Assembly: GCA_025058955.1 (NCBI GenBank)
Contig: JANXDV010000001.1
Coordinates: forward strand, 1-35,970
DNA length: 35,970 bases
Direction of reading: 5' to 3'
Source: Archaeoglobaceae archaeon
GTDB lineage: Archaea > Halobacteriota > Archaeoglobi > Archaeoglobales > Archaeoglobaceae
Shown here: piece by piece, positions 1 to 35,970 of the stretch
Numbering within the stretch: position 1 is the first letter of the stretch
Layout: each line of letters starts with the position of its first letter
The notes under the pieces: generated by a model
Databases searched by the model: none
Seen by the model: the letters and a program-made list of their open reading frames with translations, nothing else
Told to the model about the DNA's origin: nothing
Made by a program: the position numbers and the translations under genes

Positions 1-67
1 CCAAGCCTGCTCCTATTGCTGCACATCCCTTTATGAATGCCTCATCACTAATCATTGCCTCAACCAT
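1..67 (-). CDS. atpK: A-type ATP synthase proteolipid subunit K, second copy (only the 5' part is present; the gene runs off the window start)
   Basis: nt 1-77 are 75/77 identical to nt 448-524, the start region of the complete atpK. It translates as MVEAMISDEAFIKGCAAIGAGL... Both mismatches are synonymous third-codon positions. Confidence 0.75.
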   Translation of the reverse strand, partial: MVEAMISDEAFIKGCAAIGAGL

Positions 68-68
68 T

Positions 69-269
69 TTATTCACCCCCAAGCAACGCATCCACCCAAC
101 TTACAGTATCGCTAAATCTGTATCCAAAAAGAAGAATTAGAATAGCTATGCTAGCTCCCAACGCAAGTCTGAAAGTCGATATTAACCAGTAGTATCTAAC
201 GAACCTTTCGACATTTTTCTCGCTACCAAGCTTCTCCGCAAGTTTTAGCACAAATTTTTCGCCGATCAT
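69..269 (-). CDS. small hypothetical membrane protein (66 aa, one predicted TM helix) inserted between the two atpK copies
   Basis: Its ATG (269-267) overlaps the atpK TGA (268-266) in an ATGA junction. Its TAA (71-69) is 1 nt before the ATG of the second atpK copy. It has a hydrophobic stretch LALGASIAILILLFGY. I recognise no family. Confidence 0.5.
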   Translation of the reverse strand: MIGEKFVLKLAEKLGSEKNVERFVRYYWLISTFRLALGASIAILILLFGYRFSDTVSWVDALLGGE

Positions 270-514
270 CCGTAAGCGAACATCAGGATGAAGCTGATGA
301 CCAAGCCGAAGATCACGATCGTCTCTGGAATAACCGTAAACAGCAATCCTAAGCCAAGAAAGCCCCTGTCTTCTGCAATTGCTCCAACTGCTGCAGCTCC
401 AATGCCACTTTCACCAGCTCCAGCACCGATTCCTGCTAAACCTACAGCCAAACCCGCTCCTATTGCTGCACATCCCTTTATGAATGCCTCATCACTAATC
501 ATTGCCTCAACCAT
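266..514 (-). CDS. atpK: A-type ATP synthase subunit K (c/proteolipid, single hairpin)
   Basis: Gly/Ala-rich helix 1 (GAGLAVGLAGIGAGAGESGIG) and helix 2 with the ion-binding Glu (VIPETIVIFGLV). GGAGGTG SD lies 6 nt before the ATG at 514. The ORF track's GTG at 523 is less likely. Confidence 0.9.
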   Translation of the reverse strand: MVEAMISDEAFIKGCAAIGAGLAVGLAGIGAGAGESGIGAAAVGAIAEDRGFLGLGLLFTVIPETIVIFGLVISFILMFAYG

Positions 515-515
515 T

Positions 516-2609
516 TTATTCACCTCCTTCCTCTTCTATAAACTTTTTAACCTTACCAAATGGAGTGTATTCTCTACCACCACCTTCAAAGAACTTAGTA
601 AAGAATTCGACGTAATGCAATCGAAGCGATTGTAAGCCAGGATCGAGAATTCCAAGTAGGAAGTTCCCAAAGTGCCCTATAAGCATTATAACTATTGCAA
701 GCGGTAGTATTGCCATTCCTGGTTCTAAGCCAATTTTTAGCGAGAGGTAATTTACTACAAAGGCGATGTAAACAGAAGAAAGCCCAATGGCAAGCAATCG
801 AGCGTAGCTTATTATCTGTCCAAACCAAGTAAGCAATTCAACAGCCATTATTGCTCCAAATATTCCCATCTTTGGAATCTCTGCTTTTAGGAAGATCACA
901 AACCATATAAGGATCAATGGCAAAGTGGCAAGGTAGAAGTAGTTGAGTCCAGCCTGCCAGCCATCTACAAGTCCCGGAATTGGCAATGGAACCGCTCTTG
1001 CCTCTTGGACGGTGTTACCATAAACAAATAAGTTCTTTGGAAGAATTTCTCCAAATCCGGTTGGCGGTGGAGATGTGAAAATTCCGAGATTGTATGAGAA
1101 GCCGAAGATTAAGCAGATCAATCCAAGAATTCCGAAGATCCAACAACCTTTTTCGAGAATTGCTTCCTTGATGCCATGCTCTACGTAGACATTGTAGAAG
1201 CCCATCGAGAATCCCCAGAGCATCTTGAACATGCCTATCATGAGAACTATGAAGAGCAGAGCTTTAACCCCAAACTCCTCAACTCTGTCAAACAGCGGAT
1301 GTCCATGGTTAAATGTGTAAAGACTTGCGAGAAAATCGCCAATGAAGTGCACATCTCCGGGATTTTTAGAGCCAGGAACTATGAATGGTCCAAAGAATTC
1401 ACCGTAAAGGAAGCCGAAGAAGATCGAGCTGACACCACAAGCCAAACCGATGTTAAGAAGCTTCTGCCAACCTTCGGTTTTGAATATCATTTTTAGATAA
1501 AGAGATACCGCAAAGATCAGCAAACCATAACCCATGTCGCCAAGCATTAGGCCGAAGAAGAGCGGGAAGAAGATCGCCATTATTGTTGTTGGATCTATTT
1601 CTTTGTATTTTGGAATTGCATATGTTTTCGAGAGGATCTCAAAATTTTTCGCATATTTCGGATTTTTTAGCTTTGTCGGTGGTAATTCATGTTCTTCAAA
1701 GTTAAGCTTTTCCACCACAATGCCTACTTCATTAAGCTTTTTCTGGAAGCTTTCAAAAGAATTTGCTGGAACATAGCCAAAGATCACAAATGTTTGCTTT
1801 GAAACAAGAGTCTTTAGAGGCAATTCCGCTTTATCAACTTCTGAAGAGAGATATTCTTCGATCGCTAAGATAAGTTCAGATTCTTTCAGCTTCAAATCCT
1901 CTATTTCAACTTCGATCTTCTTTTTTCTTTCCAAAAATTCCTCTTTCATCTTCTTAAGCTCTGAAATTCTTAATTCATACTCTACTTCAGGCACTGGAAT
2001 TTCTTTATAGCCAAAACCTTGTAAAACCCTATAAACCTCGTTTTCTTGCTCAGATCTTACAAAGATTGCAATTACGAATTGATCCTCAAACTTTTTGATA
2101 ACAAAATCAAAATCTGTAGCGATCTTCTTGATTTCTTCCATTGGATCCGATTTAACAAACCCTACGAAGCATCTCAATGTTTTGTATCCTTTTAAGAGCA
2201 TTGGAGGGATTTCAAGAACCTTTAGAGGTTCTATCGCTGAAATTTCAGAATCTATAGATTTTAGACTATCATTTATCCTCTTAAGCTCATCTAATCTGTT
2301 ACCTATTTCTTTATGATACTCTGCAAGTTTTTTGCCCAGCTTTTCTTCAATTTCTTCTCTTTTGAACTTCCTTTTTAATGAGATCTTTGTTGGGTCGAGT
2401 TTTAAGTAGGAAATATAACTTCTGAGCTGGAGCAAATTCTTAGATGCTTGACTTGCTTTCTCCATTGGCGTTCCAAGCTTAAAGTAGTCGGTCTCTGAGA
2501 TCGGTTCGATGTGAAGCAAATTCATTTTGTGAAGGATCTCGGAAGCGATACCAAGCTGTTCTTTAGCCCCAATAATTGCAACTTTAACCATCTTTTCGGG
2601 CTTAAGCAT
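516..2609 (-). CDS. atpI: A-type ATP synthase subunit I (a-like stator/ion channel subunit)
   Basis: 697 aa with a soluble coiled-coil N-terminal half and a polytopic C-terminal half ending in the conserved LRLHYVEFF motif. It overlaps atpH by 8 nt and sits in atpH-I-K order. Confidence 0.9.
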   Translation of the reverse strand: MLKPEKMVKVAIIGAKEQLGIASEILHKMNLLHIEPISETDYFKLGTPMEKASQASKNLLQLRSYISYLKLDPTKISLKRKFKREEIEEKLGKKLAEYHKEIGNRLDELKRINDSLKSIDSEISAIEPLKVLEIPPMLLKGYKTLRCFVGFVKSDPMEEIKKIATDFDFVIKKFEDQFVIAIFVRSEQENEVYRVLQGFGYKEIPVPEVEYELRISELKKMKEEFLERKKKIEVEIEDLKLKESELILAIEEYLSSEVDKAELPLKTLVSKQTFVIFGYVPANSFESFQKKLNEVGIVVEKLNFEEHELPPTKLKNPKYAKNFEILSKTYAIPKYKEIDPTTIMAIFFPLFFGLMLGDMGYGLLIFAVSLYLKMIFKTEGWQKLLNIGLACGVSSIFFGFLYGEFFGPFIVPGSKNPGDVHFIGDFLASLYTFNHGHPLFDRVEEFGVKALLFIVLMIGMFKMLWGFSMGFYNVYVEHGIKEAILEKGCWIFGILGLICLIFGFSYNLGIFTSPPPTGFGEILPKNLFVYGNTVQEARAVPLPIPGLVDGWQAGLNYFYLATLPLILIWFVIFLKAEIPKMGIFGAIMAVELLTWFGQIISYARLLAIGLSSVYIAFVVNYLSLKIGLEPGMAILPLAIVIMLIGHFGNFLLGILDPGLQSLRLHYVEFFTKFFEGGGREYTPFGKVKKFIEEEGGE

Positions 2610-2931
2610 GCTCCACCATCCTTATGAATTCACTATAAAGAATCTCTACTGTTTTCTCAATGTTTTCCTTTCCTCTTTTTTCAAACTCAGTCACTTCCTT
2701 TAATCTCTTACTCTTTATCTCTTCTTTTTCTTTTTCCAAAGTCTCTCTAATCTTTTTGAGGATCTCTTCTCTCAATTTATTCGCTTCTACATTTGCATCT
2801 TCCAAGATCTTCTTCGCTTCGATCCTCGCTTCAGAAATTGACCTCTTTCTCATTTCTTCCGCTTTTTTTAATGCCTCTTCGACTTTCGCTTCCGCATCTT
2901 TAATTTGAATGAGAATTTCTGTTTTCTCCAT
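2602..2931 (-). CDS. atpH: A-type ATP synthase subunit H
   Basis: Small, highly charged Glu/Lys coiled-coil protein at the head of the atpHIK genes. I prefer the ATG at 2931 (MEKTEIL...) preceded by GGTGG. The ORF could extend to 2967. Confidence 0.75.
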   Translation of the reverse strand: MEKTEILIQIKDAEAKVEEALKKAEEMRKRSISEARIEAKKILEDANVEANKLREEILKKIRETLEKEKEEIKSKRLKEVTEFEKRGKENIEKTVEILYSEFIRMVEHA

Positions 2932-3135
2932 GTTAACCACCATTTGGCGAGCTTCAAAGCCATCCATCCGACAACCAAAGTATATTTAAGCTTTAGCTTT
3001 CTCATAATTTGAATCTGATTAATTATTCCAATTTTTGCAGATCTTTGATTCTATCATAATCATGACTATAATAATTAATTTTTTTTATAGAAAAACTTAT
3101 ATACTCCTCTGTTAACAGTGAATTAGGTGAGAGAT

Positions 3136-3285
3136 ATGGAGTGGCTAATAGTTGCCTGTGTTGGAGTATTCATAGCATCTTTGGCACAGGTATTTCTCTA
3201 CAAAAGATCTGAAAAAGGAGTTAAAAAGATAAAAAAGGAAGTTGAAAGTTTAGATCTCGAAAAAACAAAGTTTCTACCAGATTAA
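3136..3285 (+). CDS. hypothetical 49-aa membrane peptide (MEWLIVACVGVFIASLAQVFLYKRSEKGVKKIKKEVESLDLEKTKFLPD)
   Basis: Not in the ORF track because it is under 60 aa. AGGTGAG SD lies 5 nt upstream of the ATG and a TATA-like cttatata lies about 30 nt upstream. It has an N-terminal TM helix and a Lys-rich tail, and is followed by a perfect hairpin. Confidence 0.35.
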   Translation: MEWLIVACVGVFIASLAQVFLYKRSEKGVKKIKKEVESLDLEKTKFLPD

Positions 3286-3288
3286 AGA

Positions 3289-3310
3289 GACTTCTAAATT
3301 TTTAGAAGTC
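3289..3310 (+). terminator. perfect 10-bp-arm palindrome gacttctaaa-tt-tttagaagtc followed by a T-rich tract
   Basis: Read directly. It starts 4 nt after the stop of the 49-aa ORF. It could be a terminator hairpin or a palindromic protein-binding site. Confidence 0.3.
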
Positions 3311-3706
3311 CTATTTTATAACTTCATTCATATAAAATAGTTTATAAAAGTGAGGATGAGAAGGTTACATCGAAGTGAACAACCTTATTTAGAATTCCTA
3401 ACCTTGCTAAATGCTTTCAAGATCTCAATCGATCTTCTCTTCCTCTCAAAAATCTTTTGCTCAGCTTTTTTCTTGACTTGAGCAATGCGTAAATTAAAAC
3501 ACTGAAATCAAAGAATATCATAAATCTCGATCTTGTTCTAATGCTGGGCTAAGATTACTTCATCTACAAAACTTTTAACGCCATTTCTTCGGGATTGCAA
3601 TTCTCTATGCTTATCAAATTTTTTGAGTTCTATTCTCATAATTTGATTTGGTGCCATTGCTAATAAGATTGCCACCATATTTTTATTCTCGTTTTAAAAT
3701 CTGACA

Positions 3707-3779
3707 AGCCACGGGCGGGATTTGAACCCGCGACCGCTTGCTTACCAAGCAAGCGCTCTCCCTGCTGAGCTACCGTGGC
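3707..3779 (-). tRNA. tRNA-Thr (anticodon GGU)
   Basis: Manual cloverleaf. The acceptor is GCCACGG/CCGUGGC and U8 and A14 are present. The D stem is GCUC/GAGC with G18G19. The anticodon stem is CUUGC/GCAAG with loop UUGGUAA. The T arm is GCGGG-UUCAAAU-CCCGC and the discriminator is U. CCA is not encoded. Confidence 0.95.
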
Positions 3780-3806
3780 TTTTTAATATTTTAAAGGTTC
3801 TCAGAT

Positions 3807-6035
3807 TTAAAAATTTTCTATATCGTATTTGTCCGCCTCGCTATACGGCGTGGTCATCAAAAGCCTTATATGTTCTGCAGTTTTCTTTCCAACCTTAGGA
3901 ACTTCCATCAGTTCTTTTTCGCTTGCTGTAGCAATTCTTTCGATTGTCTGGAAATGTTCAAGCAAATTCTTAGCAATCACACTTCCCACATTAGATATTG
4001 CGGACACTATATACTCCTGTTCTTCCTTAAGTGTTCTCTTCGTTTTTCCATAATGTTCAACAACTTCTCTCTTTTTCTCTTCCTGTTCTCTTCTTGCAAT
4101 TGCGATCAGAAATTCCGCGGTCTCTTTTTCGTCTTTCGTAAAGATCATTGGAATTCCAAAATCTGTGACAATAGTTGCAATTGCTCCTCGAATTGCATTA
4201 GGATGCACCGCTCTCGTGTATAGATTTCCTCCTTCGAGAACTAAAATAGGTCTCTGGTATGATTTTAGATTTAAAAGTTGTGAAAAAAGTCTTTCAGAAA
4301 TAAGAGAATCTACAAAATCATCGACCGTTTTTCTTTCTACCGCAACTCTATCACTTAGCACATAATCCGCAACTTCGAGATTCTTAATTTCCAAATTTGC
4401 TCCAAGCTCTCTGAGAATTTTAACAACCTCAGATCTCATTTCTCTTGAATCTACTAAAATCTTTATTCCTGCTCTTTCGAAATCTAACAATCTTGCCTGT
4501 CCTTTGAATTCGCGTTTTTCAAGCATCAACTTGACTTCTTTGAGCTTTTCGAACATTGCCCTCTCTTTTCTGAGACTTGTGTAATAGTAAACTTCATCCC
4601 TCGTCCCTTTAGCCATTAAAACTATAATTTTGCCTTTTCTACCTCTTCCCGTTCTTCCTTTACGTTGTATTGCTCTTATTTCTGAAGGAATTGCTTCGTA
4701 GAATACTACAAGATCCGTAGCAGGGATATCAAGTCCTTCTTCACCAATGGAAGTTGCAACGAGAACCTTGTAAATGCCTTCTCGAAACTTTTGCAAAACC
4801 TCCACTTGTTCTTTCTGTTTCATACCTCTCTCATTTTCTCTATCCGCCTGACCAATAAACTTGAAAGCTGGAGCAATCTTTGAGATCTCGGAAACTAAGA
4901 AATCTGCAGAATCACGATAATTTGTAAATACTATGATCCTTGAATCCTCTTTCTCGGCTAACTGCGTTCTAATAATCTCTTTAAGCTTTTCGATCTTCGG
5001 ATGCTCTGTGTTTAACCTCATTGCAAGTATAAGTGCATCTCTAAAGCTCGGATCGTTTGCAATACTCTTTGAAGCTTTACTTCCTCCTTTTGAGGAACTC
5101 TCTTTTAGGATCTTGTTCAAATAGCTTCTAAAGCTTTCTACACTCTGGGTTTCTATCAATTCGATCGCATGAGAAATTTTAAGGATCTCAGCAAGAATCG
5201 AGCTTGCTTCAAATAACTCTGGTCTCTGTGTCCTTCCTATTTCGTTTTGTATTACTTCTTGAAGCTCCAGTAGCTCTCTCTTTGTTGCCTTCTCAGGGAT
5301 CTCAATTCCAAGCTCTTTTATTCTCCTCACTCTTATCTTTAAACTCGTTTCAAGCTTCTCCTTTATTGTTGTGATCTCTTTTGGAACTTCAACTTTGATC
5401 CACTCGATCTCCTTCTCACTCACATAAGGGATAACATCTTCATCTCTCTCAGTCCTAAACTCTATTGACTCTATTTTCAAATTCTTTACAACTTCCATAA
5501 TTCTTTCTGGATCACTGCCAGGAGAAGCGGTAAGAGCGAGGATCAACGGCTTTTTTGTTCTTCGCATGTATTCTTCAGCTATGAAGACATAGCTGTAGTT
5601 TCCAACCGCTCTATGAGCTTCATCAAAAACAGCGATCACAACATCTTCAAGACTTGCTCTCCCAGCGATCAAATCGTTTTCAACAACCTGTGGAGTTGCA
5701 ACGATCACCTTTGCGGAATTCCACAACTTGACTCTCTTTTCTGGTTCATCTTCACCGCTCATTGCAACGATTTCATTTTCATCAACTTTTAGAGTTCTTT
5801 TAAGGAAATTGGCATGTTGTTCTACAAGAGGCCTCGTAGGGGCAAGAAAAAGTGCTTTGCCCTTCTCATTTAGAATTCTTGACGCAATTACAAGCACCGC
5901 TATCGATGTTTTTCCAAGCCCTGTAGGGATTATAACTAAAGTGTTCTTGATCAAAGCATTCATTGCGATCGTAATTTGGTAAAGTCTCCTCTCGAGGATC
6001 CCATCTTTGATCATTGGGTGAACAACAAATTCCAC
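3807..6035 (-). CDS. hef: Hef: fork-structure helicase/ERCC4(XPF)-type nuclease
   Basis: N-terminal SF2 helicase motifs (PTGLGKT, DEAH, TASPG, QRKGRTGR). C-terminal ERCC4 nuclease motif (VADYVLSDRVAVERKTVDDF) and terminal HhH2 (VPKVGKKTAEHI). Confidence 0.9.
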   Translation of the reverse strand: MEFVVHPMIKDGILERRLYQITIAMNALIKNTLVIIPTGLGKTSIAVLVIASRILNEKGKALFLAPTRPLVEQHANFLKRTLKVDENEIVAMSGEDEPEKRVKLWNSAKVIVATPQVVENDLIAGRASLEDVVIAVFDEAHRAVGNYSYVFIAEEYMRRTKKPLILALTASPGSDPERIMEVVKNLKIESIEFRTERDEDVIPYVSEKEIEWIKVEVPKEITTIKEKLETSLKIRVRRIKELGIEIPEKATKRELLELQEVIQNEIGRTQRPELFEASSILAEILKISHAIELIETQSVESFRSYLNKILKESSSKGGSKASKSIANDPSFRDALILAMRLNTEHPKIEKLKEIIRTQLAEKEDSRIIVFTNYRDSADFLVSEISKIAPAFKFIGQADRENERGMKQKEQVEVLQKFREGIYKVLVATSIGEEGLDIPATDLVVFYEAIPSEIRAIQRKGRTGRGRKGKIIVLMAKGTRDEVYYYTSLRKERAMFEKLKEVKLMLEKREFKGQARLLDFERAGIKILVDSREMRSEVVKILRELGANLEIKNLEVADYVLSDRVAVERKTVDDFVDSLISERLFSQLLNLKSYQRPILVLEGGNLYTRAVHPNAIRGAIATIVTDFGIPMIFTKDEKETAEFLIAIARREQEEKKREVVEHYGKTKRTLKEEQEYIVSAISNVGSVIAKNLLEHFQTIERIATASEKELMEVPKVGKKTAEHIRLLMTTPYSEADKYDIENF

Positions 6036-6130
6036 GGTTTAGACTCGTGGCAATCGAATATATCTTTTGCCCTACTCAGCTGAAAGCATCAATATATCAA
6101 AACTTTGATGGACACTCCGATTAATAAAAA

Positions 6131-6140
6131 AGTATAAATA
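6131..6140 (+). promoter_or_regulatory. TATA-box candidate (agtataaata) for the 6162 gene
   Basis: Centred about 26 nt upstream of the ATG at 6162, the spacing expected for a leaderless archaeal mRNA. Confidence 0.3.
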
Positions 6141-6161
6141 GTCATAGAGTTAAATAAAGAC

Positions 6162-6494
6162 ATGCTTAGCGGTAGAGAGATGTTTAGAGAAGTTGTTCTA
6201 TCGATCTTGATGGTCTTCTCCGCATCTGCGCTCGTATATCAGTGGCTTTCAATGTATAACAGATTCGAACCTTTGCTCGTTTTTCTCGCAGCATTGCTTA
6301 TGGCAAGTTTGGCAATGCTACTCATTAGCGTGGAGATGAGAATGAAAGAGATGACTGAGGAATTCCAGAATGTTAAGAGAACGATAGCCATAAGTTCCGA
6401 TGAACTCGAAAGTAGAATTTCAAGAACAATAAGACCAGAGATCAGAGAATTAGGAGATCGAATTGAATCGCTCCATAGAAAGATGTTTAGATAA
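6162..6494 (+). CDS. hypothetical membrane protein (two TM helices plus a charged helical C-terminus)
   Basis: ORF with two hydrophobic segments and a C-terminal Glu/Arg-rich helix. I recognise no family. Confidence 0.5.
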   Translation: MLSGREMFREVVLSILMVFSASALVYQWLSMYNRFEPLLVFLAALLMASLAMLLISVEMRMKEMTEEFQNVKRTIAISSDELESRISRTIRPEIRELGDRIESLHRKMFR

Positions 6495-6536
6495 ATATTT
6501 AAGCAATCTCTCTTTTATAAGTTTTGAGGTGTCACT

Positions 6537-6827
6537 CTGAGTGAGGAGGAAGTAATAAGAGTTAAACTTCCAGACAGACGGAAAGGAGAAATGTTTGGGG
6601 TTGTTTCTTCAATGCTTGGAGCGGGACATATTAAAGTCCGTTGTGAAGATGGAGTGGAAAGACTCGGAAGAATACCTGGAAAGATGAGAAAAAAGATCTG
6701 GATCAAAGAGGGAGATATCGTTATAATAGTTCCATGGCCATTCCAAAAGGATCGTGGTGATATAGTTTGGCGCTATACGAATCCACAAGTGGAATGGCTT
6801 GAAAGAAAAGGATACTTAAAGTTTTAA
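6537..6827 (+). CDS. eif1a: translation initiation factor aIF-1A (S1-like OB fold)
   Basis: [24 protein letters not shown]...DIVWRYT..QVEWL.RKGYL is a typical aIF1A/eIF1A core. The first ATG is at 6591, but 18 in-frame upstream codons encode an aIF1A-like N-terminus ([17 protein letters not shown]). The only start-like codon for them is CTG 6537, 5 nt after GAGGTG. The minimal call is 6591-6827. Confidence 0.85.
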
Positions 6828-6838
6828 AAAATTCTAAT

Positions 6839-7939
6839 TTAGCTTTTTCCAATCTCTTTTGCAAGCTTTTTGATTTGTTCTTCATTTAAAGGCTCTGCAG
6901 CGTAGATCTGCATAACTTCAGATTCGTTGCTTAAAAATGTCCAGTTATATGGCTCTGGCTTTACAGGATTCGATGGGGCACCTATGTAGGTAATATAATC
7001 AAATTTTAAAGCAGATCTCCAATCTTCTGGAAGTGGAACGACTCCTCGTATCGTAGAGAGAGTTTTAGTGCTCTCATTCCACTTCGTCATAACTATTTTT
7101 CCAGTTTCAAGATATGTTCTTATTATCTCATTTCCATGGCACTCATCACACCTCTTTGCCTTTTCGCTGATTGTGTGAGAATAGAAGGGTTGTATGGTCA
7201 CGAATGTTCTGTTATGATATACCGCGGTCATGAAGTTTGCTGGATAGACTTTACCCTTAAAGTTCACAAGGATCTCAAAGCCAGCAATTGGTCTGAAAGC
7301 TCTCTTTTGGTGCTCTTCTGCACTATCAAGATGGCAGTTGTAGCATGAGATGACTGTAGTTTGATGGCAAGAAGTGCAGTAAACTTTGCCATGTAAATTA
7401 TGAACCGCACTACCATTGTATTCGTGGCAGTTTAGACAATCAACGCTCGTCTTTCTCTCCAAAAGCGTTTTATAGTTATTTCCATCTCCCATGAGATCTT
7501 CTTTACTGTGGCAATCTACACATCTCATATTTCTGTGCACATCGGTTAAATTGAGCACCGCAATCTCTGTTCTCTGTCTTGCATGACATCCTAAGCATCT
7601 TGAATCGTCTACTTTATCTCCGGGTGTAATGTGGCAATCATAACAGTCGGGAATGTAAGTTTCGGTAACGATCGGTTCACCATTCGCCTTTGTGTTTGCA
7701 TGACATTTTAAACAGTCAAAATGGGTTATCGGCTTTTGTGTTATTAACTCTATCCCACCATTTTCTGCTGAGTAAAAGGTTATTTTCCCTTGCCTCGTGT
7801 AGTGGAGGCTATTTTTGAAATTTTTAGCCCAGTCAACTTTTTCATTAACAGCGGGTTGTGAAATTGGTTGGAAAAGATAGACAAATAGAATTATTCCCAC
7901 CACCAAAATTATCGCTGGCAGGATTACTTTGAACTTCAT
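6839..7939 (-). CDS. membrane-anchored octaheme c-type cytochrome
   Basis: Eight CXXCH motifs (CLKCH, CYDCH, CLGCH, CVDCH, CLNCH, CTSCH, CYNCH, CDECH). It has an N-terminal hydrophobic signal/anchor (ILPAIILVVGIILFVYLF) and several N-X-S/T sequons. Confidence 0.85.
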   Translation of the reverse strand: MKFKVILPAIILVVGIILFVYLFQPISQPAVNEKVDWAKNFKNSLHYTRQGKITFYSAENGGIELITQKPITHFDCLKCHANTKANGEPIVTETYIPDCYDCHITPGDKVDDSRCLGCHARQRTEIAVLNLTDVHRNMRCVDCHSKEDLMGDGNNYKTLLERKTSVDCLNCHEYNGSAVHNLHGKVYCTSCHQTTVISCYNCHLDSAEEHQKRAFRPIAGFEILVNFKGKVYPANFMTAVYHNRTFVTIQPFYSHTISEKAKRCDECHGNEIIRTYLETGKIVMTKWNESTKTLSTIRGVVPLPEDWRSALKFDYITYIGAPSNPVKPEPYNWTFLSNESEVMQIYAAEPLNEEQIKKLAKEIGKS

Positions 7940-8039
7940 GGTTTAGAATTGTTCGTCATTAATTATAAGATTTTCTATCTGAGCACGGATTAAAAATAGA
8001 GACCACAAAGAAAATAAGCAAGAATTCAGCCAACGAGAC

Positions 8040-8966
8040 ATGGATATAATCAAGATCCTCAAAGAAAAAAAGCCGAAAAGAGCTTTAGTTTTTGGAATGG
8101 GTGGTGGAGGAGATATAGTTAGCACAATTCCAGTAGCAAATTTCCTAAAGCTATTCGACTTCGATGTGATCCATGGTGGAGTTCTCTGGGATCGCCTCGT
8201 TATCGATCCAAAGCCAGGACCAAGAGCGATAGAAGAACTCGAAAATGTTGAAAAAATCAACGATGTTCTAGCATTTTTGAACGAGAAAACAAGAACAAAT
8301 TATGGAGTTAAACCGAACCTCGCGAGATCTGCAAAGTATTTAGGGAAAGTCGTTGCTCTTGATATTACAAAGGGTGTTAGGAAACTCAAAAAAGGATTAG
8401 ATGATTTCGCTTCAGAGAATAAAATAAGTCTTCTTATAGGAGTTGATGCAGGAGGAGATGCTATAGCGGTTGGCTATGAATCTGGTGTTAGAAGTCCACT
8501 TGCAGACGCTTTAAGCTTAGCGGTTCTTAGCGAGCTCAATGGTATTGTCGCTATTGTGGGCATTGGGGGTGATGGAGAGTTAAAATTAGAAGAGCTTACT
8601 CTGAACATCGCAGAACTTTTCAAAAATGACGGTTTCTTAGGATGCTCCTCCATTACAACTGAAGATTGCAGAGAAATGTTGATGTTATGTGAGGAAGTAG
8701 TCACCGAGGCGAGTAAGATACCTATAATAGCCAAAAAAGGTGAAGTTGGTTTGAGAAAGATAAGAAGGGGCAGAACTGTGTTGATAACACCTTTTTCCGC
8801 TTTGATCTTCTACTTTAAAGCAAAGAAGGTTTTTGAGATAAACGAGACCGCAAAGCTTATAGTGGAAGCCGAAAATCTTGAAAAGGCAAATAGAATTCTG
8901 AACAAAAATGGTATAATTACAGAGCTGGATTACGAAAGATCAGTCTCCAATGTCGAAATCACTTAA
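8040..8966 (+). CDS. conserved hypothetical protein, DUF1152-like
   Basis: About 300 aa with GMGGGGD and VDAGGD glycine-rich motifs, as I recall for the archaeal DUF1152 family. The assignment is from memory only. Confidence 0.45.
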   Translation: MDIIKILKEKKPKRALVFGMGGGGDIVSTIPVANFLKLFDFDVIHGGVLWDRLVIDPKPGPRAIEELENVEKINDVLAFLNEKTRTNYGVKPNLARSAKYLGKVVALDITKGVRKLKKGLDDFASENKISLLIGVDAGGDAIAVGYESGVRSPLADALSLAVLSELNGIVAIVGIGGDGELKLEELTLNIAELFKNDGFLGCSSITTEDCREMLMLCEEVVTEASKIPIIAKKGEVGLRKIRRGRTVLITPFSALIFYFKAKKVFEINETAKLIVEAENLEKANRILNKNGIITELDYERSVSNVEIT

Positions 8967-9620
8967 GTCTACTATTTCCTCATCGATCTCAAATCCAAGG
9001 TCTTTCTTAACCTCTTTTCTCTCTTTATCCTCTCTTTCAAACTCTCTGCCTTTTTCTAATATATTTTGCTCTTCTTTCAATTTCATTAAAGCATTTATCA
9101 CTGCACTTCGAAACTCTTCGAGATCTGGATCGTATTTCTCAATCACCGCTTTTTCTTCCCCATTCTCAATTGCCCTAATCCTTTTTAAAGTTGCTTTAGC
9201 GGTCTCAACGATCCAATAGTCTCTTGTTTGAAAATCTGAAGAATTTATGTTTTCAGGTCTGATCAAGGGAATTACTCTGTCACCTCTTTCAAGCAGTTTT
9301 GCCTTTGCAGTGATAGCTACGATCTCAGGAGGGTTTAAGTCTACCAATGCCTCAAGGGCTTCAGGTTGGAACTTGCTCACAAATCCAAGAAAAGAACCAG
9401 TTGGATCTGCAACGCGAATTCGCCACATATCTGAGTCAGGTTTTACTTCTTCTTTTTCGAGTAGAACGCCAACGATAAAAAGTCTATTACATCTCAAACC
9501 AAGAGGGGTTAACACATACACCGCTTCTTTCTCCCCTTCTCCACCTACTTTGAACTTAGAATAATTGAACTCCTTAGAAAAAACCCTTTTAGCAACTTCT
9601 CTTTTCATACCCTTGATCAT
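8940..9620 (-). CDS. RPA-associated OB-fold protein (COG3390 / RPAP-like)
   Basis: It is translationally coupled (ATGA overlap at 9617-9620) to the upstream RPA gene. It has an OB-fold-like N-terminal half and an acidic C-terminal tail. The pairing is as described for haloarchaeal rpa-rpap operons. Confidence 0.6.
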   Translation of the reverse strand: MIKGMKREVAKRVFSKEFNYSKFKVGGEGEKEAVYVLTPLGLRCNRLFIVGVLLEKEEVKPDSDMWRIRVADPTGSFLGFVSKFQPEALEALVDLNPPEIVAITAKAKLLERGDRVIPLIRPENINSSDFQTRDYWIVETAKATLKRIRAIENGEEKAVIEKYDPDLEEFRSAVINALMKLKEEQNILEKGREFEREDKERKEVKKDLGFEIDEEIVDLSDFDIGD

Positions 9621-10540
9621 ATTCCCTCCTCTCCGAGGACTTTCTCAACTTCTTTTAGTATTTCGGGTCTGTAAAACTCTACGCTACTGGCATTTAGCGA
9701 TCTGAACCTTAGCTCACCGCTAACCTTAAGGTATTTTCCAAAAAGTCTCTTTTTTAACTCCATGAGAACGATGCTTCTATCTAAATGTTCTTCAGCGAGT
9801 TTTCTTGCCTCTTTGATTCCAATTCCAGTTAAAGAGCTAATGCATTTCTCATTCAATGTGAGATCGTATGTTCTTTCACCATCATCGAGAACCCCTCTTA
9901 AGCGCAGAACCTCGTTAGTCTCAACTTTTCCATGTTCTACACAGATTCCTGCTTTCACTACCCTTCCACAGAGCTTACAGGTTTGGAGTAATCCGCTGTT
10001 CTGTTGGATCGCTACCAATGCTCCAACTACTTCAATTTCCCCCCTCTCCTCTTTTACTTCGATCTCTTCCGAGATCTCCTTTATATCGCTTACACTCGTT
10101 ACTTTTATACTCTTAATACCCATGAATTCGTCCACCACGACTTTTTCAAAAAGATAACTTTTACCCTCTTCCAATCTCTTTTTGTTCGATTTCGACCAAA
10201 CCACAAATCTTGCGGTTCCAGTTTCATCCCCAATAAGCCCAGTTTGAGCTATAGTTGGGCTACTCGGCTCCCAAAGCTGTATAATTTTGCCTTTCAAACT
10301 GACCCATTGATTCGGTTCAATCTGTGAGATCTTAACAATAGGGGTCTTCAAATCTCCCTTCGCAATGTTATAATTTTTCCTTAAACCGTTTACTATAGTC
10401 CTTTTCGCTTCTTCTTCTGGAACCTTGAATTCAAAAAGCAAGAGCTTCAATCTACTCTCAATCTCTTTTCTCGTTACACCATAAACTTTAAACCTTTCAT
10501 AGATCTCGTTGACAATTGTCTGAAATCTGTCTTCTGCCAT
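9617..10540 (-). CDS. rpa: replication protein A (ssDNA-binding, OB folds plus zinc finger)
   Basis: OB-fold segments and a CX2CX8CX2H zinc finger (CKLCGRVVKAGICVEH). I chose the start at ATG 10540 (MAEDRF...) because the 63-codon upstream extension overlaps the divergent sua5 gene and looks non-protein-like. Confidence 0.8.
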   Translation of the reverse strand: MAEDRFQTIVNEIYERFKVYGVTRKEIESRLKLLLFEFKVPEEEAKRTIVNGLRKNYNIAKGDLKTPIVKISQIEPNQWVSLKGKIIQLWEPSSPTIAQTGLIGDETGTARFVVWSKSNKKRLEEGKSYLFEKVVVDEFMGIKSIKVTSVSDIKEISEEIEVKEERGEIEVVGALVAIQQNSGLLQTCKLCGRVVKAGICVEHGKVETNEVLRLRGVLDDGERTYDLTLNEKCISSLTGIGIKEARKLAEEHLDRSIVLMELKKRLFGKYLKVSGELRFRSLNASSVEFYRPEILKEVEKVLGEEGI

Positions 10541-10614
10541 GTGTTCAATACTTGATCGGGATAAAAAAAGCTTTTGTTCAGGAAGATTTAAAAGTAGTGG
10601 GAGTAATTTTTCAT

Positions 10615-11547
10615 ATGGAGCTCCTCTATCCTGTGGAGAATGACATTGATAGAGCGGTTGAGATCCTAAAGAAAGGGGGCATTGTAGCCTTTCCAACTGA
10701 AACCGTTTATGGGATTGGATGTGATGCATTCAATGAAAAAGCTGTTGAGAGATTGTATGAGATTAAAAAGAGATCAAGAGATAAACCCCTAATAGTCGGG
10801 GTTGGTAGTTTTGAAGAAATTTACGAGATCGCAGAAGTAAATGAAGTAGCGGAAATACTCATAAAGGAGTTCTTTCCAGGTTCTCTAACGCTTGTTCTCA
10901 AGAACAAAAAAATTCCATCAATAGTAACTGCAAACTCTCAGAAGGTTGCAGTAAGAATGCCTTCTCATGAAATCCCATTAAAGCTGATCAGGAAGCTTGG
11001 AAGACCAGTTGTTGTTCCTTCTGCAAACATCTCAGGCAGACCAAGTCCAACTAAGTTTGAACATGTGCTTTCCGATTTCGGTGAAAGTATAGATGCGATC
11101 ATAATTGGAGAGTGCCAAATTGGTATTGAATCAACCATTTTAGATGTCACAGTTTCTCCTCCAAAACTCCTTCGACCTGGAGCGGTAAGCACAGAGGCTT
11201 TGAAAAAATTCGTAGATCTGGAAGTCGGAGAGGATACCTTTGGACAATACGAGATCTCCGCAGAAGTTCTCGTTTTTACTGGAAGAGGTGTAGAGGAGGA
11301 GATAAAAAAATTCCTTGCTAAAAGAAAAAACGCGGTAGTCATTGCAAAGAAGAACATTTATGGAGAGAGAGTTATAGAAGTCGGTGAGACTTTGGAGAGC
11401 TATGCTATGAATTTTTTTGATGCTTTAAGAAAAGCTGAGAGTATGGGTGCAGAGGTAATTCTTGTTGAGGGTATTGAGGAAAAAGGAATTGGTGAAGCTA
11501 TAATGCATAGGTTATACAGATGTGCGAGGAATGTTATTAGAGTTTGA
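10615..11547 (+). CDS. sua5: threonylcarbamoyl-AMP synthase Sua5/TsaC (YrdC plus Sua5 domains)
   Basis: Motifs AFPTETVYGIGCDA, KKRSRDKPLIV, VAVRMP, SANISG and TILD, plus a C-terminal Sua5 domain. Start at ATG 10615 (MELLYPV...). Confidence 0.85.
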   Translation: MELLYPVENDIDRAVEILKKGGIVAFPTETVYGIGCDAFNEKAVERLYEIKKRSRDKPLIVGVGSFEEIYEIAEVNEVAEILIKEFFPGSLTLVLKNKKIPSIVTANSQKVAVRMPSHEIPLKLIRKLGRPVVVPSANISGRPSPTKFEHVLSDFGESIDAIIIGECQIGIESTILDVTVSPPKLLRPGAVSTEALKKFVDLEVGEDTFGQYEISAEVLVFTGRGVEEEIKKFLAKRKNAVVIAKKNIYGERVIEVGETLESYAMNFFDALRKAESMGAEVILVEGIEEKGIGEAIMHRLYRCARNVIRV

Positions 11548-11558
11548 GAAGCAAAAGC

Positions 11559-11565
11559 TTTAAAT
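11559..11565 (+). promoter_or_regulatory. TATA-box candidate (tttaaat) for aIF5A-speB
   Basis: About 28 nt upstream of ATG 11590, with no SD in between, which is compatible with a leaderless transcript. Confidence 0.3.
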
Positions 11566-11589
11566 CGTTACCCTAATTCGCTTCTCATT

Positions 11590-11976
11590 ATGAAAGAACA
11601 GGCTGAAGTTAGACAACTTAGAGAAGGAGGCTATGTTGTGATCGATGATGAGCCTTGTGAGATCATTAGCATCTCTGTAAGTAAACCCGGAAAGCATGGA
11701 GCTGCAAAGGCGAGAATAGATGCCATTGGTATCTTTGATTCCCAGAAAAGGAGCATTGTTGAGCCGGTTACAGCAAAGATCTACATCCCAATGGTTGAAA
11801 GAAAAAGAGCACAAGTGCTGAGCATTGCTAAGGATAACGCACAGTTGATGGATCTGAGCACTTTTGAGACTTTTGAACTTCCAATTCCTGAAGAATTGAA
11901 GGATAAGGTCTCTGCTGGGAAAGAAGTAATATACATCGAGTCCCTTGGCAAAAGGAAAATAGAAAGGATGGCTTAA
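11590..11976 (+). CDS. eif5a: translation initiation/elongation factor aIF-5A
   Basis: Hypusination loop SKPGKHGAAKAR and a C-terminal OB domain. Length 128 aa. Confidence 0.92.
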   Translation: MKEQAEVRQLREGGYVVIDDEPCEIISISVSKPGKHGAAKARIDAIGIFDSQKRSIVEPVTAKIYIPMVERKRAQVLSIAKDNAQLMDLSTFETFELPIPEELKDKVSAGKEVIYIESLGKRKIERMA

Positions 11977-12800
11977 TGCATATAGACAACTATTTTTCAA
12001 TTTCTAATTCCGAAATGGAAAAAGCTGAATTCGTGATCTATGGTATTCCCTATGATGCAACACAATCTTTCAAACCTGGCTCCAGGTTTGCTCCAAATGC
12101 TATAAGAGAAGCAAGTTGGAATCTCGAATCTTATTCGCAGTTTTTTTCTTTTGATCTCTCATTAGCAAAGGTTTGCGATGCGGGAAACATAAATTGCGAT
12201 GGCAGTTTTGAGGAAATAGGCAGGAGAGTAGAAGAACTTTTAGATAAAGTCTCTGGAATTCCGGTTGCCATAGGTGGGGAGCACAGCATAAGCGTTTTAA
12301 CTACAAAAAAGTTCAAAAACTCCTGCTTCCTCGTTTTTGATGCCCATTTTGATCTTCGAGATGAATTTGATGGAAATAAATTTAATCATGCATGCACAAC
12401 TCGTAGGATTTTTGAGCAAGGTTTCGATGTAGTAATTATCGGCGTGAGAAGTGGATGCAAAGAAGAAAAGATCTTTGCAGACAGAAATGGAATAAGTTAT
12501 ATTTTCTCTTGGGATTTAAATGAATTTGAGGATATAGAAAAGCTTGTTGAGGATTATAAGAGGATATACCTTTCCATTGACACAGATGCCTTTGATCCAA
12601 GCTTCGCTCCTGGGGTTTCTACACCAGAACCATTTGGAATAAACCCAAAGGTTTTGTTGGAGTTATTTTCAGAGATCCCAGAAAGAATCGTTGCTCTTGA
12701 TTTTGTTGAAGTTGTTCCAGATGAGAATAAGATCACCCAGACTCTTATTGCCAAATTGATCTTCGAATTCATCGCAGGAAAGTGTTCAAAGTTAAAATGA
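11976..12800 (+). CDS. speB: agmatinase (arginase/ureohydrolase family)
   Basis: Mn-binding motifs GGEHSIS, DAHFDLRDE and SIDTDAFDP. TAATG overlap with aIF5A. Confidence 0.85.
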   Translation: MHIDNYFSISNSEMEKAEFVIYGIPYDATQSFKPGSRFAPNAIREASWNLESYSQFFSFDLSLAKVCDAGNINCDGSFEEIGRRVEELLDKVSGIPVAIGGEHSISVLTTKKFKNSCFLVFDAHFDLRDEFDGNKFNHACTTRRIFEQGFDVVIIGVRSGCKEEKIFADRNGISYIFSWDLNEFEDIEKLVEDYKRIYLSIDTDAFDPSFAPGVSTPEPFGINPKVLLELFSEIPERIVALDFVEVVPDENKITQTLIAKLIFEFIAGKCSKLK

Positions 12801-12888
12801 TCTCAAATTCCTCTTTTAACTCTGAATTCTTCTAAGTCCGTTTTCAGATCGGAAAATTTTTAAACAAAAATCATATATAAACGCCATC

Positions 12889-14181
12889 ATGGAGATCGTT
12901 TACTGGAAGGAGCTCGGAAAAGAAACTGGGAAAGTGAAGATAAAAAAGGAAAGCGTAAGATACAGACTTGCACCATTTGTCCAGTGGAAAGTTCTAGTAG
13001 CTGAAAAAACTGTAGAAGTTAAAAAAGGTTTGCCAGTAGTTTTGAAGATAAAAGACGTCGCAATTCCAGAAAACACGATCCTCGCACCCCTTTCTATTAT
13101 GAGACATGCGTTGGGGACTACAATAGATGTTATTGAAAAAGGTATTTCGAAGGTTGAGGATGAGAAAAAGATAACTCATGCAATTTTCCTGCCAGTTGAG
13201 GATGGAATTGTAGAAGAAGGGGATATAATAGGCGTTTTAAAGGTTTTCTTCGTAAAGACAGGGCTTCTTGATCGAAGATTTGGTTTTTCTGCTTCAGACA
13301 TAAAGATCAGAGAAGACATGGTTTCAGCAAATCTTGTGTATAAAGAAAGAGGAGAATTGAAGAGAGAGAAGGTTAGGACCAGATTTTTTGGATACTTCAA
13401 GAGCTACATTGCTGAATGGGAGCCTGTGGTTTCAGCGGAGAACATTGATGTTAAAAAAGGAGAAGTGAAAAGAATTAAGATAAAAGAAATAGTTTTACAG
13501 CCAAATACCGTAGTTTCACCTCTGCACATAATGAGAAATGCATTTGGGAGTGTAATAGAAGTCGTTCAGGAGGGAAAACCCTCGAAGGTTGAGGAGGAAA
13601 AGAGGATCGTTGAAGCGATCTTTCTCGCAAATAGAGATGGAAAAATACAAAACGGGGATCTGCTTGGCGTTTTAAATGTTTACTACACAGCAATCGGCAA
13701 ATTCGAGCCAAAGATGAGTCAAAAGGAGGAAAAATTTGCGAGAATAGTCTATGAGAGGTCTGGAAAAATCTTTAGAGATGGGATGATCCTAAAGCCTTTT
13801 GCTTACAGAAGAAAACCGATTGCTAGATGGGAACCGATCGTTGCAGATAAAAATGTTGCGGTAAAGAAGGGAGAAGTTGTTGAAATAGAGATCGAGCCCA
13901 TAAAGCTTGAAGAGAACACAATTGTATATCCCCTGTATATCATGAGAAACGCTTTTGGCACGATCGTTGATCTAATAGAAAAAGAACCCGCGAGAGTTGA
14001 AGATTCAAAGGTTATAGAAAAAGTCCTGTTTTTACCCATATTTGACGGAGAGGTTAAAAAAGGACAGCTACTTGGTGTTGTAAATGTTTACAGCGTTGAG
14101 ATCGAGTCCTATGAAATTCTTGGTAAATGGCTCAGTGAATGGGTGGAAGAGATGAAAAAGGCTATTGGAGAGGTGACTTAA
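12889..14181 (+). CDS. hypothetical protein made of three tandem copies of a domain of about 125 aa (possibly DUF2118/barrel-sandwich-hybrid-like)
   Basis: The internal repeats start near aa 2, 147 and 284. Each carries W(E/K)P-V, VKKGE, PL-IMR-A-G--I and FLP--DG---G---GV-NV blocks. There is no signal peptide. Confidence 0.6.
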   Translation: MEIVYWKELGKETGKVKIKKESVRYRLAPFVQWKVLVAEKTVEVKKGLPVVLKIKDVAIPENTILAPLSIMRHALGTTIDVIEKGISKVEDEKKITHAIFLPVEDGIVEEGDIIGVLKVFFVKTGLLDRRFGFSASDIKIREDMVSANLVYKERGELKREKVRTRFFGYFKSYIAEWEPVVSAENIDVKKGEVKRIKIKEIVLQPNTVVSPLHIMRNAFGSVIEVVQEGKPSKVEEEKRIVEAIFLANRDGKIQNGDLLGVLNVYYTAIGKFEPKMSQKEEKFARIVYERSGKIFRDGMILKPFAYRRKPIARWEPIVADKNVAVKKGEVVEIEIEPIKLEENTIVYPLYIMRNAFGTIVDLIEKEPARVEDSKVIEKVLFLPIFDGEVKKGQLLGVVNVYSVEIESYEILGKWLSEWVEEMKKAIGEVT

Positions 14182-14894
14182 TGAGGGCAATTTTATTCAC
14201 AAACAAAGAGGTAGATCTGGAGGGTTTTGAGATCGATGAGCTATACGTGATCTTTGCTAAAGGTGCAAAGGGAAGTATAACGGTTTCTGAGAAAGGTGAG
14301 ATGTTCAGCTTGGCGCAGAGTAAACTACCGATCATCAAAAGAGCTGAAGAGGTAATAGAAAAACTTGAGAAAAAGCACAATGTAGTTGGAATGAGCGTAA
14401 TTTTTGGAGAATATGAAAAGGAGATCGATCGCGTTTTTGAAGCTCAAAAACCTGAAATTGTGATCGCTGGAAGATATATGCCATTAACAGAGAAATTGAT
14501 GAATTCAGACTCAATGATCCTCTTCTACCGCGGAAAAGTGGTATTTGATCGAATTCTTTATGTTCATTCAGAAGGTGCAAAAGCTGAAAAAGCGATAAAT
14601 TGGCTAAAAAAGGGAAAAGAACTCCTACTTCTGGGTATAGTGGAACCAATGCTACCCCCGGAAACTCATGCAAGGAGAATGAAAGAAGCTCAAGAAAAGA
14701 TTAGAAAAGACTTGGAAGAGCTCTCTAAGGGATTAAATGCAAACAAATTGGTTTTGGTAGGAAATATTGCTGATGAAGTGAAGAGAATTTCAAATGAGTT
14801 TGATGCAGATCTAATAATTCTTGGCAAGAATGTTGGTAAGAATAAACTCGAAGAAGTTCTTGAAAAAACCGAAGTTCCTCTGCTTTTAGTATAG
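14181..14894 (+). CDS. tandem universal-stress-protein (USP)-like protein
   Basis: The C-terminal half fits the USP pattern (ILYVHS..., ADLIILGKNVGKNKLEEVLEKTEVPLLLV) and the N-terminal half is a degenerate second copy. The start ATG 14181 overlaps the upstream TAA (TAATG) and is preceded by GGAGAGGTGA. Confidence 0.5.
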   Translation: MRAILFTNKEVDLEGFEIDELYVIFAKGAKGSITVSEKGEMFSLAQSKLPIIKRAEEVIEKLEKKHNVVGMSVIFGEYEKEIDRVFEAQKPEIVIAGRYMPLTEKLMNSDSMILFYRGKVVFDRILYVHSEGAKAEKAINWLKKGKELLLLGIVEPMLPPETHARRMKEAQEKIRKDLEELSKGLNANKLVLVGNIADEVKRISNEFDADLIILGKNVGKNKLEEVLEKTEVPLLLV

Positions 14895-14906
14895 GAGGGG
14901 ATAGAA

Positions 14907-15389
14907 ATGAAATTTGAGATCGTGAAGATCGAAATTCCGAAAGATTGCAACATCATTCTTGGCACCGCACATTTCATAAAGACTGTCGAGGATCTTTATG
15001 AGGCTTTGGTGAACTCAGTTCCGAGTATTAAGTTTGGAATAGCGTTCTGTGAAGCTTCAGGACCTTGTTTGGTTAGACATGAAGGTAACGACCCTGAACT
15101 TAGAGAACTTGCAGCTAAAAAAGCTCTTGAACTTGCATGCGGACACTGTTTTATAATTTTCATAAAAAATGCTTATCCTATAAATGTTCTTGGAAGGATC
15201 AAAGAGGTTCCAGAGCTTTGCACAATTTATGCTTCAACCGCAAATCCATTAGAAGTGATCGTCGTGGAAACAGAGCAAGGAAGAGGCATCATCGGAGTTG
15301 TTGACGGATTTAAGAGTAAGGGAATAGAGAGAGAAGAGGACATTAAAGCGAGGAAAGAGTTTCTTAGAAAGATTGGGTATAAACTTTGA
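14907..15389 (+). CDS. adenosine-specific kinase family protein (PF04008-like)
   Basis: 160 aa. The [12 protein letters not shown]...FCEASGP...ANP.EV...GRG..GVVDG...[10 protein letters not shown] pattern is as recalled for this conserved archaeal family. GGAGGGG SD upstream. Confidence 0.55.
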
Positions 15390-15439
15390 AAATTTTTAAG
15401 AGTAGTAAAAAATATAACCACTTTTTTCAGAATTAATTC

Positions 15440-16738
15440 GTGAGACTTGCATTCTTGCTGCTGATCTTCTTCATGCTGAAAGCGAGCGGTTTCGAGATCG
15501 GAGTTGTGAGCATAAAAGGAGAGATCACAGAAGGAACCTACATCATGCTCGACAATGCCTACAAAAAAGCGAAAGAGAAAGATTTAGATCTTCTCTTAGT
15601 AGAAATAGACACTCCAGGCGGAATTCTTTCTTCCACCCAAAAGATCGTCTCTCTATTCATGAACAGCGAGATTCCGATAGTTGTTTATGTTGGCAAAGGC
15701 TCTATGTGTGCTTCTGCTGGCACCGTAATTCTTCTTTCTGCACACATTGCTGGAATGGCAAATGGAACCGCAATTGGTGCAGCGACACCTGTTACAACTG
15801 CTGGAACTGCTGCTGAGAATAAGACAATAAATTACATTGCGAGTTATGTTAAGGATCTTGCAAGTGCTCGTGGAAGAAATCCAGAGATTGCTGAGAAATT
15901 TGTCACCGAAGCTCTCAGCTTAACAGCTAAAGAAGCCTATGAGCTTGACGTAGTTGATGTCCTTGCGGACAACAGGGATGAATTGATCGCAAAGATCAAT
16001 GGTATGAAAATAGCTGTAGGTGGAAAAGAGATCGTGCTAAATACAACAAGGTATACAATTGTGGAGATCGAAAAACCTTTTCAGGCAGTCCTATATGACA
16101 TGATCTCAAACCCCCAAATTGCAGTGATCTTACTTCTTCTCGGAGTTTACCTTTTGATCTTTGGTTTAACCTCGCCAGGAATGATGGCTGAAGTTATTGG
16201 AGCAATTCTACTGATCTTAGCCTTTGCAGGTTTAGGAGTTTTGAATATAAACTACGCCGGCATTTTCTTAATAATCCTCGGAATCCTTTTCCTGATCGCA
16301 GAACTCTTAACTCCTACCTATGGAGCCTTAGCCATAGCATCGGTGATTTCAATGACTTTAGGAATTCTGATGATCTTTGAAGAGCCAATGATGCCAAAAG
16401 AATTTTATGAATTCTTTCCAAAATTCGCCTTGGGGATTGGAATAGGGATTGCGAGTTTTATGACATTCGTTCTTATAAAGATCATAAAAGTTAAGAGAAA
16501 AAGAAGCTCTGTTGGAGAAGTCATAGGAATAAGGGGAGAAGTCGTTGAGTTTGAAAATGGAAAAGGATTTGCAAAAGTTAGGGGAGAGATCTGGAGAATA
16601 GAATCAAAAGACGATCTCAAAGTTGGAGACGAGATCATAGTTTTAGAGAGAGATGGACTAAATTTGAGGGTGAAAAAATTTGAAGGAACTGAAAGAGGAG
16701 ACGGAGAAGTGGCTAAAGAGACTGAAAGCAAAGCTTAG
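15440..16738 (+). CDS. nfeD: NfeD-type membrane-bound serine protease (ClpP-class N-domain, TM region, C-terminal NfeD OB fold)
   Basis: Motifs IDTPGG and SMCASAGTVILLS..GTAIGAATPV, four or five TM helices, and a C-terminal GEVVEF..GKGFAKVRGEIWRIES...VGDEIIV OB domain. GTG start. Confidence 0.8.
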   Translation: MRLAFLLLIFFMLKASGFEIGVVSIKGEITEGTYIMLDNAYKKAKEKDLDLLLVEIDTPGGILSSTQKIVSLFMNSEIPIVVYVGKGSMCASAGTVILLSAHIAGMANGTAIGAATPVTTAGTAAENKTINYIASYVKDLASARGRNPEIAEKFVTEALSLTAKEAYELDVVDVLADNRDELIAKINGMKIAVGGKEIVLNTTRYTIVEIEKPFQAVLYDMISNPQIAVILLLLGVYLLIFGLTSPGMMAEVIGAILLILAFAGLGVLNINYAGIFLIILGILFLIAELLTPTYGALAIASVISMTLGILMIFEEPMMPKEFYEFFPKFALGIGIGIASFMTFVLIKIIKVKRKRSSVGEVIGIRGEVVEFENGKGFAKVRGEIWRIESKDDLKVGDEIIVLERDGLNLRVKKFEGTERGDGEVAKETESKA

Positions 16739-16937
16739 GAAATTGGAGGGAGATAAAAGATTCTTGGATAATATAAAAGCATATGCAAGCGATGCGGAAT
16801 TCTTTCTTTCGAGATCTGACTTAATAAGAGCTTTTGAATGTGTGATATGGGCTTGGGCATGGTTAGAGATTGGATTAGAGTTAGAAAAACTCTATGAAGT
16901 TGGGACAACACATGCTAATGAACAGAGCGATCATTGA
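16680..16937 (+). CDS. small helical protein, DUF357-like
   Basis: 85 aa with [15 protein letters not shown]. It sits immediately upstream of and overlapping ksgA, as is common in archaea. TTG start 7 nt after GGGTGA. Confidence 0.45.
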
Positions 16938-17625
16938 AAGAATTCTAAATTATGCTGAGCTTAAAGAAGACGATGTTGTGCTTGAAATTGGCTGTGGAAC
17001 TGGAAATTTAACAAAAGCTCTTCTTGAAAGGTGCAGAGTGATTGGGATTGAGAAAGATCGGAAATTCATAGAACTGCTTAGAAAAAAATTCAAAGAGGAA
17101 ATAGAAGCTAAAAAGCTCATTTTAATTCATGAAGACGCTTTGAAGGTTGAATTTCCATATTTTACAAAGTTTGTTTCAAATATTCCTTATGAGATCTCTT
17201 CTCCACTAATATTTAAGCTTTTTAATTACGATTTCGAGCTTGCAGTTCTCATGCTTCAGCGAGAATTTGCAGAAAGGCTCATCTGCGAAGATAGTCGGTT
17301 GGGAATCATTTCAAAAGCTTATTGCACAGCAGAATTGCTTGAAATTGTGGGTAGGAATAATTTTAAACCGATACCCAAAGTCGATTCTGCGATTGTTAGG
17401 ATCAGACGATCTCCGAAGATTGAAGTTAAAAACAAGCAGTTATTTGAGCTTTTTGTTACATTTGCGTTCACTATGAGAAGAAAAAAACTCGAGAAGATTG
17501 CAAAAGAATTTGAAAAAAGATTTGGCTATAAAATAAAGTTAGAGAAAGAGCTTGCCAATAAGCGTCCAGAAGAGATCGGAGCGCTCAATTTTTCGAGGAT
17601 CTTAGATGATCTACGAACCAGCTGA
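16894..17625 (+). CDS. rsmA: 16S rRNA (adenine-N6,N6)-dimethyltransferase KsgA/RsmA (Dim1)
   Basis: LGQHML N-terminus, SAM motif [11 protein letters not shown] and catalytic NIPY. Confidence 0.9.
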
Positions 17626-18163
17626 AGATAGCGAACTCTTGCTTGAAGTCGCATTGAAGGAGTTAGATCCGAATGATGAGGTAATAGAAATTGGTGCAGG
17701 AAGTGGTTTTGTAGCTGAAAAGCTTTTTAATAAGTGTAAATTTCTATTAACAACAGATATTTCGCCTTTTGCTGTGAAAAAACTCAAAGAAAAAGGATTA
17801 GACGTTGTCAGAACAGACATTGCAAATGGGATCAAAAAGAGGTTCTCTCTCGTTTTATTCAATCCACCATATTTAGAGCTTGAAAAAGAGTTGAAGCGTA
17901 GTTACTGGGAAGATCTGAGTATAGATGGTGGGAAGTATGGTTTGGAGGTGATCTGCAGATTTCTCGACACTCTGCGTAATTTTATGTCAGAGAGGGGAAG
18001 GGCGATCGTTATTGTTTCATCGTTGAACATACCAAAAGTTTTTGAAGAGATCACGATAAGAGGTTTTGAATACGAGATCGTTGGTGAGAAAAAACTATTT
18101 TTCGAAAAAATCTTTGCTATAAAGATCTTCGAACGAGGACAAGATCAAGGATCTCTTCTCTAA
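17606..18163 (+). CDS. HemK-related (Mtq2-like) protein N5-glutamine methyltransferase
   Basis: IYEPAEDS N-terminus, SAM motif IEIGAGSG and NPPY catalytic motif. Confidence 0.8.
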
Positions 18164-18665
18164 CCTCAAAACCGTCTAAAGTCTCAAATTTTCCTTTTTC
18201 AACTTTTATGAGTTCTCCAACCTTTAGTTCTGGATTTGGTGATGAGACAACCTCATAAATTCCATCTGAAACGCATTTTAACCTCTTTATTTCTCTTTCA
18301 CATCCTCCACATTTAAATCCGAGTATAACGCTTAACCTATCAGCTACTTCGTCATTCATATGATGTTCAAGCTCACAGCCAAGCTTCTCAGCAACGTCAT
18401 CTTCAATGCCTATGAACTTGAAGAAGTTTGAAGCAATGTTGTAATGTCTTTTTATCCTTTTAGCTATTTCTTCTCCACTTTTTGTCAAAATAGCACCTTT
18501 GTAAGGGTTGTAGTCTACATATCCCATTTCTTTCAGCTTTAGAAGCATTTCAGTCACACTTGCAGGTTTTACTTTTAAGATCTTTGCAAGATCGCCAGTT
18601 TTTGCTACCTTCCCATTTTTTTGCAGATCGTATATGGCTTCAAGATACTCTTCCGCTCTTTCCAC
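18117..18665 (-). CDS. DtxR/MntR-family metal-dependent transcriptional repressor with C-terminal FeoA/SH3-like domain
   Basis: N-terminal wHTH ([10 protein letters not shown]..., [19 protein letters not shown]), a metal-site helix (ELEHHM), and a C-terminal beta domain. GTG start. Confidence 0.8.
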
Positions 18666-18714
18666 AAAAAGAGTATCTCGGAAAACTTAAATATTTTCGT
18701 CATTTGCTTCTCAC

Positions 18715-19968
18715 ATGTATTCCGAGATCTTCAATATAATCAGGAAGCACAATGAGATGATGAGAAACTCTATTCCATTGATTGCAAGCGAAAATCTAAC
18801 TTCCGAACTTGTTAGGAAATGCTACTTAGCGGATTTTGGTCATAGATATGCGGAGGGAAAAGTTGGAGAAAGATACTATGCGGGGTGTAAATTCATAGAC
18901 GAGGTTGAGGATCTCGCAATCAGACTAACTAAGAAACTTTTTGATGCAGAACATGTCAATCTACAACCAATTTCGGGTGTGGTAGCAAATCTTGCAGCAT
19001 TTTTTGCATTAACAAAACCTGGAGATACAGTTTTTAGTATATCAGTTCCCTGTGGGGGACATATAAGCCATGACAAGATCTCTGCTGCAGGATTAAGAGG
19101 TTTAAAAGTTGTTTACTATCCATTCGATGTCAAAGCGATGAATTTAGATCTTCCCGCAACTGAGAAGCTTGCAAGAGAAGTAAAGCCAGAGCTCTTCATA
19201 CTTGGCTCAAGTCTCATGCTCTTTAGACAGCCTGTGAAGGAGATCGTTGAGATCGCAGAAGAAATTGAGGCAAAAGTTATGTTCGACGCAAGTCATGTTC
19301 TTGGACTGATAGCGGGGAAAGTTTATCCAAATCCAATGAAAGAGGGGGCGGATGTGCTAACCGCTTCCACTCATAAAACCTTTTTTGGACCTCAAAGGGC
19401 TCTAATCTTAAGCAAGGAGAGTTTGGCAAAAAAGATCGATAGAGCGGTTTTTCCTGGAGTTGTGAGCAATCATCATCTCCATTCCTTAGCGGGATATGCG
19501 ATTGCAGTGATGGAAATGCTTGAATTTGGTGAAGAATACGCTAAACAAGTTGTAAAAAATGCAAAAAAACTTGCGGAGGAGCTTTATAACAGAAATTACG
19601 CAGTTCTTGGAGAGAAGTTTGGATTTACTGAGACTCATCAAATCGCAATAGACGTTCGTTCCTTGGGAGGAGGAGATCCAGTTGCGAGAAAGCTGGAGGC
19701 GGTAGGGATAATAATAAACAAAAATCTACTACCGTGGGATCCACTTGAGAGCACCGCAAATCCATCTGGAATTCGACTTGGAGTTCAAGAAGTGACAAGA
19801 CTTGGAATGAAGGAAGAGGAAATGATTTCAATTGCTGAATTCATCGATATGGCTATAAAGGAGAAAAAGAGTTTTGAAGAACTCAGAAAAGAGATCTCAG
19901 AGTTTAGAAGGGATTTTCAAACTGTAAAGTTCACCTTTGAAGAGTGCAATGCGTATTCTGAACTATGA
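18715..19968 (+). CDS. glyA: serine hydroxymethyltransferase
   Basis: Motifs LIASEN, RYYAGC and the PLP-lysine motif TASTHKTFFGPQRA. Confidence 0.92.
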   Translation: MYSEIFNIIRKHNEMMRNSIPLIASENLTSELVRKCYLADFGHRYAEGKVGERYYAGCKFIDEVEDLAIRLTKKLFDAEHVNLQPISGVVANLAAFFALTKPGDTVFSISVPCGGHISHDKISAAGLRGLKVVYYPFDVKAMNLDLPATEKLAREVKPELFILGSSLMLFRQPVKEIVEIAEEIEAKVMFDASHVLGLIAGKVYPNPMKEGADVLTASTHKTFFGPQRALILSKESLAKKIDRAVFPGVVSNHHLHSLAGYAIAVMEMLEFGEEYAKQVVKNAKKLAEELYNRNYAVLGEKFGFTETHQIAIDVRSLGGGDPVARKLEAVGIIINKNLLPWDPLESTANPSGIRLGVQEVTRLGMKEEEMISIAEFIDMAIKEKKSFEELRKEISEFRRDFQTVKFTFEECNAYSEL

Positions 19969-20867
19969 TAAAAAATTTAAATCCCGCATTATTTGAAAGA
20001 CTTTTAAAAATCGACCCCTCTCCAAACTTCCTCGAATTTCTTGAAAAGCCCTTGAGAAAAAGTGTTAGAATAAACACACTTAAAGCAAATTTGGATTTCG
20101 TAGTAAATAGACTCTCGGCAATTCTTGAAGAAAGAGTCCCGTGGTGTGAAGAGGGTTATTACGTTAACACTGAAGAGCTTTCATCAATCCCGGAGCACCC
20201 GCTCGGGGTGGTCTTTTCACAATCTTCAGTTTCAATGATCCCGCCAATTTTGATGGAACTTGAACCAAAAATGACCGTTCTTGATCTCTGTGCATCTCCA
20301 GGAGCAAAAACGACACAAATAGCCCAGTATATGGAAAATGAGGGATGTATAGTTGCAAATGACGTAAAAATTGAAAGGATCAACATGTTGATCTCAAATC
20401 TTCAGAAGTGTGGAGTGCTGATCGCTAAAGTCACCATGCTTGATGGAAGGAAATTTGCAAAATTTGAGAAAAAATTTGATGCGGTGCTCGTGGACGCTCC
20501 TTGTAGTAATTTGGGAATGATCAGAAAGAACTTTGTTTATGCGAAACAGTGGAATTTGAAAATGAGTCTTCATTTGTCTAAATTGCAGAAGGAGTTGCTA
20601 ATGACAGGTTATAAGTGTCTTAAACCTGGTGGGATCCTTATCTACTCAACTTGCACCTTAGAGCCTTTGGAGAATGAAGAAGTCATCGATTACCTTTTGA
20701 GGAATACTGAAGCCAATTTGGAAAAGATTGAGCTACCAATAAACGCAATTGGCGGATTTACAAAATTTGAAGAAAATTCTTATTTAGAGGAGGTGAAAAA
20801 ATGTCTTCGAATTCATCCACAGATGAACGACACAGAGGGATTTTTTGTAGCGAAGATCACAAAATAA
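19965..20867 (+). CDS. NOL1/NOP2/Sun-family RNA cytosine-C5 methyltransferase (Trm4-like)
   Basis: Motifs DLCASPGAKT and VLVDAPCSNLG (motif IV Cys), LIYSTCTL (motif VI Cys) and TEGFFVAK. ATGA overlap with glyA. Confidence 0.85.
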   Translation: MIKNLNPALFERLLKIDPSPNFLEFLEKPLRKSVRINTLKANLDFVVNRLSAILEERVPWCEEGYYVNTEELSSIPEHPLGVVFSQSSVSMIPPILMELEPKMTVLDLCASPGAKTTQIAQYMENEGCIVANDVKIERINMLISNLQKCGVLIAKVTMLDGRKFAKFEKKFDAVLVDAPCSNLGMIRKNFVYAKQWNLKMSLHLSKLQKELLMTGYKCLKPGGILIYSTCTLEPLENEEVIDYLLRNTEANLEKIELPINAIGGFTKFEENSYLEEVKKCLRIHPQMNDTEGFFVAKITK

Positions 20868-21265
20868 AAGCTCTTATTAGAGAACAATTCGGTGCGGAAG
20901 TTGAGCTATGCTTTTACGTTGGAGGGAGAGGTAAAGTGTATGCTTATAAAGAGTGCGAGTTTTCCATTAGAGGCAAAAACAAGGGAATTTATTTCGGTAA
21001 GATCGAAAAAGACGGGTTGAGACTTTCGATCGAGGGAAGTTTTATCGTCGGAAGATTTGCAAAAAAAGGTGTTTTAGAGATCCACGAAAGAGAGGCGATT
21101 GATTGGTTGAATGGAAAGGATCTGAAAAGCGACTATAAAGGCTACTGCATACTCAGGTGGGGAGAATACTTCTTGGGTTGTGGAAAGGGGAATGGTAAGG
21201 TTATAAAAAATTACGTGCCAAAAGATCGAAGACTTCGAGCCTCTTCAGAGGAAATCGGCGATTAG
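20801..21265 (+). CDS. Nip7-like PUA-domain RNA-binding protein
   Basis: The pattern VYAY...GIYFG...L.PSIEG......K..V......A..WL.GKDL...YKGYCIL..G.YFLGCGKG.GKVIKNYVPKDRRLR resembles archaeal Nip7 and its PUA domain. The only canonical start (ATG 20801) lies 67 nt inside the NSUN gene, so the start is uncertain. Confidence 0.55.
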   Translation: MSSNSSTDERHRGIFCSEDHKIKALIREQFGAEVELCFYVGGRGKVYAYKECEFSIRGKNKGIYFGKIEKDGLRLSIEGSFIVGRFAKKGVLEIHEREAIDWLNGKDLKSDYKGYCILRWGEYFLGCGKGNGKVIKNYVPKDRRLRASSEEIGD

Positions 21266-22003
21266 TGGCAAATGATCCGAAGGTCTCTCCGCAAGTCTTG
21301 GTTTAAGATCCACATCGCAGTATTTGCATTTCTCAGCAAGGCTCTTTGTAGCGAGAATTGCATCTACTCTCCAGCCAAGTCCCTTCTCTATTGCACCTTT
21401 AACGCGATAGTCGTAGAATGAATAGATCTTCTCATTTGGATGCATTTTCCTTAGCAGATCTACAAAGCCAAGATCCAATATCTTCTTATATGCTTTTCTC
21501 GCATCCTCGTGGAAACAAACATGATTCCTTAGCTTTTCAGGACTATGAACGTCTATTGGCTCGGGGGCAACGTTCATGTCTCCGCAGATCAGTATTCTAT
21601 CGTTTAGATCAAATTTTTTAATCCACTCATAGAATTTCTCAAGCCATTTGAGCTTGTAAACATACTTTTCGCTTTCTATACTGTAGCCTTGCGGAACATA
21701 GATGTTGATCAACTTAAGATCATCGAATTCTGCAAAGATCAATCGATCTTCATCTTCTCCATTCAAACCAAAGCTAACCTTTATTGGCTCTTTCAGCGAC
21801 GCAATTGCAACCCCACTCTGCCCTCCCTTGCCTCTGAAGACAACGTGATATCCAAGCCTTAGAAATTCTGCTGAGGGAAATTTCCTGTCCTCAACCTTTG
21901 TTTCCTGCATGCAAAAGAAATCTGGCTTCTTCTCCTTTATCCATGGGATAACGATGTGAAGCCTTGAATTGATTGAGTTCACATTGAAAGTTGCAACTCG
22001 CAT
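21245..22003 (-). CDS. xth: exodeoxyribonuclease III / AP endonuclease
   Basis: Motifs ATFNVNS, FCMQETK, GDMNVAP and SDHLPL, typical of the ExoIII/EEP family. Confidence 0.9.
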   Translation of the reverse strand: MRVATFNVNSINSRLHIVIPWIKEKKPDFFCMQETKVEDRKFPSAEFLRLGYHVVFRGKGGQSGVAIASLKEPIKVSFGLNGEDEDRLIFAEFDDLKLINIYVPQGYSIESEKYVYKLKWLEKFYEWIKKFDLNDRILICGDMNVAPEPIDVHSPEKLRNHVCFHEDARKAYKKILDLGFVDLLRKMHPNEKIYSFYDYRVKGAIEKGLGWRVDAILATKSLAEKCKYCDVDLKPRLAERPSDHLPLIADFL

Positions 22004-22024
22004 GGTTTCAATTCATTATTTAAA

Positions 22025-22654
22025 TTAAAAATCTTTCCTCGAATTGTAGCTCTTACAAGAATTCCTTATAGGACACTCTTCACATTTCGGATTTCTTGGT
22101 AAGCATAAAGTTTGTCCAAAGCCAACAAATGCGGAATTCAGTCTATCCCAAAGTTCTATTGGAAAGATCTTCTTTAATTCTTCCTCAGTCTCCTCTGGCT
22201 TCCGAGTTTCCACCAATCCAAGTCTATTCGCAATTCTGTGCACGTGAGTGTCTACAGCAATGGCGGGTTTACCAAGATAAGCTAAGACTATGTTTGCGGT
22301 TTTTCTCCCAACCCCTGGAAGTTCTAAGAGCTCTTCAATCGTTTCCGGGAATTTTCTTCCCCTAAGGATCTCAGCGATCTCCTTTATTCTTCTCGCCTTA
22401 ACCCTATAAAATCCAACCGATCTTATAAGGCTCTCTATCTCATCCACTTTCATCTCAGCAAGTTCTTCAATCGAATTCACCTTAGAAAAGAGTTTCGCGA
22501 CAGCCTTTGAAGTCTGCTCATCTCTTGTTCTTGCACTCAAAACTGTAGCGATTAGAATTTGCCAAGGTTCAAGCTTTACATTGTGCAAGAAGATCGGAGC
22601 ATTTCTCTTCTTTGCTTCACTTTCCATGAGATCTATGAGCTCAAAGAGATCCAT
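22025..22654 (-). CDS. nth: endonuclease III (HhH-GPD DNA glycosylase/AP lyase with [4Fe-4S])
   Basis: Motifs LPGVGRKTANIVL and VDTHVHR, and a CX6CX2CX5C cluster (CLPRNPKCEECPIRNSC). Start at ATG 22654. The longer ORF to 22822 overlaps purM and looks non-protein-like. Confidence 0.88.
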   Translation of the reverse strand: MDLFELIDLMESEAKKRNAPIFLHNVKLEPWQILIATVLSARTRDEQTSKAVAKLFSKVNSIEELAEMKVDEIESLIRSVGFYRVKARRIKEIAEILRGRKFPETIEELLELPGVGRKTANIVLAYLGKPAIAVDTHVHRIANRLGLVETRKPEETEEELKKIFPIELWDRLNSAFVGFGQTLCLPRNPKCEECPIRNSCKSYNSRKDF

Positions 22655-22699
22655 GCTTTTAATCGAATAAGTTTTTAAAAAGTTCTTCCAATTTTGGCT

Positions 22700-23683
22700 A
22701 TGAAGTTCGATTATGCAAAGACTGGTGTGGATATAAGTAAGACTGAGAAAGCTATAAACGCTTTGACGAGCATTGTGAAATACAGGAGGAGAGGATTTGG
22801 AGGACCAATTCTCGTTTCCCATTACGCTGGAGTCATAGATCTCGGCGATTATGGTGTTGCAATCACAACCGATGGAGTTGGGACTAAGATCCTTGTTGGG
22901 ATTGCGATGAAGAAGTTCGACACTCTCGGAATTGACTGCGTTGCTGCAAATGTCAACGATCTGCTCGCAATAGGGGCGGAGCCTTTGGCAATGGTTGACT
23001 ACATTGCAATGCAGAAGATCGATGAAAACATCGTTGCGGAGATCGCAAAAGGGCTTGAAGAGGGTTGTAGAATTGCAAACATAACACTTGTTGCTGGAGA
23101 AACCGCGACGCTGACGGAGATGATCAATGGCTTTGACTTAGCTGGAACAGCGATAGGAGTTGTGAAGAAGGACAAGATCATAACTGGCAAAGATGTTAAG
23201 CCTGGAGACGTTATAATGGCTCTTCCAAGCTCTGGAATTCACTGCAATGGTTTAACCTTAGCAAGGAAAGTTATTGAAGCGAATGGGCTTAGCTATTTCG
23301 ACAAATTCGGAAACAAAACGATTGGAGAGGAGCTATTGACTCCCACAAAGATCTACATGGAAGTCCTTGAGATCATAAAGAACTGCGAAGTTCATGGACT
23401 TGCACATATAACTGGTGGTGCTTTTAGAAAACTGAAAAGATTGAGAAAGGATGTGAAATACGTCATCGACTCACCGCTAAAGCCTCAGGAGATCTTCAAG
23501 TTCATTCAAAAGCTTGGCAATGTAGACGAGCTTGAGATGTATCGAACTTTCAACATGGGAATGGGTTTTCTCGTCATTGTGCCAGAAAAATCTGTGAGCT
23601 GTGTTGAAAAATTTGGAGCGAAGAGAGTGGGTTACATAGATGAAGGAGAAGGAGTATTTGTCAAAGATCTCAGAATTGACTGA
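22700..23683 (+). CDS. purM: phosphoribosylformylglycinamidine cyclo-ligase (AIR synthetase)
   Basis: Motifs [24 protein letters not shown] and [11 protein letters not shown] 22700 is preferred over TTG 22694. Confidence 0.9.
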
Positions 23684-24305
23684 TCCTAAGCTTCCTGAGG
23701 TTTCTGAAGAGATCTTAAGAGCGATAAAAAATAGGATCGAAGAGTTTGAAAAACTTGGCAAAAATGGGAGAACAACTTTTGACTTTAAACCTTTTTTAGA
23801 TTTAGAACTTGAAGCAACGGTTGAAACAGAGCTTGCTTTTTGCATTTCAACAGCAAATTCATCTGCAAAAGCTGGTTTGAGATTTCAAAAGCTTTTGGAA
23901 GGCAAAGAACTTTCAAAACTTGAGGCTAAGGAAATTGAAGAGCTTTTAAGAAGGGCTGGGGTAAGATTTTGTAAAAAGAAAGCAATATATATAGAAAATG
24001 CTATAAAAAAATTCCAAAGGCTCCAGATACTCGAAGAAGATGCAAGAGATCTTCTTGTAAAAGAATTCTATGGACTTGGATTCAAGGAAGCGAGCCATTT
24101 TTTGAGAAACATTGGCAGAAAGGATTTTGCAATCCTCGATAGACATATACTTAGATGGCTTGGAATATCTTATCCTTCTCTAACGAGGAAAAGATATCTC
24201 GAGGTGGAGAATAGAATGAGGGAGATAGCTTTAAAAAACAAAATCAGCGTTGCGGAGCTCGATCTTCTTGTATGGTTTTCAAAAACAAAAATGGTTTTGA
24301 AATAG
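23640..24305 (+). CDS. ogg: Ogg2-type 8-oxoguanine DNA glycosylase/AP lyase (HhH-GPD)
   Basis: [15 protein letters not shown]...FAILDRH (catalytic Lys and Asp context) and a size of about 220 aa, as in archaeal Ogg2 enzymes. Confidence 0.75.
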
Positions 24306-26198
24306 TTAGATCTTCAAAGCAAGCTCAAATGCCTCCATTGTTGCATCTATAGCCTTTCTTGGCTTAACACAGTCCCCGATCTTGTAAATTTCTGGCACTT
24401 TGTCTTTGAGTTGATCATAGAGCCCATCATTCGACTTTGTTCCAACTGCAAGCACCGCGGTGTCGCATTCGATCTCCTTCAGTCCCTTTGGAGTTTCAAC
24501 CACTACCGCATTCTTCCTGATCTCCACAGCTTCTGTTTCTGTGAGCATTTCAACTCCTTTCTGGTTAAGATAAAGCAATACAGTCCATCTCGTGCTAATT
24601 CCAATGTCCTGACCAATCTTTGGAAGCATATCGATCAGCGTAACCTTGCATTTGTCAGCAAGTAATGCAGCGGTGTCACAGCCAATGCCTCCTCCACCGA
24701 TCACAACCACTTTCTTCCCAACCTTTGCCTTCCCGCTGAGAACGTCAAAGGCGGTTACAGCATTTTCAACTCCTGGAATTGGTGGTATCAAAGGAGATGC
24801 GCCGACTGCAATGATCACGACATCTGGTTTTTCAGCAAGCACTTTCTCTGGAGTTGCAGTAGTGTTGTAGTAGATCTTAACTCCAAGCTTTGGAAGAACA
24901 TTCATGAAGTATTTTCCAAATTCTGCAAACTCGTAAGCAAGTGGAGAGCTTGATGCGATGTTGAATTGCCCTCCCAATTTGTCGGTCTTTTCGAAAAGCA
25001 CAACTTTGTGCCCTTTCTTTGCAAGAAATTCTGCAGAAACGCAACCTCCAGGACCTCCACCGACAATAACTATCTTCTTCCTCTTTTCAGCCTTCAAATC
25101 TCTGATCTCAGCCTCTCTTCCTGCGGAAGGATTAACCAAGCAAGTAACCTCCATTCCCTGCATAACATTGTCCATACAACCTTGATTACAGGCTATGCAA
25201 TATCTTATCTCGTCAAATCTTCCTTCCTTAGCCTTCTTTGGAAATTCAGGATCCGCAAGCAATGCTCTGAACATTGCAACCATGTCCGCTTTTCCCTCTT
25301 GAAGGATCTTCTCTGCAACGATTGGATCGTTTATTCTGTGAGCTATGATCACTGGCACATTAACCGCCTTCTTGATCTCTTCGCTGAGATAAGCAAATCC
25401 ACCCCTTGGAACAAGCATCGTTGTAAGTGGTCTTCTTGACTCATGCCAACCCGCCATGACATTGATCGCACAAACACCAGCGTCTTCAAGGATCTTTGCA
25501 ATAACCTTCATCTCTTTAACAGTATTTCCACCTTCGACGAATTCATCACCGGGAATTCTGATCATAACTGGATAATTGCCACATTTTTCCTTGATCCTTT
25601 CTACGATCTCAACCGCAAACCTTGCTCTATTTTCTATGCTCCCTCCATACTCGTCTTTCCTCTTATTCGTTGCGGGACTGAAGAATTGTGAAATGAGATA
25701 TCCAGCAGATCCAATTAGCTCAACTGCATCAAATCCCGCTTTTTTAGCTCTCAAAGCAGCTTCTGAAAACTCTTCTTCGATCTTTAAAATTTCCTCCTTG
25801 GTAAGCTCCTTCGGAGTCCTCTTTGTGAAGATCGGAGGGGGAATTGGAGAAGGTGCGACCGGGGTTCTATCAGGATCGAATGAGATCTCGTATCTTCCTG
25901 GATGCCATAGTTGAACCGCACATTTTACATCGTATTCATGAAATAATTTGGAGAGCCTTGAAAGCTCGGGGATAAATTTGTCGTCATATATTGCGAGACC
26001 CCCATGGAAATACCGCTCGATCTTAGCAACTCCTACAATTGCGAATCCTATTCCTCCCTTTGCACGCTCTCTATAGAAGTCAAGAAGTCTCTCTGTAATT
26101 CCACCTTCGGGTGTGTGATAATTCAGCTCTGCAGCGGGCAAAACGATGCGGTTCTTTATCTTCATTCCCTCGATCTCTATTGGCTCAAAAAGCTTCAT
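24306..26198 (-). CDS. Old-Yellow-Enzyme-type NADH:flavin oxidoreductase fused to an FAD/NAD(P) domain (2,4-dienoyl-CoA reductase / NADH oxidase-like)
   Basis: N-terminal FMN TIM-barrel, an Fe-S motif CIACNQGC, then two Rossmann motifs (VGGGPGG, VIGGGGIG). Confidence 0.8.
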   Translation of the reverse strand: MKLFEPIEIEGMKIKNRIVLPAAELNYHTPEGGITERLLDFYRERAKGGIGFAIVGVAKIERYFHGGLAIYDDKFIPELSRLSKLFHEYDVKCAVQLWHPGRYEISFDPDRTPVAPSPIPPPIFTKRTPKELTKEEILKIEEEFSEAALRAKKAGFDAVELIGSAGYLISQFFSPATNKRKDEYGGSIENRARFAVEIVERIKEKCGNYPVMIRIPGDEFVEGGNTVKEMKVIAKILEDAGVCAINVMAGWHESRRPLTTMLVPRGGFAYLSEEIKKAVNVPVIIAHRINDPIVAEKILQEGKADMVAMFRALLADPEFPKKAKEGRFDEIRYCIACNQGCMDNVMQGMEVTCLVNPSAGREAEIRDLKAEKRKKIVIVGGGPGGCVSAEFLAKKGHKVVLFEKTDKLGGQFNIASSSPLAYEFAEFGKYFMNVLPKLGVKIYYNTTATPEKVLAEKPDVVIIAVGASPLIPPIPGVENAVTAFDVLSGKAKVGKKVVVIGGGGIGCDTAALLADKCKVTLIDMLPKIGQDIGISTRWTVLLYLNQKGVEMLTETEAVEIRKNAVVVETPKGLKEIECDTAVLAVGTKSNDGLYDQLKDKVPEIYKIGDCVKPRKAIDATMEAFELALKI

Positions 26199-26258
26199 AG
26201 CAAAACTTTATAATTACGTATAAAATGCTTTCGATTCCGCTCTAAAAAACTATAGTTC

Positions 26259-27071
26259 TTAGATGAATCTTCCAAAGAGCTGATTAAAAAGCGAGAGCGA
26301 ATAATTCTTCACAATCAAATTTCCTTCGATCTCTATTTTGTCCTCGTTGATGCCAAAGGTTTCCATGGCTAAACGGATGTGCTTAATTTCTCTTGGATGA
26401 AAGCCCATTAGCTTTGCACAAATGAAATCGCATGCAACAACGTCATCACTTGCAACCATTACGCCATGCTTCAAAGGAACTGTGCTCGATTCAGATTTAT
26501 CTCCTCCAATGATCCCATCAACTATTGTCAATCTTGGACTTGTGAATTGAAGCAGATCTACGAGCTTTTGACTTATTCTTGGATGCAAGTAGATCGCGGG
26601 TTTCTTCAAAAACCCCATGTTGTTCTTTATCCCAAGAGTCACTTTGGTGAGATGATGAACTTTCATTTTTGGAGCACTTATAAATTTATTTCTCGCTTCA
26701 ATTGCAGTTTTAGCCATTTTTACAGTTTTCAAGGCTTTTCCGTTTATTTCAACTTCTAAAAATTCTTCTTCGTTTAAATTTATGCATTCAGCGAGCTTAT
26801 TTATCCCAAAATGCTCAAAACAATGTTTTGCGGAATCTCTAAAAAATCCCCCTTCAATCACAGTTAACTCTTCTCCGTGTTCTTTGGCACACCTAATTAT
26901 AGCCTTTACAACCTCTGGATGGGTTATACAACCATTTGCAGGATCGTCAAATTTTAGAAAATTTGGCTTAAGATAAGAGCATTTTTTGAATCCAAAAACA
27001 TCGTAAACCTTTTCGATGAACTTTCCAACCTCTTCATAGCTCTCAACATTTTCAACGAGAACCTTGGGCAT
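26259..27071 (-). CDS. DUF362-domain protein
   Basis: KPNFL...GCITHPEVVKAII...G..L.V.EG pattern. I chose the start at ATG 27071 (MPKVLVE...) with tatttaaa about 30 nt upstream. The upstream extension to 27329 overlaps the divergent gene. Confidence 0.6.
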   Translation of the reverse strand: MPKVLVENVESYEEVGKFIEKVYDVFGFKKCSYLKPNFLKFDDPANGCITHPEVVKAIIRCAKEHGEELTVIEGGFFRDSAKHCFEHFGINKLAECINLNEEEFLEVEINGKALKTVKMAKTAIEARNKFISAPKMKVHHLTKVTLGIKNNMGFLKKPAIYLHPRISQKLVDLLQFTSPRLTIVDGIIGGDKSESSTVPLKHGVMVASDDVVACDFICAKLMGFHPREIKHIRLAMETFGINEDKIEIEGNLIVKNYSLSLFNQLFGRFI

Positions 27072-27157
27072 AGATCCATCGCTTTGAGCAAGAAATTTAA
27101 ATATTTTTCCAGGAGAGCATTTTGTAAAATTTTTTAAATTGCTCTTCATCGAATTAT

Positions 27158-27946
27158 GTGGATCTCGGAATAATCTACAGCGGAAAATTCGGAGAGAGAT
27201 TTGTTTGCAATCTCGCGGATCCAAAACTTTGTCCAAGGTTTGGGGCATGTGGGATTGAGATTTGTGATCTCTGCAAGAAATACGATTTCTCTTCCAAGAT
27301 CTCATTCGTTCAATCTCTACCTGAGCCAAATGCTATTGGCTTATACGTTGAAGAGCCAGAAGGCTATGTTCAAAAGTTCTCATGCGATGTGCTTGTAGCG
27401 ATAAACGTTCATCCAGACATTCTCATCTCATTACCAAAGATTGGAGAGTTTAAAGCCCTAATTGTGCCAGCATGTGATCAAAAGTGGTGCTCGCCAGGTT
27501 TAAGAAGACAATTGAGTGAAAAATGCGAGCAAATTGGCATCGAATTCGTTTCCCCAAAGCCATTCTGTAGTCTAATTCCTCGAGGAAATATTTTAAGAAG
27601 ATTTTGTGATGAATTCAGCTTAGGACGCCCTGAGTTTTTTGTGGAATTGGATGACAATGCGATCATTTCTGCGGAAGTTTTGCGAAGCGATCCATGTGGT
27701 TCCGCTTACTACGTTGCCAAGAAGATGAAGGGCTTTGTTATAGAAGATCTGAGTGAATTCTACAAGGAGATCCACCAGCATCAATGCGCCTATCCATGTA
27801 TGGCAAGCATGGAAAGAGACGTGGAGCTCATAGAAGCGCCATTTCACCTTGCGGGCTATATAATGGTCTACAACTTTAGCAAAGCTGTAGGGATAGAGGC
27901 GAAGGATTTTGTTCCTGAGCACTTTAGGAAAATCGTTCTGATCTGA
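27158..27946 (+). CDS. cysteine-rich conserved archaeal protein (DUF166/COG1810-like)
   Basis: N-terminal CX8CX5CX4CX2C cluster plus the motifs HPD, PKPFCSL, DPCGSAYY and HQCAYPCMASM. The family assignment is from memory. GTG start. Confidence 0.5.
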   Translation: MDLGIIYSGKFGERFVCNLADPKLCPRFGACGIEICDLCKKYDFSSKISFVQSLPEPNAIGLYVEEPEGYVQKFSCDVLVAINVHPDILISLPKIGEFKALIVPACDQKWCSPGLRRQLSEKCEQIGIEFVSPKPFCSLIPRGNILRRFCDEFSLGRPEFFVELDDNAIISAEVLRSDPCGSAYYVAKKMKGFVIEDLSEFYKEIHQHQCAYPCMASMERDVELIEAPFHLAGYIMVYNFSKAVGIEAKDFVPEHFRKIVLI

Positions 27947-27947
27947 T

Positions 27948-28493
27948 ATGGTTCCTGATTTTGTGAAAAGAATTTGGGATAAATACAAGCTTGAGGAGAA
28001 CGTTAGAGATCACTGCATCACTGTAGCAAATTTAGCTTTGAAGATTGCGGAGAGAATAGAGAAAAATGGCATCAAGTTAGATAAGGAAGCGATTTTTATT
28101 GGTGCTTTATTCCATGACATAGGCAGAGCAATCACTCACGATCCATTTCAGCACTTTTTAAAATCCGTAGAGATCCTAAAGGCGGAAGGAATTGATGAGA
28201 AAGTTGTAAAGATCGCTGAAAGACATTTCAGTGCTGGTATTACAGCTGAAGAAGCGAAGAAGCTTGGTTTACCTGAGAAGGATTATCTGCCAGAAACCCT
28301 TGAGGAAAAGATCGTGAGCTTTGCGGACAACATCACCTTTGGAAGCAAAGTTGTAGACTTTGACAGCTTTATGCGACGTTTGGACAAGATCGATGCAGAA
28401 AATCCAAAGCTAAGGTGGTTCACAGAAGCTACAAGGAAAAGAGCGAGAGAGATGAAGGAAGAGATCGAAAAGCTCAGCGGTTTGAGGTTTTAG
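27948..28493 (+). CDS. HD-domain metal-dependent phosphohydrolase
   Basis: H...HDIGR motif (LFHDIGRAITHD), about 180 aa. It starts 1 nt after the stop of the upstream gene. Confidence 0.75.
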   Translation: MVPDFVKRIWDKYKLEENVRDHCITVANLALKIAERIEKNGIKLDKEAIFIGALFHDIGRAITHDPFQHFLKSVEILKAEGIDEKVVKIAERHFSAGITAEEAKKLGLPEKDYLPETLEEKIVSFADNITFGSKVVDFDSFMRRLDKIDAENPKLRWFTEATRKRAREMKEEIEKLSGLRF

Positions 28494-29577
28494 ATATTAT
28501 CTTCAATGCAATTCTAAAAAGATCTGGATTTTTAATGCATGTTTTTATAATTCTGAATAAAACTGAAGGAGAGAGAAAAGTTGAAGGACGATCCATGTGA
28601 ACGTTGGAGAAATCAAAGTCCTTCAAAGATCTTACGATCGCATTTAGCTCTTCATCTTTTAGCTCATAAACTCTCCTTATTATTTTTCCAAGCTTTATCT
28701 CCCTTCCAAGCTCTTTTAGAAAACTATCACGATACGCTTTAAGATTTGGAAAGTTTTCAGCAAGCTTCTCAACTGCGATAAGCAAATAGTAAAGTCCACC
28801 ACCAGTGTGCGGTTTTACCATTCCAGCGGAATCGCCAATCAAAGCAACATTTCCTTTAACGAAATCCACAAGTTTTAAAGGGATCATTCCAGAATTTAGT
28901 TCAATTATGCTCCCTTTAATCCTTTTAGAAACAGAAGGATGTTTTTCAAGCAGATTTCGAAGAAAATTCATCGCATTCTCTTTCGCAATCACACCAATTC
29001 TTGCTGTGTCGCCTAAGGGAATTGCGTAAGCAAAGAATTCGCTATACGCTTTTCCAAGATAGATCTCGACAAAGCTTTGATCAATCGCTTCAAACCTTGT
29101 CTCGATCTGCACAGCGGTCGTGAAATTCGGTCTTTCAAAGTTATAGGCTTTGACAACTTCCGAATTTAAGCCATCCGCTCCGATAATATATTCTGCGGGA
29201 ATTTCCTTTCCATCTATCACCGCTTTTCTACCTTTAAACTTTAGCTTCGATTTTATTAAAACTTCTGCAAATTCCGATGCCTTTTGAAAAAGCATCTCAT
29301 CAAGAATTTTTCTTTCTATCACATAAGCCCTTCCGGGAGCACAGAAAAAATCACCCGAAGGGGAGAAAAAGAGTGCTCCTTCTATCTTGTTTTCAAGAGC
29401 TTTTTCCATTCTGCAGTATTTTTTGTAGCTCTCGAAGCACTTATCGCTTATAAGTCCAGCACACTGCACAGGAAAGCCAGGGCTTTGATGCTCTTCTACC
29501 AAAAGAACCTCGTTTTCTTTCCCCAAATTAATCGCAGAAAGACTTCCCGCTGGTCCACCGCCTACAACGAGGATCAC
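28474..29577 (-). CDS. geranylgeranyl-reductase-family FAD-dependent oxidoreductase
   Basis: Motifs VVGGGPAGS near the N-terminus, GADG and the GDSAG flavoprotein motif. I prefer GTG 29577 (MILVVGGGPAG...). The ORF-track extension to 29697 would overlap the rgy start. Confidence 0.75.
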   Translation of the reverse strand: MILVVGGGPAGSLSAINLGKENEVLLVEEHQSPGFPVQCAGLISDKCFESYKKYCRMEKALENKIEGALFFSPSGDFFCAPGRAYVIERKILDEMLFQKASEFAEVLIKSKLKFKGRKAVIDGKEIPAEYIIGADGLNSEVVKAYNFERPNFTTAVQIETRFEAIDQSFVEIYLGKAYSEFFAYAIPLGDTARIGVIAKENAMNFLRNLLEKHPSVSKRIKGSIIELNSGMIPLKLVDFVKGNVALIGDSAGMVKPHTGGGLYYLLIAVEKLAENFPNLKAYRDSFLKELGREIKLGKIIRRVYELKDEELNAIVRSLKDFDFSNVHMDRPSTFLSPSVLFRIIKTCIKNPDLFRIALKIISKTSNR

Positions 29578-29625
29578 GATGAAGATTAGAGAAAAGATAT
29601 TTATTTCATTTCTATAAGTTGCGGT

Positions 29626-32600
29626 GTGGAAGTGATCTACGAAAAGCTTTGTCCAGCCTGTGGAGGAGATTTGAGCTGGAAAGAGCTGACTTCTCACTTT
29701 TGCGAGAATAAAAAAATCGAGATTTGTGCAATGGATGAGATTAAACCCTTTGAAGAGTTATTTGCGAAATGTGTTGGTGAGCCAAGAGAGATACAAAGGA
29801 TGTGGGCGAAGAGAGTTCTTCGTGGTGAAAGCTTTGCGTTAACCGCACCAACTGGCATAGGAAAAACATCTTTTGGACTTGCAATCTCTCTTTTTCTGGC
29901 AAAAAATGGAAAGAGATGCTATATAATATTTCCAACTTCAGTTCTCGTTAAGCAGGCGGTTGAAAATCTTAGAGCTTATGCAGAAAAAATTGGTCTGGAG
30001 TTGAGTTTTAACGATACTGAAAAATTTCCAGTTGGATTTTATCATTCAGAGGTCAAAGCTAAGGAGGAATTCTTTGAAAAAATCAAGGATTTCAGAATTT
30101 TGATCACAACCGCACAATTTCTTGCCAAGAACTTCGAAAAGATGAAAGATATGAGCTTTGATTTCATATTTGTAGATGACGTTGATGCGATCCTCAAAAT
30201 GTCAAAAAACGTTGAAAGAATACTTAGCTTGCTTGGAATTGAAAAGGGTAAAAAAGGAGTTCTTGTAGTCTCAACCGCAACCGCTAAAGTTGGTAAAAAA
30301 GCTGAACTCTTTAGAAAATTCCTGAATTTCAGCATCGGCTCTTCTCAGTTTTATTTGAGAAACATTGAAGATGTAATATTGAGCAATTTTGAAGATCTGC
30401 AACTAATACTTACCAAGCTTGGTTCTGGGGGAATAATATATGCGAGAAGCGTTGAAGAATGTGAAAGGATTAAGAAAGCGCTTTCAGGGTTCAAAGTTGG
30501 CATTGTAACCTCTAAGGATTCAAAAGACTTCGAACTTTTTTCAAAAGGTGAGCTCGATTTTCTCGTTGGCACCGCACACTATTACGGCATTCTCGTTAGA
30601 GGTATTGATCTTCCTGAAAGGATAAAGTTTGCAATCTTTATTGGCTGTCCTGTGCATAGGATAAAGATCGAAGATCTTGACTCCACTCCAATTTCAGTAA
30701 TTAAAATTCTTGCTCTCGCTCTAAGAGAGGACAAAAGGCTTGAAAAGTTTATTCCAAAGCTTAAATTTGCTGAAAAAATTGAAAAAGAGTTGAGGAATGT
30801 TTTGAAGGAGATCATAACGGAAGGTAAGATCCGGCTTAAAGATGTGGTAGTTCGAAAGAACGAGGTAATTTTTCCAGACATTAGAACCTATCTGCAAGCT
30901 TCAGGTAGAACTTCAAGGCTCCATGCGAAGGGATTAACGAAGGGTGCAAGCTTTGTTTTCGAAGAAGATCAGGAAATTCTCAAAGCTTTCATCGAAAGGG
31001 CAAAGTTCTACGACATAAACTTCACAAAAATCGACTCGGTTAACCTTGAAAAATTAAGGGAAGAACTTGAGGAGAGCAGAAGAAAGGAAGAAAAAGCAGA
31101 GCTAATTAAACCCGCCCTGCTAATAGTTGAAAGCCCAACAAAAGCTAAACAAATTGCAAGATTTTTTGGAAAACCAAGTATAAGGTTTATCGATTCAATT
31201 CCAGTTTATGAGGTGCCAACTGAAAGGTATTTGCTTCTGATCACCGCAACTCTTGGACACATAACAGATCTGGTGACGAAAAGAGGATTCTATGGGGTTC
31301 TTGAAAATTTCATCCCTATTTATGGAACAATAAAGAAGTGTAGAAAGTGTGGTCATCAGTTTGTTGACGATGATTTCTGTCCGAGATGTGGTTCCACTGA
31401 GTTCGATGATGCCTTTAAGCGAATTTCTGTGCTAAGAAAATTGGCAGAAGAAACTGGCTTTGTGATCATTGGCACAGATCCGGATACTGAAGGAGAAAAG
31501 ATCGCATGGGATCTGAGCAATCTTCTCTGCGGAGACATAAAGAGAGCAGAATTTCATGAGATCACGAAGAGAGAAATAAATAAGGCATTGAAAGACCTCA
31601 GAGAGATTAAAAGGAACCTTTTAATGGCGCAGATCGTTCGAAGAATAGAGGATAGATGGATAGGTTTTGTTTTAAGCCAAAAAGTCCAGGAATACTTTAA
31701 CAAGAGGCATTTGTCCGCGGGCAGAGCTCAAACTCCTGCTTTGGGATGGATTGTTGAGAGATATAGGGCTCAGAAAGTTAAGAAAAGCCTTGCATTCATT
31801 CCAGAGCTCGAGATCTATGTTGAAACCGATAATAAGGAGCTTGAAGTGAAAGTGGAGCTGATAGAAGATAGAGTGGAATTCCGAACTCCAATGCCACCAT
31901 ATACCACGAACTCTCTCTTGTTTGATGCAAACGCAATTTTAAAGCTATCTACAAAGGAGGCAATTGAAATCGCTCAGGATTTATTTGAGAATGGTCTTAT
32001 AACCTATCATCGCACGGATTCCACAAGAGTGAGCGAGCATGGAAGAAATTTGGCTAAGGAATATCTTGGAGACGATTTTAAGGGTAGAGAATGGTTCTTT
32101 GAAGGCGCGCATGAGTGCATACGCCCCACAAGAGCAATTGATAGAAATACGCTTGAGAGATTGATAGAGGAAAGGATCTTAGATCTTGAAAACTTTAGAT
32201 GGACTCATTTAGCCCTCTACGATCTGATCTTTCGAAGGTTTATGGCATCGCAGTGTAAAGATTACATGGTGAGGGTGAAAAAGTATCGAATTACAGCCAA
32301 TGGAAGATCTTTTGAGGATGAAAGAGTAATTGAAGCTACTGGAAGAGCTTATGAGCTATATAAATCTGTTTGGGTAAGAAAAGAGCTTAAAGAAGGGACA
32401 TTCAAGGTTCAAGCAGAGATTAGACGTATTCCCTCAGCACCTCTTTTAACACAGGCGGAACTAATAAATTTGATGAAGGAGAAGGGTATTGGAAGACCCT
32501 CTACCTATGCGGTTATCGTTGACAGGCTTTTTACAAGACACTACGTTTTAGAGAAAAATGGAAAACTGATACCAACAAAGGAAGGAATTTCAGTTTACGA

Positions 32601-32745
32601 TTTTTTGAGCTCAAATTATGCTCCATTCATTTCCGAAAGTAGAACCAGAACTTTGGAGGAGAAGATGGATGCAATAGAAAAAGGAAAGATGGATTATATT
32701 GAAGCGATTAAAGAGCTCCGAGAAGAAATTGAGAGGATCTGCTAA
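29626..32745 (+). CDS. rgy: reverse gyrase (helicase-like domain fused to type IA topoisomerase)
   Basis: N-terminal Zn finger (CPACGG), helicase motifs APTGIGKT and DDVD, Toprim (ESPTKAKQIARF, DPDTEGEKIAWD), an internal CX2C...CX2C finger, and the active-site Tyr context ITYHRTDST. Confidence 0.95.
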   Translation: MEVIYEKLCPACGGDLSWKELTSHFCENKKIEICAMDEIKPFEELFAKCVGEPREIQRMWAKRVLRGESFALTAPTGIGKTSFGLAISLFLAKNGKRCYIIFPTSVLVKQAVENLRAYAEKIGLELSFNDTEKFPVGFYHSEVKAKEEFFEKIKDFRILITTAQFLAKNFEKMKDMSFDFIFVDDVDAILKMSKNVERILSLLGIEKGKKGVLVVSTATAKVGKKAELFRKFLNFSIGSSQFYLRNIEDVILSNFEDLQLILTKLGSGGIIYARSVEECERIKKALSGFKVGIVTSKDSKDFELFSKGELDFLVGTAHYYGILVRGIDLPERIKFAIFIGCPVHRIKIEDLDSTPISVIKILALALREDKRLEKFIPKLKFAEKIEKELRNVLKEIITEGKIRLKDVVVRKNEVIFPDIRTYLQASGRTSRLHAKGLTKGASFVFEEDQEILKAFIERAKFYDINFTKIDSVNLEKLREELEESRRKEEKAELIKPALLIVESPTKAKQIARFFGKPSIRFIDSIPVYEVPTERYLLLITATLGHITDLVTKRGFYGVLENFIPIYGTIKKCRKCGHQFVDDDFCPRCGSTEFDDAFKRISVLRKLAEETGFVIIGTDPDTEGEKIAWDLSNLLCGDIKRAEFHEITKREINKALKDLREIKRNLLMAQIVRRIEDRWIGFVLSQKVQEYFNKRHLSAGRAQTPALGWIVERYRAQKVKKSLAFIPELEIYVETDNKELEVKVELIEDRVEFRTPMPPYTTNSLLFDANAILKLSTKEAIEIAQDLFENGLITYHRTDSTRVSEHGRNLAKEYLGDDFKGREWFFEGAHECIRPTRAIDRNTLERLIEERILDLENFRWTHLALYDLIFRRFMASQCKDYMVRVKKYRITANGRSFEDERVIEATGRAYELYKSVWVRKELKEGTFKVQAEIRRIPSAPLLTQAELINLMKEKGIGRPSTYAVIVDRLFTRHYVLEKNGKLIPTKEGISVYDFLSSNYAPFISESRTRTLEEKMDAIEKGKMDYIEAIKELREEIERIC

Positions 32746-32763
32746 TTTACCTTTGGAAATTAG
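32742..32763 (+). terminator. hairpin ctaattt-(8 nt)-aaattag overlapping the rgy stop codon
   Basis: A 7-bp perfect inverted repeat, read directly. A terminator role is inferred only from its position. Confidence 0.25.
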
Positions 32764-32769
32764 AAAGAC

Positions 32770-32777
32770 TTATATAA
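32770..32777 (+). promoter_or_regulatory. TATA-box candidate (ttatataa, preceded by purine-rich agaaagac) for the aro leader/operon
   Basis: Centred about 25 nt upstream of ATG 32798, the spacing of a leaderless archaeal promoter. Confidence 0.4.
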
Positions 32778-32797
32778 CCTTGCTATAACGCTGATCA

Positions 32798-32875
32798 ATG
32801 CCAGCTAAACCAATGCAAACCTACGCATATTTCTTCGATTTTAGGTTTAGCTGGAGCTATAGGTTTAGCTACTAA
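32798..32875 (+). CDS. putative aromatic-rich leader peptide MPAKPMQTYAYFFDFRFSWSYRFSY (25 aa)
   Basis: I translated this codon by codon; it is below the ORF-track cutoff. It contains 5 Phe, 4 Tyr and 1 Trp codons and lies directly upstream of the aroA'-aroB'-aroD-tyrA genes. Confidence 0.45.
   Translation: MPAKPMQTYAYFFDFRFSWSYRFSY
32801..32870 (+). promoter_or_regulatory. alternative-pairing RNA element inside the leader
   Basis: ccagctaaacc (32801-32811) and ggtttagctgg (32844-32854) form an 11-bp perfect inverted repeat. taggtttagct is directly repeated at 32842-32852 and 32860-32870. All were read directly from the sequence. Confidence 0.4.
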
Positions 32876-32944
32876 AAGGAGGTGTTCTGCATTGGCTTCG
32901 TCTGCGTATATCTTTATGCTTTATAAATATAAGAGGTGTTTTAT

Positions 32945-33727
32945 ATGATTGGAAAATTAAGGAGATTGAGGAGAATAATACGAAATGGAAGAACTTTGAT
33001 CATGCCAATGGACCATGGAGTTAGCAAAATAGAACATGGGCTCGAAAACGTCGAAGAAATTCTAAAAGCGGTGAGTGACTACATCGATGCGGTGGTTTTG
33101 CATAAAGGTGTTGTGAAGAATTCAAAAATCGTTGCAGATCTTGAGATCGGGCTGATAGTTCATCTGAGTGCATCAACAAGTTTGAGCAAGGATCCGAATG
33201 ATAAAAGAATAGTCTCGAGTGTGGAGCATGCAATAGCTCTTGGAGCGGATGGAGTTAGCGTTCACGTGAACATTGGAAGCGAAACTGAGGCAAGACAGCT
33301 CGAAGAGCTCGGCAAAGTTTGTGAACTCGCTGATAGCTATGGCATTCCAACGCTTGCGATGATGTATCCTCGTGGTAAGGTGGACGTGAACACTGAAACT
33401 GTAACACAAGCTGCGAGAGTTGGGTATGAACTTGGTGCGGACATAGTGAAAGTGCCATACGTTGAAAAGTTCTCGCAAGTTGTAAAATTCTGCAAGGTTC
33501 CAGTTGTAATTGCAGGAGGGAGCAAGGAAAGCGAGAATGAGCTTTTGAAAAAAGTGGAGATCGCGTTGAAAAATGGTGCATGTGGAGTTGCAGTCGGGAG
33601 AAACATTTTTAGCAGTTCATCGCCGAGAGACATTGCTAAGGCACTGCATCACATAATACATGATGGGATGAGTGCCGAAGAAGTGATCGAGTATGAAGGA
33701 GATCTGGTTGCTGGCAGATGGAGATAA
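32945..33727 (+). CDS. aroA': 2-amino-3,7-dideoxy-D-threo-hept-6-ulosonate (ADH) synthase, class I aldolase family
   Basis: GKLRRLRRI...LIMPMDHGVS N-terminus and the DhnA/FbaB-type aldolase fold. It is assigned to ADHS rather than FBP aldolase because DHQ synthase II follows it. ATG 32945 lies 7 nt after AGAGGTG. GTG 32936 is also possible. Confidence 0.75.
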   Translation: MIGKLRRLRRIIRNGRTLIMPMDHGVSKIEHGLENVEEILKAVSDYIDAVVLHKGVVKNSKIVADLEIGLIVHLSASTSLSKDPNDKRIVSSVEHAIALGADGVSVHVNIGSETEARQLEELGKVCELADSYGIPTLAMMYPRGKVDVNTETVTQAARVGYELGADIVKVPYVEKFSQVVKFCKVPVVIAGGSKESENELLKKVEIALKNGACGVAVGRNIFSSSSPRDIAKALHHIIHDGMSAEEVIEYEGDLVAGRWR

Positions 33728-34658
33728 CTGGGAAGAAGTGAAAGCAAGCTTAAGAAATGCTATCGAACTCGGCTTTGATGGAGCAATAGTTAGAGAAAAT
33801 TACATAGATCGAGCTAAAAAGCTTGGAAAGATCGAGCTATTACCACTTGAGGAGATTGTTGAAATTAAGTCCGCAAGAGATCAGGAGATGGCATTGAGCA
33901 AAAAAATCGCAGTCTTAAAGTTCTCCGATTGGAAAGTGATCCCATTGGAGAACATAGTTGCGATGAAGAAAGGAAAGGCTATTGTGATCGTTGACAACAT
34001 AGAAGATGCGAAGCTTGCGCTGATGACACTTGAAAAAGGTGCGGATGGAATTGCTGTGAAAGGGGATAGAGAAACGCTTAGAAAGTTTTACGAAGTTGCT
34101 AAATACTCGAATGAGAAAACAAAGCTGTATAGAGCAAAAATAAAAGAAATAAGACCGCTTGGACTTGGAGAAAGAGTTTGCATAGACACCGTTTCGATCA
34201 TGTCAATTGGCGAGGGAATGCTTGTAGGCAACAAGGCGGGATTCATGTTCCTAATTGCAAGTGAAAGCGAAGAAAGCGAGTATGTCGCTTCAAGACCATT
34301 CAGAGTGAACGCTGGAAGCGTTAATGCTTATCTGAAGGTTGGTGAAAAGACGAGATATCTTTCAGAGTTGAAAGCAGGTGATGAGGTTGAAATAGTCAGC
34401 TTCGAAGGAAAAGTCAGAAAAAGCTATGTTGGCAGAGTAAAGATCGAGCGCAGACCTTTGCTACTCGTAGTTGCTGAAGCAAATGGAGTTGAAGGAAGTG
34501 TTATTTTGCAAAATGCTGAGACTATTAAGCTCATAAATCCTGAAGGCAAACATGTTTCCGTTTCTGAGCTAAAGATTGGTGATGAAATTCTTGTCTGGGT
34601 TGGAGAAAAGGCAAGGCATTTTGGAGTTAGGATCGAGGAGTTCGTGATTGAAAAATGA
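33693..34658 (+). CDS. aroB': 3-dehydroquinate synthase type II (archaeal)
   Basis: About 320 aa with a K-IW..AD...WEE.K..L..A.E.G.DG N-terminus as in MJ1249-type enzymes. It sits between ADHS and aroD. Confidence 0.75.
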   Translation: MKEIWLLADGDNWEEVKASLRNAIELGFDGAIVRENYIDRAKKLGKIELLPLEEIVEIKSARDQEMALSKKIAVLKFSDWKVIPLENIVAMKKGKAIVIVDNIEDAKLALMTLEKGADGIAVKGDRETLRKFYEVAKYSNEKTKLYRAKIKEIRPLGLGERVCIDTVSIMSIGEGMLVGNKAGFMFLIASESEESEYVASRPFRVNAGSVNAYLKVGEKTRYLSELKAGDEVEIVSFEGKVRKSYVGRVKIERRPLLLVVAEANGVEGSVILQNAETIKLINPEGKHVSVSELKIGDEILVWVGEKARHFGVRIEEFVIEK

Positions 34659-35254
34659 GACTCGTTGCAACTGTTTCGAATTCTGAAGAGTTAAAGCTTG
34701 CAGAGCGAGCGGATTTGATAGAGCTTAGGCTCGATCTTGGAGAATTTAAGGAAATTCCCAGAGGTAATTTTATTGTGACATGCAGAAGAAAAAGTGAGGG
34801 CGGGCTTTACGATGGAGAAGAGGAAAAAAGGATAGAAAAAATGAGGTTTTTTGCTGAAAAAGTGAATGCTGAGCTTGTGGATCTTGAGTTTGACCTTCCA
34901 GATCGCTATTTTAAAGAATTCAACTGCAAGATCATCGAGTCCTACCACAACTTCAAGGAAACGCCCAATTATAGCTTTTTAAAGGACCTCGTCGAGAGTA
35001 AAAGGGGTGACTATTTTAAGATTGCAACTCTCGGCAAAAGTGAAGAAGATTGGAGAAAGATCGTTAAGATCCTCTTAGAATACGAAAACGTTGTGGCATT
35101 TCTAATGGGTGAAAAATTCAGCTATACGAGGATCTTCTCCGCCTATCTTGGCTCACCATTCATCTACTGCTACGTCGGAACAAAAAAAGCTCCCGGACAG
35201 ATCGAGCTGAACGATGCAGCTCAGATCCTTAGACTCTTAGGGGTGAGAAGATGA
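34655..35254 (+). CDS. aroD: 3-dehydroquinate dehydratase, type I
   Basis: ADLIELRLDL N-terminal motif, ESYHNF, KIAT (Schiff-base Lys context), about 200 aa. ATGA overlap with aroB'. Confidence 0.8.
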   Translation: MRLVATVSNSEELKLAERADLIELRLDLGEFKEIPRGNFIVTCRRKSEGGLYDGEEEKRIEKMRFFAEKVNAELVDLEFDLPDRYFKEFNCKIIESYHNFKETPNYSFLKDLVESKRGDYFKIATLGKSEEDWRKIVKILLEYENVVAFLMGEKFSYTRIFSAYLGSPFIYCYVGTKKAPGQIELNDAAQILRLLGVRR

Positions 35255-35970
35255 AGATCCTGATCTACGGCGTTGGAGATCTTGGAACTTTGTTGAAGGA
35301 TTTCTTTTATTCGCGAGGCTACGATGTGAAGGGCTATGATGTGGATGAAGCGAAGAAGGAAACTGAAAACATTTCAGAATTTGACGTGATCTTTGTTTGC
35401 ACACCAATGGGAGAAATAAGGAATGCACTTGGCCATATAAGAAGTGAGGCGAAGAAAAGTGCTTTGCTCGTTGATGTAGCTTCTGTCAAGAGCGTTTCGA
35501 TTTCATTATTTGAAAGATCCGGCTTTGATTTTCTCAGCATTCATCCAATGTTTGGAAAAGATAGTGAATTGGCTCTTTCAAATATAATAGTAGTTCATGA
35601 ATCTGGAAGAGAGGAAGAAAAAGTTATATTGAATGAATTTATAAAAAGTGGAGCTCAAATAACAAGAATGAACGCTGAAGAACATGACAAAAACATGGTG
35701 AAGATCCAAGGGTTAACGCATTTCTTGCTATTGGTTTTTGCGGATCTCTCAGAAGATCTAAGCTATGGAACTCAGAATTACAACGTTCTACGTAAACTTT
35801 CAGCAAGATATCTCGAGCAGAACTGGGAAATGTGCTATCTGATCCTAAAAAATGCTGAAAAGGATCGAGAAGAATTTATTAGCAGAATAATAGCTCTAAA
35901 TGAGACGATCAAAGACAGAGAGAAGTTCCGAAGGGTTTTTTCGAGGTTAAAGGAGCTTTCAGATCTCGCA
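35251..35970 (+). CDS. tyrA: prephenate dehydrogenase (3'-truncated by the window end)
   Basis: Not in the ORF track because no stop occurs before the window end. I translated it manually as MKILIYGVGDLG (Rossmann)...DVASVKS...SIHPMFG...EEHDKNMVKIQGLTHF. ATGA overlap with aroD. Confidence 0.8.
   Translation, partial: MKILIYGVGDLGTLLKDFFYSRGYDVKGYDVDEAKKETENISEFDVIFVCTPMGEIRNALGHIRSEAKKSALLVDVASVKSVSISLFERSGFDFLSIHPMFGKDSELALSNIIVVHESGREEEKVILNEFIKSGAQITRMNAEEHDKNMVKIQGLTHFLLLVFADLSEDLSYGTQNYNVLRKLSARYLEQNWEMCYLILKNAEKDREEFISRIIALNETIKDREKFRRVFSRLKELSDLA

Follow-up and report, generated by a model that had tools for sequence, protein, structure and literature searches.

Does the short, aromatic-rich ORF found directly upstream of an archaeal aro operon sense the supply of aromatic amino acids and, if so, by which route could it act on the genes that follow? 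Ribosome-mediated attenuation is a textbook mode of gene control in bacteria, and no leader-peptide attenuator has been described for Archaea in the searchable literature. An attenuator of this kind was the subject of the original prediction, made on a 35,970-nt stretch of DNA from an Archaeoglobaceae archaeon (hereafter the window). The elements on which it relied (leader ORF, TATA box, repeats, SD, second ORF and downstream genes) were all confirmed, positions included, and the best explanation that we can propose for 32769-32948 is that it constitutes the promoter and regulatory leader of the aro operon. The features of this region are as follows.

32762..32777, + strand: promoter, with a purine-rich BRE-like AGAAAGAC followed by the TATA box TTATATAA
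32798..32875, + strand: leader ORF, putatively leaderless, with putative aromatic sensor codons at 32822-32872; homologous or analogous ORFs in 24/25 Archaeoglobi lineages
32801..32811, + strand: 5' arm of helix P1, CCAGCTAAACC, in codons 2-5 and adjoining the putative 5'-terminal AUG
32844..32854, + strand: 3' arm of helix P1, GGTTTAGCTGG, within the Arg16-Phe17-Ser18-Trp19 codons
32859..32870, + strand: second copy complementary to the 5' arm of P1, in the Tyr21-Ser24 codons; alternative partner
32878..32884, + strand: SD2 (GGAGGTG), 2 nt past the leader stop
32892..32948, + strand: putative relay ORF (ORF2), TTG start, 18 codons, with a TGA at 32946-32948 that overlaps the aroA' ATG at 32945
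32908..32915, + strand: pyrimidine-rich anti-SD ATATCTTT, able to pair with either SD2 or the aroA' SD
32932..32947, + strand: aroA' ribosome binding site, AGAGGTGT, an invariant TTTTAT spacer, then ATG
32945..35970, + strand: putatively regulated operon, with aroA' (32945-33727), aroB' (33693-34658), aroD (34655-35254) and tyrA (from 35251)

The aro operon and its leader ORF

The genes of the operon, the last of which (tyrA) is truncated by the end of the window, match the Pfam families DeoC, DHQS, DHquinase_I and PDH_N, and their products were confirmed as a DeoC-type ADH synthase, a DHQ synthase II, a type I dehydroquinase and a prephenate dehydrogenase. Homologues of aroA' carry the name ADH synthase, and the gene order is common to relatives. 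No other biosynthetic operon occurs in the window. Scans of the window for tRNA and Rfam families gave no match at gathering score except a tRNA-Thr, and a permissive Rfam scan of 32600-33100 (E <= 10) returned only three snoRNA or miRNA matches at chance level. The sequence GGTGTTTT has just two occurrences in the window.

The leader ORF encodes MPAKPMQTYAYFFDFRFSWSYRFSY followed by TAA, in 25 codons that include 5 for Phe, 4 for Tyr and 1 for Trp, that is 10/25 overall and 10 of the final 17. Its aromatic fraction (0.40) ranks first among 454 small ORFs of the window, with a runner-up at 0.38, and the binomial probability of 10 aromatic codons out of 24 is 1.5e-4 for a background of 0.114. 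Taken within the window alone, this enrichment may be called suggestive rather than decisive; it is the comparison across lineages, given below, that provides decisive support and makes the ORF solid.

The TATA box (32770-32777), which is preceded by the purine-rich element, has its first T 28 nt before the A of the leader ATG and leaves a gap of 20 nt between box and ATG. This spacing is that of the real leaderless genes of the window, such as SHMT at 18715 and DUF22 at 12889 (28-31 nt), in line with the leaderless transcript that had been predicted from it. In the absence of transcription start site (TSS) data, a start at ATG 32798, or within a few nt of it, remains inferred from this spacing. 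A possible internal promoter at TTTATAAATATAA (32920-32932) was rejected because its TSS would fall inside aroA' and because it has no BRE, and sigma-70-like matches in the window were discounted as meaningless in an archaeon. As to overall structure, the 85-nt leader folds better than its shuffles (z = -2.9) and the whole 155 nt does not (z = -1.0).

Conservation of the leader across Archaeoglobi

Conservation, at orthologous aro operons, of an aromatic-rich upstream ORF and of its pairings had been set beforehand as a test of the attenuator hypothesis, and this test was passed. Of 25 Archaeoglobi lineages, 24 have an ATG-initiated aromatic-rich ORF of 20-38 codons ahead of aroA', including Archaeoglobus profundus, A. 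veneficus, A. neptunius, Ferroglobus and Geoglobus. The sole exception is A. sulfaticallidus, in which the leader is frameshifted and differs by one T in a T-run. The start codon is ATG in 24/24, all three aromatic residues are encoded in 22/24, and the leaders carry 7-13 aromatic codons, with Trp codons among them. Across the 23 leaders for which codons were counted, aromatic codons make up 208/585 in frame (36%) versus 36 (6%) and 64 (11%) in the other two frames. All of the leaders analysed (23/23) are preceded by a TTTAAATA/TTTATATA-type TATA box, the first T of which stands 29-33 nt before the leader ATG.

The N-terminal half of the encoded peptide diverges freely and the aromatic run is retained, in a C-terminal pattern in which aromatic residues alternate with small ones (F-x-F-x-W-x-Y-x-F-S-[FYC]) up to the stop. 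The gene located upstream varies between genomes, indicating that the leader ORF travels with the aro operon. Conservation also has a nucleotide component: CCAGCUAAACC and GGUUUAGCUGG are invariant in the clade of the window, a UUUAGCU motif recurs in the leaders, and Ser is encoded by AGC in 43/68 cases versus 36% in aroA'. The motif and the AGC bias reveal an additional constraint at the nucleotide level, which is incompletely explained.

When 933 kb were searched blindly, on both strands, for a TATA box, an ATG and a small aromatic ORF, 34 matches emerged: 30 Archaeoglobi aro leaders, 3 members of a second family linked to aro, and 1 spurious match. This second family of aromatic-rich leaders is unrelated in sequence and occurs at aro operons of other Euryarchaeota. 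An exact look-up of 10 leader peptides in a collection of 15 billion proteins found none of them, and no matching Rfam family, database protein or paper was found for the Archaeoglobi aro leader. The sample does not include the locus of A. fulgidus, a name that was absent from the best 120 matches of either protein search.

Predicted pairing of the putative sensor codons with the 5' end of the leader

The two arms of P1, CCAGCTAAACC and GGTTTAGCTGG, form an inverted repeat of 11 nt with 100% complementarity. In the RNAalifold consensus, P1 is paired in 94% of cells, exceeding all shuffles and slid controls, and it is invariant in the clade of the window. Helices of the same kind, unrelated in sequence and linking the 5' end to the sensor codons, occur in L169, L007, L084 and L008. 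Some of these rely on G-U pairs, which favours an RNA element over a DNA one, and in the latter three the 3' arm also spans the Trp codon. The pairing proposed by the original prediction thus held, being invariant in the clade and re-invented with other sequences in four further lineages. Over the whole set, 15 of 23 reach p <= 0.05. Sensor codons lying in alternatively pairing RNA are found in the window's clade and in these four other lineages, not in all: no P1-type helix was detectable in A. neptunius, A. veneficus, Ferroglobus, Geoglobus, L006, L009 or L170, so that a lock of this type cannot be the universal output.

It had further been claimed that the 5' arm could pair with either of two copies of its partner, in mutually exclusive structures. 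The direct repeat TAGGTTTAGCT is indeed present at 32842 and 32860, and the 5' arm matches the second copy at 11 of 12 positions. This claim held only in part, as 8 of 11 clade sequences form a strong second pairing (-11 to -14 kcal/mol), which is weaker in about 1-2 (L001, L168) and poor or absent in 2 (L005, L010), and as P1 is the only leader element that the model predicts to persist at 65-80 C. The sequence GGTTTAGCT has three exact occurrences in the window, all of them in the leader, so that a dispersed repeat or mobile element was rejected.

Modelling of the ribosome footprint at 70 C gave an unpaired probability of 0.09-0.42 for nt 1-15 in free RNA, which rises to about 0.5-0.8 when a ribosome is placed on codons 12-22 and drops again when it stands at the last three codons. 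This pattern was obtained for 10 of 11 clade sequences and for L008 and L084. Other candidate elements did not withstand scrutiny. Helix P2, between 32810-32817 and the ORF2 start (32888-32895), and helix P3, between SD2 and the anti-SD, are both compatible with most sequences, yet neither exceeds shuffles or shows covariation, and an inner CUUU...AGAG hairpin is less consistent than the outer anti-SD helix.

A putative translated spacer between the leader and aroA'

The SD predicted just after the leader stop was confirmed, with a 2-nt gap. Among relatives, the distance from leader stop to SD2 is 1-7 nt in the 14 sequences of alignment A1 and in L006, and 13-18 nt in L085 and L165; in L008, L009, L163, L165 and L007, 18-36 nt separate the leader stop from the next SD. 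ORF2 starts 16 nt after the leader stop in the window and joins aroA' through an ATGA overlap with GAGGTG located 6 nt upstream. Among relatives its start codon may be TTG, GTG or ATG and its length ranges over 13-23 codons; counted from the aroA' ATG, it stops within -10 to +16 in the 14 A1 sequences. Because this placement is kept while frame and peptide vary, the conserved feature would be the act of translating ORF2. The relay by translational coupling that had been suggested fits with these data, in that SD2 and ORF2 persist across relatives as a spacer, presumably translated, whose end falls at the aroA' start. Given the variation in frame and peptide, a role of ORF2 as a second aromatic sensor was rejected; the 5 aromatic codons to which attention had been drawn are a by-product of a conserved AU-rich stretch.

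Whether a paused ribosome could directly unmask the sites of initiation was addressed with footprint-constrained partition functions, which showed no consistent effect on the aroA' ribosome binding site at 37 or 70 C. In the window, its accessibility in the thermodynamic model is 0.31 throughout, whatever the position of the ribosome. Unmasking of SD2 was likewise rejected, the effect being small and mixed, with SD2 and ORF2-start accessibility slightly lower for a ribosome on codons 18-22. The anti-SD pairs in 92% of cells with the aroA' SD and in 90% with SD2, and both pairings are predicted to melt at >= 65 C, leaving the two SDs open at 65-80 C. Such open sites might allow de novo internal initiation to bypass the relay and weaken translational control. 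Anti-SD sequences show no general enrichment among leader ORFs (median z = 0.29), and the only leader ORFs seen to pair with the SD of the downstream gene are those of certain relatives (A. profundus, L085). For A. profundus, the minimum-free-energy structure at 70 C joins the aroA' SD to the Asn-Pro-Trp-Ser codons, and a ribosome standing on these codons is predicted to raise accessibility of the binding site from 0.24 to about 0.35.

The original prediction had left termination at T-tracts as one option. No terminator-like site was found in the window, the longest T-run between sensor and aroA' is 4 in the window and its clade, and no T-tract terminator is conserved across lineages.

A putative sensor, lock and relay

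The reading that we favour is a ribosome-mediated sensor of aromatic tRNA charging carried by a leaderless mRNA, with an output that is probably translational. Its rough probability is set at 0.45, the output being inferred and not shown. The two parts do not stand equally. It is likely that the rate of leader translation reports the charging of the three aromatic tRNAs, even though no data exist on the response to aromatic supply. The output, by means of the P1 lock and of the relay, is an inference that may prove wrong as readily as right.

In this model, the first cistron would be the leaderless 25-codon ORF, the translation rate of which would be set by aromatic tRNA charging. P1 would pair codons 2-5 with the Arg-Phe-Ser-Trp codons and lock the entry of leaderless ribosomes once the sensor codons are free, while a ribosome dwelling on hungry aromatic codons 12-22 would hold P1 open and let more ribosomes load. 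Ribosomes completing the leader would terminate 2 nt before a perfect SD and pass to the 18-codon relay ORF by termination-reinitiation; the TGA of the latter, overlapping the aroA' ATG, would deliver them to aroA'. Since pausing would keep P1 open and the relay would feed aroA', slow decoding of aromatic codons would raise ribosome delivery to aroA'. In lineages devoid of a relay ORF (for example A. profundus), the aroA' SD itself may be the partner of the sensor codons. Termination-reinitiation coupling is known to operate in an archaeon, where spacings of up to about 30 nt are tolerated with declining efficiency (PMC12548453).

The model is inferred to require pausing and not arrest: were reinitiation the sole route, a full stall would lower, not raise, the flow to aroA'. 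The P1 lock, the relay and the aromatic response all rest on sequence and models, without TSS, ribosome occupancy or supply-response data. The caution of the original prediction, that the mechanism of output cannot be deduced from the sequence, thus still applies, and tuning of the operon by aromatic amino acid supply, which it had inferred, remains an inference without experimental data.

Alternative explanations

The most serious competitor keeps the same sensor and places the output on the transcript, through termination at U-rich tracts, release by FttA/aCPSF1 or decay of the mRNA from its 5' end, the position of the first, co-transcriptionally loaded ribosome deciding the outcome. This remains possible. 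P1 would sequester the start region once the sensor is transcribed, so that only nascent RNA would be translatable, which is the synchrony that a transcriptional decision needs; L009, L007, L162, L161 and L169 have T5-T7 tracts beyond the leader stop; no structure is predicted at growth temperature for the aroA' and SD2 sites, which speaks against purely translational masking; and FttA polarity is known in Archaea (PMC12548453). Against it, the window and its clade have no T-run longer than 4 between sensor and aroA', neither a terminator-like site nor a T-tract conserved across lineages was found, and a stalled, uncoupled ribosome should raise FttA polarity, the opposite of what a biosynthetic operon would need. 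It also leaves the conserved SD2 and ORF2 architecture without a role. An arrest peptide of the TnaC type, in which the aromatic nascent peptide together with a free ligand would stall the ribosome near the stop and cover SD2, so that plentiful aromatic amino acids would shut off the relay ORF and aroA', appears unlikely. It would account for the conserved alternation of aromatic and small residues up to the stop and for the very short stop-to-SD2 distance conserved in the long class, SD2 is occluded for the last 3-4 codons in the footprint model, and the sign of regulation comes out right without additional assumptions. Occlusion cannot be general, however, with 18-36 nt from stop to SD in the five lineages listed above (L008, L009, L163, L165, L007); length and sequence vary greatly, aromatic content aside, and P1 would be left without a role.

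Two further explanations dispense with sensing and are held to be very unlikely. The region could be conserved as a structured RNA, a protein-binding RNA or a DNA operator in which the ORF is incidental, as might be suspected from the invariance of CCAGCUAAACC and GGUUUAGCUGG at the nucleotide level in the clade, from the recurrence of UUUAGCU and from the AGC bias (43/68 vs 36% in aroA'). Distant lineages, however, retain the aromatic codons and the open frame despite differing nucleotides, the start is always ATG at a leaderless distance from the TATA box, the G-U pairs of the helices argue against DNA palindromes, and no relevant Rfam family emerged even at E <= 10. The peptide could also function in trans as a small aromatic product, adjoining aro for co-expression. 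In favour of this are the conservation of the ORF across the class and the amphipathic, beta-strand-like alternation of its C-terminal half; against it, variation is free in length (20-38 residues), in the N-terminal half and at most positions, the aro operon always has the ORF as its first cistron whichever genes are the neighbours, composition is conserved rather than sequence, and an unrelated family of like composition occurs at aro operons of other archaea.

Comparison with known systems

The leader-peptide transcription attenuators of the Yanofsky type are represented in bacteria by E. coli pheL-pheA, trpL-trpEDCBA and ilvGMEDA. As in these, the archaeal leader has a short ORF packed with end-product codons ahead of a biosynthetic operon and regulatory codons lying within one arm of an RNA helix, and as in the ilv leader, several end products (Phe, Tyr and Trp) would be sensed together. 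It differs in that the ORF has no SD and, if leaderless as inferred, no 5' UTR, that GC-rich hairpin with U-run terminator and terminator/antiterminator pair are both missing, that the sensor codons pair with the start region of their own ORF, and that an SD-led relay ORF stands between leader and first gene. A bacterial counterpart regarding the pathway is the aroR leader peptide of Corynebacterium glutamicum, located upstream of aroF, which encodes DAHP synthase (Neshat et al. 2014, per PMC11802643). There, an aromatic leader peptide controls entry into the common aromatic pathway and not a terminal branch, as the archaeal one would; aroR, however, is bacterial, acts by transcription attenuation, has only a Phe-Tyr-Phe motif and responds to Phe, whereas Archaeoglobi leaders have 7-13 aromatic codons including Trp and precede an archaeal ADH synthase.

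In terms of layout, the mycobacterial polycysteine sORFs offer a parallel, since these leaderless, Cys-rich first cistrons, rich in codons for the operon product, are translational attenuators that act via an RNA pairing disrupted by a paused ribosome (10.1101/834739). Control at the level of translation through a pairing broken by pausing would be shared, though on the archaeal side it is inferred. What the mycobacterial sORF region hides is the SD of the gene that follows. In the window, it is the 5' entry site of the leader itself that the sensor codons are predicted to mask, and the leader ORF is not predicted to cover the aroA' SD; the A. profundus version resembles the mycobacterial layout. 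The putative relay can be compared with termination-reinitiation coupling at NTGA overlaps (Huber et al. 2019 and 2023, reviewed in PMC12548453): the ORF2 TGA and aroA' ATG adopt the commonest configuration (-4), and the 16-nt gap between leader stop and ORF2 start is within the range where coupling still works. Here, unlike there, the inferred coupling would involve a relay of two non-conserved mini-ORFs instead of subunits of a protein complex. Arrest peptides such as TnaC, ErmCL and SecM depend on a specific peptide sequence together with a ligand or a pulling force. They have in common with the present leader that a ribosome on a short upstream ORF would control a site just past its stop, and they differ in that the archaeal leaders conserve composition and codon identity, not sequence.

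Meaning for Archaeoglobi and other archaea

The leader looks like the first amino-acid-sensing leader-peptide switch seen in Archaea, with the reservation that sensing is inferred and that no supply-response data are available. A bolder reading, which we regard as slightly more prone to fail than to hold, is that of the first archaeal leader-peptide attenuator, in which the sensor codons would themselves be the 3' arm locking the 5' entry site of the mRNA and a relay mini-ORF would feed the first enzyme gene. If true, this would represent a principle for the control of leaderless mRNA not described in bacteria, and the second, unrelated leader family would mean that such control has evolved at least twice in Archaea.

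With a class-wide conserved candidate that has a clear sensor, cis-acting translational sensing of amino acid supply becomes testable in archaea, and cultured carriers exist (A. profundus, A. veneficus, Geoglobus and Ferroglobus). The leader also provides a case study for post-initiation control of a leaderless mRNA and for the supply of ribosomes to internal cistrons. Finally, these leader ORFs are overlooked by genome annotation, and scans for a TATA box followed by an ATG and a short ORF of skewed composition could uncover further archaeal leader peptides.

An aromatic-codon-rich ORF precedes the aro operon

The 25-codon leader ORF lies between the reverse gyrase gene and the aro operon (aroA', aroB', aroD and tyrA), and the region is organised as listed below.

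Features of the window around the leader ORF
29626-32745: reverse gyrase gene, directly upstream of the leader; its stop (32745) is followed by a purine-rich stretch and the TATA box
32770-32777: TATA box TTATATAA, 20 nt before the leader ATG
32798-32875: leader ORF MPAKPMQTYAYFFDFRFSWSYRFSY, ATG at 32798, stop at 32873-32875, with 5 Phe, 4 Tyr and 1 Trp
32801-32811 and 32844-32854: inverted repeat, CCAGCTAAACC and GGTTTAGCTGG, perfectly complementary
32860: second copy of the direct repeat TAGGTTTAGCT
32878-32884: Shine-Dalgarno sequence GGAGGTG (SD2), with a TTG start 7 nt downstream
32892: TTG of a second short ORF (ORF2) of 18 codons, whose TGA overlaps the aroA' ATG (32945)
downstream: genes for ADH synthase (DeoC fold), DHQ synthase II, type I dehydroquinase and prephenate dehydrogenase

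The original prediction of an aromatic leader with these repeats, SD2, ORF2 and downstream genes held as described. The aromatic fraction of the leader is the highest among the 454 small ORFs of the window (0.40 versus 0.38 for the runner-up; binomial P = 1.5e-4), and the 85-nt leader folds more stably than shuffled sequences (z = -2.9); folding of the whole 155 nt is no better than that of shuffles. Neither a tRNA nor an Rfam family matches the leader, and its repeat is not dispersed within the window. Viewed in isolation, the leader ORF can be considered no more than suggestive.

Elsewhere in the window, a tRNA-Thr(GGU) gene (3706-3780, minus strand) is the sole RNA family match, and a pair of neighbouring ORFs (226 and 370 residues; 8940-10729, minus strand) has no Pfam match at E <= 1e-5. 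The reverse gyrase points to a (hyper)thermophile.

Conservation across Archaeoglobi

Loci with relatives of the window AroA' (L-numbers below) were drawn from one genome per species, metagenomes and individual homologue look-ups. At every Archaeoglobi locus except one, a short ATG-initiated ORF with an aromatic C-terminal half is found upstream of aroA'.

Leader peptides at Archaeoglobi loci
L004: MPAKPLLNLEFFGFRFSWYYWFSY
L169: MDRELKPTTNCGFFYGFSYAFSF
A. neptunius: MANAIYDCRAEFFFGFWYQFSF
A. veneficus: MELIHSNVGYNFGFWFGFWWFSFSC
A. profundus: MHKMKIPYNPWSFFFFSFSF
Ferroglobus: MLAKSHDNLTFGYFFWFTFSFSYRYSF
Geoglobus: MSLSFCRGWESGFFGFFSYSFSY
L085: MSKLSSSEVCKRFWYFGFSFSFGYYY

Of 585 codons in 23 leaders, 208 are aromatic in frame, and reading in the two alternative frames gives 36 and 64; Phe, Tyr and Trp are all present in 22 of 24 leaders. 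The gene 5' of the leader varies between genomes (reverse gyrase, Hef, Usp, PolD, TFB, an ion channel and others), which assigns the leader ORF to the aro operon. A. sulfaticallidus (L164:2340-2460) is the one locus that deviates: its aromatic frame, FWFSFGYPFFY and a stop, is shifted by one T relative to the ATG. The shift sits in a T-run, TATTTTGG, and restoring the T gives a reading ending in SYFWFSFGYPFFY; this may reflect an assembly error or a genuine decay of the leader. None of 10 leader peptides was found in the protein collection.

Aromatic residues alternate with Ser, Arg, Gly or Cys (23 loci; window 32840-32872). Leader Ser is encoded by AGC in 43 of 68 cases versus 36% in aroA', a preference that yields a recurring UUUAGCU motif with a self-complementary AGCU core. 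Constraint at the nucleotide level exceeds codon hunger, and is not fully explained. Overall, the case for the leader as a conserved element is strong, its regulatory output being only inferred.

Promoter and putative leaderless start

A TTTAAATA/TTTATATA box starts 29-33 nt before the ATG in all leaders, and the same spacing (28-31 nt) occurs at real genes of the window, namely SHMT (18715), DUF22 (12889) and an ORF at 11590. This is most likely the geometry of leaderless transcripts, an inference from sequence alone. The start codon is ATG in 24 of 24 leaders, and TTG, GTG or ATG in the SD-led ORF2. Leaderless initiation depends on AUG, which the invariant leader ATG fits.

The 933 kb of collected sequence was scanned blind on both strands for a TATA box followed after 27-34 nt by an ATG that opens an ORF of 15-45 codons with six or more aromatic residues in its last 14. 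This returned 34 matches: 30 Archaeoglobi leaders, 3 members of a second leader family (see below) and one antisense ORF within a gene. The latter, a 37-codon aromatic-rich ORF inside the DUF22 gene (window 12997-13107, minus strand) with a TATA-like box 31 nt upstream, is the sole false match in the window and is probably spurious.

RNA structure of the leader

The consensus of the 14 alignable leaders contains two helices, one (P1) joining transcript nt 2-14 to the Arg-Phe-Ser-Trp codons and the other pairing an AUAUCUYU pyrimidine stretch with the aroA' SD. For each helix, over 90% of alignment cells are paired, exceeding shuffled and slid controls. P1 is nearly invariant inside the window's clade (11 sequences). 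A second partner had been proposed for its 5' arm (segment A, 32801-32811); this held in part, being strong in 8 of the 11 clade sequences.

Outside the clade, helices of unrelated sequence join the 5' end to the sensor codons in L169 (AGCUAAAGCC with GGCUUUAGCU), L007 (GUGCCAG with CUGGCAC), L084 (AUGCCGUCAG with CUGGCGGUAU, G-U pairs included) and L008 (GCUCUCUCCC with GGGAGAGAGC), the 3' arm spanning the Trp codon in the last three. The G-U pairs favour RNA over a DNA operator. No such helix was found in seven lineages (A. neptunius, A. veneficus, Ferroglobus, Geoglobus, L006, L009 and L170). At 65-80 C, temperatures to be considered for a genome with reverse gyrase, P1 is the only helix predicted to persist, and the helices pairing pyrimidine stretches with the SD (anti-SD) are predicted to melt.

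From the leader to aroA'

A perfect SD occurs 1-7 nt past the leader stop in the 14 aligned sequences and L006, and 13-18 nt past it in L085 and L165. In the 14 aligned sequences, ORF2 starts 4-7 nt after SD2, is 13-23 codons long and stops at a position from -10 to +16 relative to the aroA' ATG (ATGA in 6, +11 overlap in 7). Its frame and peptide vary among relatives, which argues that selection acts on translation across the aroA' RBS; such an ORF, inferred from sequence, is the probable signature of a coupling relay (PMC12548453). The aromatic codons of ORF2, to which attention had been drawn initially, are not conserved as codons and derive from a conserved AU-rich stretch. No relay ORF was found in L008, L009, L084 or A. 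profundus, where the next element after the leader is the aroA' SD; a GGGGGUGU-type SD motif is present in L008, L009 and L084 (merely AAAGGUGG in L084).

Within window 32916-32944, an AU-rich stretch, UAUAAAUAUAAG, and the SD-to-start spacer GGUGUUUUAUAUG are nearly invariant in the window's clade, and GGTGTTTT is present just twice in the window. The stretch looks like a TATA box, a role that was rejected for aroA' because the spacing is wrong and a BRE is missing; why it is conserved is unexplained.

A second leader family and other archaea

The further scan matches point to a second family of aromatic-rich, putatively leaderless uORFs. Its members differ wholly in sequence from the Archaeoglobi leaders and stand at aro operons in MAGs of other Euryarchaeota.

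Leaders of the second family
L034 (2793-2960) and L100 (1-104): MAMAGKINSILNEFFLGQNFFYFYFW, directly before aroA'
L087 (36-200): MSVLERINIILNEFFLDKKLFYFYFY, before transketolase N and C subunit genes, then aroA'
L014 (1079-1226): MNPIGKKQTSRFFLGSSYFYFR, same gene order as L087

The peptides end in ...FFYFYFW, ...LFYFYFY and ...SSYFYFR. In all of them a TATA box precedes the leader by 31-34 nt, and a conserved ~10-bp hairpin begins 1-3 nt past the stop. L034 and L014 also have an upstream gene for a TrmB-family regulator. Nothing comparable was found at the remaining ~130 methanogen and other loci.

Other short ORFs were observed in methanogens. Ten Methanosarcina loci (L021, L025, L035, L036, L038, L039, L050, L060, L067 and L070) share a conserved ORF of 44-45 residues, MLVVYNPAGFRLKKDARIMQLLFYTLGSEVEEGYSGIYQNENTKQ, located 110-205 nt upstream of aroA' and not especially aromatic. 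In Methanobacteriaceae (L023, L028, L047, L059, L063 and L072), an ORF of 26-30 residues ending in ...GHQL occurs at a fixed ~178 nt upstream of aroA', maybe within the upstream gene in another frame.

Proposed mechanism and alternatives

The leader is best read as a translated and leaderless first cistron that goes with the aro operon, is rich in aromatic codons and acts as a sensor (probability ca. 0.75), its translation and leaderless status being inferred. How the signal is relayed remains a tentative proposal. As a shared logic, the sensor codons would form one arm of a helix closing a ribosome entry site, which a ribosome paused on these codons would open for following ribosomes; in the window the entry site would be the leaderless AUG, ribosomes then being handed via SD2 and ORF2 to aroA'. 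Mechanism models were examined by ribosome-footprint-constrained folding. In the window, a paused ribosome left the modelled accessibility of the aroA' RBS unchanged, and it shifted that of SD2 only slightly. Anti-SD sequence is not enriched in leader ORFs. Only the 5' entry site changes clearly in the model: for nt 1-15 at 70 C, the predicted unpaired fraction is 0.09-0.42 in free RNA and ~0.5-0.8 with a ribosome over codons 12-22, and the site is predicted to be locked again when the ribosome arrives at the final three codons. For A. profundus, the sequence surrounding the Trp codon is predicted to pair with the aroA' SD instead of the 5' entry site.

The main rival, which remains possible, retains the same sensor with an output at the transcript level, by termination or stability. 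In its favour, P1 would confine leader translation to nascent RNA, both SDs are expected to be open at growth temperature, and T5-T7 tracts follow the leader in some lineages; however, no T-tract is conserved, no T-run longer than 4 lies between the sensor codons and aroA' in the window, and this output would leave SD2 and ORF2 without a role. A TnaC-like arrest, in which a ribosome halted at the leader stop would occlude SD2, seems unlikely.

Relation to known systems

The sensor principle is common to the bacterial pheL, trpL and ilv attenuators, from which the window leader differs in having no terminator and, by inference, no 5' UTR or SD-led leader. A related system is aroR-aroF of Corynebacterium glutamicum (PMC11802643), and leaderless polycysteine sORFs of mycobacteria act translationally (10.1101/834739). 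No archaeal amino acid leader-peptide attenuator was found in the full-text literature searched; according to a 2014 primary-transcriptome paper, archaeal attenuators lacked direct experimental support (PMC4247193), and the Haloferax uORFs detected via dRNA-seq and ribosome profiling were assigned no sensing role. This kind of attenuator is thus known from bacteria and, in the literature searched, had not previously been shown in Archaea. The second family independently supports aromatic leader peptides as a recurring solution at archaeal aro operons.
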